A stretch of 64,000 nucleotides of DNA, taken from contig CAYIWY010000008.1 of the NCBI GenBank assembly GCA_964367355.1, forward strand, positions 15,172 to 79,171, read 5' to 3'. The notes under the pieces were generated by a model. That model saw only the letters and a list, made by a program, of their open reading frames with translations, made no database searches and was not told where the DNA came from. Positions 1 to 64,000 of this stretch are shown in pieces (within the stretch, counting starts at the first letter, position 1; the number at the start of each line of letters is the position of its first letter). The DNA is from an uncultured Gammaproteobacteria bacterium. Lineage in GTDB: Bacteria; Patescibacteriota; Microgenomatia; Woykebacterales; RBG-16-39-9b. The position numbers and the translations under genes were made by a program.

Positions 1-309
1 ATGAATGAAGTTTTCTATGAAATAGATGGGATAAGTTCGCGGCCGATGTTTGGGGGTTTTGGAATCTATAAAGACTCTCTTTTCTTTGCCTTGATTTCAG
101 ATGACGCTCTTTATTTCAAAGTCGATGGTAGTAACAAAAAGGATTTTGAAAAATTTGGAAGCAAGCAGTTTACGTACACAACGCTAAACGGAAAAGTTAC
201 GAGGATGAATTATTGGGAACTTCCGGAAAAAATAATTGACAATCGTGAGAAACTTGCCAAATGGATCGAAAAGTCAGTTGAGGTTGCCCAGAAGGCGAAA
301 AAGAAATAA
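1..309 (+). CDS. TfoX/Sxy N-terminal domain protein
   Basis: PMFGGFGIYKDSLFFALISDDALYFKVDG matches the TfoX N-domain signature. ATG at base 1, so possibly complete at the window edge. Confidence 0.55.
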   Translation: MNEVFYEIDGISSRPMFGGFGIYKDSLFFALISDDALYFKVDGSNKKDFEKFGSKQFTYTTLNGKVTRMNYWELPEKIIDNREKLAKWIEKSVEVAQKAKKK

Positions 310-362
310 GTTGCTTGCTTCTTTGAGGCTAATTTGTTATATTAAACAAGTTCTTATAAAAG

Positions 363-388
363 ACAACCCTTCGGGGCTGTTTTTTTGT
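363..388 (+). terminator. intrinsic terminator-like hairpin (CCC-TTCG-GGG stem) followed by T7 run
   Basis: acaaccc ttcg gggctgt then ttttttt, directly downstream of the TfoX ORF. Confidence 0.45.
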
Positions 389-413
389 TTCTCAAAGTCA
401 GTTAGTTTAGTGA

Positions 414-686
414 ATGGAGTCAGGTGTAGTGGTTAGTGAAATATTAAAGATCAGTGCTACTCTTCGCGGAAAGCGACGGCTTGAAGCAAAGATGAGGGCA
501 ATACAAGCACAAAACCAGCGGATATTCCGAAGCAGTCAGAAAACACGGTTTCTGGAAAACAAACTTCCCAAGGGAAATTTCTACTGTCAAGGTTGTCGTC
601 GTACGGAATTCATTATTCCCGGAACTGAAATAGAACGGGCAAAACGCAAACGCTGTGTTCCCTGTGTGGAATTGCTTTCGATGTAG
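414..686 (+). CDS. hypothetical small basic protein with CxxC...CxxC zinc-ribbon-like motif
   Basis: 90-aa K/R-rich ORF with CQGC...CVPC. A strong + strand terminator follows at 742-782. No clear RBS. Confidence 0.3.
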   Translation: MESGVVVSEILKISATLRGKRRLEAKMRAIQAQNQRIFRSSQKTRFLENKLPKGNFYCQGCRRTEFIIPGTEIERAKRKRCVPCVELLSM

Positions 687-741
687 TCGAAAAAAGAGAG
701 TTAAGATCAAGGAGTTCATTATGAGCTGGACAATTCTGTCC

Positions 742-782
742 CGTACCGATGTTTAATTATCGGTACGCCTTTCCTTTTTTTC
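742..782 (+). terminator. rho-independent terminator
   Basis: cgtaccgat-gtttaatt-atcggtacg 9-bp perfect stem followed by cctttcctttttttt. Confidence 0.6.
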
Positions 783-839
783 AAAAAACTAAAATTTGTC
801 TTTAAGTAAAAAGCGAAAACGAACTAAACCAGAAAAAAT

Positions 840-868
840 TTGACACAACATTTCAAAGCTGTTATAAT
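840..868 (+). promoter_or_regulatory. consensus sigma70-type promoter (TTGACA-17bp-TATAAT)
   Basis: TTGACA at 840-845, 17-bp spacer, TATAAT at 863-868. Confidence 0.5.
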
Positions 869-878
869 ATTATTACTT

Positions 879-903
879 AACCGCTAAAAAGAGCGGTTTT
901 TTT
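879..903 (+). terminator. intrinsic terminator (aaccgct-aaaaag-agcggtt + T7)
   Basis: Hairpin plus T-run only about 10 nt downstream of the predicted TSS of the 840-868 promoter. Confidence 0.5.
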
Positions 904-929
904 GTACCAATTTTACTCCTAAAATTTAT

Positions 930-2699
930 TTAGTAAATTTCGAATTTTTCGAGTAGTTTGCGGTTGCCTTCAATCTGATAATGAAGTAGCTCTGAATAAA
1001 TCCCTGGTTTTTTGGCCAGCTCTCCAGGGTTGCCACTTTCGACAATTTTTCCTTCATCTATTACTATAATCTTATCAACATTTTGAATCGTGCTAAAACG
1101 GTGGGCAATAATGATGACCATTCGATCTTTCATCAATATATTCAAGGCTTCGTGAACTTCTTTTTCACTTTTAGCGTCAAGTGAGCTTGTTGCCTCATCG
1201 AGAATTAAAATTGGTGAGTTCTTGAGAATTGCTCGGGCGATTTGGATCCGTTGTTTTTGTCCACCGGAAAGCTTGACTCCGCGCTCCCCGACTTCACTAT
1301 TAATTCCGTTTGGAAGTTTATCAACAAATTCGAAGGCATTGGCTTTTTTCAAAGCCTCGATGATTTCTTCGTCATTTGCTTGAAGGTTGCCGTAGGCGAC
1401 ATTTTCACGGATACTGGTTGAGAACAATTCGTTTTCCTGAAAAACCAAAGCAATATTTTGTCTTATCGATTTGTGGGTCAGGATTGAATATTTTTTACTG
1501 TTAAGTAAAACCTCACCACTATTTGGTTCGTAAAATTTCAGTATCAAGTTGATAATCGTCGATTTCCCGGCACCAGAATGTCCAACTAAAGCCACACTTT
1601 CTTTTTTATTTAATTTAAAACTAATATCGTCCAAGACTGATTCGGATTTTTCATAACTAAAGGAAACTTTTTTAAACTCTATTGTTGGTTCCTTGATAAT
1701 TTCAGTTTTTTCTTCTTTCGAGTAATCTTCTTTTGAAGGCAGTTCCAATATTTCAAAATATTCCTTACTACCAGCTTCAGCGTTCTGGATATTGGTCAAA
1801 ATAAAGCTCATTGCAAACAGTGGCCGACGGGCTTGGTTCACGAGCTGTAAAATTAAAACCAAAGTACCAATTGAAAAGTTCCCCTGAAAAGTTTGATAAA
1901 AAGCGATAATATTGATCAACAATAAAATAATGATTAGGCTGAGGTTGCGGAAAAAATCAAAAATGTGAAAGGTGCGACTCTGGAGAGCATAAATCTCATT
2001 TGATTTGTCCAGGTTGGTTTGAATAAATTTAAATTCATTCAATTGGTTGTTAAAGCTTTTGACTAGTTTTATGTTACCAACGACCTCGTTGATTCTTCCG
2101 CGCGAAAGATCCTCAATCGCATTTTTCTTTACTTCTTCCCTGCCCCAACGTTTTGAGGAGTAATAGCTTAAACTTAAATAAATCGGAAAAAGGATAAAAG
2201 TGAAAAAGGCAATTGGTAAACTATAAAAAGCTAAAACTGCAATAGTTAAAATACTTTGTAAAAAGGTCGGAAGAATAAAATTGGTAGCGCTATTAATGAA
2301 ATTTTGGATGGAGCTGATGGCGCGATTAAGTTGGTTAATTATTTTTCCGGAAATCTCGCTATCAAAATAACTTTGTGGTAGTCTCAGAACCTTATCATAG
2401 AATTTTTCAGTTAAAAATTTGCGAAGTTTGCCAGCAAAATGATCCCCAAGCCGCTCACTTACTGTATCTCCAAGGGTTCCGATAAAATTAAGTGAAAAAC
2501 CAATCCCGATAAGAACAGCCAAGAAAGTTACACTACCACCTTGGTTGTTAAGTTTTTTGACGATTTCATCAACGATGAATTTAGATAGAATTGGCGGAAT
2601 TAGATCCAGTAGTGCTCCGGTTAAAATTAGTGAGCCAATTATCAAAACCAGCTTATGTAGGGGTTTGGAGATAGAAACTATCTTTAGTATATTTTTCAT
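930..2699 (-). CDS. ABC transporter, fused permease/ATP-binding protein (MsbA-like exporter)
   Basis: N-terminal 6-TM domain. Walker A GHSGAGKST, signature LSGGQKQRIQIARAIL, Walker B ILILDEATS. Confidence 0.85.
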   Translation of the reverse strand: MKNILKIVSISKPLHKLVLIIGSLILTGALLDLIPPILSKFIVDEIVKKLNNQGGSVTFLAVLIGIGFSLNFIGTLGDTVSERLGDHFAGKLRKFLTEKFYDKVLRLPQSYFDSEISGKIINQLNRAISSIQNFINSATNFILPTFLQSILTIAVLAFYSLPIAFFTFILFPIYLSLSYYSSKRWGREEVKKNAIEDLSRGRINEVVGNIKLVKSFNNQLNEFKFIQTNLDKSNEIYALQSRTFHIFDFFRNLSLIIILLLINIIAFYQTFQGNFSIGTLVLILQLVNQARRPLFAMSFILTNIQNAEAGSKEYFEILELPSKEDYSKEEKTEIIKEPTIEFKKVSFSYEKSESVLDDISFKLNKKESVALVGHSGAGKSTIINLILKFYEPNSGEVLLNSKKYSILTHKSIRQNIALVFQENELFSTSIRENVAYGNLQANDEEIIEALKKANAFEFVDKLPNGINSEVGERGVKLSGGQKQRIQIARAILKNSPILILDEATSSLDAKSEKEVHEALNILMKDRMVIIIAHRFSTIQNVDKIIVIDEGKIVESGNPGELAKKPGIYSELLHYQIEGNRKLLEKFEIY

Positions 2700-2759
2700 G
2701 GTGGAGACCTTACAATTTAGAAATTGTGAGTTTCTTAACGATATAATAACAAAAGAAAT

Positions 2760-3062
2760 ATGAGTACAAAAGAAGCAGTTTTTCTAATGGTTAAAACTAT
2801 CCCTACGGGCAAAGTCGCAACTTACGGACAGATCGCCAGACTTGTCGATACTGGTCCAAGGGTTGTGGGTAAATATCTCCATCAAAATAAAGATCCAAAA
2901 ACTGTTCCCTGCCATCGAGTAGTCCATGCGGATGGTAGTTTAGCTCCAAGCTATGCCTTTGGTGGCAGTAATAAACAAATGCAGATATTAATAAAGGAAG
3001 GCGTTAATTTCAAGAATTACAAAGTTAACCTAAAATCCTCACTTTGGACCTCAATTACCTAG
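2760..3062 (+). CDS. MGMT-family (methylated-DNA-protein-cysteine methyltransferase) DNA-binding domain protein
   Basis: PCHRVV active-site motif with Cys. 100 aa, C-terminal domain only. Confidence 0.55.
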   Translation: MSTKEAVFLMVKTIPTGKVATYGQIARLVDTGPRVVGKYLHQNKDPKTVPCHRVVHADGSLAPSYAFGGSNKQMQILIKEGVNFKNYKVNLKSSLWTSIT

Positions 3063-3108
3063 CGTTTTACTTGACAGAAAACCTACGAAATATCAGAATA
3101 AGCTCTCT

Positions 3109-3717
3109 ATGAAAAAGAATATAAAACCAATTGTCGATTTTTTGTTTGAAGTTGGGATTCTCGCTAAAACTCCCAGAAGCGGTTTTCATTTTCTGGGAAG
3201 CGGTGAACAATCGGTTTCCGAACACATTAATCGCGTGGTTTATGTTGGTTATGTTTTATCGATAATGGAAGGCAAGGTTGATACCGCCAAAATTCTCAAA
3301 ATGTGCCTTTTTCATGATCTCGCCGAAGCTCGAACCAGTGATCTAAATTATGTCCATCAAAAATATACTGAATCGGACGAGTACAAGGCGATTTCTGATT
3401 TAGCTAAAACTTTGGAATTTGGGGAGGATATTGTGGACACTCTAAAAGAGTTTTCCGAGAGAAAAACTAAAGAGTCGATTCTAGCAAAAGATGCAGACCA
3501 ACTAGAGTGGATTCTTTCACTTAAAGAAGAAACCGATACTGGCAATTCTCGAGCAGAAACTTGGATACCTTCAGCAGTAAAAAGATTGAAGACAAAATCA
3601 GCGCAAGAGCTAGCGAAAAAAATCATCGTGACCAATTCCGATGATTGGTGGTTTGCAGATAAGAAAGATTCTTGGTGGGTTACTCGTGATCAGGAAAAGA
3701 TGAAGAGAAGATTTTGA
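3109..3717 (+). CDS. HD-domain phosphohydrolase (YfbR-like 5'-deoxynucleotidase family)
   Basis: H..G...SEH ... LFHDLAEARTSD metal-binding HD motifs. Confidence 0.6.
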   Translation: MKKNIKPIVDFLFEVGILAKTPRSGFHFLGSGEQSVSEHINRVVYVGYVLSIMEGKVDTAKILKMCLFHDLAEARTSDLNYVHQKYTESDEYKAISDLAKTLEFGEDIVDTLKEFSERKTKESILAKDADQLEWILSLKEETDTGNSRAETWIPSAVKRLKTKSAQELAKKIIVTNSDDWWFADKKDSWWVTRDQEKMKRRF

Positions 3718-3718
3718 T

Positions 3719-5356
3719 ATGGAAAATAAACGTTGGGTAGTTTACCCTAAAGTGGAAGGAGACCTTAAAGAGCAGTTACTTTCAAACCGGAAGATCGATA
3801 CAAAGGTCGACCAAGAGAATTTTCTCCATTCTCATCTCACAAAGTTAATTTCAACTGAAAAATTGTTTCCCCAAATCACTAAAGTAACTAATCGAATAAA
3901 AAAAGCAATTTCGGAAAAGGAATTACTTTACATTTACGGCGACTATGATGTTGATGGAATTACCGCCAGCGCGATTTTGTGGGAAACATTAGACTTGCTC
4001 GGGGCAAAAGTTTTGCCATACATTCCTAGTCGTCATACAGAAGGCTATGGTTTAAATAACGAGGCATTGGAAAGTTTAGCTAAAGAAGGGGCCAAAGTTG
4101 TTATCAGTGTTGATTGTGGAATAACAGCCGTTGAACAGGCTAAATTTGCACTTAGTCTTGGTTTGGATTTGATAATTACTGATCATCACCAACCGCAAGA
4201 AATCCTTCCGAAAAGTTTTGCAACCTTGCACACAACAACTTTGTCTGGGGCAGGGGTTGCTTTTAAACTCGCAACAGCCTTGCTTGAGGAATTTGGTAAT
4301 GGCGAAGGCGAACAATTTTTCAAAAATCTTGAATTAGCTACCTTGGGAACAGTTGCCGATATGGTGCCTTTGATTGGCGAAAATCGGGTTATTGTTAAAA
4401 ATGGCTTATCAACCCTTGGAAATTCAAATAGGATTGGTTTAAAAGCACTTTACAACGAGGCTACAATTGGAAAGGATATTGGTACTTATGAGATTGGATT
4501 TATGATCTCCCCAAGACTAAACGCCATGGGGCGGATGGAAAGTGCCTATGATTCTTTGCGTCTTCTTTTGACGCGTGATGTCTCGCGTGCCGAAAAACTT
4601 GCACAAAAGCTTGGGCAAACAAACAAACTAAGGCAAGACTCCACCCAAGAAGCGTTAATACACGCGAAAAATGAGGTAGAAAAAAAATATCTAGGAGGAA
4701 AATTGTTTGTAATTTCGTCTGAAAAATACGAAGAAGGGGTAGTCGGACTTGTTGCTGGGAGAATTACTGAAAGTTATCACCGGCCAACTGCTGTCATTAG
4801 TGAAAACTCTGTAGTTAGCAAAGGTTCGGCTCGATCCATCTCTGGATTTAACATTACAAACGCAATTGGAAAAAGCTCACCATTACTTATTTCTCATGGC
4901 GGGCATCCCATGGCTGCTGGGTTTTCGATAAACAAGGAAAATATTTCTAAATTTCGCGCGGATCTGGTCAAAGTTGCTGAAGAAGAACTCACCGAAGAAA
5001 ATCTAACCCCGGAGATAAAAATCGACCTAGAAATAAGTTTTAATGAAATCAACGAGGATTTAAATGTATTACTTAAAGAATTTGAACCTTTTGGAATTGG
5101 CAACCCAGAACCAATTTTTTTAACAAAAAGTCTTGAAGTTATTGCAGTAAGGTTGGTTGGAAAAGAAAACAACCACCTAAAGCTGACTCTAAAAGATAAA
5201 GAAGGTGTAGTTTTGGAAGCAGTTGGTTTTAGCTTGGCTGAGAAAAAACCAAGCGAAGGTGATTTGGTCGATATTGTCTACAATATTCGCGAAAATTTCT
5301 GGAACAGCCGCAAAAGAATTGAAGGTAGAATAAAAGATTTAAAAAAGATGAGTTGA
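3719..5356 (+). CDS. recJ: single-stranded-DNA-specific exonuclease RecJ
   Basis: DHH motifs (GDYDVDGITASAIL, ITDHH) and a DHHA1-like region. 545 aa. Confidence 0.8.
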   Translation: MENKRWVVYPKVEGDLKEQLLSNRKIDTKVDQENFLHSHLTKLISTEKLFPQITKVTNRIKKAISEKELLYIYGDYDVDGITASAILWETLDLLGAKVLPYIPSRHTEGYGLNNEALESLAKEGAKVVISVDCGITAVEQAKFALSLGLDLIITDHHQPQEILPKSFATLHTTTLSGAGVAFKLATALLEEFGNGEGEQFFKNLELATLGTVADMVPLIGENRVIVKNGLSTLGNSNRIGLKALYNEATIGKDIGTYEIGFMISPRLNAMGRMESAYDSLRLLLTRDVSRAEKLAQKLGQTNKLRQDSTQEALIHAKNEVEKKYLGGKLFVISSEKYEEGVVGLVAGRITESYHRPTAVISENSVVSKGSARSISGFNITNAIGKSSPLLISHGGHPMAAGFSINKENISKFRADLVKVAEEELTEENLTPEIKIDLEISFNEINEDLNVLLKEFEPFGIGNPEPIFLTKSLEVIAVRLVGKENNHLKLTLKDKEGVVLEAVGFSLAEKKPSEGDLVDIVYNIRENFWNSRKRIEGRIKDLKKMS

Positions 5357-5425
5357 ATCTGGACAAACTGATCACTTTAGAATAGAATGGTGGCTAAATG
5401 AAACGAACTTATTTATTAAATACAT

Positions 5426-6838
5426 ATGAATAAACAGAGAGCAAAGCGAATCTACATTACAGATTTATTAGAAAAATCCGGTTCTGAAGTCGAAATATTT
5501 GGTTGGGTAAATTCTCGCCGCGATCATGGAAAAATTATTTTTTTTGACCTTCGCGATTCTACTGGTTTGCTCCAAACTGTAATTACTCCAAAACAAGAAA
5601 AGGCTTATAAAATTGCTGAAGGTTTAACCAGTGAAGATTGTATCAAAATAAAAGGTGAACTAAAAAACCGACCTGAAGGTAATATAAACCCCGATCTTGC
5701 GACTGGGAAGTTAGAGCTAACCGCCACTGAAATTGAAATAATCGGAAAAGCGAAAGAATTACCTCTGCCAATTGATACCGATGGTCTAGAAATTGACGAA
5801 ACCGTCCGTTTGAAATATCGTTATATTGATTTGCGTAGAGAACGTTTGCAAAAAAATCTCAAAGTTCGCCATGAAGTAGTTACTCATATTAGAAATTTTC
5901 TTAATCAAGAAAAATTTATTGAAATCGAAACGCCTTACATGAGTAAAACGACTCCAGAGGGGGCTCGTGATTTCTTGGTACCTTCAAGGTTGCAAAAGGG
6001 TGAATTTTACGCTTTAACCCAATCCCCTCAGCAATACAAACAGCTTTTGATGTTAACCGGTATCGACCGTTATTATCAATTCCCGCGAGCTTTTCGAGAT
6101 GAGGATTTACGAGCTGATCGACAATTTGAACACACCCAACTAGATCTAGAAATGGCCTTTGTTGATCGGGAGGATATTTTGGGATTAATCGAGGAGTTAA
6201 TGATAAGTTTAGCCGAAAAACTTGGTAAGAAAATAACTACGAAACCTTTTCCACGCTACACTTTTGCAGAAGCGCTGAAAAAGTTTGGTGCTGATAAGTT
6301 TGACAATCGTAAGAATAAGGATGATAAAAATGAGTTGGCTTTTGCCTTCGTCATTGATTTTCCTTTATTTGAGTATAACGAAGAGGAAAAACGTTGGACT
6401 TTTTCTCATAACCCTTTCACTGCCCCGGATCCAGACGATATAGAAAACTTAAAGGTAGAAAAAGATATTGGCAAAATTGGGTCACTTCAATACGATCTAG
6501 TTTGCAATGGATTCGAACTTGCTTCAGGAAGTATCCGGATTCACGAACCAGAAATCCAAAAACAAGTATTCAAGATAATGGGTTACTCACAAAAACAGAT
6601 TGAAGATGATTTTGGACATATCCTGGAGGCCTACAGTTACGGTGCACCAGTTCACGGAGGAATTGCGGTTGGGTTAGATCGACTGGTTGCCGTAATTCAA
6701 GGCGAAAAATCGATTCGTGAAGTTATTGCTTTCCCAATAGCATCGTCTGGGCAAATAGCTGTTATGGACGCTCCAAGTGAGGTTTCTGAAAAAACTCTAA
6801 AAGAATTAGGTATCAAGCTAAATAAAGAAAAAGAGTAA
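5426..6838 (+). CDS. aspS: aspartyl-tRNA synthetase, short (archaeal/eukaryotic-type, no GAD insertion)
   Basis: N-terminal OB fold, QSPQ motif, class II motifs (FRDEDLRADRQFEHTQLDLEMAF, GGIAVGLDRLV). 470 aa. Confidence 0.8.
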   Translation: MNKQRAKRIYITDLLEKSGSEVEIFGWVNSRRDHGKIIFFDLRDSTGLLQTVITPKQEKAYKIAEGLTSEDCIKIKGELKNRPEGNINPDLATGKLELTATEIEIIGKAKELPLPIDTDGLEIDETVRLKYRYIDLRRERLQKNLKVRHEVVTHIRNFLNQEKFIEIETPYMSKTTPEGARDFLVPSRLQKGEFYALTQSPQQYKQLLMLTGIDRYYQFPRAFRDEDLRADRQFEHTQLDLEMAFVDREDILGLIEELMISLAEKLGKKITTKPFPRYTFAEALKKFGADKFDNRKNKDDKNELAFAFVIDFPLFEYNEEEKRWTFSHNPFTAPDPDDIENLKVEKDIGKIGSLQYDLVCNGFELASGSIRIHEPEIQKQVFKIMGYSQKQIEDDFGHILEAYSYGAPVHGGIAVGLDRLVAVIQGEKSIREVIAFPIASSGQIAVMDAPSEVSEKTLKELGIKLNKEKE

Positions 6839-6891
6839 TAGTATTATCAAGATAAATTTATTGAGCAAAAAAGTTAATCAATAAAGAAATT

Positions 6892-7956
6892 TTATTTGAT
6901 ATAGTCGTCAGTTACTGCTAAAATGTAAGCCTGGAAATCCTTCTTTTCCCCATTCACCAAACCTTCACCTTCAAAATTAAAGACTGGTTGCAGAAAGCGT
7001 ACTACGCTGGTTGCAGGATTGAAATAGCCTAAGGAGGTTTTGGTAATTGTAATATTTTCAAATTTTATCAACGGGTCTGCAACTAGAGCTTTACCGCGAC
7101 GGAGGTCATTGTAAGCTTGATCTGTTGTCTTAACCCCATAGGTGGCTATTTTGCTGAAATCTACATTCCAATAGGTGAAGTTTACTTCTAAAAGATTTAT
7201 TGGAGCAATTAGTAAATTGATTAAAGATAGTGAATGATTGGCTTCAAATACTGGATATTCTTTAGTTTTATAGCTGATATTGTCGCGGAATAATTCCACT
7301 CGGACGGCATTGGCTTCTGAATAACTACTGACTGGATTAACATCTTTCCCGACTATTTTAAAATAATTTACTCTTCCTGTTCCGGATTTTAGATCTGTTT
7401 TTAATGAAAGGAAGTTTCCGAGATACGATTTTGCTTTTGCGATCATTATTGAATCACTAGTTTTGAAAACTCCGTTTAAGCTCAAATTGTCAGTCGTCCA
7501 ATCATATGTGTAAGCAAAATTCTTTGTCACAATATTTACCTTCAGAGATTTGTTGGGTTGGCGTTTACTACCAAAACGCCACTCAAATTCTGAGAGTTTG
7601 GTTGGTTCTGAATCAAGACCACCGCCGGTAGCAATTTTTTTGCCTTCATCGAGGGATTTAAATTTTGATTCTGGCAAAGGGATAACAAATACTGGAAGGA
7701 TATTTGTTTCAGCAGGTAGCTTTCCTCCGGGTGTATCAAGTTCAAAAATAATATTTTTAGGATCAAAGTTGTAATCAAAAGGTTTGCTTATTTGGCCAAA
7801 GAGCGTGTTTGGGTCAGGAGATGGTGGTGGAAATACTAATTTCCAAACAAAAGATAGCAGTAACCATAAAATCCAAATCAAGGCTAATGCAGCTAGACCA
7901 ATTCCTAACCAAATAAGTGCTTTTTTAAATTTTTCTGCAGCAGTAGACAGACCCAT
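6892..7956 (-). CDS. hypothetical membrane-anchored (N-terminal TM) protein
   Basis: 354-aa ORF. N-terminal hydrophobic helix then a Pro-rich linker. No recognisable motif. Confidence 0.5.
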   Translation of the reverse strand: MGLSTAAEKFKKALIWLGIGLAALALIWILWLLLSFVWKLVFPPPSPDPNTLFGQISKPFDYNFDPKNIIFELDTPGGKLPAETNILPVFVIPLPESKFKSLDEGKKIATGGGLDSEPTKLSEFEWRFGSKRQPNKSLKVNIVTKNFAYTYDWTTDNLSLNGVFKTSDSIMIAKAKSYLGNFLSLKTDLKSGTGRVNYFKIVGKDVNPVSSYSEANAVRVELFRDNISYKTKEYPVFEANHSLSLINLLIAPINLLEVNFTYWNVDFSKIATYGVKTTDQAYNDLRRGKALVADPLIKFENITITKTSLGYFNPATSVVRFLQPVFNFEGEGLVNGEKKDFQAYILAVTDDYIK

Positions 7957-8046
7957 TAGTTGTTAGTATAGCGTTGTTTTTAATACTTATTCAAGTTAGG
8001 CTATTATTAGTTAGGATATAATCAATTTATTAACAGGCAAAAATCA

Positions 8047-9453
8047 ATGAAAAAAGTCAGAACTAGGATTGCCCCATCTCCAACCGGCAGCCCCCATATA
8101 GGTACAGCCTATGCTGCTTTATTTAATTATTGCTTTGCAAAACAACAAAACGGTGATTTTATTTTGCGAATTGAGGACACAGACCGAACACGGTTTGTCG
8201 CTGGTTCAGAAAAGGAAATAATGGAGAGTTTGAAATGGTTGGGATTAAATCCTGATGAGAGTCCACAGACCGAGGGTAATTTTGGTCCCTATCGTCAATC
8301 TGAAAGATTAGAAATCTATCAAGAACACACAAAACAATTAATTGAAAGCAAAAAAGCCTATTATTGTAACTGTTCTTCAGAACGACTGGAAAAACTTCGA
8401 GAAGAGCAGCAGGCGCGAAAGGAGTTGCCTCGTTACGACCGAAAGTGTAGATTTGATCCGCCGGAAAATAAAGAAAATGCAGTTGTTCGACTAGCGGTTC
8501 CAGATGAGGGTGTTACCATAATTACTGATAAAGTCCGAGGAGACATAGAGTTTCAAAATCAGGGAATTGATGATCAAGTTTTGCTGAAATCAGACGGGTT
8601 CCCAACCTATCACCTAGCCAGTGTGGTTGATGACCATCTCATGGAAATTAGCCATGTAATTCGTGCTGAAGAATGGTTGTCCTCGACCCCAAAACACGTA
8701 CTGCTTTACAAAGCTTTTGGTTGGGAAGTACCTGAATTTGTTCATTTGGCACTGCTTCGCAATCCAGATCGGTCAAAAATTAGCAAGCGCAAAAACCCAG
8801 TTTCCCTAACCTTCTATCGAGAACAAGGTTATCTTCCGGAAGCTTTTGTTAACTTTTTGGGTTTGATGGGCTGGTCAATGCCTAACGACCAGGAAATATT
8901 TACTTTGCCGGAAATGATAAAAGAATTTAGTTTTGAAAGGTTGGATGTAGCTGGTCCTGTGTTTGATATTGAAAAGTTGCGTTGGCTTAATGGGGAATAT
9001 ATTCGAGCAACAGAAAATGAAAGCTTACTAATAAAACTCCAAGAATTTTCAAAATATTCTAAAGATCAAATCGAGAAAGTTTTACCTTTGGTGAAAGAAA
9101 GAATGAAGATCTTGACTGAGTTTGATCCTCTAGTTAATTTCTTTTTTGAGGAGATTACTATTCCGAAGAGTGAATTTTTGCCAAAAGGAAGAACAGAGGT
9201 TGAAATAAAGGAAATTCTTGAAAGAGTTTTTCAAGATTTAGCAAAAATTGATTGGAGCGAACAAGAAATCGAAAAGATGGTTACTTTAGTTCAAGAAAAA
9301 AGCGCTTATGGCCGGGGGGAACTTTTTATGCTTTTAAGAGTTGTCGTTACCGGTAGCAAAACTACCCCTCCTTTATTTATTACAATGGAAGCCTTGACCA
9401 AGGAAGTTACTCTCAAAAGACTTAAAGCAGCTTTTGATAAACTTTCCCACTAG
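8047..9453 (+). CDS. gltX: glutamyl-tRNA synthetase
   Basis: RIAPSPTGSPHIGTAYAALFNY (HIGH region), KISKRK (KMSKS variant). 468 aa. Confidence 0.85.
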   Translation: MKKVRTRIAPSPTGSPHIGTAYAALFNYCFAKQQNGDFILRIEDTDRTRFVAGSEKEIMESLKWLGLNPDESPQTEGNFGPYRQSERLEIYQEHTKQLIESKKAYYCNCSSERLEKLREEQQARKELPRYDRKCRFDPPENKENAVVRLAVPDEGVTIITDKVRGDIEFQNQGIDDQVLLKSDGFPTYHLASVVDDHLMEISHVIRAEEWLSSTPKHVLLYKAFGWEVPEFVHLALLRNPDRSKISKRKNPVSLTFYREQGYLPEAFVNFLGLMGWSMPNDQEIFTLPEMIKEFSFERLDVAGPVFDIEKLRWLNGEYIRATENESLLIKLQEFSKYSKDQIEKVLPLVKERMKILTEFDPLVNFFFEEITIPKSEFLPKGRTEVEIKEILERVFQDLAKIDWSEQEIEKMVTLVQEKSAYGRGELFMLLRVVVTGSKTTPPLFITMEALTKEVTLKRLKAAFDKLSH

Positions 9454-9478
9454 GTCAATTTCTAGTACAATAGATTAA

Positions 9479-10771
9479 ATGGTTACTGCCAACCAACCTG
9501 TAAATTCCACTTCTCTTCAGGAAAAAGAAAAATATTACCGTTTTGAAAGAATCGCGGAGGTATTTACTTATCTTGGACTTGGTGGAGCACTGTTTCTCTC
9601 GTTTTTAAGCTTCTCATTACCAATTGATAAGGTAAGTCTTTGGAAGCTATTTGGTTTTGTTTTTATATTTGCTTTTTCTTGGTTTCGACTTGTACCCAAA
9701 AAATATTCCGGTTTAACTAAAATTTTGATTTACTACTACTGTACGATACTCTTTGTTTGGTCTGGTGTGCATTTTACTCAAGGGGTTGGTAGTTTAGTCT
9801 TATTTTTCTTTTATCTAACGGTTTTGAGTGCCGCTGCTTCAATGGAAATAAAGTATTTTATCTCGATTGTTGTGACGATTGCAGCTGCTTTAATTATTGA
9901 AGGGATATTTTTTAGTACTTCTTTTTCTCCGGAACTCAGGGTTAATTTAACAATACTTCATCTTTGGGCATTAATAATTGTAGCACTGTTTGGAAAATCA
10001 GTTTTCAGTCAAGAAAAAATTGCGCAGGAATTTGGTGAATCCTCGCAACTTAAAACAGCCAAGCAAATCGATGTAGTTAAAAACGAATTTGTATTTATTA
10101 TCAGCAATAAACTACGGCAGCCAATATTATCGCTTCTGAACTACCTTAAGGCTGCATTGAAAGCCGGAGAGCAGCAGTTAAGCCCGGATATTTTTGATTT
10201 ACTGAAAAAAACAAATGACAATACTGAGCGATTGGGGAGTTTGGTTAACGATCTATCTGATTTATCTCGAATTGAAAGTCAGAAGCTAAAACTTAGTTTG
10301 CAAGAAGTAAATTTAAATCAATTGATCGGTGCAACACTGTCGGATTTTAGTATGTCAGCAGCAGAAAAAAATATTAAACTAATTTATCAACCAAATTTCG
10401 AAACAATTATTGTATCGGCTGATCCTTCCCGTTTGCATGAGATTCTCGCCAATTTGATAGACAATGCGATTAAGTATTCTCCTTCAAACACACAAGTTAC
10501 GGTTGGCTTTTCTAAAGAGGAAGATCAGGCCGTAACTTTTGTAAGAGATAGTGGTTTTGGTATTCCGGAAGAAGCAAAAGTACATTTGTTTGAGAAATTT
10601 TATCGTGTTAATCGTAGCTCCAGTGAACCAAAAGGTACCGGATTGGGTTTGTTTGTTACTAAAGAGTTAGTCGAAAGACAAGATGGAAAAATATGGTTCG
10701 ATAGTCAGGTTGGCCGGGGGACTACTTTTTATTTCTCACTTCTTTTAAAAACGGAAGGAGGAGTAACTTAG
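9479..10771 (+). CDS. sensor histidine kinase (multi-TM sensor, HisKA + HATPase_c)
   Basis: N-terminal hydrophobic segments, then the HisKA region, then the C-terminal ATPase G-boxes (DSGFGIPEE, GTGLGLFVTKELV). Confidence 0.75.
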   Translation: MVTANQPVNSTSLQEKEKYYRFERIAEVFTYLGLGGALFLSFLSFSLPIDKVSLWKLFGFVFIFAFSWFRLVPKKYSGLTKILIYYYCTILFVWSGVHFTQGVGSLVLFFFYLTVLSAAASMEIKYFISIVVTIAAALIIEGIFFSTSFSPELRVNLTILHLWALIIVALFGKSVFSQEKIAQEFGESSQLKTAKQIDVVKNEFVFIISNKLRQPILSLLNYLKAALKAGEQQLSPDIFDLLKKTNDNTERLGSLVNDLSDLSRIESQKLKLSLQEVNLNQLIGATLSDFSMSAAEKNIKLIYQPNFETIIVSADPSRLHEILANLIDNAIKYSPSNTQVTVGFSKEEDQAVTFVRDSGFGIPEEAKVHLFEKFYRVNRSSSEPKGTGLGLFVTKELVERQDGKIWFDSQVGRGTTFYFSLLLKTEGGVT

Positions 10772-10840
10772 AAAAATTATATGTCGTTTGCACGCCATGT
10801 AATTTAAAATAAATAGTATTTCAAAAAGTATTTTTAAATT

Positions 10841-12127
10841 ATGGAAACAACTACTCAAAAATTTAAAAGACTGGAAAGAATCAGATTAGTATTTCTTGTT
10901 CTGCTAATTGTTTGTGGATTGGTAATAATTCAAATAAAACTTCCCAACCCAATCATAAAGGATACTTTGATTGAAGTTAATAAATTTGGTGTGTATACTG
11001 TTGCAGCTTTTTTACTCGCCTTTGCTACATTCTGGAATTTATTTGCTAAGAAGAAATTTACCCATACAGAACTGGCAATTTTTACTGAAACTGTTATTTA
11101 TTTGATGGCGATAACCCTTATCGTCAGCTTCACCGGCGGTACTTATAGCTTGTTCAATTTTCTTTATTTTTTACCTGTTTTGAATGTAGCTGCAAAGCTT
11201 AGTTTAAAATACTCAATCACTACTTCGATTATCGCGGCAGTAATGTTGTCATTACATATAATTGGAAATTATCGAAGTATTGGGTTATCTGACGCCACCA
11301 ATCTTTATTTGGTTAATTTATTTGGGATTATTGTAGTTACTGCTCTAGGAAGATTTTTAGTAACAGAATTAACCATAATCCAAAAAAAGCAGGAGTATTT
11401 GAAAATAGAGCAGATCCACCAATTAGATAAAATAAAAGATGAATTTGTCTTTATAATCGCACACGAACTTCGCAGCCCGATTACAGCTATCAGAGGATAC
11501 TTAGAGTTAATCAATACTGATTCCAAAACAAAAGTTGAAGTCAATCTTAAAAATTTATTGAACAAGAGCTTTTCTACTGGAAATAAATTGGCAAGTATCG
11601 TTAGCCTGCTTTTGGAAGTAGCTAGAATCGAAACTGGGAAAATTAGTTTTTACTTCCAAAAGATTGATGTTCGAAATTCAATCGAATTTATACTTTCTAG
11701 TATGCAGAAAGATATTGATGAAAAATTTATTCAACTCACAATTCAAGTCCCAAAAGAGAATCTAGTTTTAATTGATAAAGAGCGGCTAGAAGAAATACTA
11801 ATTATTTTGGTCGAGAATGCAATTTCGTTTACTCCAGAGTATGGAAAAATTCTAATTTCTTCTCAAACTACAGATAAACATTTAATTTTGTCAGTTGCAG
11901 ATTCTGGTGTGGGGATCCCTGAGGAAATGAAGAGTAAAATGTTTGAAAAACTTTACACTGAGAATACCAATACAGGAGAGGTAAAAATAAAAGGTTACGG
12001 AATTGGATTGTACGTGGCAAAACAGCTACTCCTACGGATGAATGGTGACATTACTTTTGAGAGTGTTTTAGGCAAGGGTACAACCTTTACATTAACCCTA
12101 CCAAAATATTGGGCCTTTGGTAAGTAG
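10841..12127 (+). CDS. sensor histidine kinase (multi-TM sensor)
   Basis: H-box FIIAHELRSPITAIRGY, G-boxes DSGVGIPEE, GYGIGLYVAKQ. Same architecture as the kinase immediately upstream. Confidence 0.75.
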   Translation: METTTQKFKRLERIRLVFLVLLIVCGLVIIQIKLPNPIIKDTLIEVNKFGVYTVAAFLLAFATFWNLFAKKKFTHTELAIFTETVIYLMAITLIVSFTGGTYSLFNFLYFLPVLNVAAKLSLKYSITTSIIAAVMLSLHIIGNYRSIGLSDATNLYLVNLFGIIVVTALGRFLVTELTIIQKKQEYLKIEQIHQLDKIKDEFVFIIAHELRSPITAIRGYLELINTDSKTKVEVNLKNLLNKSFSTGNKLASIVSLLLEVARIETGKISFYFQKIDVRNSIEFILSSMQKDIDEKFIQLTIQVPKENLVLIDKERLEEILIILVENAISFTPEYGKILISSQTTDKHLILSVADSGVGIPEEMKSKMFEKLYTENTNTGEVKIKGYGIGLYVAKQLLLRMNGDITFESVLGKGTTFTLTLPKYWAFGK

Positions 12128-12142
12128 ATCAAACCTGAAGTT

Positions 12143-12171
12143 TCTGGATCTTTCAAAGAACCAGATTTTTT
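12143..12171 (+). terminator. intrinsic terminator
   Basis: tctgg-(13-nt loop)-ccaga followed by tttttt, just after the kinase stop. Confidence 0.45.
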
Positions 12172-12270
12172 AATACAATAGAATAAATCGATTTTTTTAA
12201 ACAAGTTTTACCCAGTACTGATTCGAAGTTCACTTTTTAATTATGTTAATTAAAAATACACTTTCTCATT

Positions 12271-13548
12271 ATGCTAATTCGAAATAAAGATTTACTATCA
12301 ACAACACCAACTCGCGATCGGGCTTTAAAAATTCTCAATGCAGGCCTTGTGGCGATAGATACAAAAAAAGTAATTTCAGAAACTGTCAAATTACGGGATA
12401 ATTATCTCTTTATTCGAGATCGTGCCTACGACCTCTCGAATTATCGGAAAATCTTTTTGGTTGCATTTGGTAAGGATTCATTTGTCGCTTCGTCTGAAAT
12501 AAAAAATATTTTGGGGGATAAACTAAGCGGCGGTATTGTATTGTCTTTGAAGCCAGATAAAATTTCCGGTTTGGAAACTTATCAATGTACCCATCCTCAT
12601 ACTTCTTTAAACAACGTTGTCGCTACTAAAAAAGTAATTGATTTATTTAAAAAAACTACAGAAGATGATTTGATTTTGGTAGTTATTTCCGGTGGAGGTT
12701 CAGCGATGCTGACTGCTCCTTATAGTATTACTTTTAGCGAAAAAGCAACGATTGCAGAAAATTTAATGGATTTAGGTGCGGATATAGAGGAACTGAACAT
12801 TGTTCGCAAACATTTGTCGGAAATAAAAGGTGGCCGACTAGCGGAGCTTGCTTACCCATCAACGTTAGTGACTTTAATATTTTCCGATATTATCGGTAAC
12901 AATTTGAGTACAATTGCTTCTGGTCCGACGGTGATGGACCACACGAGCGTTGAGGATGCAAAGAAGGTATTGGACAAATATAAAATTCTCGAAAAAGTCT
13001 CAATAGCGGATTTGGAATTACACGAGACTCCAAAGGCCGAAAAACTTTTTCAAAAGGTAGAGAATTTTCTAGTTATGGACAATTCAATTGCCACAGGCGC
13101 GATGGAAGAAGAGGCACGGGCCTTGGGTTATTCGACCAGAGTCTTCGCCAACAACCTCCACGGTCGGGCAGAAGAAGTTGGTGCAGAGTTGTTGTCTCAA
13201 GCAAGGAAAGGTGAAGTTTTGATCGCTGCTGGAGAAACCACAGTTGAGGTCAATGGTGATGGTATTGGTGGGAGAAGCCAAGAACTGGTTTTGTCGAATT
13301 TATCGATTATTAAGGAAAACCAAGTTTTAATCTCGGCTGGATCTGATGGCCACGATCATTCGGATTATGCTGGAGCAGTTGGGGACCTCTACACTCTGAA
13401 AAAAGCAAACGAGGCAAAAATAAATCCAGAAGATTTCCTTAAAGAAAACGATTCGTTCCATTTTTTTCAGAAAGTCGGTGATGGTATTGATACCGGACAA
13501 CTTGAATCAAACGTAGCTGATTTAATGTTAGTTATTACAGATAAATAA
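12271..13548 (+). CDS. glycerate 2-kinase, MOFRL family (DUF4147 + MOFRL)
   Basis: IAAGETTVEVNGDGIGGRSQELVLS and SAGSDGHDHSDYAGAVGD resemble GckA-type glycerate kinase motifs. Confidence 0.5.
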   Translation: MLIRNKDLLSTTPTRDRALKILNAGLVAIDTKKVISETVKLRDNYLFIRDRAYDLSNYRKIFLVAFGKDSFVASSEIKNILGDKLSGGIVLSLKPDKISGLETYQCTHPHTSLNNVVATKKVIDLFKKTTEDDLILVVISGGGSAMLTAPYSITFSEKATIAENLMDLGADIEELNIVRKHLSEIKGGRLAELAYPSTLVTLIFSDIIGNNLSTIASGPTVMDHTSVEDAKKVLDKYKILEKVSIADLELHETPKAEKLFQKVENFLVMDNSIATGAMEEEARALGYSTRVFANNLHGRAEEVGAELLSQARKGEVLIAAGETTVEVNGDGIGGRSQELVLSNLSIIKENQVLISAGSDGHDHSDYAGAVGDLYTLKKANEAKINPEDFLKENDSFHFFQKVGDGIDTGQLESNVADLMLVITDK

Positions 13549-13557
13549 ATCTAAACT

Positions 13558-13770
13558 ATGAGTCCTATAGGTGAGACAATTAACCGCTCTTTGGTAAAAA
13601 CAATTTCCTGGAGATTGTTTGTTTTAGTAATCGATTTTTCGATCGCCTACCTTGTCACCAAAAATTTCGACCTCTCCAGTAAACTTGCTTTGGCAAAATT
13701 AATTGTAGCTTCAGTATTCTATTTTTTCCATGAAAGAATCTGGACAAGAATTAACTGGGGTAAGGTTTAA
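13558..13770 (+). CDS. DUF2061-like small membrane protein
   Basis: ISWRL...HERIW pattern in a 70-aa two-TM protein. Confidence 0.45.
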   Translation: MSPIGETINRSLVKTISWRLFVLVIDFSIAYLVTKNFDLSSKLALAKLIVASVFYFFHERIWTRINWGKV

Positions 13771-14342
13771 ACTGTCTTCTTACACAAATCACAAATAACG
13801 GATGTTATGAATTGATGGTTATCTGGGTTTTGTTTATCTGGTTTTAACTCAAAGACTAAATTTCCGCCACAACTCGGGCATTTGTAGAAATTCATAAAGG
13901 AAAAATCTTGGGAAAGTTTGATGACATCACCGTAACCATCCCGCGGCGAGATGCGATAAGATTTCTCAGTTCCAGTATCGAGAAGAGTTTTAATTTTATT
14001 GATTATTTCATTGGGGGAAAAATTGGTCTTGAGAAGGTAATCTTTTGCTCCAAGGGTCAGCGCTTTTTTGATATTCTCATCGTTGGCGACGTTGCTTAAG
14101 ACAATTACGGGAATAGATTTTAGAGCAGCGTCTGTATTTAATTGCTCTAAAACCTGCAAACCGTTTAGTTTTGGCATCAAGATATCGAGCAAGATTAGGT
14201 TTGGCCCAAAACTCTTTATTTTAGCAATTGCTTCCTCACCATCGGCGGCGGTATCAATAGTAAAACCTTCAAAGGTAAGTCTATCGGAATAAATTTTTCT
14301 TAAAATCTCTTCATCATCAACGATTAATATTTTTGCAGTCAT
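13767..14342 (-). CDS. response regulator (REC domain) with C-terminal zinc-ribbon output domain
   Basis: Start chosen at MTAKILIVDDEE (phospho-acceptor region). C-terminus has CPSCGG...CDLCKK. Directly follows the histidine kinase on the same strand. Confidence 0.75.
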   Translation of the reverse strand: MTAKILIVDDEEILRKIYSDRLTFEGFTIDTAADGEEAIAKIKSFGPNLILLDILMPKLNGLQVLEQLNTDAALKSIPVIVLSNVANDENIKKALTLGAKDYLLKTNFSPNEIINKIKTLLDTGTEKSYRISPRDGYGDVIKLSQDFSFMNFYKCPSCGGNLVFELKPDKQNPDNHQFITSVICDLCKKTV

Positions 14343-14344
14343 AA

Positions 14345-15784
14345 TTAGTTCGCCTTTGCAATTGGTAAAACAAATCCGAAAGTACTGCCTTTTCCTTCTT
14401 CTGATTCGAACCAAACTTTGCCTTTTTGTTTTTCAACAAGCTTTTTAACTGCGTAAAGTCCAAGCCCGGTTCCGGTAGTTAATCTGCTCAAAGGATTCTC
14501 TACCCTTGAAAATTTCTGAAAGAGATCCTTCTGCCTCTCTTTAGGAATTCCCACTCCACTATCCTTGACTAAAACCCATACCCCTATCTCATTGGCAGTA
14601 ACTCTAGCGTTAATTGTACCGCCATCAAAAGTGTATTTCAAGGCGTTCTCCATGAGATTACTAATTATTTCCTTTGTTTTTTCAGGATCGACTGAAACAT
14701 TTGGAAGATTTGGGTCGATAGTTAGGTAGAACTTTTGTTTATGTTCAGCAGCCCGCAGCAGTAGACTTTTTTGAACTTCAGTCGCTAGACTACCTAGGTT
14801 AACTGATTGAAAATTAAGCTGCATTCTACCTTGCTCAATACGGGAGATATTGAGTAAATCATTGACCAAGTTGATCATTCGTTCGTTGGCTACATTCAGA
14901 AGTTTTATATATTCTTTTTGCTTAGGGTTTAATGGACCGGCAATATTATCATTTAGAAGCGAGACTAAACCTTTAATTTCTGAAAGCGGGGTTCGCAGTT
15001 GATGGCTGGCAATTGAGATAAGGTCGGTTCGTATTTCCTCAATTTCCTTTTCATGAGTAATATCTCGAAAGACAACTATCCCACCGACAATTATCCCCTT
15101 TTGATTTCGGATTGGAGAAGCGTTTACTGCCACTGGAATTTCAGCTTGATCAGAAGTTACCAAGACTGTATCTTTGGGTAACGCAAGCTGTTTACCATCG
15201 AGTAGAACTTGATTGATAAATGGACCATAATTTTCTCTGGATTTAGAATTTGAAAACTGAAGAAGACTGTCGTAACGCTGATTGATAGCTTGTTCTAGTT
15301 TAAAACCAAGTAGTCTTTCAGCAACTTTATTAAAAATAATAATCTCGCCCTTGAGATTGACCGCAAAAACGCCTTCTCCGACATTGAAAAGAATGGCTTC
15401 TGCACGGTTTCTGGCTTCTTCGGTTGAGTTTAGTCGGTCACGTAGTAGACGGCGCAGTTCCTCCAGAGCAGAAGCGAGTTTGCCGAATTCATCATCAGCG
15501 TCTAGTTCAATCTCTTTATCAAATTCACCAGAGCCAACTCTAGTAGCAGCTGAAGTAAAAAAATTGAGTTTATTTTTTGTTGAATTCGCTGTATAAAATG
15601 AAAAAAAGATAAAAATTAAATAGGAAAAAGAAATAATACCAACTAAAGCTATTTCCCCAACAAACACCGCCTGTTTAATCTGAATATTAAAGAGGGGTCC
15701 AACTACAAAAATCAAAGATAGGTTTAGCGCTGTTATGAAGACAGCAAAAAGAAGAGTTTTCAAAACTAAGCTTAATTTGAGCAT
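14345..15784 (-). CDS. sensor histidine kinase with HAMP/PAS region
   Basis: Two TM helices, PAS-like segment, H-box SHQLRTPLSEIKG, G-boxes DSGVGIPKE, GTGLGLYAVKK. Cognate of the downstream response regulator. Confidence 0.8.
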   Translation of the reverse strand: MLKLSLVLKTLLFAVFITALNLSLIFVVGPLFNIQIKQAVFVGEIALVGIISFSYLIFIFFSFYTANSTKNKLNFFTSAATRVGSGEFDKEIELDADDEFGKLASALEELRRLLRDRLNSTEEARNRAEAILFNVGEGVFAVNLKGEIIIFNKVAERLLGFKLEQAINQRYDSLLQFSNSKSRENYGPFINQVLLDGKQLALPKDTVLVTSDQAEIPVAVNASPIRNQKGIIVGGIVVFRDITHEKEIEEIRTDLISIASHQLRTPLSEIKGLVSLLNDNIAGPLNPKQKEYIKLLNVANERMINLVNDLLNISRIEQGRMQLNFQSVNLGSLATEVQKSLLLRAAEHKQKFYLTIDPNLPNVSVDPEKTKEIISNLMENALKYTFDGGTINARVTANEIGVWVLVKDSGVGIPKERQKDLFQKFSRVENPLSRLTTGTGLGLYAVKKLVEKQKGKVWFESEEGKGSTFGFVLPIAKAN

Positions 15785-15859
15785 GGAGGCAGGCCAAACT
15801 TCATTATATCAATAAAACAGCTTATTCTCAAAAGTAAAAATATAAGGTAAATTAAGAAA

Positions 15860-16942
15860 GTGGCAAAGAAAAAACAGACATACCCTCATAACAAACCTAT
15901 TTTGATTGTAATCGCAATCTTGTTACTATTGATAATTTTTCCAATAATTTTAAGCTATTCTAATTTTTACCCTCCGTTTATCGATAAAAAAGTTATTTAT
16001 TTTCTCGATAGCGTAGTTGTCGATATTCCATTTTTACCAAAGACGCCAAAGCAGGTCTTTACAAAATCATTATTTCGCAATCAGAATTTACAGAATTACC
16101 ACCTGACTTCGAAGCTAGATTTGGATTCTGGTAAAGTTAAATTACTTGAGTTTACTGCAATTCAAGCAGTGGAAAAAGCCGGATCGTTTGAAACAAAGAC
16201 AAGAGCCAAAATTGTCGGAAATATTAATTTTATTCCAGGTAGTCAGACAGAATTTGAAACGATTAAATCTCAGAACGAACTTTATTTCAAAATTACCAGT
16301 TTGCCACAAGCAATTGGAATAAATACAGCTAATTTGCAAAAAGAGTGGTACAAAATTGATCTTGACGCTTTTCAAAAAGCCCTAGGGGTAAAAGCTCGCA
16401 ACGATCAACAAATTATTGATGATATTCGAGTCGAGTTTCAAAAAGTACAGTCTGGTTTGATCGATAAATCAATCTTTAGCAAAGTAAAAAGCTTTAAAAA
16501 AACAAAAATAGCAAAGAATAGTTTTTACGAAATAAAGTTGGCTCTTGACCAAAATAGCTTCAAAAAATTTCCTTTACTTTCCGAATTAAAAATCGACAAA
16601 CCCATCTTGACTCTTTGGGTAAATTCTGGAAGTTACCATTTAACTAAGTTGGATTTAGTCGGGGAGGTGTTATCTAAAAACAGTAAGGTAGAGACAAATT
16701 CAAATTTGAAACTTCACTTTAGTTCAGTATTAACCAATATCGGTACTGTGCAAAATTTCGAAATGCCAAAAAACCCAACAGCAATTAAGGACCCGCTTGA
16801 TTTAGCAATGAAATCTACACAAACGACTGGCAATGTAGATAAACTTTTTGCAGCCACATCGCTTCAAAAAGATTTGGGGGAGAATTTCTTGACTGTTGAG
16901 CGGTTGATTTCCGTTTTACTTCTTATACTAAAGGCTATTTAA
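15860..16942 (+). CDS. hypothetical membrane-anchored protein
   Basis: 360-aa ORF with an N-terminal TM. No recognisable domain. Confidence 0.5.
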   Translation: MAKKKQTYPHNKPILIVIAILLLLIIFPIILSYSNFYPPFIDKKVIYFLDSVVVDIPFLPKTPKQVFTKSLFRNQNLQNYHLTSKLDLDSGKVKLLEFTAIQAVEKAGSFETKTRAKIVGNINFIPGSQTEFETIKSQNELYFKITSLPQAIGINTANLQKEWYKIDLDAFQKALGVKARNDQQIIDDIRVEFQKVQSGLIDKSIFSKVKSFKKTKIAKNSFYEIKLALDQNSFKKFPLLSELKIDKPILTLWVNSGSYHLTKLDLVGEVLSKNSKVETNSNLKLHFSSVLTNIGTVQNFEMPKNPTAIKDPLDLAMKSTQTTGNVDKLFAATSLQKDLGENFLTVERLISVLLLILKAI

Positions 16943-17193
16943 GATTTTTACTATTTTTCTTTAAAGCTGATATAATTAACCAAATGGGCTTCAATCTGCT
17001 TTTTTGGAAAAAAACTGAAAGATTCACAATTCAAAACCAAGAAATTATTCAGCCGATTATTAAAGGTTGCAAGTGTGGTAGTGGCTTGGCTTTTTCCGAT
17101 TGCCATGCTATTGAATTTGCTTTGCCGGATCATGAACGACCTGATCCTGATTAACATTAATCCGCCATCTGGCGGAAAAGGAGAACTGTCCTT

Positions 17194-18288
17194 ATGGTAA
17201 AAGTTGGAATTAATGGTTTTGGCCGTATTGGCCGTCAGGCTTTTAAGGTTGCCTTGGATAAACATCCCAATGAAGTTGAAATTGTTGGGGTTAACGACTT
17301 AACGGATGCTAAAACACTTGCCCATCTTCTCAAATACGATAGTTCTTATGGGATTTATTCTAAAAATGTTACCAGTGACAGCCAAAACGTCATAGTTGAA
17401 GGTAAACCGTATCGGGTTTACGCTGAAAAAGATCCAACGGCCCTGCCTTGGGGTCAGCTTGGTGTCGATATTGTTATCGAATCGACTGGACGTTTTACTG
17501 ACCTGGAAGGAGCGAGCAAACATATCACAGCTGGAGCCAAAAGAGTTATTATCTCTGCTCCGGCCAAGGGGGAAGGCGTTGGAACCTATTTGATCGGGGT
17601 AAATGCTGATAAAGACACCGGCGAAGGTAGAGTTATCAACAACGCTTCCTGCACCACCAACTGTATTTCCCCAATCGTGGCGGTTATGCAAGCAAAATTT
17701 GGAATCGCAAAAGCGATGATGACAACGGTTCATAGTTATACCCAAGACCAACTGCTACAAGACGGACCCCACAAGGATTTACGCAGAGCTCGTGCTGCTG
17801 GAATAAATATTGTCCCGACAACAACCGGAGCTGCGATTGCGACAACTGAAGCGATCCCGGAACTCAAAGGCTTATTTGACGGTATGAGTATTCGCGTTCC
17901 CACCCCGGTTGGTTCAATTTCGGATATTACCTTTTTACTAAAAAGAAAAACCTCAGTTGAAGAAATTAACAGCGCTTTAAGTGAAGCGGCCAATGGCAAT
18001 CTCAAGGGAATTTTAGCTGTGAGCACGGATCCTTTAGTTTCGACTGATATTGTCGGTCGGACCGAAAGTTCAATTGTCGATTTACCCCTGACCCAAGTAG
18101 TTGACGGCGACATGGTCAAAGTTTTTGCCTGGTATGACAATGAACTGGGTTATTCAAATAGATTAATTGAACAGGTTATCCACGCTGCTAATGTTAACAA
18201 AAATACTGGTGGTCAGCCGGTTGCAACCCCTCAAGCAACACCACCGGTTGTTGAATCATCTGCGCCACCAACAGGAGGACAAGTTTGA
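17194..18288 (+). CDS. gap: glyceraldehyde-3-phosphate dehydrogenase with Pro-rich C-terminal extension
   Basis: GINGFGRIGR, ASCTTNC active site, WYDNE. About 30 extra C-terminal residues (PVATPQATPPVVESSAPPTGG). Confidence 0.9.
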   Translation: MVKVGINGFGRIGRQAFKVALDKHPNEVEIVGVNDLTDAKTLAHLLKYDSSYGIYSKNVTSDSQNVIVEGKPYRVYAEKDPTALPWGQLGVDIVIESTGRFTDLEGASKHITAGAKRVIISAPAKGEGVGTYLIGVNADKDTGEGRVINNASCTTNCISPIVAVMQAKFGIAKAMMTTVHSYTQDQLLQDGPHKDLRRARAAGINIVPTTTGAAIATTEAIPELKGLFDGMSIRVPTPVGSISDITFLLKRKTSVEEINSALSEAANGNLKGILAVSTDPLVSTDIVGRTESSIVDLPLTQVVDGDMVKVFAWYDNELGYSNRLIEQVIHAANVNKNTGGQPVATPQATPPVVESSAPPTGGQV

Positions 18289-18791
18289 AAGTTTATTTAG
18301 CAAGCGATCACGCGGGGTTTGAACTAAAAGAAAAGATTAAGCACTTTCTCAGTGAGAAAAGTTACGATGTGACCGATTGTGGAGCAGAGAGTTTTAATTC
18401 AAATGATGATTACCCGGACTTTATCGCCAAAGCCGCCGAGGCAGTTTCGGCTGATCCTGAAAATTCCCGGGGAATAATTTTTGGCGGGTCTGGCCAAGCT
18501 GAAGCGATGGTGGCCAACAAATTTAAAAATGTTCGCTGCGCTCTTTTTTACTCGGCGGTTTCACCGTTAGGAGCAGCCGATGTGACTGGCAGGACAAGTA
18601 GCGACCCATTCGAAATGATTCGGTTAACCAGAGAGCACAACAATAGTAATATGCTTTCGATTGGAGCGCGGTTTGTTTCCGAAGAAAATGCCAAGAAAGC
18701 GATCGAACTTTGGCTGATAAACCAATTTACAGGTGAAGAACGGCATGTCCGCCGAATTGAGAAAATTAAGAAATTAGAAAACAATCAGTGA
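18285..18791 (+). CDS. rpiB: ribose-5-phosphate isomerase B (RpiB/LacAB family)
   Basis: MKVYLASDHAGFELKE, CG...G. TTG start with an AGGAGG RBS, overlapping the gap stop. Confidence 0.8.
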   Translation: MKVYLASDHAGFELKEKIKHFLSEKSYDVTDCGAESFNSNDDYPDFIAKAAEAVSADPENSRGIIFGGSGQAEAMVANKFKNVRCALFYSAVSPLGAADVTGRTSSDPFEMIRLTREHNNSNMLSIGARFVSEENAKKAIELWLINQFTGEERHVRRIEKIKKLENNQ

Positions 18792-18813
18792 CAAGGCCCG
18801 TCTTTGGAGTTTT

Positions 18814-19533
18814 ATGATTGAAATACTACCTGCAATTTTAGCAAAAACTTCAAACGACTATCATCACAAGTTAAAGACGGTTGAGCCGTTTACGCAGTGG
18901 GTTCAGATCGATATCGTTGATAATGTTTATGCGCGAAACCAAACCATTGATGCCAAAGTCGTTAGTTCAATCAGGACAAAATGCAAACTCGAAATTCAGT
19001 TGATGGTTGAGCGGATCGAAAATTGGATCGACCCTTTTATCAAAATTCGTCCTCACCGAATTATTGTTCCGATTGAATCAGCCAGGGAACCTTTGTTACT
19101 TGTTAGGCATTTAAAACAACACCAGATTCCGTTTGGTTTTTCGCTCGAGCCTCATACATCAGTTGAAATCTTGCAACATTTAGTTGATAAAATTGACGTC
19201 GCACTTCTTCTGGCAGTAAATCCTGGATTTTCCGGGCAGCATTTTTATCATGGAGTTTTGGACAAAATAAGAAAGCTTCGCGCAATGCGCCCTGACCTGC
19301 CGATCGAGATTGATGGCGGAATTGAACCTGATACAGCTAAAAAATGCGCGCAGGTGGGAGCAACAATCTTAGCTTCTGGAAGTTTCGTTTTTGACCATCC
19401 GTCAGGATCGCACGACGCTTCAGCGGCGGAAAATGATAAAATTGAGGGAGCTACTTATAGTGAAAAGGTAAGAAACTCGATAGAAGCATTAAAAGAAAGT
19501 GTCGAAAATATTATTCCTGAATCTGCCGTTTAA
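18814..19533 (+). CDS. rpe: ribulose-phosphate 3-epimerase
   Basis: IDIVDN, LLAVNPGFSGQHF, IEIDGGI motifs. Confidence 0.7.
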   Translation: MIEILPAILAKTSNDYHHKLKTVEPFTQWVQIDIVDNVYARNQTIDAKVVSSIRTKCKLEIQLMVERIENWIDPFIKIRPHRIIVPIESAREPLLLVRHLKQHQIPFGFSLEPHTSVEILQHLVDKIDVALLLAVNPGFSGQHFYHGVLDKIRKLRAMRPDLPIEIDGGIEPDTAKKCAQVGATILASGSFVFDHPSGSHDASAAENDKIEGATYSEKVRNSIEALKESVENIIPESAV

Positions 19534-19546
19534 GGAGATGAAAAAA

Positions 19547-19975
19547 ATGAGAAATATTTATATAGGAGTAGTAGTAATTTTATTTTTAGGTATCGGAGCA
19601 TTTGTTTTTTTCCAGAATACTCCAGCCAAAAATGATTCTACAAGCTCGTCAATTAGTACAAACACTGAAAATACAAGTAGTTCCGAAGTCAAAGATGCGG
19701 TAACTATTACTTACACGAGTTCTGGTTTTAGCCCAAACACAGTGATTGTAAAATCCGGTGGATTGATAACTTGGATGAACAATTCAGACGGACAAGTTCA
19801 AGTTGGAGCTAATCCTCATCCGATCCACACTGGTAACAAAGAAATTACTGGCAATGAATTTACACTTGATTTAGATAAAGGTCAACAAAAAACCATGACG
19901 GTAAATAAAACCGGAACGTTTGGTTATCACAACCATATTAATGCAGATGAAACTGGTACCATCATTGTAAAATGA
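19547..19975 (+). CDS. secreted cupredoxin-like fold protein (no Cu ligand Cys)
   Basis: Signal/TM then S-rich linker then a beta-rich domain (HPIHTG...GYHNH). Start chosen 9 nt after the AAGGAG RBS. Confidence 0.4.
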   Translation: MRNIYIGVVVILFLGIGAFVFFQNTPAKNDSTSSSISTNTENTSSSEVKDAVTITYTSSGFSPNTVIVKSGGLITWMNNSDGQVQVGANPHPIHTGNKEITGNEFTLDLDKGQQKTMTVNKTGTFGYHNHINADETGTIIVK

Positions 19976-19988
19976 TCTAAAACTGCCT

Positions 19989-20858
19989 ATGGATGAAGTA
20001 CGACAACACGATCCGCAAACACTAGAACATCTGGCCAAAATCGCTGAAGGTATCCGCGAGGATATAATTAATGCTTTGGTTGAAGCTAAAAGTGGCCATA
20101 GTGCCGGGCCTTTGGGAATGGCTGATGTTTTCACGGCGCTCTACTTTAGCGTTTTAAATATTGATCCGCAGAACCCGACCTGGCGTGACCGTGACCGAGT
20201 CGTCCTTTCCAACGGTCATATTGCTCCAGTTTTGTACGTCACTTTGGCACACGCTGGTTTTTTCCCCAAAGAAGAGCTTTTGACTTTAAGAAAAATCAAC
20301 TCTCGTCTCCAAGGCCACCCCCACTATGGTAGTTTGCCGGGAATCGAAAATACCGGCGGACCGTTGGCTCAAGGAATTTCCCAGGCAATCGGGATGGCTC
20401 TCGCTGCCAAAATGAACGGTGAAAAACATCATGTTTATTGTCTAATGGGTGACGGTGAGCAAGATGAGGGTCAAGTTTGGGAAGCTATTATGTTTGCCGG
20501 GAAAAATAAAATCGCGAATCTTACTGCGATTGTTGATCGCAACAATATTCAAATCGATGGTATAACCGAAAATATTATGCCGCTAGAACCACTGAAAGAT
20601 AAATACGAAGCTTTCAACTGGCACGTTATTGAAGTTGACGGCCACAACTTTGAAGAAATTATCAATGCCTGTAATTTAGCTAAAACAATAACTGAAAAAC
20701 CAGTCATGATCATCGCCCACACGATTCCAGGCAAAGGCGTCGATTTTATGGAATATGATTATAAGTGGCACGGCAAACCACCCACACCTGAAGAAGGTAA
20801 AAAAGCCTTACATGAACTGCGAACTCTCAAAGGAAGGATTACCGGAGAACATGAGTGA
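19989..20858 (+). CDS. transketolase, N-terminal (TPP-binding) subunit
   Basis: GHSAGPLG, GDGEQDEGQVWEA, ends GRITGEHE*. Split-tkt architecture. Confidence 0.85.
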   Translation: MDEVRQHDPQTLEHLAKIAEGIREDIINALVEAKSGHSAGPLGMADVFTALYFSVLNIDPQNPTWRDRDRVVLSNGHIAPVLYVTLAHAGFFPKEELLTLRKINSRLQGHPHYGSLPGIENTGGPLAQGISQAIGMALAAKMNGEKHHVYCLMGDGEQDEGQVWEAIMFAGKNKIANLTAIVDRNNIQIDGITENIMPLEPLKDKYEAFNWHVIEVDGHNFEEIINACNLAKTITEKPVMIIAHTIPGKGVDFMEYDYKWHGKPPTPEEGKKALHELRTLKGRITGEHE

Positions 20859-21549
20859 GGAAAATCCCATGACGGGTAATAAATCTGGCATAATCTTGGC
20901 AATTCTGGGAGTGGTCATCTCTTTCCAAGTCCCTTATCACCTATTCATTACTGGTCCTTTTAAATCGCTTGCCGGAACTATTAATAATTTAACTGACTTG
21001 AAAAACATTTATTTAGACGAAGCTAAAGCTAATGCCACGATAGGTTTATTTGAGCTTCTTATATGGATAATTCTGCCAACGCTTCTAATCTGGATAATAT
21101 TAATTTCATGGCGAAAAAGAAAATTTATTCAAATGAGTTTTATAGCTCTGAGTTTCGGGGTTTTGTTTTTCGCTGTAAATTGGGGACATAATCAGTTAGA
21201 TTTAAAACAGTATGAGAAATCTTCTAGATTTCAAAGAGCGGAAAGGTTGTTTATGGACGGTCAATATCCTAGCGTTATGGGGTATAAATTTAAAGATACC
21301 GACGAGACCTCTGAGAAGGTAAGCTCTTTAACCTTTGAAACAACTGAATATATAGAAACGATTTCGTCTTTCTATTTGACCAAGGGTTTTGTAGTTGATT
21401 ATGTTTCTGAAGATGGAAAGAATAAAACGTTAAGAAAAGAAGAAGGTTACAACCATGGAAATGATAAGTATGCTTATATGAGTATATCTAATCAGGTTAG
21501 CGGCAAGAACAAGGTTCACATTTCCAAAGTAGAGTTTGAGTTCCATTAA
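20851..21549 (+). CDS. hypothetical 3-TM membrane protein (cassette 1 inserted between the tkt halves)
   Basis: ATGAGT start overlaps the tktN stop. The C-terminal domain YK.KD....S..F.T......FY..KGF resembles that of cassette 3. Confidence 0.55.
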   Translation: MSEENPMTGNKSGIILAILGVVISFQVPYHLFITGPFKSLAGTINNLTDLKNIYLDEAKANATIGLFELLIWIILPTLLIWIILISWRKRKFIQMSFIALSFGVLFFAVNWGHNQLDLKQYEKSSRFQRAERLFMDGQYPSVMGYKFKDTDETSEKVSSLTFETTEYIETISSFYLTKGFVVDYVSEDGKNKTLRKEEGYNHGNDKYAYMSISNQVSGKNKVHISKVEFEFH

Positions 21550-21557
21550 GGGTCTAA

Positions 21558-21692
21558 ATGATAAACCCAAGAATTTTTGAAAAAGACCTGCCTGACGGCA
21601 AGGCAGGTGTGCAGCAAGCTGAAGTTAAATTGAAGCTAGCTGTGCAAGGTCGGGCCTTGCACAGAGGAAGGATCACTGGGGAACATGAATAG
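21558..21692 (+). repeat. junction repeat R1: 44-codon mini-ORF re-creating the tktC 5' end and tktN 3' end, with two internal hairpins
   Basis: Reads MINPRIFEKDLPDGKAGVQQAEVKLKLAVQGRALHRGRITGEHE*. A 24-bp stretch is identical to the tktC start. Inverted repeats CCTGCC/GGCAGG (21587-21607) and GTGCAAGG/CCTTGCAC (21642-21662). Confidence 0.7.
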
Positions 21693-22350
21693 TAACGAAG
21701 ATGGAACTAAAGCCTTGGGGAATAACGAAGTTAATAACGAACCACAGGGAGGATCTAAGTTTCAAATAAGGCATGGTAGAGCACTACTTCTAAGCGGTTT
21801 AATTTTATTAGTAGTCTTGGGGGGTTTGGAGTTACTGATTAGTCAAGGTAAACTCTTTAAAGAAGCAGAAAAAACCAAACCGACAACGGAGAAATCTAAA
21901 TATAATACGAGTCTTGAGGAAAACAATGATACAAAAATATCGACCGATTCAACCTCAGTGAACGCTACAGTTACCGAGTCAGTTAAAACAAATACAGCTC
22001 AGAACAGTCAAACAAAGGAACTTGGAATAGTTGAACAGACTCTTGTAATCAGAGATCCAGTGGAAATTCAAGCCACCTTTAATATTGCCTGGGGAGACGA
22101 GTCAGGTAAAAATGTTGAAATAATATTGATACACCCAGATGGAAGGCAAATAGAAATTGCTCCGGTTGATATCCAAACTTCCATCGATTATGAACTTGAA
22201 AAGAAGTCTTTCCAAGACAAATCTGAACAAAGTAGTGTTTTTAAATTATTTCCCAGCGACCCATTGGTGGCACCTCTGCCCGGTGAATGGACGATGCGTG
22301 TGACAGCTCCGGTGGGAACACATTTAGTGTTTGGGGTCCTTCAACTTTAG
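21685..22350 (+). CDS. hypothetical single-TM secreted/anchored protein (cassette 2)
   Basis: The ATG lies inside the GAACATGAATAG stop context of R1. One TM then a T/S/N-rich ectodomain. Confidence 0.55.
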   Translation: MNSNEDGTKALGNNEVNNEPQGGSKFQIRHGRALLLSGLILLVVLGGLELLISQGKLFKEAEKTKPTTEKSKYNTSLEENNDTKISTDSTSVNATVTESVKTNTAQNSQTKELGIVEQTLVIRDPVEIQATFNIAWGDESGKNVEIILIHPDGRQIEIAPVDIQTSIDYELEKKSFQDKSEQSSVFKLFPSDPLVAPLPGEWTMRVTAPVGTHLVFGVLQL

Positions 22351-22374
22351 TTAAAAAAGTAGCGATAATTAGTT

Positions 22375-22494
22375 ATGAATTTAAACCCAAAACTTTTTGA
22401 TAAAGACCTGACTGACGGCAAGGCAGGTGTTCAGCAAATTGAAGCTAGACGTGCAAGGACGGGCCTTGCAAAAAGGAAGGATAACTGGAACATG
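22375..22494 (+). repeat. junction repeat R2 (degenerate copy of R1, now fused in frame to the downstream ORF)
   Basis: Reads MNLNPKLFDKDLTDGKAGVQQIEARRARTGLAKRKDNWNMSE. Same hairpins (CCTGAC..GGCAGG, TGCAAGG..CCTTGCA). A 2-nt deletion in GGGGAACATG gives GGAACATG. Confidence 0.65.
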
Positions 22495-23250
22495 AGTGAG
22501 CAAAGCACAGATCAAATGGAAAAACCCAAAAAAAGCTTTTTACAAATTTTACTTCTTATAATTAGGGGTTTGCTAATACTAATTTTGCTGGGTTCGGCTG
22601 GTTATGTGGTTTTTATACATAACTGGTTTAACTTTAATGGTGCTAGAGCTACCCCAGAAGGAACCATAGGAAGTGACGTGATGAAAGGAATCTTTATAGC
22701 AGAAAACAGTAATCAGATACCTGAGTTAGCCGAGAAAAGTATTAGAAGTTCTCAATGGATGAATCCTATGGAATTATCTATTTGGGTATTTTTCCCATGG
22801 GTCTTGTTAGTATTTGCATTCTTTTTCTGGAGAGGTAGAGCAATAAAAAAGCTAAACGCGCTCCTTATATTAGCGCTTTTATTAGTAATATTTTCATTAG
22901 CCCAAACTACCAACATAATCGGTACCAATAAGAATATTGAAAAAGAATTACCCACTTGGAAAAAAGCTGCACAACTGATAGAACATCCTTCGGCAGATAG
23001 ATATAAAGTAACTGATGAAAGATCCATACAAGGAAGATTTACCAGTATTTCCTTTACGACTTTAGTTCCTAAAGCTGATTTAAACGCTTACTATGAAAAC
23101 AAAGGTTTTTCTAACGTAGAATTATATAGTGGCCGTGGACTCTGCAAAGAAGATAACATAATTTCATTTGGACAGGAGAGTTTGGAGATAAGGGTAGGTT
23201 TGAGCGTAAGTTTTGATTACTTAAGGAAAGATATTACACATGAATGTTGA
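22492..23250 (+). CDS. hypothetical 3-TM membrane protein (cassette 3, paralogous to cassette 1)
   Basis: Start MSEQ parallels the MSEE start of cassette 1. The ORF is open from 22375 through R2. The C-terminal domain YKVTDERS..FTSISFTT...YYENKGF resembles cassette 1. Confidence 0.5.
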   Translation: MSEQSTDQMEKPKKSFLQILLLIIRGLLILILLGSAGYVVFIHNWFNFNGARATPEGTIGSDVMKGIFIAENSNQIPELAEKSIRSSQWMNPMELSIWVFFPWVLLVFAFFFWRGRAIKKLNALLILALLLVIFSLAQTTNIIGTNKNIEKELPTWKKAAQLIEHPSADRYKVTDERSIQGRFTSISFTTLVPKADLNAYYENKGFSNVELYSGRGLCKEDNIISFGQESLEIRVGLSVSFDYLRKDITHEC

Positions 23251-23264
23251 ATATAAAAAATTAA

Positions 23265-24242
23265 ATGAGTAATTTTAACCCAAGAATTTTTGAAAAAGAC
23301 GTTGAACAAGCTGGGACCAGGGATGGCTATGGTCAGGCGTTGCTGGAATTGGGCGATTCCAATAAAGACGTTGTGGTTTTAACTGCTGACCTTGCCGAAT
23401 CAACAAGAGTGGAAGAATTTGGCAAGAAATTTCCAGACAGATTTATCGAATGCGGTGTAGCGGAACAAAATATGATGGGGATTGCGGCTGGTTTGGCCCT
23501 TGCTGGAAAAATTCCGTTCGTTTCTAGTTACGCAGTTTTTTCACCGGGTCGAAGTTGGGATCAACTAAGAGTTAGCGTTTGTTATACACAAGCCAATGTT
23601 AAAGTTGCCGGAGCCCATACTGGAATTTCGGTTGGGCCAGATGGAGCCACGCATCAGGCACTTGAAGATATCGCCATCGTGCGTGTCTTACCTAATATAG
23701 TAGTTGAAGTTCCCTGCGATGCGATTGAGGCTAAAAAAACAACTTTGGTCGCCGCCGCCCACAAAGGCCCGTTTTATTTCCGTTTTGGTCGGGAAAAAAC
23801 ACCGATCATTACGACTGAAGAAGCACCTTTCGAAGTTGGCAAAGCCGAAATTCTGAAAGATGGCGATGACGTTACTATTGTTGCCTGTGGACCACTTGTT
23901 TACCAATCATTATTAGCTGCAAAGCAATTGGAAGTAAAGGGAATAAATGTTAGAGTTATCAATAACCACACGATTAAACCGATCGATACTTTGACTTTGG
24001 CAAAAGCGGCAAAAGAGACTGGTGCGATAGTCACTGTTGAAGAACATCAGGTGATGGCCGGAATGGGAGCCGCCGTTGCGGAAAGTTTAGCGAAAAATTA
24101 CCCAGTGCCAATGGAATTTATTGGTATGCAGGATACATTTGGTGAAAGCGGTAATACAACTGAACTTTACGAAAAATACGGCATGAGTGTCGATGCAATT
24201 TTTAAAGCCGTGGAGAATGTTTTGAAAAGAAAGAACAGATGA
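23265..24242 (+). CDS. transketolase, C-terminal (pyrimidine-binding) subunit
   Basis: MSNFNPRIFEKD..., conserved transketolase C-half motifs (GPDGATHQALEDIA). Confidence 0.85.
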   Translation: MSNFNPRIFEKDVEQAGTRDGYGQALLELGDSNKDVVVLTADLAESTRVEEFGKKFPDRFIECGVAEQNMMGIAAGLALAGKIPFVSSYAVFSPGRSWDQLRVSVCYTQANVKVAGAHTGISVGPDGATHQALEDIAIVRVLPNIVVEVPCDAIEAKKTTLVAAAHKGPFYFRFGREKTPIITTEEAPFEVGKAEILKDGDDVTIVACGPLVYQSLLAAKQLEVKGINVRVINNHTIKPIDTLTLAKAAKETGAIVTVEEHQVMAGMGAAVAESLAKNYPVPMEFIGMQDTFGESGNTTELYEKYGMSVDAIFKAVENVLKRKNR

Positions 24243-25393
24243 TCAAAAATCTTCTTGTCTATCTGGTAACTCTTTTTGGTACTGCTGTTCTTGTGATGAT
24301 TTCTATGATTGCAGTTTTCCCTAAAGCTGCTGAAAGCGGCGGTTTTTTTGTAGCGATTTTAGCCCCTGTTTATGGCTTTCTTACTTATCGCTTTGCTAAT
24401 AATTTTTTTAATAACGCAAACAAGAAAATGAACCCAAAAATTAAGTGGCTGATTTTTCTATCAATTGCTGTGGTAACAACAGTCGCAACTCCTTTCTTAG
24501 TCCCATATCTTGGTGATGAGTCTAACCATCTTTTCAGAAGTGGGTTAGGAGGTTTAGTTTTTGGAGTTTGGTTTATCTTTATTCTTCCAAGTTTCTTTCT
24601 TAATCTCTTTGTAAGCTACTATCTAAAGATTCCAGATGAACTAAGTCCTATTTTGATTACAGTATTTGTTGGATTACAGTTTTTGGTTCTTGCAGGAGCG
24701 AAAAGGTTAGTTGATAAAGTGTCTGGGAAAAAGAAGATTTTACTTGTCCTGAGTCTAATTTTACTAACTTTACTAATATTTCTGGGTTTATTAATTGAAT
24801 ATAGTGTAGATAGATCTTTGCGAAGCCAATTTGATACAACGCCAAGAAATAAACAAACAGCAACCAAATCTTCTACCACCGCAGAGTTGAAACCTGTAAA
24901 ACAACAAATCCCCGGTTGGTTAATGTACCAAAGTGAGTATCTGAGTTTTGAACACCCCTCTCGGTTAAAAAGTTGTTGTGGTATACAAACTACAGCCCTT
25001 GATTCTAAGGAAAAAGAAGTAAAGCAAATAGCAGTATTGGGGGATGTTCCTGAAACTGACCTGGGATCAGGAAGACATTTTGATGGGTTAGCTATAGATG
25101 TGGATATAAACCCACAGAAAACCTCATTTGATAAATATGTAGAGAATGAAAAAAATGCTTGGAAACAAAATTATTTAGAGTTCACACAAAGATTATCAGA
25201 GAAAACTTCAGAAAGTGAATTAATTGTGAATGGACAAAAAGGAATGATACTTAAAGGTTATACTTGGTTTGGGGCTGATATTCTCTATGTTCCTTTTCCT
25301 GATAATCAGAAAATACTTATCATAGCTAAAACGGAAAAAACCGCTGGGAGCTTTACAGAGTTTGATCAAGTTCTTAAAACATTGAGGTTTTAA
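24239..25393 (+). CDS. hypothetical polytopic membrane protein
   Basis: 384 aa with about 6 TM then a soluble C-terminal domain. No recognisable motif. Confidence 0.5.
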   Translation: MIKNLLVYLVTLFGTAVLVMISMIAVFPKAAESGGFFVAILAPVYGFLTYRFANNFFNNANKKMNPKIKWLIFLSIAVVTTVATPFLVPYLGDESNHLFRSGLGGLVFGVWFIFILPSFFLNLFVSYYLKIPDELSPILITVFVGLQFLVLAGAKRLVDKVSGKKKILLVLSLILLTLLIFLGLLIEYSVDRSLRSQFDTTPRNKQTATKSSTTAELKPVKQQIPGWLMYQSEYLSFEHPSRLKSCCGIQTTALDSKEKEVKQIAVLGDVPETDLGSGRHFDGLAIDVDINPQKTSFDKYVENEKNAWKQNYLEFTQRLSEKTSESELIVNGQKGMILKGYTWFGADILYVPFPDNQKILIIAKTEKTAGSFTEFDQVLKTLRF

Positions 25394-25493
25394 ATCTTTG
25401 TCTATTACTAAACCCATCTTACTTTGCTAGAATTAGATAACCAGATTCGAGCAATCATTGACAAACTGTAACTATTGTATATACTTTAGTTAT

Positions 25494-25769
25494 ATGCAAA
25501 CAGTAATTCATATCAAGGCAGACAAAGAAGTGAAGGAAAACGCAGCCAAGGTTGCGGCAGATCTCGGTCTTAATTTAAGTGATGTGATAAACGCTTCACT
25601 GAGAAATTTCATCAGGACCAGAGAGATTTATTTTTCCCATACTCCCCGAATGACTCCCGAACTTGAAAAGCTTCTTGACAGAGTTGAAGAGGACATTAAA
25701 AAAGGGCGTAATTTATCGCCTCAATTTAAATCAGCTGATGAAGCTATTGCCTGGTTGAGAGCTCGATGA
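25494..25769 (+). CDS. type II antitoxin, RelB/DinJ family
   Basis: MQTVIHIKADKEVKENAAKVAADLGLNLSDVINASLRNFI has a DinJ-like ribbon-helix-helix N-terminus. Promoter TTGACA-16-TATACT upstream. Stop overlaps the toxin ATG. Confidence 0.75.
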   Translation: MQTVIHIKADKEVKENAAKVAADLGLNLSDVINASLRNFIRTREIYFSHTPRMTPELEKLLDRVEEDIKKGRNLSPQFKSADEAIAWLRAR

Positions 25770-26023
25770 TAATTGTTTTTCATAGAGACTTTAAAAAACA
25801 TTACAAAAAGTTACCCAGCAAAGTAAAGGCGAAACTGGAAGAGAGGTTAAGAATTTTTAAGGATGAGGAGTTTGATCCGGTTCTAAATAATCATGCCTTA
25901 AAAGGCAAGTGGTTGGGTTATAGGAGCATAAATGTGAGCGGTGACATCAGGGCAATATTTAAACGTGAGGCTGAGAGTGCGCTTTTTGTTGCAATAGATA
26001 CCCACAGCAATTTATACAGTTAA
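25766..26023 (+). CDS. type II toxin, YafQ/RelE family mRNA interferase
   Basis: 85 aa with an ATGA overlap to the antitoxin. RelE/YafQ-like KGKW...H...F pattern. Confidence 0.7.
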   Translation: MIIVFHRDFKKHYKKLPSKVKAKLEERLRIFKDEEFDPVLNNHALKGKWLGYRSINVSGDIRAIFKREAESALFVAIDTHSNLYS

Positions 26024-26230
26024 TAATTTCCTCAAGATTTTTTGTTATAATTAGCCCATGGTTACGAAGTGAGTTTCAATACTGAGACATCTTTAAAGAG
26101 ATAGAAGTTATTAACCCTTTCAGGTAAAATATTAAATAATGACTGCCCATGATTGGTCCCGCCTGACATGCCTGACGTCAGTCTGGCGGGCAGGTAGAAA
26201 AGCTAAAAATAAATTGACTGGAGGTTGTTT

Positions 26231-27097
26231 ATGACCGTTAAAGATTGGCTTGAGAAAGCTAAGCGTGAACACTTTGCTATTCCCGCCTTGAATGCTGGGA
26301 CTTTGGAAGTTCTCAAGGCCATAGTTCAAGCCGCAGTTGAGGCGCGTTCCCCAGTTATTATCGAAACCGCTATTGGCGAAACCAAATGGATGGAAGCCGA
26401 AAACATTCTCTGCATCTGTCGCAATTTTTCGGACAAATACAAAGTTCCGATCATAATTAACCTTGATCACGCTTATACTTTTGAAGACTGCCGTCCGGGA
26501 ATTGATGCTGGTTTTGATTTAATCCATTTTGACGGTTCTAAACTTCCTTACGAAGAAAATGTGGCGACGGCGAAAAAAATTGTTCCTGAATGTCATGGCA
26601 AAGGCCAAATTGTCGAAGGGGAAATGGATCGAATTCCCGGCGAAGGTTCTGAACTTCATGCTGCAGGAAGTGTTGATCAAGCAACTATTGATAAAGGAAA
26701 GAGCCACCCCGAAACCGCAGCCAAATTTGTCACCGAGACTGGTGTGGATATTTTCGCTTCTTTTTTTGGTAATATTCACGGAATTACACAAGGGTACATA
26801 CCTCACCTTGATATTGATCTTTTAGGGCGTATTCAAGAGGCGATTCCAGATACATTTTTGTCAATGCACGGTTCTTCCGGAACACCGGATGACCAGGTTC
26901 GAGCAGCCGTTGCTGGTCCAGTGGTTAAAGTTAATGTTAACACCGAAATTCGTTTGGCTTACCGCCAAGCTTTAGAAAAATCTTTATCAGAGAAAAAAGA
27001 ACTTGCCCCTTATAAATTTTTCCCACCAGTTGTCGAAGCAGTTAAACAACAAGCACTGCGTTGGATTGGTCTTTGCGGAAGTGGGGGTAAGTTGTGA
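26231..27097 (+). CDS. fba: fructose-bisphosphate aldolase, class II (short form)
   Basis: NLDHAYTFEDC, IHFDGS, FGNIHG metal-binding and catalytic motifs. GGAGG RBS 6 nt upstream of the ATG. Confidence 0.8.
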   Translation: MTVKDWLEKAKREHFAIPALNAGTLEVLKAIVQAAVEARSPVIIETAIGETKWMEAENILCICRNFSDKYKVPIIINLDHAYTFEDCRPGIDAGFDLIHFDGSKLPYEENVATAKKIVPECHGKGQIVEGEMDRIPGEGSELHAAGSVDQATIDKGKSHPETAAKFVTETGVDIFASFFGNIHGITQGYIPHLDIDLLGRIQEAIPDTFLSMHGSSGTPDDQVRAAVAGPVVKVNVNTEIRLAYRQALEKSLSEKKELAPYKFFPPVVEAVKQQALRWIGLCGSGGKL

Positions 27098-27570
27098 AGG
27101 TAACTAAAGAAATTACATTGTTGCGCAATTTTTACTTAGGGGTATTTTTTGTTGGTGTTTTGCTAATTATCCTTATGCATACTTTTAACAGACCCGCGCT
27201 TGAAGTGTTTAGAATTCCAACATTTATTGGTATAACCTCAGAGTTTAATGGATTGGATTACTTTCCAACATTTAAAATTTACCAAATTAGTTTGGTAACA
27301 GCATTATTTTCTGTGTTGGTGGATGCACTATGTCTGACCAATTATCGTTCAAAATTCTTATTGAAGATTTCGGAAATTAGTACCGTTGTTGGTTTAGCAG
27401 TACTTTTGCTAGCCTTATTTTTCTTTTCTTACAATTTCTTGATTATTGACCAAACCTTGCGTGCTACCGCATTATTGTATATAGCTTTCTCAATATGTTT
27501 AGTTGTCGTGGATTGTTTAAATATAAAGGTTGATGAAAGACTACTCTCAAAAGGAACAAAACATGTATGA
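27094..27570 (+). CDS. hypothetical membrane protein
   Basis: 158 aa with 4 predicted TM. Confidence 0.45.
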   Translation: MKVTKEITLLRNFYLGVFFVGVLLIILMHTFNRPALEVFRIPTFIGITSEFNGLDYFPTFKIYQISLVTALFSVLVDALCLTNYRSKFLLKISEISTVVGLAVLLLALFFFSYNFLIIDQTLRATALLYIAFSICLVVVDCLNIKVDERLLSKGTKHV

Positions 27571-28549
27571 CCTAATTAGTGTTGGTGACTCGATGATGGA
27601 CACTTTTATAAAAATAAATGATGCTCATGTTATGTGTACTGTTAATAAAGAAAGTTGTGAGCTTTGTGTCAAATATGGTGATAAGATACCAGTCGAATCA
27701 GTTCAACACATGGTTGCCGGAAACGCCGCCAACAATGCAGTTGGTTCGTCTCGTTTGGGTTTAAAAACAGCCATTTATGTTAATGTTGGTTCCGATGATT
27801 CCGGGTTTCGAATTAAGAAAAAGTTAGTCGAAGAAGAAGTTGAACCCGTTTATATAAAAGTTAACGAAGGAATGGAATCAAATTATTCTGCAGTCCTTAA
27901 TTTCCAAGGTGAGCGGACAATCTTCGTTTATCATCAACAATGGGATTACGAGTTGCCAAAAATGGAGAGTGCAAAATGGGTTTACTATACCAGCGCGTCA
28001 CCTAGTTTCACAAAAGGAAATCTTTCTGCCGATCTGGTTAACTATATTAAAACGTCCGGTGCTAAAATGGGCTATAACCCCGGAACTTATCAAATGAAAG
28101 CCGGAGTCAAAAATTTCCCGGAAATACTGGCAGCAACCGAGGTTTTCTTTGTTAATGTCGAAGAAGCAAAAAGAATTTTGGAAATTTCCGAAGAAACTCA
28201 AATTGGGATTAAGGAACTGTTGAAAAAAACCCGTGACGACTTGGGACTGCGAACAGTTGTGATAACAGACGGCAACGACGGCTCCTACAGTTTTGACGGC
28301 ACTGACGTCTGGAAACTTCCAGAATTTCCAGGTGAGAGAGTTGAGGCGACCGGCGCTGGAGATGCTTTTGCAACAGCTACTTGCGCGGCGTTTTTTCATG
28401 GAAAAACTTTACCGGAAGCAATGGTTTGGGGTAGTATCAATGGAGCCAGTGTTGTTCATGAGATTGGTCCTCAAGCCGGGCTATTAACACTGGAAGAAAT
28501 TGAAAAGAGAAGGAACAGCCGACCTGATTTTCAGCCGACAAAAATTTAA
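27563..28549 (+). CDS. PfkB-family carbohydrate/nucleoside kinase (ribokinase-like)
   Basis: GDSMMD N-terminal motif and GAGDAF anion-hole motif. Start set at MYDLISVGD after an AAGGA RBS. Confidence 0.7.
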   Translation: MYDLISVGDSMMDTFIKINDAHVMCTVNKESCELCVKYGDKIPVESVQHMVAGNAANNAVGSSRLGLKTAIYVNVGSDDSGFRIKKKLVEEEVEPVYIKVNEGMESNYSAVLNFQGERTIFVYHQQWDYELPKMESAKWVYYTSASPSFTKGNLSADLVNYIKTSGAKMGYNPGTYQMKAGVKNFPEILAATEVFFVNVEEAKRILEISEETQIGIKELLKKTRDDLGLRTVVITDGNDGSYSFDGTDVWKLPEFPGERVEATGAGDAFATATCAAFFHGKTLPEAMVWGSINGASVVHEIGPQAGLLTLEEIEKRRNSRPDFQPTKI

Positions 28550-28561
28550 AGGAGGTTTCTT

Positions 28562-28672
28562 ATGGTTCAAGTAAAAATTTATTCAACTCAGACGTGTCCT
28601 TTTTGCAACATAACTCGTTCCTTGCAGTCGCGTGATATTTTACAAAAGTTAAGTTTATTAACAGGAGGTTAA
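28562..28672 (+). CDS. 36-codon leader ORF duplicating the N-terminus of the downstream glutaredoxin-like gene
   Basis: MVQVKIYSTQTCPFC is identical at the amino-acid level to the downstream gene while 8 of 15 codons differ synonymously. Own AGGAGG RBS. Its last codons (ACA GGA GGT TAA) form the RBS of the downstream gene. Confidence 0.4.
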   Translation: MVQVKIYSTQTCPFCNITRSLQSRDILQKLSLLTGG

Positions 28673-28674
28673 CA

Positions 28675-28926
28675 ATGGTGCAGGTGAAGATTTATTCTAC
28701 TCAAACATGTCCTTTTTGTAAAATGGAAAAGGAGTATTTGGATGGACATGGTATAAACTATGAGAATATTTTTATCGACGAGGATTCGAAAGCAGCACAG
28801 GATCTGATGGTTTTGGAAGGACAGATTGGCGTACCATTTACTGTTTTTACAAAAGAAGACGGAAGTAAGGAAACTTTGCTTGGTTTTGATAGAGAAGAGA
28901 TCAATCGGATTCTAAATATTTCGTAA
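28675..28926 (+). CDS. glutaredoxin-like protein (CPFC active site, NrdH/YruB-like)
   Basis: MVQVKIYSTQTCPFCK... 83 aa, thioredoxin-fold pattern. Confidence 0.7.
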   Translation: MVQVKIYSTQTCPFCKMEKEYLDGHGINYENIFIDEDSKAAQDLMVLEGQIGVPFTVFTKEDGSKETLLGFDREEINRILNIS

Positions 28927-28952
28927 ATACTGCTCCAGAAAGGTAAAATTTT

Positions 28953-29597
28953 ATGGCAAAGAAATTCGATGTCAACTCCTTAGATAAAAAAGGGAAAAAA
29001 GAATATTTAAAAAATCTGCATGATTCACAGACTAAAAAAGAAAAACGAACCACCTTTGTTTTTGTAGGTTTTATTGTTTTACTACTCGCCATTGCCGCTT
29101 TCGGAATATATTTTTTAACTAGTACAAAAAATAACTCTTTACCAAAAGAGTTGGGTGAAAAGATCGCGGTGGATCCCACTAATGGAAGATTGCATATAGA
29201 TCCGGGAGAACCACAAGCAACTTATACTTCAAACCCACCGACTTCCGGCCCGCACTACAATTCTGCCGGCTCTGGACCAATTGAATGTAAGTTCTATGAT
29301 AAAGAAGTTAAAGATGAAGGCGTGATTCACAATTTGGAGCACGGTGCTGTTTGGATTACTTATAAAAATAACGATGCACAGCTGAAGAAAGATTTGAAAC
29401 AAATTACCCTCGATAATTCAAAAGTTCTGATATCCTATCGACCGAAGAATGATTCAAATATCGCACTTGCCGGTTGGGGGCGTTTGCTTAAACTCGATTC
29501 TTTTGAACAAACCAAAATTGAACAGTTTATCAAACTTTACAAAAATGGACCTGATTCCCCAGAACCTTTAGCTGGTTGTGGAACAAGTAGTGGTTAA
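28953..29597 (+). CDS. DUF3105-like membrane-anchored protein
   Basis: PPTSGPHY ... LEHGAVWITY pattern typical of DUF3105. One TM. Confidence 0.45.
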   Translation: MAKKFDVNSLDKKGKKEYLKNLHDSQTKKEKRTTFVFVGFIVLLLAIAAFGIYFLTSTKNNSLPKELGEKIAVDPTNGRLHIDPGEPQATYTSNPPTSGPHYNSAGSGPIECKFYDKEVKDEGVIHNLEHGAVWITYKNNDAQLKKDLKQITLDNSKVLISYRPKNDSNIALAGWGRLLKLDSFEQTKIEQFIKLYKNGPDSPEPLAGCGTSSG

Positions 29598-29623
29598 AGT
29601 AAATTAAATTCTAGAAAATACAA

Positions 29624-30064
29624 ATGGATTTAACTAATATAGATAGAAAAAAGTTCTTAACAGAAGGTTATGTTAAGAAGGTTGAAAAGCCTTGGGGTTA
29701 CGAACTAATCTTTACTCCCGAAGGTCAACCGTATACTGGGAAAATAATGCATATCGAGGCTGGTAAAAGGCAAAGTTTACAAGTACACGATCAAAAAGAA
29801 GAAACTTATTATTTAGGTTTGGGTAAGGGTGGGGTCATAATCGAAAACTCAAGTGGAAAGTTGGTGAAGATTGAATTTGAAGAAGGTAAAGGTTACACCA
29901 CTAAAGTTGGTCAGAAGCACCGTCTTTTTGGAATCACCGATTGTGATATTTGGGAGGTGTCCACACCTGAAACCGGAACGACCCTTCGACTTGAAGATGA
30001 TTACAATCGAGGTGATGAGACTGATGACGTTCGTAAAGAACCAAACCGTGGTTGGGATAGCTAA
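29624..30064 (+). CDS. cupin-domain protein (mannose-6-phosphate isomerase type II-like cupin)
   Basis: KPWGYE ... H..Q..E.YY..G.G cupin motifs. Confidence 0.45.
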   Translation: MDLTNIDRKKFLTEGYVKKVEKPWGYELIFTPEGQPYTGKIMHIEAGKRQSLQVHDQKEETYYLGLGKGGVIIENSSGKLVKIEFEEGKGYTTKVGQKHRLFGITDCDIWEVSTPETGTTLRLEDDYNRGDETDDVRKEPNRGWDS

Positions 30065-30083
30065 CTAATTTCAAAGGAGAAAA

Positions 30084-31031
30084 ATGCACGAAGAAATTTA
30101 TGACGTAATTATTGCCGGTTCCGGTCCTGCCGGACTGACGGCAGCGATTTACACTGCCAGATCAAATTTAAAGGTATTAGTTATTGCTGGCGTGGAGGCT
30201 GGTGGGCAGTTAATCTGGACAACTGATGTTGAGGATTTCCCAGGTTTTCCAGATGGGGTTCAAGGACCAGATCTTGTTGGACTTTTCCGCAAGCAAGCTG
30301 AACGACTTGGAGCGAAATTTACTGACGGAGATATTACAGAGATTGATCTAAAAAACCGCCCTTTCACCGCAAAAGTTGGTTCTAAAACTTTTCAGGGAAA
30401 AAGTGTAATTATTGCCACTGGAGCTTCGGCCAGATGGCTTGGTTTGGACTCTGAACAAAAATTGCGCGGTCGGGGAGTATCAGCTTGTGCTGTTTGTGAC
30501 GGCGCTTTTTTCAAGGGTAAAGAATTGGCATTAGTTGGTGGAGGCGACAGCGCCCTTCGAGAAGCAATTTTTCTTACTAAGTTTGCCACTAGAGTTTATA
30601 TTATCCACCGCCGTAGCGAACTACGCGCCTTCAAGGCTCTACAGGATCGAGCAAAGGCAAACGAAAAAATTGAATTTATTTTTAATTCTGAAGTCAAGGA
30701 AGTTTTAGGTGAAAATCGGGTTGAGGGCGTTAAACTTTTTAACAGCAAGACTAATGAAGAAAAAAATCTCAAGGTTGGAGGGTTGTTTGTTGCTATTGGA
30801 CACAAACCAAACACGCAGTTTCTCAAAGGGCAACTTGAAACTGACAAGGGGGGTTATTTAAAACTAACTGGTACCAGCACTACCAGTATCCCGGGTGTTT
30901 TTGCCTCTGGAGATGTCCATGATTACAAATATCAGCAAGCAGTAACTGCTGCCGGTGCTGGTTGTATGGCCGCTCTTGAAGTTGAAGATTTTCTTGAAGA
31001 GGAAAAGACCAAGGCAGTTAGTCAAAGCTAA
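30084..31031 (+). CDS. trxB: thioredoxin reductase
   Basis: GSGPAG FAD motif, redox-active CAVCDGAFF, GGGDSA NADPH motif. Confidence 0.85.
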   Translation: MHEEIYDVIIAGSGPAGLTAAIYTARSNLKVLVIAGVEAGGQLIWTTDVEDFPGFPDGVQGPDLVGLFRKQAERLGAKFTDGDITEIDLKNRPFTAKVGSKTFQGKSVIIATGASARWLGLDSEQKLRGRGVSACAVCDGAFFKGKELALVGGGDSALREAIFLTKFATRVYIIHRRSELRAFKALQDRAKANEKIEFIFNSEVKEVLGENRVEGVKLFNSKTNEEKNLKVGGLFVAIGHKPNTQFLKGQLETDKGGYLKLTGTSTTSIPGVFASGDVHDYKYQQAVTAAGAGCMAALEVEDFLEEEKTKAVSQS

Positions 31032-31075
31032 AACCAACAGTAATAATGTAACAAAATGTATAGTGTAGAAGGGTA

Positions 31076-31128
31076 TTGACAGGTCAATATGTTGATGTTA
31101 GCCTTTAGTTAGTACCCAACATATTGTG
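31076..31128 (+). promoter_or_regulatory. promoter (TTGACA-17-TAGCCT) overlapped by two NrdR-box-like palindromes
   Basis: Palindromes TCAATATGTTGA (31084-31095) and CAACATATTGTG (31117-31128), about 33 bp centre to centre, resemble the NrdR-box consensus (acaCwAtATaTwGtgt). Located upstream of nrdR-nrdJ. Confidence 0.4.
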
Positions 31129-31273
31129 CTTTCGAGTTTCCACAGTCGGAAACGTACACCCCGAAAACGGGGGCCCAAATGACCCAATCAAACCACAAAG
31201 CACAGTTTGGAAGGAAAGTTCTTTTTAATTTCTTAACCACAGCTTAAGGACAGAAAGCTTTTTAGTAAAAATA

Positions 31274-31298
31274 GGCGTAATTTTTGCGCCCTGTTTTT
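31274..31298 (+). terminator. terminator-like hairpin in the nrdR leader (possible attenuator)
   Basis: GGCG-taatttttg-CGCC followed by CTGTTTTT, about 20 nt before the nrdR RBS. Confidence 0.3.
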
Positions 31299-31332
31299 GG
31301 AGTCTTCCAAATTCAGAAAAGGAGTTAATAAC

Positions 31333-31800
31333 GTGAAGTGCCCCTACTGCAGTTATTACGATACTTCAGTTCTAGATTCCAGAGATTCTGAGGATCTTGG
31401 TTCGATTCGCCGTCGACGAGAGTGTCTTAAATGTGAGAAGCGTTTCACAACTTACGAACGGGTGGATATGGTTAATATGTTTGTTTTGAAAAAAGACGGC
31501 CGACGGGAGCAATTTGATCGTAAGAAATTGATGACCGGAATGTTGAAAGCTACGGAAAAGCGACCGGTAACTATGGATCAGATTGAAAAAGCAGTTGATG
31601 AGATCGAGCGGGAGTTGCGTCGACGCGAAAGTATCGAGATTCCTTCAGCCGACATGGGTGAAGTGGTCATGAACAAGCTCAAAACACTTGATGAAGTTGC
31701 TTACATTCGTTTTGCCAGTGTTTACCGCTCGTTTGACAACCTCGAAACCTTTGAAAAAGAGGTTAAAAGTTTATTAAAAGATAAGGGTCATATTAACTAA
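31333..31800 (+). CDS. nrdR: transcriptional repressor NrdR
   Basis: GTG start after an AAGGAG RBS. VKCPYCSYYDTSVLDSR zinc ribbon plus an ATP-cone. Confidence 0.8.
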   Translation: MKCPYCSYYDTSVLDSRDSEDLGSIRRRRECLKCEKRFTTYERVDMVNMFVLKKDGRREQFDRKKLMTGMLKATEKRPVTMDQIEKAVDEIERELRRRESIEIPSADMGEVVMNKLKTLDEVAYIRFASVYRSFDNLETFEKEVKSLLKDKGHIN

Positions 31801-31805
31801 TTTAA

Positions 31806-34334
31806 TTGGAGGAAACTGCTCTTATGGCTAGTAAAAATAAAGCAACTAAGTCCCAAGGAAAGGAGTTTGTGTTTTCAATTAGTTTACAAAAGAAACTTGA
31901 AAAACTAATTTCCGACCAAGAGCAGACTAAACTAGAAGGGATTCGCGCTAAAGTTTTTACTGACCGCTACAGTTTAAAAGACTCTGAAGGAAAAAGTGTT
32001 GAAGAATATCCCGAGCAGATGTGGACTCGGGTCGCTGCCGGTCTAGCGCAGGTGGAGAAAACTCCGGTTCTTCAAGAAGAGTGGGCCAAGAAATTCTACA
32101 GTGCGCTCAAAGATTTTAAATATGTACCGGGTGGACGAGTACTCTCCGGAGCCGGAACTCCTTATGAAGTAACTTTCTATAATTGTTTTGTTATTCCCTC
32201 ACCTCACGACTCTCGAAACGGAATCATCGACAATTTAAAGCTGATGATTGATATCATGTCCCGTTCCGGTGGGGTTGGGATCAATCTGTCTTCTTTGCGA
32301 CCACGGGGAGCGCGAGTTAAAAAAGTTAACGGTACTTCTTCGGGACCAGTAAACTGGGCGCAGCTTTATTCCACTGCCACACATGACGTGATTCAGCAAG
32401 GCGGGAGCCGCCGCGGAGCTTTGATGCTGATGATCAATGACTGGCACCCTGATGTTGAGGAATTTATTGATGTTAAAAAAGATTTGACGAAAATCAATGG
32501 TGCGAATTTGTCAATTTGTGTTTCTGATGCTTTCATGACGGCAGTTAAAAATGATAAAGATTGGGATCTCTACTATCCAGATCTTTCTGAGCCTGATTAC
32601 GACAAACTTTGGGATGGGGATATAGATAAATGGAAAGCGGCAGGTAAGAAAGTTGTACTTTACCGAACTGTTAAAGCAGCACAAGTTTGGGAAAAAATCT
32701 GCCAAGCAGCTTGGAACAGTGCCGAACCAGGACTCCATTTTATTGAAAGAAGTAACAAACGAAGTAATACCTGGTACTTTGAAAAACTGATTGCGACCAA
32801 CCCTTGTGGCGAACAACCGCTTGGAGCTTGGGCAGTTTGCAACCTTGGTGCAGTCAATCTTTCCGCCTTCGTTAGTGAAGGAAGTTTTGATTATAAGGAT
32901 CTTGAAGAAAAAGTTCGAATTGCCATCAGGATGATGGACAATGTTATTGACTCAACTGGCTACTACTTTCCGGAAAACAAAGCGCAGCAGATGGGAATCC
33001 GTCGAACCGGACTGGGCACTATGGGACTTGGTGACGCTTTAATCAAAATGAAATTGCGTTATGGCAGCGAAGAAGCCCAGGGTGTGATTGAAAAGATTTA
33101 TAAAACAATTCGTGACAGTGCTTACGAAGAATCAGCGTATCTTGCAAAAGAAAAAGGTGTCTTTCCGAACTTTGACAAGGAAAAATATTTGCAAGGTTGG
33201 TTTATTAAAAAGCTTCCAAGCAAAGTCCGCGAAGAAATCGCGGAAAACGGAATTCGAAACGCAGTTCTTTTGACCCAAGCCCCAACCGGGACAACTTCTT
33301 TGGTTTCCGGAGTTTCTAGTGGGATTGAACCAGTTTACGACTTTGCGATGATCCGACGGGATAGAACCGGCGAGCATGTTTTGTATCACCCGCTTTACGA
33401 GGAATGGAAAAATGCCAACCCAGGTGTTGAGAAGACCCCTGATTATTTTGTATCTGCAAACGACCTCATACCAGAAGACCATGTTCGAGTTCAGGCTCTA
33501 ATTCAAGATTACACTGATAGTTCCATCTCCAAAACCGTAAACGCGCCAAATGCCCATACTGTTGAAGAGGTTCGCCGACTCTACATGCAAGCTTACGACC
33601 TTGGTTGTAAAGGTATTACCTATATGCGGGATGGGTCTCGCGAAGGAGTTTTGTCGCACAAGGATGACAAGGCTGAAAAAAAGGAGGAGCAGAGCGCAAA
33701 TGTTGCCAACGTTCCAGTCCATTTGCGTAAACGACCGGACAATTTAACTGGAATTACCAGAAGAATCGCAACTCCAGTGGGACACGCTTTCATCACCATC
33801 AACGAAGACGAAAATCACAACCCATTTGAAGTTTTCATCAACGTTGGTAAAGCAGGAACTGATATTTACGCCGATGCTGAAGCGATTGGGCGATTGATTT
33901 CTCTAGCTCTGCGAATCCCATCCAACTACGCGCCAGCAGAAGTAATTCAACAGGTGGTGAATCAACTTTCTGGAATTGGGGGTAGCTCCTCCCGCGGTTT
34001 TGGAGTTGATCGTATTCACTCTCTTGCTGACGCTGTCAGTAAAGTTTTGTCAGAATATTCTGGTAAAGTCAGTACTTACCCCTCAATTACGGAAACAAAA
34101 TTGGCCAATGGCAACGGTTTTACTAACGGTAACGGCCATTCTGTTAACGGTGAGATTAAAGATGAAGTAAAGATAGATCAGCCGGCAGTCGCCGCTTCGG
34201 AAGTTGTGACAATGCAAGCTTCGGTTATGAAGACTCAGTCACGCCGTGACATTTGTCCGAAATGTGGCGTCGCATCATTTATTTATGAGGAGGGTTGTAA
34301 AAAGTGCTATTCATGTGGGCACTCAGAGTGTTAG
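31806..34334 (+). CDS. nrdJ: ribonucleoside reductase, class II (adenosylcobalamin-dependent, monomeric NrdJ type) with C-terminal zinc finger
   Basis: NPCGEQPL active-site region, 842 aa, C-terminal CPKCG...CKKCYSCGH. No class I beta subunit in the window. Confidence 0.75.
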   Translation: MEETALMASKNKATKSQGKEFVFSISLQKKLEKLISDQEQTKLEGIRAKVFTDRYSLKDSEGKSVEEYPEQMWTRVAAGLAQVEKTPVLQEEWAKKFYSALKDFKYVPGGRVLSGAGTPYEVTFYNCFVIPSPHDSRNGIIDNLKLMIDIMSRSGGVGINLSSLRPRGARVKKVNGTSSGPVNWAQLYSTATHDVIQQGGSRRGALMLMINDWHPDVEEFIDVKKDLTKINGANLSICVSDAFMTAVKNDKDWDLYYPDLSEPDYDKLWDGDIDKWKAAGKKVVLYRTVKAAQVWEKICQAAWNSAEPGLHFIERSNKRSNTWYFEKLIATNPCGEQPLGAWAVCNLGAVNLSAFVSEGSFDYKDLEEKVRIAIRMMDNVIDSTGYYFPENKAQQMGIRRTGLGTMGLGDALIKMKLRYGSEEAQGVIEKIYKTIRDSAYEESAYLAKEKGVFPNFDKEKYLQGWFIKKLPSKVREEIAENGIRNAVLLTQAPTGTTSLVSGVSSGIEPVYDFAMIRRDRTGEHVLYHPLYEEWKNANPGVEKTPDYFVSANDLIPEDHVRVQALIQDYTDSSISKTVNAPNAHTVEEVRRLYMQAYDLGCKGITYMRDGSREGVLSHKDDKAEKKEEQSANVANVPVHLRKRPDNLTGITRRIATPVGHAFITINEDENHNPFEVFINVGKAGTDIYADAEAIGRLISLALRIPSNYAPAEVIQQVVNQLSGIGGSSSRGFGVDRIHSLADAVSKVLSEYSGKVSTYPSITETKLANGNGFTNGNGHSVNGEIKDEVKIDQPAVAASEVVTMQASVMKTQSRRDICPKCGVASFIYEEGCKKCYSCGHSEC

Positions 34335-34375
34335 GCAAGTAGTTCGAAAACCATTAAATTAGAGGTAAAGAACTC

Positions 34376-34440
34376 AGCACTTCTTGCGCTTCGCTAACGC
34401 GAATCTTAAAAAATGTATTTTTGAAAAAGTAAGAAGTGCT
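34376..34440. repeat. long-loop hairpin repeat, family copy 1 (AGCACTTCTTGCGC ... GTAAGAAGTGCT)
   Basis: Twelve-bp stem of the AGCACTTCTT(G/A)C family with a loop of about 40 nt, between convergent genes. The same stem recurs at 47938-48027. Confidence 0.5.
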
Positions 34441-34464
34441 AAGATCAACGAAGTCGAGCGCAAG

Positions 34465-34492
34465 ATTTTCGAATTTTAGTTCCTTCGAAAAT
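34465..34492. terminator. bidirectional hairpin (ATTTTCGAA-ttttagttcc-TTCGAAAAT)
   Basis: Perfect 9-bp palindromic stem between convergent nrdJ and the dsbA-like gene. Confidence 0.4.
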
Positions 34493-34526
34493 TTACCTCG
34501 TGCGGTCACTCCGAATGTTAGAGCAA

Positions 34527-35168
34527 TTACTTGCCAAGCAGAGTGTCAATTTTTTTCTTCCAAGTGTCGTAACTTTGGCCGCCGACTATCTTTTCTCCGT
34601 TAAGGAAAAAGGTTGGAGTTGAGTTAACTCCGAGAGTTTGACCATCGGTTTGATCGGCTTTAATTTTTTCATCAAACTTGTAGTCAACGATTGATTTTTT
34701 AAACTTAGCGGTATCGAGCTTTAATTCTGCCGCGTATTTTACAAAGTAATCAATTGCGTTATTACTTTCAGACCACTCAATTTGCCGAGAGTAAAGTATG
34801 TCATTCATTTCCCAATATTTTCCTTGTTCACCAGCGGCTTCAGCGGCTTCTGAACCAAGCTTCCCGTTTTGATGCTGGGGTAAAGGAAAGTGTCGGAAGA
34901 CAAAAGTCATCTTACCTTTATAATCATTTATGATTTTTTCGATAACAGGTGCAGCGGCACCGCAAGCCGGGCATTGATAATCTCCAAATTCGACTAAAGT
35001 AACTTTAGCGTCTTTAACCTCGATCTTATTGCTGTTAGCCCTTACTAAGGCGTCTTTTTTATCACCTGAAGTTGTCGGAGTTGTTGATCCAGAAAAAATC
35101 ACTACCACGCCAATAATAATTGCGCAAACTACACCTAGTCCTAAAAGCATTTTAACTTCGCCGCTCAT
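34527..35168 (-). CDS. DsbA-family thiol:disulfide oxidoreductase (membrane-anchored)
   Basis: N-terminal TM, CPAC active site, DsbA-like thioredoxin fold. Confidence 0.7.
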   Translation of the reverse strand: MSGEVKMLLGLGVVCAIIIGVVVIFSGSTTPTTSGDKKDALVRANSNKIEVKDAKVTLVEFGDYQCPACGAAAPVIEKIINDYKGKMTFVFRHFPLPQHQNGKLGSEAAEAAGEQGKYWEMNDILYSRQIEWSESNNAIDYFVKYAAELKLDTAKFKKSIVDYKFDEKIKADQTDGQTLGVNSTPTFFLNGEKIVGGQSYDTWKKKIDTLLGK

Positions 35169-35593
35169 TTATTTGTCCTCCAATAATAAAGCAGGCAAGT
35201 TGTAATGATAATAAAACTTACTAAAGATAAAAATGGAATGGTTATAAAGCCAAAATAATTAACCTCGCGAGTGGCACAACTGACCCCAACGCGGCAGGGA
35301 AACGATGCTTCCGTAAGAACCCCAAGTTGCAGTAGATACTGTAGGAAGGCAATTACTCCCCCGGCAATACTTAGCGGTAATGCGTAAAAAACCAGTTTTT
35401 TATCGTTAAGAATAATTCCGACAGCGATTATGACAACTAGTGGGTACATCGCAATTCGTTGATACCAACAAAGTAAACAGGGTGCATAGCCAAGGACTTC
35501 ACTAAAAATTAAACTACCAGCAGTCGCTGCAATTGCTTGGATCCAGGCAATATAAAGGACGTTTTTATCAAATATTTTTTTAACAGAGTTCAT
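35165..35593 (-). CDS. disulfide bond formation protein B (BdbC-type DsbB)
   Basis: CLLCWYQR and a second Cys pair CRVGVSC. 4 TM, 142 aa. Overlaps the dsbA-like gene. Confidence 0.65.
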   Translation of the reverse strand: MNSVKKIFDKNVLYIAWIQAIAATAGSLIFSEVLGYAPCLLCWYQRIAMYPLVVIIAVGIILNDKKLVFYALPLSIAGGVIAFLQYLLQLGVLTEASFPCRVGVSCATREVNYFGFITIPFLSLVSFIIITTCLLYYWRTNK

Positions 35594-35682
35594 AAACCAA
35601 AAGGTATTTTACCACAAAACCAGAGTTGACAAGAGGGTTAAATTATCCTAAAGTAATTACACTTTTACAATTTAAATCAAAG

Positions 35683-35880
35683 GATTATTGGTGAAGGACC
35701 GTGAAATTCGGTCGGAGTGCCGCTACTGTAATCCTTCGACTCCGCTCAGGATAGCCTGAGTGAAATCGAAGGCTAAACCCAGAACCCAACCTTTGATCCC
35801 GATCTTAATCGGGACACTTCGAGCAAAGGAAGGTTTCTGAAATGACCTTCCTATTAAAATAATATACGGAAGGTTTTTTG
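35683..35880 (+). ncRNA. cobalamin (B12) riboswitch-like leader with RBS-sequestering expression platform
   Basis: Core GGTGAAGGACCGTGAAATTCGGTCGGAGTGCCGCTACTGTAATCC fits the GGUG..AA.UCC...GCC.CUG pattern. B12-box-like TCAGGATAGCCTGAG. 3' end has mutually exclusive GGAAGG(35828)/CCTTCC(35846)/GGAAGG(35868, the RBS) pairings plus a T6 run. Confidence 0.65.
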
Positions 35881-37857
35881 ATGAAACAAAGTTTTTTTCT
35901 AACTAAATATTCGCTAAGAAACTTAATATCTATCGTTCTTACTACTGCAGTTATGTTGCCGTCTTTTATTATCGCTGCTCCTATTTCTGCAGCATCTGCT
36001 ACCAACGTTTTAGTTCAAGCCCGAGCTAATAGCCAAGTACTATTAAACCAACAAACCACTGTACCTGATGGTTGCAATGCCGTTGTTGATGGTGTTAGTC
36101 AATTTATAACCGGACCAAAAGTTGTTTGCGCTTTGGTCGCAGTCGCTAGCAGTTATACTTTGATAAATGACCCTAGTTACGGTGTTTTTCTAGAAAGCAT
36201 TAATGGAGTAACTAGCGGTCCGGGTTGGGTTTATACAGTTAACAACAACCGCATTAGTAGTGGTATAGCAGCCTACTCACTTCAAAGTGGTGATAGTGTG
36301 TTATTTAAATTTAGTACCGACTCCTCTGGTGCTATTGCTCTGCCACAGGCTCCAGTAAGTTTGCCGCAAACTCCAGTAGTTTTCAACCCACCTGCGGTAG
36401 TTAGTCAACCATCAGCTCCAACCAATACCACTTCAAGCAATCCTTCAATCCCAACAACTTCTGCAAATAATAATTGTTCAATCAGAGTAGCTTGGACTGC
36501 TTTTCAAAACCAGCGGCCAATTTTTTATGGTAGTTGGGACGGGAGTTACACTATCTTTGTTTTCCCAGATGGGCAAACCCGCGACCAATTTGTTTGGAGT
36601 AAGAAAATAACCGCCACTACAGTTGACGTAACTGGTTTGCAAAACGGTACCAGTTATCGTGGAGAGATTTTTATAACAGGAGCCTTTCTGTCTGGAGCGA
36701 CACCTTACTGGAGTAGTTTTGGGCCAGTTGGTTGTAAAGTTGTAAATAACACTAGTACTAGTAAACCCCAAACTAAAACGACAAACAAAACTACAACTAT
36801 AGCAAAGAAAACTACTCCAACAAAAATAACTCAGAACAAAAAGCAAGCAATTGAAAAAGCAATTAGCTACTTATTAACTCAACAAGGCGCAAGCGGTGAG
36901 ATCGAATCTTTGGGAGTAAGTGGTTGGTCTCTGTTAGCCTTTAGCGCTAGCGGGAAAATTAATGATAAATTGGTAAGTTTTCTTAAGGAAAACTCAAGTT
37001 ACGATAAACCAACTGATGTTGAAAGGACAATTTTAGTTGCTGTTGCTACTGGAATTGACCCTAAGGATTTTAACAGCACAAACCTGATTAAAAAACTGAG
37101 AGGTTTTGAAGTTAACGGGCAGATTGGTGATGAAAAAAGTTTAAGTGACGATATCTTTGGAATCTTAGCTTTCACCGCTGCTGGTGAAAACGACGAACCT
37201 TTATTGAAAAAAGCAACTAGTTTTGTCACCGAAAATCAAAACCAAGACGGTGGTTGGGGGTTTCAAGTTGGTCAAATAAGTGATGTTGATACCACGGCGG
37301 CAAGTGTCCAGGCTTTGAAAGCGGCCAAGAAAGCTAGTTTATCAGTTTCAGATTCAGTCTTGACCCAGGCAAAAAATTATTTGCATTCAGCTCAAAATCA
37401 GGATGGCGGTTTTGGTTTTAATAAAACTGATCAAAAAGTTTCAAATACTTCTTCGACTGCTTGGGCAATACAAGCTTTAGCGGCCTTGGGCGAAACTCCT
37501 ACTAAGGCTCTAACTTATTTACGACAACAGCAACTTGATAACGGTGGTTTTAGAACTGACACTAGTGGCCAAGTAAGTAACCTAGCGACCGCTTATGCGG
37601 TAGCAGCTTTAGCCGAAAAATCACTACCAATAAGGTCGTCAGTACTTGGTGCATCCACAGAAGTGATACCTAACCTACCAGATACAGGGTTTGACCAAGT
37701 TTGGTTGGGGATAATTAGTATAGTTTTAATTTCATTTGGACTTTTACTTATAACGAATAACCGTTTGCAAGCCAAAAATAAACGAAGAGTAATCTTCAAT
37801 TTTGCTGATTTTGCCGACTCAATTCATCATCGTCGGAGAGTGCGTCTGAGGGATTAG
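35881..37857 (+). CDS. LPXTG-anchored surface protein with prenyltransferase/squalene-cyclase-like (alpha/alpha toroid) repeats
   Basis: Signal peptide. QNQDGGWGF and QNQDGGFGF repeats. C-terminal LPDTG plus hydrophobic helix plus KNKRR sorting signal. Confidence 0.7.
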   Translation: MKQSFFLTKYSLRNLISIVLTTAVMLPSFIIAAPISAASATNVLVQARANSQVLLNQQTTVPDGCNAVVDGVSQFITGPKVVCALVAVASSYTLINDPSYGVFLESINGVTSGPGWVYTVNNNRISSGIAAYSLQSGDSVLFKFSTDSSGAIALPQAPVSLPQTPVVFNPPAVVSQPSAPTNTTSSNPSIPTTSANNNCSIRVAWTAFQNQRPIFYGSWDGSYTIFVFPDGQTRDQFVWSKKITATTVDVTGLQNGTSYRGEIFITGAFLSGATPYWSSFGPVGCKVVNNTSTSKPQTKTTNKTTTIAKKTTPTKITQNKKQAIEKAISYLLTQQGASGEIESLGVSGWSLLAFSASGKINDKLVSFLKENSSYDKPTDVERTILVAVATGIDPKDFNSTNLIKKLRGFEVNGQIGDEKSLSDDIFGILAFTAAGENDEPLLKKATSFVTENQNQDGGWGFQVGQISDVDTTAASVQALKAAKKASLSVSDSVLTQAKNYLHSAQNQDGGFGFNKTDQKVSNTSSTAWAIQALAALGETPTKALTYLRQQQLDNGGFRTDTSGQVSNLATAYAVAALAEKSLPIRSSVLGASTEVIPNLPDTGFDQVWLGIISIVLISFGLLLITNNRLQAKNKRRVIFNFADFADSIHHRRRVRLRD

Positions 37858-37874
37858 TAAGAAAGGGAAGAGTA

Positions 37875-38870
37875 ATGTTTTGGCAGAGGGAGACGAGTCG
37901 TCGGCAGCTTTTGGCTGGAGGATTAACAGTAGGAGTAGGAGCGGCTGCGTATCTCATGGTTGGTTGTTCCCCCGAGAAAGAGAACCAGCCTTCAGTTACT
38001 CAACCAGATCAAGTTGCAGCGGAAAAAGCAGGTGATTACTTGATTAGTTGGTTGCGAACATGGCCTAGCCAAGGACCAAAGGCCTGGCATCCAGCAGCGG
38101 TTTCGAGTATTTTTGCACTATCGTTAGCTGGTCGTGAAAAGGAAGTGGTTTTTGCCGATGGGGCTAGTGTCGATCTTTTTCTCAGTCGGGCACCTATCAC
38201 CCAAAAGGATCTTTTAAAGGCAACAACAGTTCTCGATCAAATTGCCTACATTGATTTGTCACGCGGACGACTTCCCGACTGGAAAACCCGCGAAAAGTAT
38301 TTAGCCGCGGCTATCAAGCGTGACATGCTGGATGGTAGAAACGCAGCCATGCTCTATTCGATAGCTCTGAACCGTTGGTCGCAAATTAGTGGTTACGGAA
38401 ACAGCGAGCTAACCGAAAATTTGCTTGAAAGAGTTTCGGTCAACCGTCAGATTAATGGTTGGTGTACCAATCAGGCTAGTTTGGAACAGGCAGATCAGTT
38501 GCCGAATGTTGATACCAACGCAATGGCAGTATTGGTGGGTGCAGCACCAATCAGCTTGCTTGAACTTGGCCGTCAAGGATCAGGTTGGCGTCACTTTGTC
38601 GATGACCCCGACCCAAGAGTAGAAGAAAATCTTGAGAGTACAGTAGCCGTGGGTTGGGCGAGAGGTCTTGGGAAGGAGAGTTTGGGGTTCGTTTTGGGAC
38701 TGCAAACAGTAGACGGAAGCTTCAAACACAGCCGTTCGGATCCAAAGGGTTATCCTGGTCCAACAGCCGAAGCACTGGCCTATTTTGCCTCACGAACGCA
38801 CCCGATCTTTGGTAAGTTATCAGGCAACCAACTTTCTCGAAAGGAGAGTTGGTTGCTTACTACTTGCTAA
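37875..38870 (+). CDS. twin-arginine (SRRQLL) signal lipoprotein-like protein with alpha/alpha-toroid-type repeats
   Basis: TSRRQLLAGG...LMVGCS (Tat motif plus lipobox-like Cys). QINGW and QTVDGSF repeats. Confidence 0.5.
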   Translation: MFWQRETSRRQLLAGGLTVGVGAAAYLMVGCSPEKENQPSVTQPDQVAAEKAGDYLISWLRTWPSQGPKAWHPAAVSSIFALSLAGREKEVVFADGASVDLFLSRAPITQKDLLKATTVLDQIAYIDLSRGRLPDWKTREKYLAAAIKRDMLDGRNAAMLYSIALNRWSQISGYGNSELTENLLERVSVNRQINGWCTNQASLEQADQLPNVDTNAMAVLVGAAPISLLELGRQGSGWRHFVDDPDPRVEENLESTVAVGWARGLGKESLGFVLGLQTVDGSFKHSRSDPKGYPGPTAEALAYFASRTHPIFGKLSGNQLSRKESWLLTTC

Positions 38871-38889
38871 AAATTGATAATCGAAGGAG

Positions 38890-39324
38890 GTGAATTTAAT
38901 TATGAAATCAATTCAAAAGAACATAGTCCTAGTTATAATTGCTGCTTTAATGATTTTAGGTGGTGGTTTTCTTTACCTTGATCAAAATAGAGTGAGCGAA
39001 ACCAAAAAAACTACAGTGACCGAGCAAAAGAAAGCAGTTGCTACTAATGTTTCAATCAAAGCTGATGGTCAAGAAAAGAAATACGAAGTTGAAAACTCTG
39101 TTGGTAAAACCGCACTTGAGGTTACCAAAAATGCGACGAGCGATGTTAAAATGACTGGTGAGGGAGAAAATGCCTTTATTACCGCAATTAATGGCCGAGA
39201 AGCTTCAAGTACAAAAAAGGAATTTTGGAAATTGGTTATTAACGGTAAAGATAGTGAGGTTGGAGCCGGGAGTTACACTGTAAAAGAAGGTGACTCTGTA
39301 GGTTGGGAAATTGCTACTTATTAA
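38890..39324 (+). CDS. DUF4430-domain protein (membrane-anchored)
   Basis: N-terminal TM. C-terminal GEGENAFITAINGREAS...FWKLVINGKDSEVGAGSYTVKEGDSVGWE matches the DUF4430 pattern. Confidence 0.5.
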   Translation: MNLIMKSIQKNIVLVIIAALMILGGGFLYLDQNRVSETKKTTVTEQKKAVATNVSIKADGQEKKYEVENSVGKTALEVTKNATSDVKMTGEGENAFITAINGREASSTKKEFWKLVINGKDSEVGAGSYTVKEGDSVGWEIATY

Positions 39325-39403
39325 TCTTGATATATAATTAATTAGTACTAAACTATCAGCCAGTCGGCTGACCTGCCCAATTATTACTAAGAAAGAGTTA
39401 TAA

Positions 39404-39955
39404 ATGCAGAAAGTTTTTGAAAAATTATCAAATCCAGTAATATTTGTCCTCGTTGCCGCAATCTTGCGTTTAGTGCCACATCTGCCAAACTTTGCACCGA
39501 TTAGTGCCATGGCTCTTTTTGGCGGTGCTTACTTGGGCCGGCGTTACGCTTTGGCATTACCGTTTTTGGCAATGGTTCTATCAGATCTGTTTATCGGTTT
39601 TGATAGCATCGCCTCTCGGGTAACAGTCTATGGGAGTTTTCTGCTAATCGGTTTGGTTGGTTTATGGTTGCGTAAACACCGCTCGTTCCAAAATATTGTA
39701 CTTGCGACTTTGGTATCATCAGTACTTTTCTTTGTGATTACCAACTTTGGAGTTTGGGCATTTGGAGTAATGTATCCAAAAACTTCATTTGGCCTTCTAG
39801 CTTGTTTTACCGCTGCGCTTCCGTTTTTCAGAAACACTATGGTCGGTGATATGTTTTATTCTGCCGTTTTCTTTGGCGGTTACGAGCTAGTTAGGAAACT
39901 TGCAACAAGTAACAATTTAGCTTTAGTATCTATTGGAGGAAAGAAAAATGACTAA
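39404..39955 (+). CDS. ECF-transporter S-component-like small polytopic membrane protein
   Basis: 183 aa with 5-6 TM, the size and topology of ECF S components. No A/T components nearby. Confidence 0.35.
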   Translation: MQKVFEKLSNPVIFVLVAAILRLVPHLPNFAPISAMALFGGAYLGRRYALALPFLAMVLSDLFIGFDSIASRVTVYGSFLLIGLVGLWLRKHRSFQNIVLATLVSSVLFFVITNFGVWAFGVMYPKTSFGLLACFTAALPFFRNTMVGDMFYSAVFFGGYELVRKLATSNNLALVSIGGKKND

Positions 39956-40184
39956 AAAAGAGAACTATGAAGTACGCGGTGAGGAAGTCCTAAAAAAGGT
40001 TAAGGAATTAATTAAAGAAGGCAATGTTCGCCGCATAATTATCAAAGATAAAAAAGATAAAGTACTGGTCGAATTTCCTTTGACAATTGGAGTAGTTGGA
40101 GCGGTTCTTGCCCCAGTTTTGGCTGCAGTGGGTGCAATCGCAGCTTTGGTGGCTGAGTGTACTATTTCGGTTGAGCGAGACTAG
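39948..40184 (+). CDS. DUF4342-domain protein
   Basis: GNVRRIIIKDKKDKVLVEFPLTIGVVGAVLAPVLAAVGAIAAL is the typical DUF4342 pattern. Confidence 0.5.
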   Translation: MTKKENYEVRGEEVLKKVKELIKEGNVRRIIIKDKKDKVLVEFPLTIGVVGAVLAPVLAAVGAIAALVAECTISVERD

Positions 40185-40295
40185 AAACAACACTAGTTGA
40201 CAAGTCAGCTTCAAAACCTATATAATCAAAACTTCGTGAAAATTAAACAACCCGGAAACGAGTTGTTTTCTTTTGGACAATAATCGGGAGGATTT

Positions 40296-40478
40296 GTGAG
40301 TCTAGAGCAGGGAAGTTTGTGGAAGATCGTCGAAGCGTTTAATCCGCTTTCGTTGTTTGTTGCAGGGGTGTATGGAGCCTATGCAATTGCTGCAGTCCAT
40401 GATAATGATTATGGACCCTCTAATATTATCGCTCTTACAGTAGAAGAAGAGTCAGATGAAGATGAGGACGCAGCTTAA
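40296..40478 (+). CDS. hypothetical small membrane protein with acidic tail
   Basis: 60 aa with one TM and a C-terminal EEESDEDEDAA. Confidence 0.35.
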   Translation: MSLEQGSLWKIVEAFNPLSLFVAGVYGAYAIAAVHDNDYGPSNIIALTVEEESDEDEDAA

Positions 40479-40522
40479 TTTGTGATCACGCGGTAACTCT
40501 CTGAGGAAGCCGTTTGGTCAAC

Positions 40523-40568
40523 GCCCACCATATATACGCGGGGATATATGGTGGGCCTTTTCTTTTCC
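40523..40568 (+). terminator. rho-independent terminator ending the riboswitch-controlled operon
   Basis: GCCCACCATATAT-acgcgggg-ATATATGGTGGGC perfect 13-bp stem followed by CTTTTCTTTTCC. Confidence 0.7.
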
Positions 40569-40594
40569 TCAAAACTTTCTGGTATACTTTTCTC

Positions 40595-41983
40595 ATGGCA
40601 AAACTAAATCAATATATGTTTCGTGAGTACGATATTCGTGGACGTGAAAGTGAAGAAGAGCTAAACAATAATTCAGTATATTTGATTGCAAAATCTTACG
40701 GGACGTTTCTTCGGAAAAGAGGAATCATTGAGTCAGTAGTCGGTCACGATAACCGCAAAAGTTCTGAAGATTTTTATGAACAGTCAGTCAAGGGACTGCG
40801 TGAAACTGGTATTAATGTTATAGGTTTTGGAGTTGGAACAACTCCAATGATGTATTGGGCCCAATACTATTTCAAGAGCAAAGGAGGTTTGATGGTTACA
40901 GCGAGTCACAACCCTGCTGGTTGGAATGGTGTAAAACTCGCGCTCGGATACTCTTACACATTAATTGGTGATGAAGTAAAAGAAATTCAACGTGTGGCCG
41001 AGAGTGAGGAGTTCGAAAGTGGAAATGGGACTTTTCGGGAGGAAAATATTCTTAATGCCTACATAAAAGACCTAGTTTCGCGGGCAAAACTTCATAAGAA
41101 GTTGAAGGTTTTAATCAACACTGCAAACGCAACAAGCGGTATTGTTTCCCCAAAAATGCTAAGAGATTTTGGTTGTGAGGTTGTCGAGCATAATACCAAC
41201 TTAGACCCGTCTTATCCAAATTATGTCCCCAACCCAGCGAATGTTGAAATGATGGAAGATACTGGAAAGATGGTGGTAAAGAATAATTGTGATGTTGGTC
41301 TTGCAATTGATGCTGATGGGGATCGAGTTGGTGTTACTGATGAAAAAGGAAATGTGATCTGGCCTGACCGCTATATAATTTTACTTTCTCGTTTAGTTTT
41401 AGAAAAACATCCTGGAGCGAAAATAATTTTCGATGTTAAGGTTTCCGAAAGTTTACCTGAGGATATCAAGGCTCATGGAGGCGTCCCAATAATGTGGAAA
41501 ACTGGCCATTCCTATATCAAGGAAAAGTTGCATGATGAAAAAGCTGCCTTTGCTGGTGAAATGAGTGGGCATATCTTTTTTGTCGAGGATTTCTATGGTT
41601 TTGATGATGCCAATTTTGCCGCCTTGAAGTTGCTAGAATATATTTCCAAACAAAAAGAACCTCTTTCAGAAATAATTAAGAAAACTCCTTATTATGTTTC
41701 AACCCCAACCTATCAGGCGCATTGTGGAGATGATGTTAAATATCAGGTTGTTGATAAATTAACGCAAGAATTCAAAAATGAAGGTTACAGGGTAGTTGAT
41801 ATTAATGGGGCGAGGGTTTACCTTGAAGATGGCTGGGGATTAGTTCGAGCTTCGTCAAACTTGCCAGCGCTGGTTATTCGTTTTGAGGCTAAGACCCAAG
41901 CTGGATTAGAAAAAATTGAAAAAATCTTTAAAGATAAGTTTTCTAAATACCCAGAAATTGGGATTGAATTGGAGTCAGCTTGA
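40595..41983 (+). CDS. phosphoglucomutase/phosphomannomutase family protein
   Basis: TASHNPAGWNGVK active-site Ser motif, GDGDRVGV metal loop. Start moved to MAKLNQ, downstream of the terminator. Confidence 0.8.
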   Translation: MAKLNQYMFREYDIRGRESEEELNNNSVYLIAKSYGTFLRKRGIIESVVGHDNRKSSEDFYEQSVKGLRETGINVIGFGVGTTPMMYWAQYYFKSKGGLMVTASHNPAGWNGVKLALGYSYTLIGDEVKEIQRVAESEEFESGNGTFREENILNAYIKDLVSRAKLHKKLKVLINTANATSGIVSPKMLRDFGCEVVEHNTNLDPSYPNYVPNPANVEMMEDTGKMVVKNNCDVGLAIDADGDRVGVTDEKGNVIWPDRYIILLSRLVLEKHPGAKIIFDVKVSESLPEDIKAHGGVPIMWKTGHSYIKEKLHDEKAAFAGEMSGHIFFVEDFYGFDDANFAALKLLEYISKQKEPLSEIIKKTPYYVSTPTYQAHCGDDVKYQVVDKLTQEFKNEGYRVVDINGARVYLEDGWGLVRASSNLPALVIRFEAKTQAGLEKIEKIFKDKFSKYPEIGIELESA

Positions 41984-42741
41984 TGCTTGAAACCGCAATC
42001 AAAGCAGCCAAACTCGCAGGTGAAAAACTCGAATACTATTTCGAAACAATTCTTGAGCACGAGGAGAAGGATGATAAATCCTTTGTGACCAAGGCTGATA
42101 CTGAAGCCGACCAAATAATTATTGATTTAATTAAGAAAAATTTTCCAGAACATCAGATTTTGACAGAAGAAAACGGTGTGATTGGTGGAGAAGCGGAATA
42201 CTTGTGGGTTATCGATCCACTGGATGGAACTTTAAATTTTACTCGCGGTTTGCCCATGTTTTCGACGTCGATTGCCGTTGTTAAAGAAAACGAACCAGTC
42301 GTTGCGGTTGTTTACAACCCTATTACAAACTCTCTTTTTACTGCTGAAAAGGGCAAAGGAGCTTTTTGGAACGGAGAAAAGATACAGGTTTCAGAAATAA
42401 ACAGCGTTGAAGAAGCAATTGTTTCGATGGGCAGGGCTCGCGATAGCGATAATAAAGAAAAAACGCTGGGAATTTATAATAAATTTTACCCAAAGCTAAA
42501 AAGCCAGAGAGTACTAGGGAGCGCAGCACTAGAACTTGCTTGGGTTGCTTCGGGGCGATTGGAAGGATTTGTTTCTGTTGGGCTAAAAAAATGGGATTGC
42601 TTTGCCGGAATATTATTGATTACAGAATCTGGTGGAAAGGTAACTGATTTTGTTGGCAAAAACTGGACAAGTGAAGAAACCCATTTTATCGCTTCGAACG
42701 GAAGAGTTCACGACAAACTAATTGAGATCATCTCAGCTTGA
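41980..42741 (+). CDS. inositol monophosphatase family protein
   Basis: WVIDPLDGT, metal-binding EE...DP.DGT..F motifs. Confidence 0.75.
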   Translation: MMLETAIKAAKLAGEKLEYYFETILEHEEKDDKSFVTKADTEADQIIIDLIKKNFPEHQILTEENGVIGGEAEYLWVIDPLDGTLNFTRGLPMFSTSIAVVKENEPVVAVVYNPITNSLFTAEKGKGAFWNGEKIQVSEINSVEEAIVSMGRARDSDNKEKTLGIYNKFYPKLKSQRVLGSAALELAWVASGRLEGFVSVGLKKWDCFAGILLITESGGKVTDFVGKNWTSEETHFIASNGRVHDKLIEIISA

Positions 42742-42759
42742 CAATGAAGCTAAATTTCC

Positions 42760-43815
42760 TTGATAATTAGTTCAATGTCTGCTGTTCAAAATATTTTTAA
42801 TAATCTCCTCTCTTCCGTCGAAAGCTGGACCCACTCATCAAAAGCCGCAGTTGTAATCACTTTATTTATTTTTGCTGCTATCCCCTTGACAGTTATTGGA
42901 CTCTTTAATTTAAGAAGTTTTACCCCAAGCGCCGCTGCTTCATTACCAACTAAGCTCTCTCCAAGCGGTACAATCCAAACTAATGCCCCGCTTTTCACCT
43001 GGGAATGCAACTGTACTGCAAACACCTATCGTCTGCAGTTAAAGGAAGGAGATAGTAATTTTGAAAACGGAAGTTGGCAAAAAGATGTGATTGGGATTAA
43101 GGGTGTGAATACAAGTCAGTATGGGGGTTGGAATTCGTTGAATTATCCAAAAGCGCCAGAAACATTAATAACCGGCAAAACATATTATTGGACCGTTGCT
43201 TGCTTGGATGGAAGTTGTAGTAAATCTAATCCGGTAAGTTTTTTGATTCAATCAAAGGACAAAGAGAAACCAACTGTTCCAGAGGGGTTAAAAATTACAG
43301 ATATGAGTCAGGATAGTTTTAATTTGGTTTGGAATCAAAGTTCCGATAATGTTCAAGTTTCTGGTTATCAAGTTTTAGAAGAACTTGGCGGCACTGCTCC
43401 AGACAAAAAAAATGTGATTACAAATTCTTTTCAAATAGCCCCGTACACCGGTTCCCAAAAGTACAGTTTTTCAGTTGCAGCGGTAGATGAAGCTGGTAAT
43501 GTTTCAAGTTTCTCCCAAAAACTTTCGTATATAGCACCAGATAAAGATTCTGATAAAGATGGATTTTTTGATTCGACTGAGATATATCTTGGTACGAGTG
43601 TGAATGTTGCCTGTCTGGGTCATTGGTCCTGGCCGCCAGATATGAATGATGATGGGATTGTTAACGACACAGATGTCCAAATAACTACACAAAATGTTGG
43701 TTTGGTAAGATCTTCAATTAGTAGTACAGCTTCGAGATATGATTTAGATCAAGATGGTACCATCACTCAAAAGGATGTAAGTATTGTCAGAAGTTATCTT
43801 GGAAAAAAGTGCTAA
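42760..43815 (+). CDS. secreted protein with fibronectin-III-like domain and C-terminal dockerin-like Ca-binding repeats
   Basis: Signal/TM. Asp-rich repeats DKDSDKDGFFDSTE, DMNDDGIVNDTD, DLDQDGTITQKD (EF-hand/dockerin-type). Confidence 0.5.
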   Translation: MIISSMSAVQNIFNNLLSSVESWTHSSKAAVVITLFIFAAIPLTVIGLFNLRSFTPSAAASLPTKLSPSGTIQTNAPLFTWECNCTANTYRLQLKEGDSNFENGSWQKDVIGIKGVNTSQYGGWNSLNYPKAPETLITGKTYYWTVACLDGSCSKSNPVSFLIQSKDKEKPTVPEGLKITDMSQDSFNLVWNQSSDNVQVSGYQVLEELGGTAPDKKNVITNSFQIAPYTGSQKYSFSVAAVDEAGNVSSFSQKLSYIAPDKDSDKDGFFDSTEIYLGTSVNVACLGHWSWPPDMNDDGIVNDTDVQITTQNVGLVRSSISSTASRYDLDQDGTITQKDVSIVRSYLGKKC

Positions 43816-43860
43816 TCTCTTGAACTACCATCTTTTTTCCGTCATTATTAACTAACAGCT

Positions 43861-44964
43861 ATGATTTCCATTGCCCTAAGAAATCTTTTTGGTGAAAAAA
43901 CCCGTCTTTTGATCTCCATCGGGGGTGTAGCCTTTAGCGTCATGTTGATTCTTATCATCCTTTCCCTCTATCGCGGTTGGCAAATTAAATCAACAGAATA
44001 CATTCGGAATGTTGGTAACGATATTTGGGTGACCCAGGCAAATTCAGCTGACATGAATACCAGCGCTTCGATTATTCCGACTTCAATGGACGGACAAATA
44101 GAAAAAATAGATGGGGTCAAAGAAATCTACCGTTTTATCGGAAAACCCTTGCAAGTTCAGATCAAAGATAAAACAGTTAATATGTATGTTGTCGGATATG
44201 ATATTAATAAAAAAATTTCTGGTCCGAAAAAGATTGTAGCGGGTCGGGGTAACCCAACGGGTAATGAAATTGTTTTAGATCAGGTTCTAGCCAGTAGTCA
44301 CAAAATTTCCCTTGGGGACTATATTACTATTTTTAGTACCCCGTTTGAGGTTGTTGGAATTACGCAAGGAGCAAATATGTTTCTTTTTCAGTTTGCCTTT
44401 ATTGAGCAGAAGAAAGCAGCCGAAATTTTTAAGATGGATAATTTGGCAACATATTATTTAGTAAACGCCGAAAGCTCAAAAATAGATAATGTTGTTTCGG
44501 AAATAAAAAATATTTCAGGTATTGATGCTCTAACAACCAAGGATTTCGCCCAAAAAAATAAAGAAACAATCGATGAAGTTTTCGTTCCGATCATACTTGT
44601 TTTAGTCGCCATAAGTATTTTGGTTGGTACTGCAGTAATTGGTTTAACGATTTATACTGCAACTGTTGAAAAATCAAGGGAGTTTGGTGTTCTTAAGGCT
44701 TTGGGGGGATCAAATATGCAGATTTACCGAATTATTTTTGAGCAAGCATTAGTTAGTGGTTTAATTGGATACTTTTTAGGGGTTGGTTTAACATATTTTG
44801 TCTTATGGTTAATTCCACAATATGTGTCGGTTTTTGTCACAGTTACTCTGGTAGGAGATTTAATTATGGTTTTTGTAATTTCAATGATAATGAGTTTAGT
44901 AGCGTCTTATACTCCAGTCCGAAGAATAGTGAAAATTGATCCGGCGTTAGTATTTAAATCTTAG
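43861..44964 (+). CDS. ABC transporter permease (FtsX/MacB-like)
   Basis: N-terminal TM, large periplasmic loop, three C-terminal TM. Confidence 0.7.
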   Translation: MISIALRNLFGEKTRLLISIGGVAFSVMLILIILSLYRGWQIKSTEYIRNVGNDIWVTQANSADMNTSASIIPTSMDGQIEKIDGVKEIYRFIGKPLQVQIKDKTVNMYVVGYDINKKISGPKKIVAGRGNPTGNEIVLDQVLASSHKISLGDYITIFSTPFEVVGITQGANMFLFQFAFIEQKKAAEIFKMDNLATYYLVNAESSKIDNVVSEIKNISGIDALTTKDFAQKNKETIDEVFVPIILVLVAISILVGTAVIGLTIYTATVEKSREFGVLKALGGSNMQIYRIIFEQALVSGLIGYFLGVGLTYFVLWLIPQYVSVFVTVTLVGDLIMVFVISMIMSLVASYTPVRRIVKIDPALVFKS

Positions 44965-45807
44965 ATGAAATTTGAACAACCAGAAGTTTTGAAAATTGAA
45001 AAAGTTTCAAAAGTCTACGGAGTAGGCAATATCGAGGTTCGGGCTGTTGACAGCGTAGATTTGGTCGCAAAAAGCGGTGAAATCGTATTAATCATGGGTC
45101 CTTCTGGAAGTGGAAAAACCACTCTTATCACTATGGCTGGAGCTTTGTTAAAACCAACTACCGGGGAAATATATATTGATGGTGAGAATATAGTAACAAT
45201 GTCAGAGAAATCTCGGATAAATATTCGCCGTCATAAAATTGGATTTATTTTCCAGGCCTTTAATCTCTTATCCAATCTCTCGGCATTGGAGAATGTTTTG
45301 GTTCCACTTGGTCTTGTTGGCGTTAAAAGAGAAATTGCCAGAAAAAAAGCAGAAGGTTTGCTTTCAACCTTTGATCTTTCAGAAAGAGCACGTTTTATTC
45401 CCGAAAAACTTTCCGGAGGAGAAAAGCAGAGAGTTTCAATTGCCAGAGCTATGGCCAACGATCCCAAGCTTATTTTAGCGGATGAACCAACTGCCAATCT
45501 GGATTCGCAACGTGGGCGTGAAGTCATGCGGCTTTTGAAATCAGTCGCCAAAAATATGGGTAAAACAGTAGTAATCGTTAGTCACGACCAAAGATTGATG
45601 GAAATAGCTGATCGGATTTTGTGGCTAGAAGACGGACGATTTAAAGATATGGAAAGTTTAGAAACAGATCCCAATTGTGGCGCACAGGTGATTGATAAAG
45701 CAGCAACAGCTACCCTGTCTTACCGCGGGAAAAAATATTTCTTTTGCTCAGGGGGGTGTAAAAAAGAATATATCGAGAAAAATAGGATTCCTGCGAATTA
45801 TTACTAA
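44965..45807 (+). CDS. ABC transporter ATP-binding protein with C-terminal YHS/TRASH-like metal-binding domain
   Basis: Walker A GPSGSGKTT, LSGGEKQRVSIARA, ILADEPT. C-terminal DPNCGAQV...YRGKKYFFCSGGCKKEY. Confidence 0.75.
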   Translation: MKFEQPEVLKIEKVSKVYGVGNIEVRAVDSVDLVAKSGEIVLIMGPSGSGKTTLITMAGALLKPTTGEIYIDGENIVTMSEKSRINIRRHKIGFIFQAFNLLSNLSALENVLVPLGLVGVKREIARKKAEGLLSTFDLSERARFIPEKLSGGEKQRVSIARAMANDPKLILADEPTANLDSQRGREVMRLLKSVAKNMGKTVVIVSHDQRLMEIADRILWLEDGRFKDMESLETDPNCGAQVIDKAATATLSYRGKKYFFCSGGCKKEYIEKNRIPANYY

Positions 45808-46071
45808 ATGCAGTAATCCTGCGAGCAAGAACTCTAAGGATTCCCGCAAACTATTTCTAGCACTAATCCTGCGAATCGGAATTCCTTAGGATTCCCGAAA
45901 ATTACTACTAACGAAGTTTGAAGTTCTTACTTATTAATCTTCGACAATCCTGCGAATCAGAATTTTTCATATCCCCGCGAGCTACTAATTTTGAGCAACT
46001 CAAAATTTGCAGAGAGCAGAGCGATCTTAGATTTCTTAATTACAGAGCGCGAAGCGATCTATTTCTGAACA
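45786..46071. repeat. cluster of short direct repeats (AATCCTGCGA x4, AGGATTCCCG x2, AGAGCR..AGCGATCT x2)
   Basis: Seen directly in the convergent intergenic region. Spacing is irregular (29, 49 and 80 nt). Confidence 0.5.
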
Positions 46072-47151
46072 CTACCACTGTGGTAAGTATTCTCGGTAAT
46101 TTTTCGGATTGATTATAACTTGTTCAACATTTTCCTCAACGATTTTTCGGGCAACTTTTCTTAAAACCCCGTTGATAGTTCGTTCAATATTTCGGATATC
46201 AAGTTCGTAGCCAAAAGGTTTTACCATGAGTGGCCAGACATCGCTGCTAAATTGAACTTTTGAGGAGTCCACAGAAGTATTGGCGAGTTCTCTTGGAAGA
46301 AGATAGTCACGGGCGATTATAATCTTATCTTCGTCAGTGTAGCGCGGCATTATGATCGTTTCGAGACGGTCCATAACAGCACTGGTGATATTACCCATGC
46401 GGTTTGCCGAACAGATAAATAACGCTTCCGAAAGATCAATCGGGTAGTTTATGTAATAGTCAGTGAAGGCGCTGTTTTGCTCGGGATCGAGTAGCTCGAG
46501 CAGAACTCCCATAATGTCACTTTCGGCTCCACGCGCTATGGAATCTATTTCATCAAGTAAAATTACCGGGTTTTTTGTTTTGGATTTTACCAAATTTCGA
46601 ACAACTGCTCCTGGTTCAGCTTGAGCGTAGGAACGCGGTTGCCCTCGAAGGATCATCGGGTTGCTCATTCCTCCCATGGCGATGCGGATAAATTTACGTC
46701 CCATACTTTCTGCGATTGAAGCAGCAAAAGAAGTTTTTCCGGTACCAGGCAAACCAATAAAACACAAAACACTAGAACGGTTTGATTTAATTACATTTCC
46801 GCCAGACTGTTCTGACTGAAGTTTGAGAACTGAAAGATATTCCATCAATCTGCTCTTGATACTTTCTAGTCCGTAATGACTTTTATCGAGAATTTCTTTA
46901 GCTGTTTTGATATCAAGATTATCTTCAGAACGATTTGTCCAAGGGATTCCCAATATCCATTCGACATAACGTGCAGCTTGTTCGAATTCGGTTTGATAAA
47001 CACCGTGTTGCATGGCTCGATTGAGTCGGACCAAGGTCTCTTTAATACTTTCTTTTAAATCAGGTGGGATTGACGCCGACTCAATTTTGCTTTGGAGAGT
47101 CGATATTTCTAAGAGAATATTTTCACCTTCATTTTCTTTGGCAGTGGGCAT
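46072..47151 (-). CDS. Lon-like AAA+ ATPase lacking N-domain and S16 protease domain
   Basis: LDKSHYGLESIKSRLMEYL, GLPGTGKTS, ILLDEIDS, ELLDPEQNSAFTDYY closely track the Lon AAA+ module. The ORF ends right after the AAA+ domain. Confidence 0.65.
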   Translation of the reverse strand: MPTAKENEGENILLEISTLQSKIESASIPPDLKESIKETLVRLNRAMQHGVYQTEFEQAARYVEWILGIPWTNRSEDNLDIKTAKEILDKSHYGLESIKSRLMEYLSVLKLQSEQSGGNVIKSNRSSVLCFIGLPGTGKTSFAASIAESMGRKFIRIAMGGMSNPMILRGQPRSYAQAEPGAVVRNLVKSKTKNPVILLDEIDSIARGAESDIMGVLLELLDPEQNSAFTDYYINYPIDLSEALFICSANRMGNITSAVMDRLETIIMPRYTDEDKIIIARDYLLPRELANTSVDSSKVQFSSDVWPLMVKPFGYELDIRNIERTINGVLRKVARKIVEENVEQVIINPKNYREYLPQW

Positions 47152-47235
47152 ACTAATTAATTCTAGTTTAGATCAAAGTTTTCGTCAAACCTGCTGGTTG
47201 AGCTGTTTGTTTAACTTTGGCATAATAAGCTCTCC

Positions 47236-47916
47236 ATGAATAAAGAAGTTCCAAGTCATGTCGGAATAATAATGGACGGCAATCGTCGTTGGGCAAAACA
47301 AGCAGGCCTTGAAGTTAAAGCTGGTCATAAAGAAGGTGTTGAAGCCTTGGAGCGCGTTGTAAAAGCAGCAGCAAAACTCAAGGTGAAGTATCTAACCGTT
47401 TACGCTTTATCAACTGAAAACATCAAGGAAAGAAAACAAGATGAGATTGGTGATCTTTTTTCGATAATGCGAGCTGGTTTTATTACCAAACTCCCCCTCC
47501 TTAAAAAACAAGGAGTTAAAGTAAAGTTTTTTGGGGATATTAAGCACTTACCACTTGCCGTGAAACATACCTTGTCTCATGCAGAAAGAGTGCTTAGTGG
47601 TGGAAGAACTCTGCAGCTTAATATTGCAATTAATTACGGTAGTCGAGCGGAAATAATCCAGGCCGTAGAGAAACTAAGAAATGAAGACAAGGTTACTCAA
47701 AAAACATTTTCCAGTAAACTTTACTCCAAAGGAATTTCTGATCCGGACTTAATCATTCGCACAGGGGGGCAGAAACGATTGTCCAATTTTTTACTCTGGC
47801 AAGCCGCTTATTCGGAGTTGTATTTTACCGATAAACTTTGGCCGGATTTTAACGAGCATGATTTCGAACAAGCTTTAGAAGATTACAAAAATAGAAAACG
47901 GAATTTCGGGGTTTAA
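47236..47916 (+). CDS. uppS: undecaprenyl diphosphate synthase
   Basis: GIIMDGNRRWA, IRTGG..RLSNFLLWQ. Confidence 0.85.
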   Translation: MNKEVPSHVGIIMDGNRRWAKQAGLEVKAGHKEGVEALERVVKAAAKLKVKYLTVYALSTENIKERKQDEIGDLFSIMRAGFITKLPLLKKQGVKVKFFGDIKHLPLAVKHTLSHAERVLSGGRTLQLNIAINYGSRAEIIQAVEKLRNEDKVTQKTFSSKLYSKGISDPDLIIRTGGQKRLSNFLLWQAAYSELYFTDKLWPDFNEHDFEQALEDYKNRKRNFGV

Positions 47917-47937
47917 TTTAAAATTTAGCTTTCTTAA

Positions 47938-48027
47938 GCGCAAGAAGTGCTGAGTATTTTGAAAATAAAAAGAGTAAGCTAAAATTCTGGTCTTTAAGGG
48001 AAGAAAAACTAAGTTGCACTTCTTACT
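47938..48027. repeat. long-loop hairpin repeat, family copy 2 (GCGCAAGAAGTGCT ... GCACTTCTTACT)
   Basis: Same 12-bp stem sequence as at 34376-34440, again between convergent gene ends. Confidence 0.5.
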
Positions 48028-48910
48028 GTCCGGGGAGTGCGCCGTTTGCCACCAAGAAGATTCCAATTGCCACGATAATCGCAATTACCAAGACCACAAA
48101 AATTATGACTGGAAATCCACCGTGATGTGCTTCTGGTTCTACCGCCATAGTGTTTGGGGTTGCGCCAGTAGCTTGTTGGTTGCTATCAGCTTGAGTTTGC
48201 CAAGGAAGTGGAGCATTGGCGAGATCTGGTCGTGACTCAGCAGTAGCGGCGACTGGAGCTGGAGTTTCACTGACAGGCATTGTTGGGCTAGTCGGTGCTT
48301 CTGGAGCGCTAGGTCGAAGCCAAGCTGGACCCACTTGTTCAGTACTAGGGGTTTCTGGAGCTTGTGGTGTAGGTGTCATTGCTGGAGCTGTGACCGGTTC
48401 TGGTGCTGCAGGAGTAGGTGCTGAAGTTTCCGGTACAGTTGGCATCTCGATGGTTGTTGATGGCAGTGTTGGTTCGCTAGGAATTTCAGGAGCCATTGAT
48501 GGAGCTGACATTACTTCAGGTGCTACTGCTAATGGTGTTGTGGGAATTGCTGTAGCTTCGGGTGAAGTTGGTGTAGGTTCAGGCATTATCGTTGGTTCTA
48601 CAATTGGTGTTGGCTCCGGTGTTATTGGAGTAGCAGCGGCTACTGGAGTTGATGGTATGCCCACGGTGTTTGTGTCTGGTGTTGGTGTATCAATCGAAGG
48701 CGTACTAACAGAATTTTCTATTGTTGGAGCCGCCGTTTCAATTACAGGAGTTGATGGAACTATCCCAATAGTTGAAGGTGATTCTATTGTTGGTGGAATG
48801 GTTGAAGTAGCGTTAGTTGTAGGATCAGTCGGAGATGCAGGTATATCTGATATTGTAGTTGATCCTACAGGTGCAGAACTTGTAGGTTGGGTAGTTGTTT
48901 CTTCGGGCAT
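48023..48910 (-). CDS. Pro/Thr-rich low-complexity protein with C-terminal membrane anchor
   Basis: Repetitive TPEPTP/PTSPEA composition with a C-terminal hydrophobic helix. The opposite-strand ORF is its Gly/Val-rich mirror. Confidence 0.45.
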   Translation of the reverse strand: MPEETTTQPTSSAPVGSTTISDIPASPTDPTTNATSTIPPTIESPSTIGIVPSTPVIETAAPTIENSVSTPSIDTPTPDTNTVGIPSTPVAAATPITPEPTPIVEPTIMPEPTPTSPEATAIPTTPLAVAPEVMSAPSMAPEIPSEPTLPSTTIEMPTVPETSAPTPAAPEPVTAPAMTPTPQAPETPSTEQVGPAWLRPSAPEAPTSPTMPVSETPAPVAATAESRPDLANAPLPWQTQADSNQQATGATPNTMAVEPEAHHGGFPVIIFVVLVIAIIVAIGIFLVANGALPGQ

Positions 48911-49152
48911 TGAATAAATTAATACTGCTTAATTTAGAGCAGTACTCCTTAGAAAGAGATTATATTATCGAAACATTCTTGTCAAGCAATTGAAATTATA
49001 TTGCTAGAGTAAGTAAAAATATTCCGGGTTTTCTTCGCTCCCCACTTCGTTTTCGAGTTCGGTTGCTTGTGCATCAAAAAAGTCAAATGCGATTATCCCT
49101 CCCGGGTAATTGAACCTAGACCAAATTTATGCTAAAATGGCCAAAGTTTCGT

Positions 49153-49218
49153 GGCCTCCCGATCCGATCGGGATTAGGATACTCCCCGGCAAAGTCGAGG
49201 AATGATCACGGGTTCGAT
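49153..49218 (+). other. tRNA-like 5' fragment (acceptor, D-arm, anticodon region, T-loop start) truncated in the T-loop
   Basis: GGCCTCC CG ATCC-GATCGGGATTA-GGAT ... CGGGTTCGAT. The D-arm TAGGATAC is shared with the downstream tRNA-Glu. No 3' T-stem or acceptor. Confidence 0.4.
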
Positions 49219-49473
49219 ATGTTTTATACTTATGTTCTAAGTAGTTTAAAAACTGATATGTTCTATGTTGGATCCACGGAGGATATTGAGAAACGTCTTA
49301 TCCGGCACAATAACGATCGTTCGAAGTTTACAAAAGGAAAAGGACCTTGGAAAGTGGTTTACTTTGAGCAATTTGAAATTCGAGCAGTAGCAATTAAAAG
49401 AGAGTTTGAAATCAAAAGTTGGAAAAGCCGAAAAGCAATTGAAAGTTTAATCAGTCGTGGCCCCGTCGTCTAG
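49219..49473 (+). CDS. GIY-YIG nuclease family small protein
   Basis: MFYTYVL...MFYVGSTEDIEKRLIRHN GIY-YIG motif. 85 aa. 3' end overlaps tRNA-Glu by 15 nt. Confidence 0.65.
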   Translation: MFYTYVLSSLKTDMFYVGSTEDIEKRLIRHNNDRSKFTKGKGPWKVVYFEQFEIRAVAIKREFEIKSWKSRKAIESLISRGPVV

Positions 49474-49534
49474 CGGTTAGGATACTTGGTTTTCATCCAA
49501 GAGATCGCGGGTTCGAGTCCCGCCGGGGTCACCA
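49459..49534 (+). tRNA. tRNA-Glu (anticodon UUC), CCA encoded
   Basis: Manual cloverleaf: acceptor GGCCCCG/CGGGGTC, anticodon stem CTTGG/CCAAG, loop TTTTCAT, T-arm GCGGG-TTCGAGT-CCCGC, then ACCA. Confidence 0.85.
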
Positions 49535-49609
49535 TATTGACTGATATATTAGTAATTTTCTTACTTATAACTGCGGCTTTCCTACTTTTAGTGTACAATT
49601 CTAATTTCT

Positions 49610-50362
49610 ATGAAGTATAAAGCCATAGTTTTTGATATTGATGGTACAGCAATTCCAAATATTAAGGGTGGAAAACCTTCCAACGAACTAAAAGAATTGA
49701 TAAAGAAGGCTCAAAAGAGTTTTGTTGTAAGTATTGCTACCGGTCGTGTCTATCACCTCTGTGAAAATTTACTTAAAGAACTATCTCTTAAACACCCTTG
49801 CGTAATCTCTGGGGGTACTCAGGTGGTTGATCCTATTTCTGGTAATGTCTTATGGGAAAAATTAATTGAAGAAGAGTCTTTAGAAGAAATTTTAAACATT
49901 TTAAAACCATATTCGTATGAAATATTCTTTAGCGATGACCCAAACGGTCGAATTGCAAGTCAGAAGTTGGTTAGTAAGGAAAGATTTATAAATATTAAAT
50001 ATATTGGTAGTAGGGACAGTGAAAATATTATGAAACAGCTGAAACTACTAACTAATATCGTTGCCCACAAAGTAAGTTCTTGGAAAAAAGGAACTTTTGA
50101 TATTCATATAACTAATTCGAAAGCAACTAAAGACCATGCAATAAAATTTGTCCTGGAGAAATTGAGTTTGAAAAAAGAAGAGGTTATTGGTGTCGGTGAT
50201 AGTGATAATGACTTGCCTATTTTTGATTCAGTTGGGTTTAAAGTGGCAATGGGAAATTCAACAAAAGCACTGAAGGAAAAAGCCGATTATATTGGTTTAA
50301 CAGTAGATGAAGATGGTTTAGTGGAAATAATCACAAAGAAATTATTGAATCAAGTGTTGTAA
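49610..50362 (+). CDS. HAD-superfamily hydrolase (Cof-type phosphatase)
   Basis: VFDIDGT motif I, GDSDND motif IV. Confidence 0.7.
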   Translation: MKYKAIVFDIDGTAIPNIKGGKPSNELKELIKKAQKSFVVSIATGRVYHLCENLLKELSLKHPCVISGGTQVVDPISGNVLWEKLIEEESLEEILNILKPYSYEIFFSDDPNGRIASQKLVSKERFINIKYIGSRDSENIMKQLKLLTNIVAHKVSSWKKGTFDIHITNSKATKDHAIKFVLEKLSLKKEEVIGVGDSDNDLPIFDSVGFKVAMGNSTKALKEKADYIGLTVDEDGLVEIITKKLLNQVL

Positions 50363-50405
50363 GATTAGCAATTCTGTTTGACTTATCGATCATAAAACTG
50401 TATAT

Positions 50406-51284
50406 TTGGACAGATTTGCACGCAAAGTAGGAGGGAGAAATAATTTGCTGGAGCTAGTTAAACTCTGCTTAATAGCTATGGTCATAGTAATCGCCTGGCA
50501 ACCATTCTTTCGACTTTTCTTGTTGGGTGTCATCTTACTTCTCAAAACACCTCTGCTAAAAAGTGAGACTCAACTCGGGAGAGAGAATGTTCCTAAAAAA
50601 GGACCGGGACTTGTATTGACTAACCACTTCACTACCGGCGAAGAGGCAGGACTGTTGTTCTACTTACTCTCTCGGATTCAGGGACTAATGCAGGTCTACT
50701 TGCTTTACAAAAAGGAACTGGATGGTACGAACCTCAAAACAATGCCGTTTGGTCTAATTGCGCGAATTTTCCTACGTGGCGCTGGTTTTCGACCAACACA
50801 TCGCGAACAAAGAGATGAGGTCGCAAGCGACTGGACTGCAAAACGGCTAACAAGAGGTAAGTCGATCTTGGCAATGCCCGAAGGAACCAGTCGCCATGAA
50901 GGGTTAATCCTGGCCAAGCGGAAAGGCTTAGCTCGACTGGCGATGCAAGGCAATTACTGGGTCTTGCCAGTCGCAATTCCTAACGGTGCCCATGCCATTT
51001 CCGACGGTCTCAGTACTTGGCGATCTCGTTTCAAAACGGACAAGCGTCACAACATCGTTGTCGTTTACGGTAAGCCCTTTTTCCTGAAGGATCTCGGGCT
51101 TAACCTTCATAACGACCCAACCGGAGAGAAAGCAACAACTGAGATTATGGTGCGAATCGGTGCCATGCTGCCAGAACACTTGCGGGGTTTCTACGCAAGT
51201 GCTGTTAAAGAATTTTTGTCTGGTAACGCTTCGGATGTTGGTTACTACCGCAATCTGCAAACCTCTCTTGACCACCTTGGTTAA
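50406..51284 (+). CDS. lysophospholipid acyltransferase family protein (divergent PlsC-like)
   Basis: LTNHFTTGE (HX4E variant) and MPEGTSRHEG motifs. N-terminal TM. Confidence 0.45.
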   Translation: MDRFARKVGGRNNLLELVKLCLIAMVIVIAWQPFFRLFLLGVILLLKTPLLKSETQLGRENVPKKGPGLVLTNHFTTGEEAGLLFYLLSRIQGLMQVYLLYKKELDGTNLKTMPFGLIARIFLRGAGFRPTHREQRDEVASDWTAKRLTRGKSILAMPEGTSRHEGLILAKRKGLARLAMQGNYWVLPVAIPNGAHAISDGLSTWRSRFKTDKRHNIVVVYGKPFFLKDLGLNLHNDPTGEKATTEIMVRIGAMLPEHLRGFYASAVKEFLSGNASDVGYYRNLQTSLDHLG

Positions 51285-51323
51285 GAGAGGCCTTTTTATA
51301 AATTGACACCCTCAACAACTTAG

Positions 51324-52973
51324 TTGGATAATCTTCTTGTGGACGCAGATTTGCCCAAAAGTGATAAATACTTTCTCAAAGATAAACAAAAGGTTTTTTT
51401 CTTAACCGGGATTTATGTTTTTGGTCAAACGTTTTTCGTTTGGTTCTTAGCATTTTTCTTTAACCCGGGGCTTTTTCTTGTTTCAACCGTAATAGCTTTT
51501 TTCATCTTCTTTTTTTCCTATTTAATTTATTTTTCTCCCCTGGCTTTAAAAATCCAAAAAAGTGCCTCAAGTCCCTGGATGACTATTCCATATCCACTGG
51601 CAATCTTCTCTGCAATGGTTTTGGTTCCCAAGATATCACTTCTGATAATGTCGATCTTTTTTGTTGTAATTTTCCCAATAATTCTAGAATATGATCGGAA
51701 AAAAATTGTTCCGTTTTTTGTTGGCCTATCGCTTTTTTTGATTGGCATTTACCTTTTCATTTTCGATAAAAACTATTTGTCTATTGAAAAGTTAATTATT
51801 TTTGTCTGGATTGCCTTTTCCTATTTCGCTTTTTCGATTCTCGAGTACTTTTTTTCTAAAGAAGTTTATAACCAACGCGATGAGATTGATGAACTTAGAA
51901 AATTATCAGATACTCTTGTTCTGGAAAGAGATAAGCTCAGTTTTGTAATTTCAAATATGAAGGATGCGGTTTTGGTTTTGGATGAGAAACAAAAAATCGT
52001 TGTTTTCAACCATGTGGCCGAGGAATTAACTGGTCGAAAGACTGCGGATGTGATCGGGGAATCCGCAGATTCAGTTTTAAAGTTTAGTTTTCACGGCTCT
52101 TCCTACAAATTTAGTGATTTGGAATCTACCCCCACAAAACTTGAAACCATTACTCTCGTGGGAATAAATAAAATAGAAACTCAGGTCAAACCTTTCTTGA
52201 AAAAAATTACGATGCCAGAAACGTCAACTGAACAATATGTTTTAACCTTAACCAATCTTTCGAAAGAAAAAGAATTAGAAAAACTACGGCTTAATTTCGT
52301 TACTATTGCTGCTCATGAGCTGCGCACGCCAATAACCTATATCAAAGGTTACCTATCTTTTCTAATTGAAACTGCTAAGAAGAAACTTAGTCAAGAAGAG
52401 CAAGATTTTCTGGAAAAAGCTTTTGTTGGGACTAATAATCTGGCTTACTTAACTGAAAACCTTTTAGCCGTCTCGAATATTGAAACCAAGGCAATGAATT
52501 TGCAAAAAGAAGAAACAGACTGGGCCACCATTGTTGAAGAAATAGTTAACAAATACCGGCCAGTGGCAGATTGGAAAGAAGTTACGATTTCATTAAATAA
52601 ACCCAAAACCAAATTACCGAAAGTTAAGGTCGATAAATTCAGAATCGGGCAGGTACTGGACAATTTACTTTCAAATGCAGTTGATTTTAACAAAGAGAAA
52701 GGTAATATTGATGTTTCAATCAAGATTCAAGGTAAAGAGATAATTACAGCAATTAGGGATACGGGTATTGGAATCCCGAAAGAAAAACTACCAGAGCTTT
52801 TCACCGAGTTTTTCCGTTTTTCCGGTCCGCTTGTTCAAGCCTCTAAAGGGGCGGGCTTAGGACTTTTTATTGCGAAATATATTGTTGAAAACCACAAAGG
52901 TAAGATCTCTGTTGAGAGTCAACTAGGCAAGGGTAGTACTTTTTCTTTTAGCCTACCAATAGTTGCCAAATAA
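51324..52973 (+). CDS. sensor histidine kinase (multi-TM sensor + PAS)
   Basis: H-box TIAAHELRTPITYIKGY, G-boxes DTGIGIPKE, GAGLGLFIAKY. Confidence 0.8.
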   Translation: MDNLLVDADLPKSDKYFLKDKQKVFFLTGIYVFGQTFFVWFLAFFFNPGLFLVSTVIAFFIFFFSYLIYFSPLALKIQKSASSPWMTIPYPLAIFSAMVLVPKISLLIMSIFFVVIFPIILEYDRKKIVPFFVGLSLFLIGIYLFIFDKNYLSIEKLIIFVWIAFSYFAFSILEYFFSKEVYNQRDEIDELRKLSDTLVLERDKLSFVISNMKDAVLVLDEKQKIVVFNHVAEELTGRKTADVIGESADSVLKFSFHGSSYKFSDLESTPTKLETITLVGINKIETQVKPFLKKITMPETSTEQYVLTLTNLSKEKELEKLRLNFVTIAAHELRTPITYIKGYLSFLIETAKKKLSQEEQDFLEKAFVGTNNLAYLTENLLAVSNIETKAMNLQKEETDWATIVEEIVNKYRPVADWKEVTISLNKPKTKLPKVKVDKFRIGQVLDNLLSNAVDFNKEKGNIDVSIKIQGKEIITAIRDTGIGIPKEKLPELFTEFFRFSGPLVQASKGAGLGLFIAKYIVENHKGKISVESQLGKGSTFSFSLPIVAK

Positions 52974-53016
52974 GTTAAGTACCTTCGAATTGAGTTTTAA
53001 GAGCATCTCTAAACTA

Positions 53017-53132
53017 TTGACAAAACTTGTCCCTTTTGATAACATTCACAAACTAAAGTCGCTCGGGTTTGAGTAATGAGCTCAAGAGACTTCGATAGAG
53101 TAATCCCCCCGAACCAAGAGGGGATTTTGCGT
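53017..53132 (+). promoter_or_regulatory. greA leader: promoter (TTGACA-17-TAACAT) followed about 55 nt later by a terminator hairpin (AATCCCC...GGGGATTTT)
   Basis: Both elements seen directly in sequence. Arrangement analogous to the E. coli greA leader/GraL. Confidence 0.4.
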
Positions 53133-53189
53133 TTATTAAAGAGAATTTAGAATTTATATGCCACTAAAGTGTCATCTTCTTAAGAAGCT

Positions 53190-53681
53190 ATGAAAAAGTC
53201 CACTAAAAACGAAATAATCGAACGAAAAGAAACAAGAGTTTTGTTGACCGAAGAAGGTTTAAAAAAACTTAAAAATGAGTATGAGGATTTGGTTACTGTT
53301 AAAAGAAAAGATGTAACCGAGAAAATCGCTCGTGCTCGCGATTTTGGTGATCTTTCTGAAAACTCTGAGTACGATAGTGCAAGAGAAGAACAAAGTTTCA
53401 TTGAAGGTCGGATAATGGAACTGGAAGAAATTCTTACTCACGCAAAATTGATTGAAAAATCAAGCGAAAGTAAAGTCAATATTGGCTCAAAAGTTAAAAT
53501 CCAAAGCGGTAGTGATATTGATGAGTATACGATTGTGTCTTCAGTTGAGGCTAATCCAATGGAAGGAAAAATTTCGATTGATTCTCCAGTTGGTAAAGCT
53601 CTGCTTGGTTCAAGAGTTGGTGATGAGGTTAAAATCTTAACCAATGTTCAGGCGATTTATAAAGTATTGGAAGTTAAATAA
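53190..53681 (+). CDS. greA: transcription elongation factor GreA
   Basis: N-terminal coiled coil with acidic tip (DFGDLSENSEYDSA). C-terminal FKBP-like domain. Confidence 0.85.
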   Translation: MKKSTKNEIIERKETRVLLTEEGLKKLKNEYEDLVTVKRKDVTEKIARARDFGDLSENSEYDSAREEQSFIEGRIMELEEILTHAKLIEKSSESKVNIGSKVKIQSGSDIDEYTIVSSVEANPMEGKISIDSPVGKALLGSRVGDEVKILTNVQAIYKVLEVK

Positions 53682-53810
53682 GATCCAATACTTTCATTTG
53701 CTTCGCAAAAGTATAGGAATCATTTGCCGCAAAAGTAAAGTGTTGGACGTTAGTTAAATTCCTCTTTCTATTCCCTTGTCTAAAGCTAAACTACAATATA
53801 TACTGGTAGC

Positions 53811-55337
53811 ATGTTTTGGGCTGATATTATTGCCAAAAATTTAAAAGATAAAGGCCCGCATTTGGTTAATGATGCCAAAACGCCATCGGGAAAGGTTCAT
53901 GTTGGAGCACTGAGGGGAGTTTTGATTCATGATTTTGTCCACAAAGCGCTTCTTGAGACAGGTGTAAAATCAACTTACACCTATCATTTTGATGATTTTG
54001 ACCCGATGGACGGTTTGCCAGTTTACCTTGACCAAAAGAAATATCAAGAGTATATGGGTCGTCCTCTCAACGACGTCCCGGCTCCAGTAGGCGAAGGAAG
54101 TTATGCACAGTATTACGCCAATGATTTTCTCAAAGTCTTTAACAAACTTGGAGCCAACCCGGAAATTATTTGGTCTTCAAAATTATATAAAGATGGCAGA
54201 CTTGACCACACGATAAAAATAGTTCTTGATTCGGTAGAAAAAATACAGGAAATTTACCACAGAGTTTCCGGTTCGGAAAAGAAAAAAGGTTGGCTGCCGT
54301 TTCAGCCAATTTGTCCGAATTGCAAAAAAATAGGCACAACTCTAGCCACAGAATGGGATGGCAACGAGGTTAAATTTACCTGCGAAAAGGATTTGGTTGT
54401 CTGGGCTCAGGGTTGTGGTTATGTAGGCAAAGTATCACCATTTGGGGGAAATGGAAAAATGCCCTACAAAGTTGAGTGGGCGGCAAAATGGTTTGCCCTT
54501 GGAGTAACCGTGGAGGGAGCCGGTAAAGACCATTCTTCAAAAGGTGGGACACGAGATGTTGCTAATACAATTATGCGGGAGGTTTTTCAAAAAGAACCGC
54601 CTGCCGATGTTCCTTATGAGCATATCTTATTTGGTGGGAAAAAGATGAGCTCGTCCAAGGGTTTAGGCTCTTCGGCGGCGGATGTGTCGGAATTACTACC
54701 TCCAGAAATTTTACGCTTTTTATTTGCTCGAGTTCCATATCAACGGGCGATTGATTTTGACCCTTCTTTACCAAATACAATCCCAGATCTTTTTGATGAA
54801 TTCGATCGTGGCCAACACGCATTTTTTTCAAAAGAGAATGATGATTTGGCCAAAACCTGGCAAGCTTCACAGATCGGGGAGATTAAAGAAGAATTTAACT
54901 TGCGGTTCAACCTAATCAAAGAATTTGTCAAAAATCTAAAATCCGAATCTGACATCCTGAAGGAAGCCGAAAAACTCCAAGGACGGGCCTTGTCAAAAAC
55001 TGATGAAGAGGCGATCACACTTCGCATAAAATACGTTAAACTGTGGTTGGAAAAGTTCGGTGAAAAAATGTCCATCCCCGGAATGGACACGAAAAAAGAC
55101 TTGACAGTCAATCAAAAAGAGTTGTTAGCTATTTTAGCTGTGGAGTTAACAGAGGAAATGACAGAAGACGAACTGCAGAATTTTATCTATAATAAAGGTA
55201 AAGACTTAGGACTGAAACCAGCGGAAACCTTCCAGGCAGTTTACCTAGTCTTGCTGGGAAAAGAGCAGGGTCCAAAAGCTGGAGTACTGATAAAATCAGT
55301 TGGCATTACACAAGTAAAAGAAAAATTTAACCAATGA
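53811..55337 (+). CDS. lysK: lysyl-tRNA synthetase, class I (LysK type)
   Basis: PSGKVHVGALRG (HIGH-like), KMSSSKG (KMSKS). Class I LysRS architecture. Confidence 0.75.
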   Translation: MFWADIIAKNLKDKGPHLVNDAKTPSGKVHVGALRGVLIHDFVHKALLETGVKSTYTYHFDDFDPMDGLPVYLDQKKYQEYMGRPLNDVPAPVGEGSYAQYYANDFLKVFNKLGANPEIIWSSKLYKDGRLDHTIKIVLDSVEKIQEIYHRVSGSEKKKGWLPFQPICPNCKKIGTTLATEWDGNEVKFTCEKDLVVWAQGCGYVGKVSPFGGNGKMPYKVEWAAKWFALGVTVEGAGKDHSSKGGTRDVANTIMREVFQKEPPADVPYEHILFGGKKMSSSKGLGSSAADVSELLPPEILRFLFARVPYQRAIDFDPSLPNTIPDLFDEFDRGQHAFFSKENDDLAKTWQASQIGEIKEEFNLRFNLIKEFVKNLKSESDILKEAEKLQGRALSKTDEEAITLRIKYVKLWLEKFGEKMSIPGMDTKKDLTVNQKELLAILAVELTEEMTEDELQNFIYNKGKDLGLKPAETFQAVYLVLLGKEQGPKAGVLIKSVGITQVKEKFNQ

Positions 55338-56587
55338 TAGATGTTAAACAAATTCGGGAAAACAAAAAAGAAGTTGAGAAAGAGCTAGCTAAAAAAGCAT
55401 TTGATTTCAACCTTGACCATTTTTTGAAAATCGATGAAACCCGCACCAAATTAATTCGGGAAGTTGATGAACTTAGGACACTACGCAACGTTGCAGCCGA
55501 GGAGCGCAATATCGAAAGAGGAAGGGAAATCAAAGCGAAGCTTGAAAAACTTGAACCAGCCCTTGCGGCAATCGAAGAAGAGTATACAAATGAATATTTC
55601 AAAATTCCCAACCCCCCACTGTCCGACGTTCCGGTTGGCGATGAAACCAAAAACGAAATCTTGCATAAAGTCGGCGAACCAAAAAAAATTGATTTTAAAC
55701 CAAAAAACCATTTGGAGATTGGGGAGGGTTTAGATCTTATTGACACTGTTCGTGCCTCTAAGGTATCGGGAACGAGATTTGCTTATCTCAAGGGGGATGC
55801 TGTTTTACTTGAACTGGCAATTATTCAATTTGCAATGAATAAACTTGTTAAAACTGGGTTTACTCCAATTTTTCCGCCAGCACTGATCAAGCAGGAAATT
55901 ACAAAAGGTTTGGGATACTGGCAAGTTGGGGCCAACGAGAACTATTATTCTGTTCGTGATTATGCGATGGAGGGTGAGACTAAAGACACTGACCTTTATT
56001 TAGTTGGCACAGGTGAACATAGTGTTGTACCAATGCACTCAGGTGAAGTTTTTAAGGAAAGCGAATTACCCAAGAAATATGTTGCTTTTTCATCCTGTTT
56101 TCGTCGTGAATCAGGCTCTTACGGAAAAGATACCCACGGAATATTACGGGTTCACCAATTCGATAAAATCGAAATGATCTCTTTTGTAAAACCAGAAGAC
56201 GATGAAAAAGAACGACATTCGATGTTAAAAATAGTTGAAGAAATGATGAAAGAGTTAGATTTACCCTACCAAGTTGTCAAACTGGCATCTGAAGATTTAG
56301 GTTTTCCATCAGCTGAAACTATTGATATCGAAACCTGGTTGCCTTCAGAAGAAAAATACCGCGAAACACATTCGATCTCTACTACAACCAATTTCCAAGC
56401 CAAAAGGTTGAATATCAAATACCAAGACGGCGATAAAAAGAATTATGTCCATATTTTAAACGGAACAGCCTTTGCAATTGGTAGAATTATCATTGCTATT
56501 TTGGAAAATTATCAAAAAGAAGACGGTACTGTCGATGTACCGGAAGCACTGCGTGAATATCTTCACAAAGACACTCTTTCAAGGTAA
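55334..56587 (+). CDS. serS: seryl-tRNA synthetase
   Basis: N-terminal coiled-coil arm, class II motifs (FRRESGSYGKDTHGILRVHQFDKIE, GRIIIAILENYQ). Confidence 0.85.
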   Translation: MIDVKQIRENKKEVEKELAKKAFDFNLDHFLKIDETRTKLIREVDELRTLRNVAAEERNIERGREIKAKLEKLEPALAAIEEEYTNEYFKIPNPPLSDVPVGDETKNEILHKVGEPKKIDFKPKNHLEIGEGLDLIDTVRASKVSGTRFAYLKGDAVLLELAIIQFAMNKLVKTGFTPIFPPALIKQEITKGLGYWQVGANENYYSVRDYAMEGETKDTDLYLVGTGEHSVVPMHSGEVFKESELPKKYVAFSSCFRRESGSYGKDTHGILRVHQFDKIEMISFVKPEDDEKERHSMLKIVEEMMKELDLPYQVVKLASEDLGFPSAETIDIETWLPSEEKYRETHSISTTTNFQAKRLNIKYQDGDKKNYVHILNGTAFAIGRIIIAILENYQKEDGTVDVPEALREYLHKDTLSR

Positions 56588-57197
56588 AAGTGAACATAAC
56601 GGTGATGTTAAAGTCGTTGACAGTTTTGGGGAACGACGCTTGGTGGCTGATGGTTATACACAATCGCGTAGTTTGAACAAAGATGGTTTGACTGGGTCAT
56701 ATTGGGATGGTTTTGTGAATCCGATGATTAAACTCGACAAAGATAGTCGAGTTTTGATTTTAGGGTTAGCTGGAGGAACGATAGCAAAAATGTTGACCAA
56801 ACGCTTTGGTTTGATAACTATTGATGGAGTGGATATCGACCCAATGATGGTTGAGCTTGGGAAAAAATACTTGGATTTCAACGAGAAGAACGTCAATATA
56901 ATTATCGCTGATGCCCCAAATTTTTTAAAAGACGCGCGTTACAAGTATGATCTAGTTTGTGTTGACCTTTTTTCTCATGGTGATGTGGCCGTCGGAACCG
57001 AGTCAAAAGTTTTTTTTGAGAATATTCAAAAAATATTGAATAAAAACGCCGTCGTTGTTATCAATAAACTTTTTACTAGCAATGACGAATTGAAAAAACA
57101 TGTCGATTTCTTGCACGAAATTTTTAATAAAACGGAAATACTTTTGGTACGTGGCTCGATCCAGACTGATAACGTCATCATTTACGCAAGTACCTAG
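56535..57197 (+). CDS. spermidine synthase-like SAM-dependent transferase (catalytic domain only), paralog A
   Basis: VLILGLAGGTIAKML, DVDIDP, DLVCVDLF. The start is uncertain because it overlaps the serS 3' end. Confidence 0.5.
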   Translation: MYRKHCVNIFTKTLFQGKSEHNGDVKVVDSFGERRLVADGYTQSRSLNKDGLTGSYWDGFVNPMIKLDKDSRVLILGLAGGTIAKMLTKRFGLITIDGVDIDPMMVELGKKYLDFNEKNVNIIIADAPNFLKDARYKYDLVCVDLFSHGDVAVGTESKVFFENIQKILNKNAVVVINKLFTSNDELKKHVDFLHEIFNKTEILLVRGSIQTDNVIIYAST

Positions 57198-57219
57198 ATT
57201 TGGCGAGAAGATTAATGAA

Positions 57220-57870
57220 ATGCCTTTATTTAAAAAAATACTCTTCGAGGGAGATTCCGAATTTAATGGAAAAGTACAAGTTGTCGATCGGTTTGGAGTC
57301 CGACGCTTAATTGCTTCAAAATTTACGCAGTCAAGAAGTTTGGATAAACTTGGACACTCGGAAGTTTATTGGGATAGTTTCCTTGCTTTTACATCTGCGC
57401 TTCCTGATACGGCTTCGATATTAATTCTTGGTTTGGGAGCAGGAACCAGCGCAAAAATGCTAAGAAAAAGATTTCCCAGAGCTCGGATAATTGGTGTTGA
57501 AATCGACCCAATGATCATTAGTATTGGCAAAAAATATTTTGACTTGGATAAGATTGATATAGAAATAAGCATTGAAAATGCTAAAGACTTTGTCGAACAA
57601 ACAGAAAGAAAATTCGACTTAATTTACCTTGACGTTTTTGTTGGTGGTGTTGCTCCAAGTTTTGTTTCTGATTCTACTTTTTTCAATCAATTGCAAAATA
57701 TCCTTAAGAAGAATGGGGAGTTAATTGTTAATAGTATCTACCGGAAAAAAGCAGACGCTGACAATTACGAGGCTTTTTTTAAACAACACTTTGATCTAAA
57801 GGACAAAATATTATCTTCAAAATCGTATAAACTTGGTAATTTGATTTTGAAGGGGGTTAACTATGGATGA
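57220..57870 (+). CDS. spermidine synthase-like SAM-dependent transferase, paralog B
   Basis: ILILGLGAGTSAKML, VEIDPM, DLIYLDVF. Tandem duplicate of the upstream gene. Confidence 0.55.
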   Translation: MPLFKKILFEGDSEFNGKVQVVDRFGVRRLIASKFTQSRSLDKLGHSEVYWDSFLAFTSALPDTASILILGLGAGTSAKMLRKRFPRARIIGVEIDPMIISIGKKYFDLDKIDIEISIENAKDFVEQTERKFDLIYLDVFVGGVAPSFVSDSTFFNQLQNILKKNGELIVNSIYRKKADADNYEAFFKQHFDLKDKILSSKSYKLGNLILKGVNYG

Positions 57871-58693
57871 AATTTTTCAGGCGATAATTTTAGGAATTGT
57901 TCAGGGAGCGAGTGAATTTTTACCGATCTCTTCTTCAGGACATTTGATTTTGGTCCCTTATATTTTTAACTGGCATGGGATAGTTGATAGTCTTAGTTTT
58001 GATGTAGCTTTGCATATTGGTACAACAGTAGCGGTAATTGCCTATTTTTGGAAGGATTGGGTCGAACTAATAACAGCTTTTTTTAAAGCCTTACCCAGGG
58101 GTTTGTCTGGAATTCTCTCGGATTTTAAAGCTAAATTTTTCTTAATTTTGATAATTGGGTCAGTTCCAGCAGCCCTAATCGGTTTTGTTTTTCAAGATTT
58201 TATTGAGAAAAATGTCCGCCAGCCGTTGTTAGTTGCAGGTTTTTTGATTGGTTTTTCTTTAGTGCTTTTTCTAGCGGATCGAGTTGGCAAAGGAAATCGG
58301 GATCAAAAGAAAGTTGGGTTTATTGACGGTCTAATTGTCGGACTGGCCCAAAGTGTCTCTTTGCTACCTGGGGTATCACGAAGTGGTATTACTATCACCT
58401 CAGGTTTATTTCGGAATATGGATCGGGAAACGGCGACCAGATTTTCTTTTCTACTTTCCACCCCAATTATTGTCGGAGCTGGAGCTTTGAAGCTAAAAGA
58501 TATCTTTCAAGGATCAGTTGCAGCTGGTTCACAAGCAGTTTTTTTGACTGGGTTTATCGCAGCGGCAATTTCTGGTTGGTTTGCAATCAAATTTTTACTA
58601 AAATTTGTCCAAACAAATAATTTTACTGTTTTTGTAATTTACCGGTTGTTAGTGGGGTTTGCGATTATTGCGTTTGTGTTTTTTAAGGGTTAG
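57863..58693 (+). CDS. uppP: undecaprenyl-diphosphatase (BacA/UppP)
   Basis: PISSSGHL, SRSGITI motifs. 8 TM. Confidence 0.85.
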   Translation: MDEIFQAIILGIVQGASEFLPISSSGHLILVPYIFNWHGIVDSLSFDVALHIGTTVAVIAYFWKDWVELITAFFKALPRGLSGILSDFKAKFFLILIIGSVPAALIGFVFQDFIEKNVRQPLLVAGFLIGFSLVLFLADRVGKGNRDQKKVGFIDGLIVGLAQSVSLLPGVSRSGITITSGLFRNMDRETATRFSFLLSTPIIVGAGALKLKDIFQGSVAAGSQAVFLTGFIAAAISGWFAIKFLLKFVQTNNFTVFVIYRLLVGFAIIAFVFFKG

Positions 58694-58776
58694 CTGTGTG
58701 AAATTCACTATGAATGAAGAAATAGATTTCCACAGCCTAAAGGCCGTGGTACTCTGATCTTCGCTCAAAATTCGCT

Positions 58777-59136
58777 TCATCGGCGACTTGAAACTCGCGG
58801 TTTTTTCGCTAAGAATAGCGCACAAACATTTTTTAAAACTCTGTCTTTAGATTTTTTGGTTAATTGGCCAACAGTATTTTTAATAATACTAGCATCTGCT
58901 GTAAATAGTTTATCTGGACGAACATAGCTGACAACTGGTAGACCGCCTTTTGCAAAGTCCTCTGCCTTTAGACTTATTGCCTTTGTGCTTGTATATGACT
59001 TTGAGGTAATTTGGCATAAAATAATATTATCAAATTCAACATTTGCTAATACTAACGCCGGTCGTAGTTTTTGGCCTTTTAAATTGGAAAATGGAAATAA
59101 AACTAAAACAACTGTTCCTACTGTAAACTTGCCCAT
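58777..59136 (-). CDS. type II toxin, MazF/PemK family
   Basis: VVLVLFPFSNLKGQKLRPALVLANV...ILCQITS matches the PemK/MazF fold signature. Confidence 0.65.
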   Translation of the reverse strand: MGKFTVGTVVLVLFPFSNLKGQKLRPALVLANVEFDNIILCQITSKSYTSTKAISLKAEDFAKGGLPVVSYVRPDKLFTADASIIKNTVGQLTKKSKDRVLKNVCALFLAKKPRVSSRR

Positions 59137-59357
59137 GCTTTATCCTCTTCTGGACGGTTCCAATCAGTAGCAAGTGTTTTCTCGGATAATAGTTGCGTTT
59201 CTGTTACTTTGTTACTTTTTACTACGGCTGCAATAATTCGAATTTCCCCTTTTTTTACTTTTAGCTCAACCTGATCACCAAGTCCGCTTTCATTAAGAAG
59301 TGGTTTCGGAATACGTATTCCGCGGGAATTGCCTATTTCAATTAGTTTAGTTATCAT
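59118..59357 (-). CDS. type II antitoxin, AbrB/MazE/SpoVT family
   Basis: MITKLIEIGNSRGIRIPK swapped-hairpin motif. Overlaps the mazF-like start. Confidence 0.65.
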   Translation of the reverse strand: MITKLIEIGNSRGIRIPKPLLNESGLGDQVELKVKKGEIRIIAAVVKSNKVTETQLLSEKTLATDWNRPEEDKAWASLQ

Positions 59358-59425
59358 GGTAACTACATTGTAGACACATGTAAAAGGTTTGTCAAACAAT
59401 AAATGAGTTTTTCCAACACATTTTC

Positions 59426-59704
59426 CTAATTGTAAATAGGATCGATTGGTTTCAACTCTTTTCCGAAGGCGAAATTGAGGGCTCCAGCAACAGCGATTCC
59501 GACCCGAATACCGGTGTAAGATCCGGGACCAGGGTTGGCCGTAAACTCGTCGATATCCTCAAGCCGTAGCCCGGCTTTTTCCAGACATTGATTGATCGAA
59601 ACCAAAGGAGACTCGTTTTCATTCTCACACGATAATTCTGAGTTCTTGGTGATCGTCACTTTAGCTTTTTTCGCTGTTGTTGTGTCGAGAAATAGTTTAA
59701 CCAT
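59426..59704 (-). CDS. tsaB: TsaB (YeaZ)-like N-terminal fragment, 92 aa (truncated)
   Basis: LFLDTTT...NPGPGSYTGIRVGIAVAGAL matches the first ~95 residues of TsaB and then stops. The TA module lies immediately downstream. Confidence 0.5.
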   Translation of the reverse strand: MVKLFLDTTTAKKAKVTITKNSELSCENENESPLVSINQCLEKAGLRLEDIDEFTANPGPGSYTGIRVGIAVAGALNFAFGKELKPIDPIYN

Positions 59705-61958
59705 TTTTTACAACACTTACCGTTGCTTCTTTCGCCATTGACGATGTTACTTGTGGTACGGAAGCGGGTGTATCGTTGATCAAAGCGGCTTTGTTCATCT
59801 TGTCGAGCTCCTCTTTTTTAAATTCTTTCAGAGTGAAGTTGAAAGTTGTCCCTTTGCCCAGTTCACTTTCGACCCAGACTTTGCCGCCATGCATCTCGAT
59901 ATAGTTTTTGGTGATATAAAGTCCCAAGCCGGTTCCCCCAGTGGTCTTGGCGGCGGTATATGAGTGCTCGACGCGGCCAAATTTCTCAAACAAGTGGGCA
60001 GCGTCTTCTTTGGACAAACCTACTCCGGTGTCAGTGACCCCAACCTCGACAATACCGGCGACTTTAGAAGTTTTCGCTAAAATAGTGATCTTGCCTTTGT
60101 CGGGAGTAAATTTTAGAGCGTTGCCGACAAGATTTTGCAAAACTTCAGCCAGTTTTTGTTTGTCAGCGATGATATGGGGGACTTTGCCTTCAATCTTGTA
60201 GGTAAGTGCGATACTTTTTTCAGTTGACTTCGAAGCTAGCTCAGCGATGACTTGATCAGCGATTTCTTTAAAGTCGATTTCCTGGAAAACCATCTGCATT
60301 CGGCCAGCTTTGATTCTGGAGACGTTGAGCAGGTCGTTGATCAGAGAAATCATTCGTTCAGAACTGGCATAAGAAATATCCAGATAACGTTTCAAGGCTG
60401 GATTATCAATTTTTCCGGCACGGTCATTGAGTGCCATCCAGAGATAGCCTTTGATTGCGGTCATTGGGGTACGCAAATCGTGAGATGCGATCGAGAGAAA
60501 CTCGTCTTTGAGTTTGTCGAGGTCTTTGAGCTGTTCGTTGGCATCTCGTAGTTCGCGGGTTGCTCGGTCAACTTGTTCTTTCAAGGTAATGTTGAACCGG
60601 CGGATTTTTTCAACACTCTTGGCGTTTTCAAAGGAAATAGCAGCTTCGGGTGAGAAAATTTCCAAGACTTTAATATCTTTTTGAGAATAAATTTCGCCGC
60701 TAGCTTTTTCACCGAGTAAAAGTACCCCAACATGATCGATTTGGGTTTTTAGAGGTATAACTACGGTGACATCAAGCTTACGCATCAGTTCTTTAGCTGG
60801 TCCTTCCTCAATATCTTCGAAAACCAGATTTTTATCCAAAGCCTGAATGGAAAAAACATCTTTTTCAGAAAATTTTGGTTCTTCCTTATAGCCCTGAGTT
60901 TCAGAAACGAAAATCTTGCCGCCATCTGTAAGAACAAAGGCGCCACGGGTAATGCGGATTTCCTCGATAAGTTTTTTGAGGAGTTGATGGGCGATATCAT
61001 CAATTAAAATTGTCTCCGCCATTACTTTAGTCAGATTTCCGAGTAGGAGGTTGGAGTCATAATCTTGTTTGAAAAATATTCTATCAGTCGATTTCTCCAA
61101 AAACTTTCGGAGTGGTTGGAAGGTAAAGCCAATAATAATAGTTAAGACACTAAAGATAATCAGCTGTTGAAAGCTGGTCTGACTCTTTAACAAAAAAGTA
61201 GTAATTGCAACTGAAGCAAGAACATAGAAGATAAATAAAAAAGTTGCCAGCAAAACATAAGCAATTGTTCTAGCAACAACGACCCTTATATCTAAGAGCC
61301 TATGACGGACAATAGCATAGGTTGTCATTAATAAAAAAATTAATGTATAAAGTGGCGCCGCGGAAACAAAAGTAGTATTACGAAAGAGTAAGAGTGGCAC
61401 CATTATTGTAGCTATAATCAAACCAAGCATAACAACTACGCCAAACATAACAAATCTTATTTGTTCCTTTGATTTTCCTGTTAACTTGTGTAGCTTCTTG
61501 AATAAAATATAGAAACTCCCGAGGAAGAAAAATACAGTGGTCAGGGCGAAAGGTATAAGACCAGGACCAGGTACTGGGTTTGGTGAACCATTGATTATTT
61601 CTAAGCGGGTAAATGCAAAAGGAGAGATATTAACCGCCATAATGACAACAGTAAGGGCTACTGAGAGGTAAAACCACCGTTTTGGAAGCAATATTTTTGT
61701 AGAAGGTAGTGTATTCGAAAGTAAGAAGAGTAGCAAACCTACTGGGACTGCAAAGAAAATGCTCAATCTGATCCATAGTAAACTTTCCTGAACTAGGTTT
61801 GGCAACAGCGATATATAAGCTACAACTAACCAACCTGTTGTGACAATTGAAAGCAGGCTAAAAATCTTATTTGTAGAGCTTTTTGAGTTGTTTGCGAATA
61901 CAAAAATTGCTAGTAAAGTATTGGATACTATGACAAAAAGCAGAATAGATAGATTCAT
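59697..61958 (-). CDS. large sensor histidine kinase (multi-TM domain + GAF/PAS-like + HisKA + HATPase_c)
   Basis: About 8 N-terminal TM helices. H-box SIASHDLRTPMTAIKGY, G-boxes DTGVGLSKE, GTGLGLYITKN. Confidence 0.8.
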   Translation of the reverse strand: MNLSILLFVIVSNTLLAIFVFANNSKSSTNKIFSLLSIVTTGWLVVAYISLLPNLVQESLLWIRLSIFFAVPVGLLLFLLSNTLPSTKILLPKRWFYLSVALTVVIMAVNISPFAFTRLEIINGSPNPVPGPGLIPFALTTVFFFLGSFYILFKKLHKLTGKSKEQIRFVMFGVVVMLGLIIATIMVPLLLFRNTTFVSAAPLYTLIFLLMTTYAIVRHRLLDIRVVVARTIAYVLLATFLFIFYVLASVAITTFLLKSQTSFQQLIIFSVLTIIIGFTFQPLRKFLEKSTDRIFFKQDYDSNLLLGNLTKVMAETILIDDIAHQLLKKLIEEIRITRGAFVLTDGGKIFVSETQGYKEEPKFSEKDVFSIQALDKNLVFEDIEEGPAKELMRKLDVTVVIPLKTQIDHVGVLLLGEKASGEIYSQKDIKVLEIFSPEAAISFENAKSVEKIRRFNITLKEQVDRATRELRDANEQLKDLDKLKDEFLSIASHDLRTPMTAIKGYLWMALNDRAGKIDNPALKRYLDISYASSERMISLINDLLNVSRIKAGRMQMVFQEIDFKEIADQVIAELASKSTEKSIALTYKIEGKVPHIIADKQKLAEVLQNLVGNALKFTPDKGKITILAKTSKVAGIVEVGVTDTGVGLSKEDAAHLFEKFGRVEHSYTAAKTTGGTGLGLYITKNYIEMHGGKVWVESELGKGTTFNFTLKEFKKEELDKMNKAALINDTPASVPQVTSSMAKEATVSVVKNG

Positions 61959-62028
61959 TTAAGTGAAGTTATTTAAATAGCTTGAACTAAAAGATTTATT
62001 TGATATAATTCTACCATAGAAAAAACGT

Positions 62029-63066
62029 ATGATACATAAATTTACTTTTCTGGAAAATATTCTTCTTCGTGCGGATGTTATACCCCACCCAATAATCGAC
62101 TCCTTAACTTACGTAATTGCTGGCAGAGTGCTTCAAGTTAGTATTAAATTAGGAATTTTTGAAACTCTTAAGAAAGAAAACCTAGCACTTAATCAAGTTG
62201 CCAAGAAAGTGGGAATAAGTGAGGAAGGGGCAAAAGTTCTTTTAGAGTGTTTAGAAGCATTGGGTTACTTGGAACAAATTAATGAGAAGTTTGGTATCAC
62301 CAAAAGAGGTAAAAGATTCCTGTTAGATGAGTCACCGTCAAGAATGAAAAATATAATTCTTTTTACTGATTATGTTTTCGATGCGCTAAATGATCTTGAA
62401 CAGACAGTAAAAGCTGGTGGGCCAAAAGATGTTAATCTTGATGTTTTTACAAAAGACCAATGGGAGGTTTTCAACAATGCGATGGAAGAGATTGGAAAAT
62501 CCAATATGAAGCAAGTAATTGGAATGATTCCATTCCCTAAGGATGCAAAGAAATTATTGGATATTGGAGGTTCTCACGGGCTCCACTCAATTGAGGCTTG
62601 TAATCGCTTACCTGGTTTATCAGCAACAATTTTAGATTTAAAATCTGTAGAAAAGTTAGCAAATGATGTTATTAAAAGATATAAGATGAATAATAAAGTA
62701 AATTATAAAGTCGGCAGTTTTTTCAATAAAAATGATATTGGTACGGGTTATGACGTTGTGTTTGCTTTTAATGTTATCCACGGTTTGAATTTAGATAAGA
62801 ACAAAAAATTAACAGAAGATATATATAACTCACTTAACAAAGGCGGGGTTTATGTCGTTATGGATCAAATAAAAGAAGCCAGAGGTAGTTCTCAACTCTC
62901 AAAATTAGTTGCTACAACCATGGGAGTAATGTTGTTTAACCAAGCCGGTGGAAGAACCTATTCTTATAATGAGGTTCATAAGTGGATGGTTGAGTCTGGG
63001 TTCAAATCTACAAAAATGAAAAAGATGAGAGATCCTGGAAGTGCCCTTATAATTGGGTTTAAGTAA
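62029..63066 (+). CDS. class I SAM-dependent O-methyltransferase (family 2, with N-terminal dimerisation/winged-helix domain)
   Basis: LLDIGGSHG SAM-binding motif I. Topology like plant/bacterial OMT family 2. Confidence 0.65.
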   Translation: MIHKFTFLENILLRADVIPHPIIDSLTYVIAGRVLQVSIKLGIFETLKKENLALNQVAKKVGISEEGAKVLLECLEALGYLEQINEKFGITKRGKRFLLDESPSRMKNIILFTDYVFDALNDLEQTVKAGGPKDVNLDVFTKDQWEVFNNAMEEIGKSNMKQVIGMIPFPKDAKKLLDIGGSHGLHSIEACNRLPGLSATILDLKSVEKLANDVIKRYKMNNKVNYKVGSFFNKNDIGTGYDVVFAFNVIHGLNLDKNKKLTEDIYNSLNKGGVYVVMDQIKEARGSSQLSKLVATTMGVMLFNQAGGRTYSYNEVHKWMVESGFKSTKMKKMRDPGSALIIGFK

Positions 63067-63067
63067 A

Positions 63068-64000
63068 CTAAGATAACAGGTCTTCCAAAAATCTCCTAGG
63101 GGAGTGCTCGGCCACTTTTGTTGAGTATCCAAGTCTCAGAAAAAATTGAGGCCTTAAACTGGTTTTTAAAACATCCATTGTTTCTTTATATAAATCTCCA
63201 GCCTCAATTATTTGAGCAAGAGGTGTCATCGATATACCTTTTTCTGTTGCTAATACCCAGATCTCTTCCAGGACTTTACCCACTTTCACCCAAGTTTCTT
63301 GATCATGGGTTTTAGATAAAATAAAGAAGTAGTACGGGGTTGTTAAAAGCAATTTTTGATTTTTATTTGCTTGAGTTTTTGCGAAGTTTGTGTTTTTAAT
63401 GGCAAAATTTGCGAGTAACGAAGGTATTAGCGGTATCCCGACTGTAAATGCTGGCATTCCGTCGGGTTTCCTAGTTATATTATTCCTGATCCATTGGAGG
63501 TGTTCTTCTTTGAACTTGTTGTTGTTCCACAAAGTATAATCACCTTTTTCAACAATTTTATTAATTCTTGATTTTACTTCTTTGTCAGTAATAATAAGCG
63601 GTTCAAGATCTTGATTTTTGGCAACCTTTTGTATATCTTCCAAAAAAATTGCTGGTAATTTCTTAGTTGGTATATAAGGGTACCTATTACTTATCCTTTG
63701 GCAAACGTGTTTTGGGTCGATCTTTCTTGCTATTGAACCTTCTTGTACAATTGAAATTTCAAATTCTAAGTCACCTCTAATTTTTAAAGTTTTTTGACAC
63801 ACTCTGTAACCAAACCAATTAGCTGCAATCTCAAGATTTTTTAATAAACAACCAATTGCGATATATAGTAATCTATTATCTTTGTCTGATGTTGCTAATC
63901 TTCTAGAATAATCAGGTTGTATGTATATCTTATCTTTTGTAATCTTAAATTTCCAAGGCTGAACATTAAAACTGGAAGGAGCTAGCAAGGCATACCCTAG
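63068..64000 (-). CDS. nitroreductase-family protein (5' end beyond window)
   Basis: PSSFNVQPWKF signature near the N-terminus. The reading frame stays open to the window edge. Confidence 0.55.
   Translation of the reverse strand, partial: LGYALLAPSSFNVQPWKFKITKDKIYIQPDYSRRLATSDKDNRLLYIAIGCLLKNLEIAANWFGYRVCQKTLKIRGDLEFEISIVQEGSIARKIDPKHVCQRISNRYPYIPTKKLPAIFLEDIQKVAKNQDLEPLIITDKEVKSRINKIVEKGDYTLWNNNKFKEEHLQWIRNNITRKPDGMPAFTVGIPLIPSLLANFAIKNTNFAKTQANKNQKLLLTTPYYFFILSKTHDQETWVKVGKVLEEIWVLATEKGISMTPLAQIIEAGDLYKETMDVLKTSLRPQFFLRLGYSTKVAEHSPRRFLEDLLS

Follow-up and report, generated by a model that had tools for sequence, protein, structure and literature searches.

The two halves of transketolase, tktN and tktC, are parted in the window (the whole 64-kb stretch of DNA that was analysed) by a hypervariable cassette array that occupies the stop/start overlap of the two genes. 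We give an even chance to the reading that this array was built and reshuffled by general recombination and not by a dedicated integrase. In the small set of ultra-small (CPR) bacteria concerned, the overlap acts as a slot that gathers unrelated membrane-protein genes, and the locus resembles an integron relative that lacks an integrase. Three orphan membrane-protein genes lie between tktN and tktC, with two units of ~120-135 nt separating them, and everything that a first-pass annotation stated about the sequence of these genes and units holds. The features are the following.

19989..20858, + strand: tktN, N-terminal (TPP-binding) half of the split transketolase (Pfam Transketolase_N, E = 6e-61)
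20851..21549, + strand: cassette 1 (g1), ORF for a 232-aa orphan membrane protein, distant paralogue of cassette 3
21558..21692, + strand: unit 1 (U1), 44-codon relay ORF, with tktC-5′ copy (21558-21587), hairpin 1 (21586-21608), linker, hairpin 2 (21640-21664), and tktN-3′ copy (21665-21692)
21685..22350, + strand: cassette 2 (g2), ORF for a 221-aa protein
22375..22499, + strand: unit 2 (U2), ORF fused in frame to g3, with tktC-5′ copy (22375-22407), hairpin 1 (22406-22428), hairpin 2 (about 22449-22473), and then tktN-3′ copy
22492..23250, + strand: cassette 3 (g3), ORF for a 252-aa orphan membrane protein
23265..24242, + strand: tktC, C-terminal half of transketolase (pyrimidine-binding and C-terminal domains; Pfam Transket_pyr, Transketolase_C)

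The cassettes are promoterless ORFs that enter directly behind the tktN stop, and the tktC start is restored after them. The start codon of g1 is held in the last 8 nt of tktN, ATGAGTGA. Each of the three ORFs has one to three hydrophobic, TM-like segments, with three in g1. The g1 and g3 proteins are 24-29% identical over their full length and share their first codons, ATGAGTGAG; among 5.8 billion proteins, neither has a homologue except the other. The g2 protein, with one N-terminal TM helix and a β-rich C-terminal part, is unrelated to both. Its sole homologue, P0124 (64% identity), stands alone between tktN and tktC in another lineage, L107.

Anatomy of the Spacer Unit

Both units have the same order, namely tktC-5′ copy, hairpin 1, linker, hairpin 2, and tktN-3′ copy, and they align at 84-89% identity. 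The unit is an in-frame chimera in which tktC codons 1-16 are joined to the last ~21 codons (~63 nt) of tktN; the tktC part bears a 21-nt hairpin insertion, and the tktN part has been remodelled into a second hairpin. The joint, CAGCAA|GAAGAAGCTAAA, passes in frame from tktC codon 16 to tktN position -63, and this anatomy is best kept in L110, the closest relative. In the alignment, the first 36 nt of tktC are the template for the left arm of the unit. The tktC-5′ copy AACCCAAGAATTTTTGAAAAAGAC is identical at 24 of 24 positions (21564-21587 vs 23277-23300) and the tktN-3′ copy matches at 23 of 27. The chance expectation for each unit part is 0.00-0.01 occurrences.

The stop codon of U1, in its tktN-3′ copy, overlaps the ATG of g2. 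The 44-codon ORF of U1 and the 2-nt deletion in the tktN-3′ copy of U2, both described in the first pass, are confirmed; the ORF of U2 continues in frame into cassette 3, and g3 would be 291 aa long if read from the U2 ATG at 22375. U1 carries in its linker an 11-nt internal duplication that is absent from U2 and from the units of other lineages, and the tktC-5′ copy of U2 is of the ancestral, L107 type. A frame open from the tktC-type ATG to the ATG of the next cassette is kept in all four known units, with indels downstream of the ATG in multiples of three; the frame of the tktN-3′ arm varies.

In U1, hairpin 1 has an 8-bp stem and hairpin 2 a 10-bp stem, and across the 64 kb only three other GC-rich hairpins are perfect, five in all. 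In U2, hairpin 1 has one stem mismatch and hairpin 2 a 7-bp stem. Between lineages, hairpin 1 is kept at 21-23 of 23 nt. The units as a whole are 80-85% identical between lineages, as against 47-61% identity at four-fold sites of the adjacent tktN, and the similarity between U1 and U2 is no greater than that of either to units from other lineages.

Empty and Occupied Sites in Relatives

The ancestral state is an 8-nt overlap of tktN and tktC. Four lineages, with 84-91% TktN identity, have an empty site in which the tktN stop and the tktC start overlap by 8 nt, reading ATGAGTAA or ATGAATAA; this bears out the start-on-stop arrangement that had been proposed for the ancestor. The locus is a split transketolase operon with a stop/start overlap and putative translational coupling. 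The window reuses the 8-nt overlap for g1, and the units re-create it for g2 and g3.

A single cassette without a unit is present in L107, L112, and L113. L110 has the arrangement tktN-gA-U-gB-tktC, with cassettes that differ from those of the window and are not detectably related to each other, and a third lineage, L111, has tktN-c1-U-c2, with two further cassettes. The hairpin-bearing unit is therefore common to three lineages with entirely different cassettes. The ratio of cassettes to units is 3/2 in the window, 2/1 in L110, and 1/0 in L107 and L113, so that n cassettes go with n-1 units, located between cassettes only, a rule that rests on two complete arrays. This corrects the earlier statement that each cassette is flanked by a unit, since single cassettes, including the g2 homologue, have none. 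On the other hand, the proposal that the overlap is a recurrent insertion slot is upheld by the empty, one-, two-, and three-cassette states in the clade of the window. Across CPR bacteria more widely, the transketolase halves lie 150 nt or more apart at 25 of 70 loci surveyed, and junction duplications without a hairpin occur at four other CPR loci (L080, L098, L057, and L012).

The repeat flanking single cassettes is only the 6-8-nt ATGARTAR, which any insertion leaving both overlapping genes intact must duplicate. Nearly all cassettes in these lineages start with M-N or M-S because the overlapping ATG and second codon have been taken over.

A Second Slot between tktC and fba

The window contains a second insertion slot, an independent parallel that follows the same logic.

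24239..26230, + strand: tktC|fba slot
24239-25393: 384-aa membrane protein
25458-26023: RelB/YafQ pair
26098-26156: relic copy of the fba leader and first 6 codons
26157-26194: GC-rich palindrome sharing TGCCTGACG with hairpin 1

In L108, tktC and fba overlap by ATGA, and in L110 each cassette in this slot is preceded by a copy of the fba leader and first 8-10 codons. The palindrome lies between the relic fba start and the true one (26231), and the shared TGCCTGACG has two occurrences in the window against 0.14 expected.

How Were the Arrays Built?

We propose that the general recombination was both illegitimate and homologous. The unit would have arisen once, either by tandem duplication of the ~110-nt junction or by unequal crossover between two copies of the locus. 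Since it holds tktC-5′ and tktN-3′ homology in permuted order, a unit arm could recombine with the native gene end of another allele and in this way join single-cassette alleles (tktN-gX-tktC) into arrays; in the reverse reaction, a circle of cassette plus unit would be looped out. If alleles are concatenated like this, each cassette should bring along both of its original neighbours, a tktN-3′ end to its left and a tktC-5′ start to its right. Such is the case for g2, whose flanks match the L107 locus: the left arm of U2, ATGAATTTAAACCCAAAACTTTTTGATAAAGA, is identical to the L107 tktC start, the spacer upstream is similar too, and the right arm of U1 ends in CATGAATAG, where L107 has CATGAATAA. 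When the window is set against L110, identity is 87-88% for the flanking genes and falls to 82-83% for tktN and tktC; within tktN it switches from 89-95% to 72-80%. The tkt genes are therefore mosaic, which points to allelic exchange by homologous recombination.

The homology arms are very short, about 36 nt for tktC-5′ and about 25-30 nt for tktN-3′, which weighs against this explanation. In U1, moreover, window-specific tktC substitutions extend up to the boundary of hairpin 1, an allele switch that also fits an exchange point defined by the hairpin. It counts against the proposal, too, that neither a variant within the population nor a circular form turned up, the five assemblies of the strain being all identical.

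Why would the unit be retained? We infer that it is kept because each cassette further downstream thereby regains the translation-initiation context of the native tktN-3′ end. From the tktC-type ATG onward, the relay ORF stays open as far as the start of the next cassette, and its translation is putative. A coupling function leaves the conservation of hairpin 1 and of the linker unexplained. Both hairpins probably have a role in RNA processing or RNA stability, although this is a guess, and the conservation of the unit could reflect recent horizontal spread instead of selection.

The best-surviving rival, which we nevertheless consider unlikely, is an integron-like site-specific system. The unit would then be an attC analogue, hairpins 1 and 2 protein-binding elements, and the tktN/tktC overlap an attI-like expression platform, with a recombinase from some other part of the genome moving cassette-plus-unit circles in and out. 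The first-pass annotation pointed to an integron-like or otherwise unknown targeting mechanism. In favour of this rival, a conserved hairpin-bearing unit of ~120 nt separates unrelated promoterless ORFs in three lineages, hairpin 1 is nearly invariant, both hairpins are among just five strong GC hairpins in 64 kb, the U1 allele switch coincides with the hairpin-1 boundary, and many CPR lineages use the slot. Two compensatory pairs are seen in hairpin 2 among the four units, but 63 of 500 shuffles give as much covariation, which is therefore not significant, and the hairpins of U2 decay without compensation. The unit has no attC architecture. Folding gives two local hairpins and leaves the unit ends unpaired, no RYYYAAC or GTTRRRY cores are read at those ends, and the arms are plainly copied tkt coding sequence. 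In place of one attC-like site per cassette there are n-1 units, with none for last or single cassettes. Among ORFs of at least 120 aa in the window, no integrase, transposase, or other recombinase domain (including Phage_integrase) was found, in agreement with the earlier remark that no integrase is visible, nor was a recombinase found at any related locus. An integrative element with att-site duplication is not indicated either, ATGARTAR being the one flanking repeat and no integrase being present. Beyond the two units, the 64 kb hold no further copy, unit parts being confined there to the tkt locus; none was found in JGI metagenomes or viral contigs, a covariance model over 1.07 Mb of CPR loci had no match beyond the four units, and there is no Rfam match. 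The unequal-crossover type of the joint and the mosaic tkt genes also speak against an integron-like origin.

A related view, which we hold with similar doubt, is that the unit is the core of an undescribed CPR cassette-capture system, a portable “permuted junction” used either by an unknown recombinase that recognises the hairpins or by RecA acting on minimal homology.

A hairpin-element origin has a slim chance. REP- or MITE-like palindromes, such as hairpin 1 and that at 26157-26194, would enter gene starts and cause or stabilise duplications of gene ends, and cassettes would then land in duplicated, non-essential DNA. In accordance with this reasoning, hairpin 1 is a clean 21-nt in-frame insertion within the tktC-5′ copy, five unrelated contigs from metagenomes contain an identical 24-25-nt hairpin (three carry it in frame within long ORFs), and the palindrome sharing TGCCTGACG lies between relic and true fba starts. 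However, the cross-phylum matches are few, and some of them could be coincidence, given that GC-rich stem-loops are being compared. Only a single position of hairpin 1 is known in tkt units, inherited rather than inserted anew each time; it is bordered by neither terminal inverted repeats nor target duplications; hairpin 2 is mostly made of native tktN codons; and L080, L098, L057, and L012 duplicate their junctions with no hairpin at all. REP/MITE-type dispersal of the unit is seen neither in the window nor in the 1.07 Mb of CPR loci.

Purely local tandem duplication and divergence, in which one inserted gene was doubled twice by unequal crossover and the units are neutral scars, is largely refuted and very improbable. 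It would explain the signature of tandem duplication, a distal-then-proximal chimeric joint (tktC-5′/tktN-3′) with an n-1 count in both complete arrays, and also the full-length paralogy of g1 and g3, with their common first codons and lack of homologues elsewhere. Yet g2 is unrelated to them, and in L107 its homologue is the only cassette at this site; in L110 and L111, the unit separates entirely different genes. The units are 80-87% identical although g1 and g3 are saturated (29% aa identity), whereas a neutral scar of the same age should have decayed, and their conservation is far above that of four-fold sites.

Assembly artefact through collapsed or chimeric repeats, a caveat raised in the first pass, is refuted: although some Logan contigs end in the units or the tktC 5′ region (window 21611, 23319, and 23344), the locus is 100% identical across contigs of five sequencing runs from three projects, exact repeats are no longer than 24 nt and thus below the assembler k-mer, and the homologous units of two other lineages have substitutions of their own.

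Implications

If general recombination is confirmed as the builder of these arrays, small, streamlined genomes with overlapping, coupled genes can still gather and swap accessory membrane-protein genes, and a duplicated gene junction can serve as a reusable, self-restoring docking site. It would also be a sequence-traceable case of a cassette-array spacer born from host gene ends, an origin that bears on how integron cassettes and attC sites are generated. If the capture-system reading is true, promoterless genes could be piled up in arrays, leave them again as circles of cassette plus unit, and pass from one lineage to another. They would land in, and be expressed from, the stop/start overlap of a split gene that is essential, and the system would be an integron analogue of independent origin, showing how host gene ends can give rise to a recombination site of this kind. 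In practical terms, the arrays part the two genes of an essential enzyme by kilobases, by which pathway annotation can be misled, and they mark hypervariable surface-protein loci in CPR episymbionts.

Comparison with Known Systems

Chromosomal integrons and CALINs, such as the Vibrio superintegrons with their near-identical VCR attC sites, resemble the tkt array in being arrays of unrelated promoterless ORFs, mostly small orphans in one orientation and expressed from an upstream platform (putative in the tkt array), with a conserved structured unit of ~120 nt as separator and with cassette content that differs between close relatives. The attC site is an imperfect palindrome in which R″ (RYYYAAC) and R′ (GTTRRRY) ends pair, with extrahelical bases (PMC5027507, PMC3053210). 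In contrast, the tkt unit, of which there are n-1 and not n, lacks R″/R′ cores and an end-to-end imperfect palindrome, and consists of copied flanking essential genes. The integron platform is attI plus the Pc promoter, whereas that of the tkt array is a stop/start overlap inside an operon. No IntI was found for the tkt array, although a CALIN can lack one.

REP/BIME and in-frame MITE insertions place small GC-rich stem-loops between cistrons or in frame within ORFs (PMC3184786, PMC5896051). Hairpin 1 behaves in this way, but the unit is not dispersed and is mostly gene-end sequence. Homology-facilitated illegitimate recombination during natural transformation, as defined in PMC3240628, likewise places foreign genes beside a conserved gene that serves as anchor, and leaves parts of the recipient gene start behind as short duplicates or relics; L098, L057, L012, and the fba leader copies in L110 may be examples, the process being inferred from sequence alone.

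The joints of tandem duplication or unequal crossover, with RecA-dependent amplification, are alike in having tktC-5′ before tktN-3′, n-1 joints, and outer paralogues (g1 and g3). The tkt joint differs in that it is conserved across lineages, separates non-homologous genes, and has gained two hairpins and an open relay ORF. In the arrays of orphan toxin/immunity cassettes downstream of rhs and cdiA, and in silent-cassette systems, a retained fragment of the conserved gene precedes each variable module and gives the homology for module swapping by recombination. The tkt fragments differ from those of the rhs/cdiA arrays in coming from a split housekeeping enzyme, and the cassettes are whole ORFs, not alternative gene ends.

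The transketolase locus of the window

By the names of its TktN homologues, the host is a CPR bacterium close to Candidatus Woykebacteria. The genes for its two transketolase halves lie 2.4 kb apart, separated by three cassettes (g1, g2, and g3) and two spacers, the units; a second set of inserted genes lies between tktC and fba.

Features of the locus in the window
19989-20858: tktN, Transketolase_N
20851-21549: g1, same-strand ORF between tktN and tktC
21558-21692: unit 1, after g1
21685-22350: g2, same-strand ORF between tktN and tktC
22375-22499: unit 2, after g2
22492-23250: g3, same-strand ORF between tktN and tktC
23265-24242: tktC, Transket_pyr and Transketolase_C
24239-26230: tktC/fba slot, with a 384-aa membrane protein and RelB/YafQ, then a relic fba start and a GC palindrome
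26098-26156: relic copy of the fba start

These coordinates and domains, together with an alignment of the two units at 84–89% identity, bear out the layout of the first-pass annotation, a split tkt with three cassettes and two units. Each cassette has one to three hydrophobic segments, and their G+C content (35–40%) is below that of tkt (44%). A copy of the tktC start opens each unit, that of unit 1 matching 23277-23300 at 24 of 24 nt. Both units contain hairpin 1 (ACCTGCCT-GACGGCA-AGGCAGGT) and hairpin 2 (CTGTGCAAGG-TCGGG-CCTTGCACAG in unit 1), and the last part of each copies the tktN end (GGAAGGAT..GAACATGA) and has the ATG of the following cassette embedded in it. The number of such unit-part matches expected by chance is 0.00–0.01, and the 64 kb contain only five perfect GC-rich hairpins, two of them in unit 1. 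Rfam, run in E-value mode over 19500-25500, gave no match.

Site states in relatives

In four lineages of relatives with TktN identities of 84–91% (loci L006–L009, L010, L012, and L108/L109), the site is empty, and the tktN stop and tktC start share 8 nt, ATGAGTAA or ATGAATAA, which confirms the ancestral overlap first proposed from the window alone. The sequence ATGARTAR is duplicated around each cassette because both overlapping genes must stay intact; a 6–8-nt "target-site duplication" was accordingly dropped as evidence of transposition, being forced by any insertion that preserves the two genes.

L107, L112, and L113 have a single cassette and no unit. L114 shows the beginning of the L112 cassette, within which its contig stops, and in L115 a cassette follows tktN on a contig that stops short of tktC. 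L110, by far the closest relative (its flanking genes are 87–88% identical to those of the window), has two cassettes and one unit, in the order tktN-gA (130 aa)-unit-gB (118 aa)-tktC, and in L111 a unit is flanked by two further cassettes, in the second of which the contig stops. Wherever both array ends are visible, there are n-1 units per n cassettes, the complete arrays known being two. Between the three unit-bearing lineages, cassettes are unrelated, and all of them are predicted membrane proteins. A profile search with g1 and g3 matched only these two themselves, and the search with g2 found a single homologue, the L107 cassette, at 64% identity; AlphaFold models of g1 and g2 have a mean pLDDT of 47–49. 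L107, L110, and L012 all stem from runs in a single accession series (SRR22388xxx), so different states of the site may coexist in one study.

Anatomy and conservation of the unit

When the four units (units 1 and 2 and those of L110 and L111) are aligned with the native gene ends, the unit is seen to be an in-frame chimera of tktC codons 1 to about 16 (..DKD VQQ) and the last ~63 nt of tktN (EEGKK..GRITGEHE and the stop), with a joint, CAGCAA followed by GAAGAAGCTAAA, that is best kept in L110. This distal-before-proximal order is characteristic of tandem duplication or unequal crossover and not of an imported site. Hairpin 1 is a clean 21-nt insertion (7 codons, LPDGKAG) in the tktC part. 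In hairpin 2, native codons for A-L-H (GCCTTGCAC vs. GCCTTACAT) make up the right arm, and the left arm consists of additional sequence complementary to these codons. At 21617-21638, unit 1 carries an 11-nt tandem duplication (GCTGAAGTTAA/ATTGAAGCTAG), absent in the other three units, which brings its ORF into frame with native tktN (GRITGEHE and the stop). On the minus strand, hairpin 1 (21586-21608) precedes CTTTTTCAAA, which is complementary to the tktC-5′ copy, and was flagged as terminator-like for antisense transcription; the other units have this geometry too.

Between lineages, units are 80–85% identical, and the core from hairpin 1 through the linker to hairpin 2 alone is 75–84% identical; four-fold degenerate sites of the adjacent tktN reach only 47–61%. 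Units 1 and 2 are no more similar to each other than either is to the L110 and L111 units and are therefore neither recent copies nor being homogenised. The right arms of units 1 and 2 and of the L111 unit have ACTGG(GG) in common, found in no native tktN end, which is evidence against conversion by the native gene. Gene conversion was also dropped as the only explanation of unit conservation, because the signature ACTGGGG crosses lineages and differs from all native tktN ends.

Hairpin 1 hardly varies. Across the four units, hairpin 2 shows two compensatory pairs, a covariation that is not significant, and both hairpins are weakened without compensation in unit 2. In all four units the frame stays open from the tktC-type ATG up to that of the next cassette, ending in an 8-nt overlap (unit 1 and L111), an ATGA overlap (L110), or an in-frame fusion (unit 2). 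The right-arm frame differs among them, so at the protein level the unit peptides are not conserved in their C-terminal halves, and the constraint on the unit appears to act on the nucleotides and on the openness of the frame. A covariance model of the unit found nothing past the four known units in 90 sources, and the mini-ORF of unit 1, compared with 1.84 billion representative proteins, matched only itself and two spurious repeat proteins.

Evidence for allelic recombination at the locus

Cassette g2 brings its own flanks: the left arm of unit 2 (ATGAATTTAAACCCAAAACTTTTTGATAAAGA) is identical to the L107 tktC start behind the g2 homologue, and the preceding spacer is likewise similar. The right arm of unit 1 ends in CATGAATAG, as in L107 and L108 (CATGAATAA), and the native window end is CATGAGTGA. 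The left arm of unit 1 has the window-specific tktC substitutions right up to hairpin 1, and the other three units have the ancestral version.

Against L110, tktN and tktC of the window (19971-20858 and 23265-24242) are 82–83% identical (tktC also about 80%), and the flanks 87–88%. Within tktN, identity switches from 89–95% over the first ~250 nt to 72–80%. Together, the divergence and the internal switch indicate that the locus was replaced by homologous recombination with crossovers within the tkt genes. Just upstream of tktN, a gene for a cupredoxin-like secreted protein (19528-19975; 6457-6876 in L110) is 50–62% identical between the two, with neighbours at about 90%, and is absent in L012; it is probably another fast-evolving or exchanged gene of the operon.

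A second slot and the wider CPR survey

The tktC/fba junction is an ATGA overlap in L108, and its slot holds a membrane protein of 170 aa in L006 and of 161 aa in L010. In L012, the slot holds a PNPOx gene, and a 5-codon relic of the fba start (ATGAATGCACATGAATAG; 7300-7350) lies behind the tktC stop. The L110 slot (9614-12213) has three cassettes, the second and third each behind a copy of the fba leader and first 8–10 codons (MTAHDWLE). Between its relic and true fba starts, the window has a GC-rich nested palindrome, TCCCGCCTGACATGCCTGACGTCAGTCTGGCGGGCAGG (26157-26194), with a 9-mer, TGCCTGACG, in common with hairpin 1 (two occurrences in the window, 0.14 expected). A RelB-like antitoxin/YafQ-like toxin pair (25458-26023), between the 384-aa membrane protein and fba, is absent in all relatives examined. 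The tktC/fba junction is a second, independent slot with the same behaviour, which supports general, recombination-based gene addition at coupled junctions in these genomes.

More widely, 25 of 70 CPR and DPANN loci with both tkt halves have at least 150 nt between them, mostly small membrane-protein ORFs and sometimes toxin–antitoxin-like pairs. A GTDB scan with TktN, in which the best match was 71% identical and the window's species and close relatives were absent, serves as a broad CPR survey only. Copies of a junction arm also occur in three of these distant loci: L080 repeats 18 nt of the tktN end, L098 repeats 36–48 nt of the tktC start as a mini-ORF with a terminal ATGA overlap, and L057 has a tktC-start copy fused to the following ORF. 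By sequence, slot ORFs of L047 (7915-8214) and L056 (7885-8256) resemble four-helix-bundle proteins of the 23S rRNA intervening-sequence type, and toxin–antitoxin-like pairs occupy the slots of L057 (7678-8423; nucleotidyltransferase-like) and L098 (8859-9591; MazF/PemK-like with a zinc-ribbon protein). Such pairs in distant CPR slots are accompanied by tktC-start duplications of 48–57 nt.

Mechanism

Several points are established: the halves overlapped ancestrally, cassettes sit right behind the tktN stop and reuse the ATG of the overlap, the unit is a chimera with an n-1 distribution, and the locus is a mosaic. To account for them, we consider an array of cassettes built by recombination the most likely mechanism, with about an even chance of being right. 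The unit would have arisen once, by a junction duplication of ~110 nt or an unequal crossover. Because it carries tktC-5′ and tktN-3′ homology in permuted order, crossing of a unit arm with the native end of another allele would string alleles with one cassette each together into arrays, and in reverse it would delete them. Units may be retained since they would supply each downstream cassette with the native context for initiation and with a relay ORF, the open frame leading to the cassette start; the hairpins may act on the mRNA. The weak points of this recombination model are arms of only about 25–36 nt, the unexplained conservation of hairpin 1, and the small number of complete arrays, two.

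A dedicated site-specific system, close to the insertion mode (integron-like or of another kind) suggested by the first-pass annotation, would account for the conserved hairpins and for the boundary at hairpin 1. It conflicts, however, with the n-1 rule and with the unit-less single cassettes; the units have no attC features, and there is no recombinase in the 64 kb or in any related locus examined. We think such a system unlikely, and we are equally doubtful that the unit is a genuine site of cassette capture. Pure duplication in place followed by divergence is improbable, being contradicted by L107, L110, and L111.

A model driven by a hairpin element draws on copies of hairpin 1 in unrelated metagenome ORFs and on the related palindrome at the fba relic. 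An exact search of JGI metagenome contigs for hairpin 1 gave 14 matches, none in a tkt context, and the full hairpin (ACCTGCCTGACGGCAAGGCAGGT; window 21586-21608 and 22406-22428) recurs as an identical 24–25-nt hairpin in five unrelated JGI/TARA contigs (L017, L019, L020, L024, and L025), in three of them in frame inside long ORFs. Part of these matches could be chance among GC-rich stem-loops, and no match was found in viral contigs; we give this model a slim chance. As read from their sequences, two of the ORFs encode a DEAH-box protein, possibly a helicase, and a protein with an apparent T9SS sorting tail; the third (383 aa) has the hairpin on the opposite strand. The reading NLPDGKAGV, as in the units, occurs in two of the three. 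Finally, an assembly artefact is excluded, since contigs from five runs agree on the locus at 100% identity.

Comparison with known systems

An exact-string search of the literature for hairpin 1 found no paper, and keyword searches turned up no description of the arrangement, which is weak negative evidence. Functionally, the tkt array is like an integron or CALIN in its promoterless orphan cassettes, its conserved structured spacer, and its varying content among close relatives. It does not pass the tests of integron membership. The joint has the form left by a tandem duplication, and the dynamics resemble those of replacement islands and of homology-facilitated illegitimate recombination (PMC3240628).

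Follow-up and report, generated by a model that had tools for sequence, protein, structure and literature searches.

In the 64,000-nucleotide stretch of DNA analysed here (the window), a cobalamin-sensing OFF riboswitch probably controls an operon for the scavenging and import of B12, in a bacterium with an adenosylcobalamin-dependent ribonucleotide reductase (RNR) gene next door. The host seems to belong to the CPR/Patescibacteria and to be of the Microgenomates type. The evidence consists of the RNA family, its structure and covariation, its association with genes, and the folds and fusions of the encoded proteins, all of which the analysis shows. An earlier sequence-only reading had pointed to such a system from the letters of the window; every sequence feature that it named is present where it had been placed, its observation is confirmed, and its interpretation is supported and largely right.

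The operon and its neighbours

The features of the locus are collected in Table 1. In a survey of 80 related DUF6580 loci (L numbers below), RNR lies upstream of the DUF4430-DUF6580 module in 41 and NrdR in 34, so that the adjacency of a B12-dependent class II RNR, noticed earlier in the window, is conserved. Three related genomes retain the operon in full.

Protein P5, recognized earlier as a DUF4342 protein, is a clade-specific neighbour: it is conserved in L081, L082, and L084, and in the wider set of 80 loci it occurs only once. Its translation more likely begins at the ATG at 39948. The small membrane protein that the sequence-only reading had counted as the last member (P6) is doubtful as part of the operon: it has neither a family match nor a tblastn match in L081-L085, the orthologous operons lack an equivalent, and it is preceded by a perfect promoter consensus (TTGACA-18-TATAAT, 40197-40226). 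The strong terminator described at the operon end was found.

Table 1. Coordinates of the leader elements, genes, and flanking features in the window.
Feature	Position	Strand	Basis or detail
nrdR	31297-31800	+	Context (Pfam)
nrdJ, adenosylcobalamin-dependent class II RNR	31806-34334	+	NCBIfam TIGR02504 NrdJ_Z, 568 bits (cut-off 400)
Promoter-like site	35626-35654	+	TTGACA-17 nt-TAAAGT; consensus scan 10/12
Cobalamin-clan riboswitch aptamer	35677-35796	+	Sub-threshold Rfam scores, model R1, covariation
Aptamer helices	P1 35677-83/35790-96; P2 35688-91/35786-89; P4 35697-701/35709-13; P5-L5 35716-24; P6 35726-28/35780-82		
P6 extension	35732-35773	+	TCCTTCGA...TCGAAGG around hairpin CTCAGG-ATAG-CCTGAG
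Linker hairpin, between helices P1 and P13	35797-35814	+	TCCCGAT-CTTA-ATCGGGA; centroid fold
P13 hairpin	35817-35828	+	CTT/AAG, loop L13 = CGAGCA; covarying stem
Anti-sequestor/antiterminator helix	35827-35852	+	AGGAAGGU (35827-34) pairs with ACCUUCCU (35845-52)
Sequestor/terminator hairpin	35845-35879	+	ACCUUCC pairs with GGAAGGU (35868-74, ribosome-binding site), then U6
Protein P1, wall-anchored surface protein	35881-37857	+	Domain order in text
Protein P2, Tat-signal lipoprotein, divergent toroid paralog	37875-38870	+	hhalign, family alignment
Protein P3, membrane-anchored DUF4430 protein (transcobalamin beta-domain/SLBB)	38890-39324	+	Pfam, 63.9 bits
Protein P4, DUF6580 membrane protein, ECF S-component fold, candidate B12 translocator	39404-39955	+	Pfam, 181 bits
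Protein P5, small DUF4342 protein	39933-40184	+	Pfam, 101.8 bits; overlaps P4 end
Protein P6, 60-aa ORF	40296-40478	+	Operon membership doubtful
Intrinsic-terminator-like hairpin	40523-40566	+	13 bp, T-rich tail; terminator scan; closes transcription unit(s)

The DUF4430-DUF6580 core

The core regulated module is DUF4430 plus DUF6580: in 54 of the 80 loci, DUF6580 is immediately preceded by a P3-type DUF4430 gene. P3 has a match in the haptocorrin C-terminal domain (4kki, E = 0.003), in keeping with the earlier suggestion that DUF4430 is the bacterial counterpart of the transcobalamin beta domain, and we identify DUF4430 as the transcobalamin C-terminal beta domain. P4, described earlier as resembling an ECF S-component, has that fold; in structure it comes closest to BtuM, a B12 transporter. 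It differs from BtuM, in which Cys80 is essential, in lacking the cysteine ligand, as the DUF6580 family has no invariant cysteine.

It is possible, though on balance doubtful, that DUF6580 is a conventional S-component docking onto a shared EcfA/A'/T module whose genes lie at another locus, with ATP-driven import, and not a solitary BtuM-like carrier. The only PDB sequence match of the family is chain A of ECF-CbrT, a weak one (E = 0.015), some family members also match PF12822 and PF07155, and fusion relatives belong to full ECF operons that also encode CbiQ and two ABC ATPases. However, this operon, its orthologs, and 20 further ORFs of the window contain neither EcfT nor EcfA, and the sole ABC ATPase found adjoins a gene that has permeases of the MacB/FtsX type as its orthologs in L081/L082. 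Besides the structural match to BtuM, the Ignavibacteria point the same way: a riboswitch copy is followed by a TonB-dependent receptor and then by DUF6580, ECF genes were not called there, and BtuM has been described in the same layout.

The toroid surface proteins

Proteins P1 and P2 are lineage-specific accessories of this core. P1 consists of a signal peptide, a DUF4430/SLBB domain (aa 100-145; Pfam, 40.4 bits), a beta-sandwich domain, a low-complexity linker, an (alpha/alpha)6 toroid, and an LPDTG anchor. The sortase substrate with QxxDGGWG/QxxDGGFG repeats recognized earlier is borne out by its C-terminus (LPDTG, a hydrophobic stretch, and KNKRR; TIGR01167, 16.7 bits against a cut-off of 15.9) and by the repeats QNQDGGWGF and QNQDGGFGF, which score above the Pfam cut-offs for SQHop_cyclase_C/N and Prenyltrans. 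P2 has no Pfam match and only five relatives among 1.84 billion representatives. As the sequence-only reading proposed, it is a twin-arginine lipoprotein with related repeats: SRRQLL precedes LMVGC, neither the RR nor the lipobox G-C varies within the family, and hhalign aligns it with the toroid family over 243 columns (93.2% probability, E = 2.9e-7). P1 and P2 have no match to PF01122 at E <= 0.01. To call the transcobalamin-like system "split", as the sequence-only reading did, is an overstatement because P1 carries both domains, in reversed order.

The toroid fold by itself does not discriminate for B12 binding, as terpene cyclases rank above B12 carriers in fold comparison and glycoside hydrolases score about equal. 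It could be argued that P1 and P2 do not bind B12 and are merely co-transcribed (alpha/alpha)6 enzymes of the prenyltransferase, terpene-cyclase, or glycosidase kind, or adhesins, next to a B12-related riboswitch and DUF4430-DUF6580 transporter. Pfam gives SQHop_cyclase/Prenyltrans and no Cobalamin_bind match, a toroid is present in just 9 of the 80 loci, and P2 is nearly an orphan. We consider this unlikely, since in many proteins the toroid is fused in a single chain to DUF4430 or to DUF6580/ECF-S domains, and fusion operons of the order DUF4430-CbiQ-ABC-ABC-S::toroid are led by canonical RF00174 riboswitches (83 and 80 bits). In L051 and L057, the riboswitch stands directly 5' of the toroid gene. 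Moreover, P1 has DVDTTA (family consensus SDxDxTA) at the position of the class II cyclase DxDD motif, both proteins are exported and remote from isoprenoid substrates, and Burroughs et al. predicted in 2007 that surface proteins of the same SLBB-plus-toroid architecture scavenge B12 (PMC1796856). The fusions and the canonical riboswitches of other phyla tie the toroid family to B12.

Instead of cobalamin, the system might import another tetrapyrrole, either heme or a precursor of corrinoids, for example cobinamide. In L. sakei, a split pair of transcobalamin alpha-like and beta-like proteins with an ECF transporter (lsa1836-1840) has been linked to heme (preprint 10.1101/864751), DUF6580 lacks the BtuM cysteine ligand, and the prediction of Burroughs et al. 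extended to "B12 or its precursors" (PMC1796856). Against this, the RNA that controls the operon belongs to the cobalamin clan, both in this lineage and in other phyla, where it takes the canonical form; adenosylcobalamin-dependent nrdJ is linked in 41 of the 80 loci, and Gram-negative relatives have a riboswitch and a TonB-dependent receptor ahead. We regard another tetrapyrrole as very improbable, and uptake of a cobinamide-type corrinoid would be a variant of B12 import, not a rival to it.

The leader RNA

The leader carries GGTGAA...GTGAAATTCGG...GCCGCTACTGT at 35690-35729. The Rfam search that the sequence-only reading proposed gave no match at gathering, for the window or for the closest orthologous leaders, but with permissive filters the aptamer scored with cobalamin families only: RF01482 at 24.4 bits (cut-off 50) and RF01689 at 20.5 bits (cut-off 36.5). 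Homologous leaders pass RF01689 gathering (L038, 44.3; L001, 40.4; L006, 39.1; L029, 38.4 bits). A custom model, R1, built from 19 leader copies, scores 82.4 bits on the window aptamer. A search of 1.16 Mb with this model gave 63 copies, of which 62 share the strand of the genes; at E < 1e-3, copies occur in 48 of the 80 loci. The first gene 3' of a copy mostly encodes DUF4430, and otherwise DUF6580, a toroid protein, or, in Ignavibacteria, the TonB-dependent receptor ahead of DUF6580. Leader sequence and structure are kept across dozens of related loci, far beyond chance, and the fold of the whole leader has z = -5.6.

In the 19-sequence alignment, 94% of cells are paired and 8 of 15 pairs are compensatory; in the 63 copies, the values are 91% and 11 of 15 (changed on both sides), against 24-49% of cells in their slid controls (24-50% over both alignments). 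Four helices and the kissing loop all show strong compensatory variation. The P13 stem covaries (CTT/AAG, CCT/AGG, TCC/GGA, CTG/CAG, TTCT/AGAA), and L13 (CGAGCA) is the predicted partner of L5 (UGCCG, 35718-35722). Their 14 distinct combinations form on average 4.86 of 5 pairs, compared with 4.20 +/- 0.14 after shuffling, and 0 of 20000 shuffles attained the observed 4.86; this matches the expectation for the kissing loop of cobalamin riboswitches. Given the sub-threshold Rfam score, it is the comparative evidence that settles the membership of the leader in the cobalamin riboswitch clan. The aptamer has the four-way-junction core of that clan plus a lineage-variable P6 extension, which is a 42-nt insertion in the Rfam alignment, found in the window, L082, and L009 and missing from L084, L081, L001, L006, and L029.

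The B12-box assignment of the sequence-only reading was rejected. The proposed box, TCAGGATAGCCTGAG (35746-35760), is the variable tip hairpin of the P6 extension and is missing from close orthologs; in the Rfam alignment, it is AAACCCAGAACC (35775-35786) that falls on the conserved core. At the position of the linker hairpin, L017 has a hairpin of other sequence, TCCGCCAGCTGGCGGA. A second CAAAGG can compete for the 3' strand of helix P1 in the leader fold.

The switch platform

The transcript may start about 15 nt 5' of the aptamer, from the promoter-like site, a block conserved in the leaders of L082 and L084. Downstream, GGAAGG (35828-35833), CCTTCC (35846-35851), and a second GGAAGG (35868-35873) are followed by T6 (35874-35879), the second GGAAGG standing 7 nt 5' of the ATG at 35881. 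The alternative pairing seen earlier is real, mutually exclusive, conserved in orthologs, and energetically balanced: -13.5 kcal/mol for the anti-sequestor helix and -11.1 kcal/mol for the sequestor hairpin, both with z about -3 against shuffles. Transcript prefixes that end at 35853-35867 are predicted to fold into the anti-sequestor helix, which is kept in L082 and L084 and also in L081, where it includes a G.U pair. The sequestor hairpin becomes the minimum-energy fold once P13/L13 is locked. It is, however, already in the full-length thermodynamic minimum without a ligand constraint, and the switch must therefore be kinetic.

A rival view, in which the leader is a relic, decayed or non-functional, or else some structured RNA of unrelated origin, and the GGAAGG/CCTTCC repeats are a coincidence, is hardly credible: the window and its closest orthologs do lack an Rfam gathering match, and the hexamers are near-invariant among those orthologs, which leaves little covariation for the anti-sequestor helix, but homologous leaders pass gathering, four helices and the kissing loop vary in compensation, the 63 copies show strict strand and position bias, and other lineages have terminator-type hairpins in the same place with other stem sequences and the T-run retained.

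Proposed mechanism and implications

When B12 is bound, L5 would pair with L13 of the P13 hairpin, and this kissing loop would hold the adjoining first GGAAGG. CCUUCC would then pair with the ribosome-binding site, and the hairpin with its U6 would terminate transcription and hide that site. Without B12, the first GGAAGG would pair with CCUUCC, and the operon would be expressed. The wall-anchored P1 and the lipoprotein P2 would act as outer capture proteins, their toroids and beta domains rebuilding the transcobalamin alpha/beta sandwich; the membrane-tethered P3 would capture B12 and hand it to P4, the relative of BtuM, which would carry it across the membrane. The OFF direction, the identity of the ligand, the order of hand-over, and the action of P4 without an ATPase module are what we infer from these comparisons.

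The novelty implied by the sequence-only reading does not extend to the general concept, which was predicted in 2007 (PMC1796856), with the split pair of L. sakei also studied (10.1101/864751). The leader is a divergent RNA switch, presumably B12-sensing, that standard annotation has overlooked, and the system in its present version has so far gone undescribed.

A divergent lineage of cobalamin riboswitches

At Rfam gathering thresholds, the whole 64-kb window yields one tRNA only and no riboswitch. The leader, the region 5' of the first operon gene, in which the sequence-only reading had seen a cobalamin riboswitch, therefore fails the Rfam test at that level. With permissive filters, cobalamin families are the only riboswitch families that score on the leader: RF01482 reaches 24.4 bits against a gathering threshold of 50 (35668-35842), and RF01689, with the aptamer alone, 20.5 bits against 36.5. 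L082 and L084, two orthologous operons in other genomes, also have no gathering match (L084, 27.8 bits). Because the scores of the window are inconclusive alone, relatives were gathered as 80 genomic loci retrieved via a profile of 40 proteins of DUF6580, the family of the fourth operon product. These loci come mostly from CPR/Patescibacteria (Levy-, Woese-, Woyke-, Doudnabacteria, and others), with some Ignavibacteria and Bacteroidota. It should be mentioned that several contigs with typical CPR synteny bear the label Nanoarchaeia or Gammaproteobacteria, apparently in error; L003, on a CPR-like contig labelled "Gammaproteobacteria", also contains a group I intron (66.3 bits to RF00028, which is above gathering).

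An nhmmer search with the window leader finds same-strand homologs just 5' of the DUF4430 gene in many DUF6580 loci, including L009 (E = 2e-29), L029, L017, L023, L001, and L006, and four homologous leaders pass the RF01689 gathering threshold: L038 (44.3 bits), L001 (40.4), L006 (39.1), and L029 (38.4). In an alignment of 19 aptamers, with helices imposed from the Rfam architecture, 94% of cells are paired and 8/15 pairs are compensatory, and only 25-50% of cells are paired once the partners are slid. The covariance model built from this alignment has 63 matches in 1.16 Mb, 62 of them on the strand of the DUF6580 gene; across the 63 aptamers, 91% of cells are paired and 11/15 pairs are compensatory, against 24-50% of cells paired in slid-partner controls. 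The junction core with helices P2, P4, P5, and P6 thus covaries as in the cobalamin clan, and matches at E < 1e-3 occur at 48 of the 80 loci, so the riboswitch is kept at orthologous and related loci. On the comparative evidence of the passing homologs, the helix covariation, and the strand-biased copies, the leader is a true member, under structural constraint, of the cobalamin clan (CL00101), and ligand binding is predicted. The earlier proposal stands in this respect, although the window copy itself lies below gathering for both RF01482 and RF01689; the curated thresholds miss its clade because of its sequence divergence.

With RF01689 (AdoCbl-II/class II, env8 type) and RF01482 (AdoCbl), the leader shares the junction core (GUGAAAUUC hairpin, GCCGCUACUG, and CCAGAA), helices with covariation, an L5-L13 kissing loop, and a place before B12 uptake genes, whereas the window copy and its nearest orthologs score under every curated threshold (20-28 bits). 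The short core resembles that of class II, to which the window copy adds a 42-nt P6 extension that varies within one orthologous lineage: the window, L082, and L009 have it, whereas the orthologs L084 and L081 lack it, as do L001, L006, and L029. The supposed B12 box, TCAGGATAGCCTGAG, is the tip of this optional extension; it was rejected as a B12 box because Rfam treats it as an insertion and several relatives lack the segment.

The CAAAGG of the helix P1 5' strand is repeated within and just past hairpin P13, and this duplication is kept in L009, L006, L023, L017, and L029. In the full-length minimum-energy fold, the helix P1 3' strand CCUUUG pairs with the second CAAAGG, which may be an anti-P1 element.

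Coordinates of the features in the window and, where a locus is named, in other genomes
Feature	Coordinates	Strand	Remark
NrdJ, class II RNR	31806-34334		NrdR precedes
DsbA-like/DsbB pair	34527-35593	-	between nrdJ and riboswitch
Promoter-like TTGACA-17-TAAAGT	35626-54	+	kept in orthologs
Helix P1	35677-83/35790-96	+	aptamer
CAAAGG, first and second copy	35678-35683, 35824-35829		first copy in helix P1 5' strand
Helix P2	35688-91/35786-89	+	aptamer
Helix P4	35697-701/35709-13	+	aptamer
P5-L5	35716-24	+	aptamer
Helix P6	35726-28/35780-82	+	aptamer
Supposed B12 box	35746-35760		tip of P6 extension
Conserved core segment AAACCCAGAACC	35775-86	+	aptamer
P13 hairpin	35817-28	+	then GGAAGG in window, L082, L084
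First GGAAGG	35828-33	+	pairs with CCTTCC
Mini-ORF	35842-35862		rejected as leader peptide
CCTTCC	35846-51	+	common to both alternative helices
Second GGAAGG+T6	35868-79	+	before ATG 35881
Protein P1	35881-37857		wall-anchored toroid
Protein P3	38890-39324		DUF4430
Protein P4	39404-39955		DUF6580
Promoter consensus TTGACA-18-TATAAT	40197-40226		between P5 and 60-aa ORF
60-aa ORF (P6)	40296-40478		rejected as operon member
Phosphomannomutase-like ORF	40514-41983		as listed
Terminator hairpin, 13-bp	40523-40556	+	operon end
360-480 aa family	L010:9144-10235, L039:9134-10228, L063:9202-10647, L032:9311-10732		at least 14 further loci
Two-ORF nrdJ	L082:2756-5276, L083:1809-4329		168 + 691 aa
Group I intron	L003:15644-15942	-	RF00028

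Expression platform

A short hairpin, P13, lies 3' of helix P1 in every relative; its loop, CGAGCA, is near-invariant, its stem covaries (CTT/AAG, CCT/AGG, TCC/GGA, CTG/CAG, TTCT/AGAA), and its 3' arm extends into the Shine-Dalgarno sequence. In class II cobalamin riboswitches, B12 stabilises an L5-L13 kissing loop that blocks the ribosome-binding site (RBS). The simplest relatives (L011, L022, L024, L005, L003, and L009) have the same layout, with the start codon directly after the P13 hairpin. Here, L5 UGCCG pairs with L13 CG(A)GCA, and there are variants altered on both sides (UACCG/CGAGUA, ACCCG/CGAGGU, UCAGG/CC..GA). In a hand-curated register with bulges allowed, the 14 distinct L5/L13 combinations have a mean of 4.86 paired positions out of 5; permuting the partners gives 4.20 +/- 0.14, and none of 20000 permutations reaches the observed mean. 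The covariation thus points to a regulatory kissing loop with P13 adjoining the RBS, as in the cobalamin clan.

Whereas class II riboswitches occlude the start site directly, the clade of the window has an anti-sequestor and a terminator/RBS hairpin 3' of P13. The window, L082, and L084 share the order P13 hairpin, GGAAGG, CCTTCC, GGAAGG+T6, and the alternative pairing read from the window sequence holds, in that the motifs are in place and the two helices (-13.5 and -11.1 kcal/mol) are mutually exclusive. The first helix is predicted for transcript prefixes too short to include the last arm; locking P13/L13 makes the second helix the minimum-energy fold, with the RBS hidden and U6 after it. 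Other lineages have terminator hairpins in the same place with different stem sequences. From these modelled folds, we infer that the leader would be a kinetic OFF switch that affects termination as well as the initiation of translation. Its ON/OFF direction cannot be drawn from thermodynamics alone, since the unconstrained full-length minimum-energy fold already contains the sequestor hairpin together with the CCUUUG:CAAAGG pairing. A mini-ORF (ATG ACC TTC CTA TTA AAA TAA, MTFLLK*), which starts 8 nt 3' of the first GGAAGG, was considered as a leader peptide and rejected; it is unconserved in L081 and L084 and so is probably a chance occurrence.

Operon content and synteny

The motifs and ORFs described in the sequence-only reading are all present as described. 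The core module is a DUF4430 gene followed directly by a DUF6580 gene (54/80 loci), with an RNR homolog just upstream in 41/80 and NrdR in 34/80; a toroid protein occurs in only 9/80. The first gene after a riboswitch copy is usually DUF4430 and sometimes DUF6580 or a toroid protein, and in the Ignavibacteria the riboswitch is followed first by a TonB-dependent receptor, with DUF6580 downstream. In other words, the copies lie before B12-related genes (DUF4430, DUF6580, toroid, or TonB-receptor), as in the cobalamin clan. In the window, the neighbouring RNR was rightly taken as B12-dependent class II: it matches the NrdJ equivalog TIGR02504 at 568 bits against a cut-off of 400.

The full operon encoding proteins P1-P5, with nrdR-nrdJ upstream, is kept in three related metagenomic genomes. 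Protein P5 (DUF4342) was rejected as a core component, being clade-specific (1/80 loci). The 60-aa ORF that had been counted as the last member is unsupported: the orthologous operons L081-L085 have no detectable counterpart, and between P5 and this ORF stands a perfect promoter consensus. The strong terminator proposed at the operon end is a 13-bp hairpin. The next ORF, phosphomannomutase-like, has its listed start upstream of this hairpin; the gene probably starts at an ATG near 40595 (MAKLNQ...), and its orthologs are called ~110 aa longer, at 599 aa.

A DsbA-like/DsbB pair between nrdJ and the riboswitch also occurs in L082/L083, and not in L084. Because the exported N-terminal and middle domains of protein P1 have two cysteines each, a link between this pair and surface-protein folding is possible. 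In the closest relative (L082/L083), nrdJ appears as two overlapping ORFs, which may reflect a frameshift, misassembly, or a genuine split.

In other loci, an unannotated family of 360-480 aa is encoded ~1 kb past the DUF6580 gene, with a separate cobalamin riboswitch copy in front. Its members share an SPPG motif and, at the C-terminus, a CPxC...CPxC tail that resembles a zinc ribbon; there is no Pfam match, a PDB profile search matches the ribbon only, and no N-terminal signal peptide is apparent in the one member read, that of L063. These proteins might be B12-processing enzymes or B12-independent isozymes.

The toroid proteins P1 and P2

Protein P1 combines squalene-cyclase/prenyltransferase toroid repeats with an LPXTG anchor (Pfam, NCBIfam). 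It matches SQHop_cyclase_C (45 bits vs 26.1), SQHop_cyclase_N (43 vs 26.2), and Prenyltrans (33.1 vs 26.5), the terpene cyclase/prenyltransferase families tested being PF13243, PF13249, and PF00432. Its C-terminus runs LPDTG, then FDQVWLGIISIVLISFGLLLI, then NNRLQAKNKRR; this sequence has the motif, hydrophobic segment, and basic tail of a predicted sortase substrate and matches TIGR01167 at 16.7 bits against 15.9, in agreement with the first description of the protein. That description had overlooked a DUF4430 domain at aa 100-145 (PF14478, 40.4 bits), so the order in P1 is beta (aa ~40-145), beta-sandwich, linker, and alpha (aa 320-585).

The Pfam matches would also fit a terpene cyclase. 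In squalene-hopene-type cyclases, an intact DxDD is the catalytic acid motif; in P1 it is not intact (S-D-V-D-T-T-A, with a family consensus of SDxDxTA in which the fourth position is variable), and the NCBIfam cyclase equivalogs fall far below their cut-offs (e.g., 32 bits vs 431). The toroid is modelled as an (alpha/alpha)6 domain with pLDDT above 90, and intrinsic factor (21.7), transcobalamin (20.0), and haptocorrin (19.8) are also among the structures that the model matches. Fold alone is thus undecisive: the fold search fails to separate B12 carriers from terpene cyclases, and PF01122 (Cobalamin_bind) has no match in P1 or P2 at E <= 0.01. A link between the toroid and B12 comes from three independent observations. 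Firstly, many proteins are fusions of the toroid with DUF4430 or with DUF6580/ECF-S domains. Secondly, the fusion-protein loci L086 and L088, with the order DUF4430-CbiQ-ABC-ABC-S::toroid, are headed by canonical RF00174 riboswitches at 83 and 80 bits; L087 has the same gene order and no RF00174 match, and its operon start lies at the edge of the fetched DNA. Thirdly, a riboswitch lies directly 5' of the toroid genes in L051 and L057.

Protein P2 has no Pfam match and only five relatives among 1.84 billion representatives. Its RR and lipobox are invariant in the family, as expected of the twin-arginine lipoprotein with related repeats that had been proposed, and by hhalign it matches the toroid family (93%, E = 2.9e-7). 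Profile-profile comparison thus makes it a divergent toroid paralog; the link is seen there only, and pairwise BLASTP against P1 gives nothing (E = 0.45).

P3 (DUF4430) and P4 (DUF6580)

Protein P3 is a DUF4430 protein (PF14478, 63.9 bits). The suggestion that DUF4430 is the bacterial counterpart of the transcobalamin beta domain proved correct: P3 matches the C-terminal beta domain of haptocorrin (4kki, E = 0.003), and DUF4430 and the transcobalamin beta/SLBB domain are treated as one and the same in the literature (PMC1796856).

Protein P4 (183 aa) belongs to DUF6580 (181 bits), a family of >3,600 database proteins, and its AlphaFold model (pLDDT 82) has the six-helix fold of an ECF S-component, which agrees with its original description as S-component-like. 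The only sequence match of the DUF6580 profile in the PDB is 6fnp chain A (ECF-CbrT), and it is weak (E = 0.015). BtuM, a solitary S-component-like B12 transporter, was not found by single-sequence or profile searches of the PDB, and the structural identity between P4 and BtuM (8ovv) is 11%. Among 40 DUF6580 sequences, none of the 33 invariant columns is cysteine. With no sequence homology and no invariant cysteine, DUF6580 is, on sequence grounds, not a member of the BtuM family.

Relation to known B12 systems

BtuM of Thiobacillus denitrificans (~22 kDa; PMC6072759; PDB 8ovv) is similar in size to P4 and likewise has no ECF genes nearby, and in the Gram-negative relatives DUF6580 likewise has a TonB-dependent receptor and a cobalamin riboswitch beside it. 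On the contrary, BtuM requires Cys80, the axial cobalt ligand (PMC6072759), and DUF6580 has no invariant cysteine; BtuM is proteobacterial and works without a DUF4430 binder, whereas DUF6580 occurs mainly in CPR/Patescibacteria and Ignavibacteria/Bacteroidota and is almost always paired with one.

P4 also shares the S-component fold with ECF-CbrT, with marginal sequence similarity, and the toroid-fused relatives stand in full ECF operons; neither this operon nor the examined portion of the window has an EcfA/EcfT. We know of no DUF4430 or toroid partner of the ECF-CbrT system. ECF-CbrT is described as an ECF-type B12 importer of Lactobacillus delbrueckii (PMC5997447; PDB 6fnp).

The eukaryotic B12 carriers transcobalamin, intrinsic factor, and haptocorrin (PF01122) have in common with this operon a beta domain (P3, P1) and an alpha toroid (P1). 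Transcobalamin is a soluble single chain with the alpha domain N-terminal and the beta domain C-terminal, whereas the order is reversed in P1, the alpha-only P2 and beta-only P3 are separate membrane-tethered proteins, and P1-P3 are all wall- or membrane-anchored. In 2007, Burroughs et al. reported transcobalamin-like SLBB proteins from bacteria, which carry signal peptides and Gram-positive anchors, have toroids fused to them on either side, and are accompanied by a second SLBB paralog; the authors predicted B12 scavenging; their operons include CbiO/CbiQ genes in hosts without B12 synthesis (PMC1796856). The architecture is essentially that of this operon. For Lactobacillus sakei Lsa1839/Lsa1840, a split alpha-like/beta-like pair with an ECF transporter, heme has been argued (10.1101/864751). 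Both systems go with CbiO/CbiQ (ECF) genes, unlike the present operon, in which DUF6580 is the partner and no ATPase is encoded; riboswitch control and nrdJ linkage are undescribed there, and the CPR lineage was unknown then.

The evidence supports the finding as real and, with the above corrections, the interpretation given to it from the sequence. It is not a categorically new system, because both the riboswitch class and the idea of transcobalamin-like scavenging are already established. What is new is DUF6580 as a partner, its widespread linkage with DUF4430 and nrdJ in CPR, a divergent riboswitch lineage whose platform is composite, and a toroid protein that is an orphan Tat-lipoprotein; in the literature searched, we found no prior description of any of these, nor a B12 test of the 2007 prediction.

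Proposed mechanism and significance

We propose that B12 would repress the operon via the riboswitch. When B12 is scarce, wall-anchored P1 (beta and alpha), membrane-tethered P2 (alpha), and P3 (beta) would capture corrinoid at the surface; P3 would hand it to P4 for translocation, and the imported B12 would serve NrdJ. By analogy with BtuM, an ATPase may be dispensable for P4: inspection of the operon, its orthologous counterparts, and 20 other window ORFs revealed no ECF module. Alternatively, a shared ECF module elsewhere in the genome may serve P4.

In its widest form, the proposal of an ATPase-free importer is tentative, and we put it at somewhat under an even chance: DUF4430 and DUF6580 would together be an unrecognised minimal ATPase-independent B12 importer and the main route in CPR/Patescibacteria. 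A membrane-tethered beta-domain would pass B12 to a BtuM-like solitary S-component with no cysteine ligand, and the module would be genetically coupled to the adenosylcobalamin-dependent RNR. Some lineages would add a wall-to-membrane toroid relay (P1, then P2/P3), a transcobalamin made from separate parts, and the riboswitch would be a distinct subclass missed by current Rfam models.

These observations add riboswitch, fusion, and fold evidence to the 2007 prediction and give testable functions to two DUF families, DUF6580 and bacterial DUF4430. They also indicate that a whole cobalamin-riboswitch lineage lies under the curated detection thresholds, and the natural split transcobalamin architecture is material for studying the evolution of the carriers. 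The CPR/Patescibacteria are tiny bacteria with reduced genomes, and to our knowledge their acquisition of cofactors is poorly understood. In the genomes concerned, the B12-dependent NrdJ adjoins a B12-regulated uptake module, and if it is their sole RNR, DNA synthesis would need scavenged B12.
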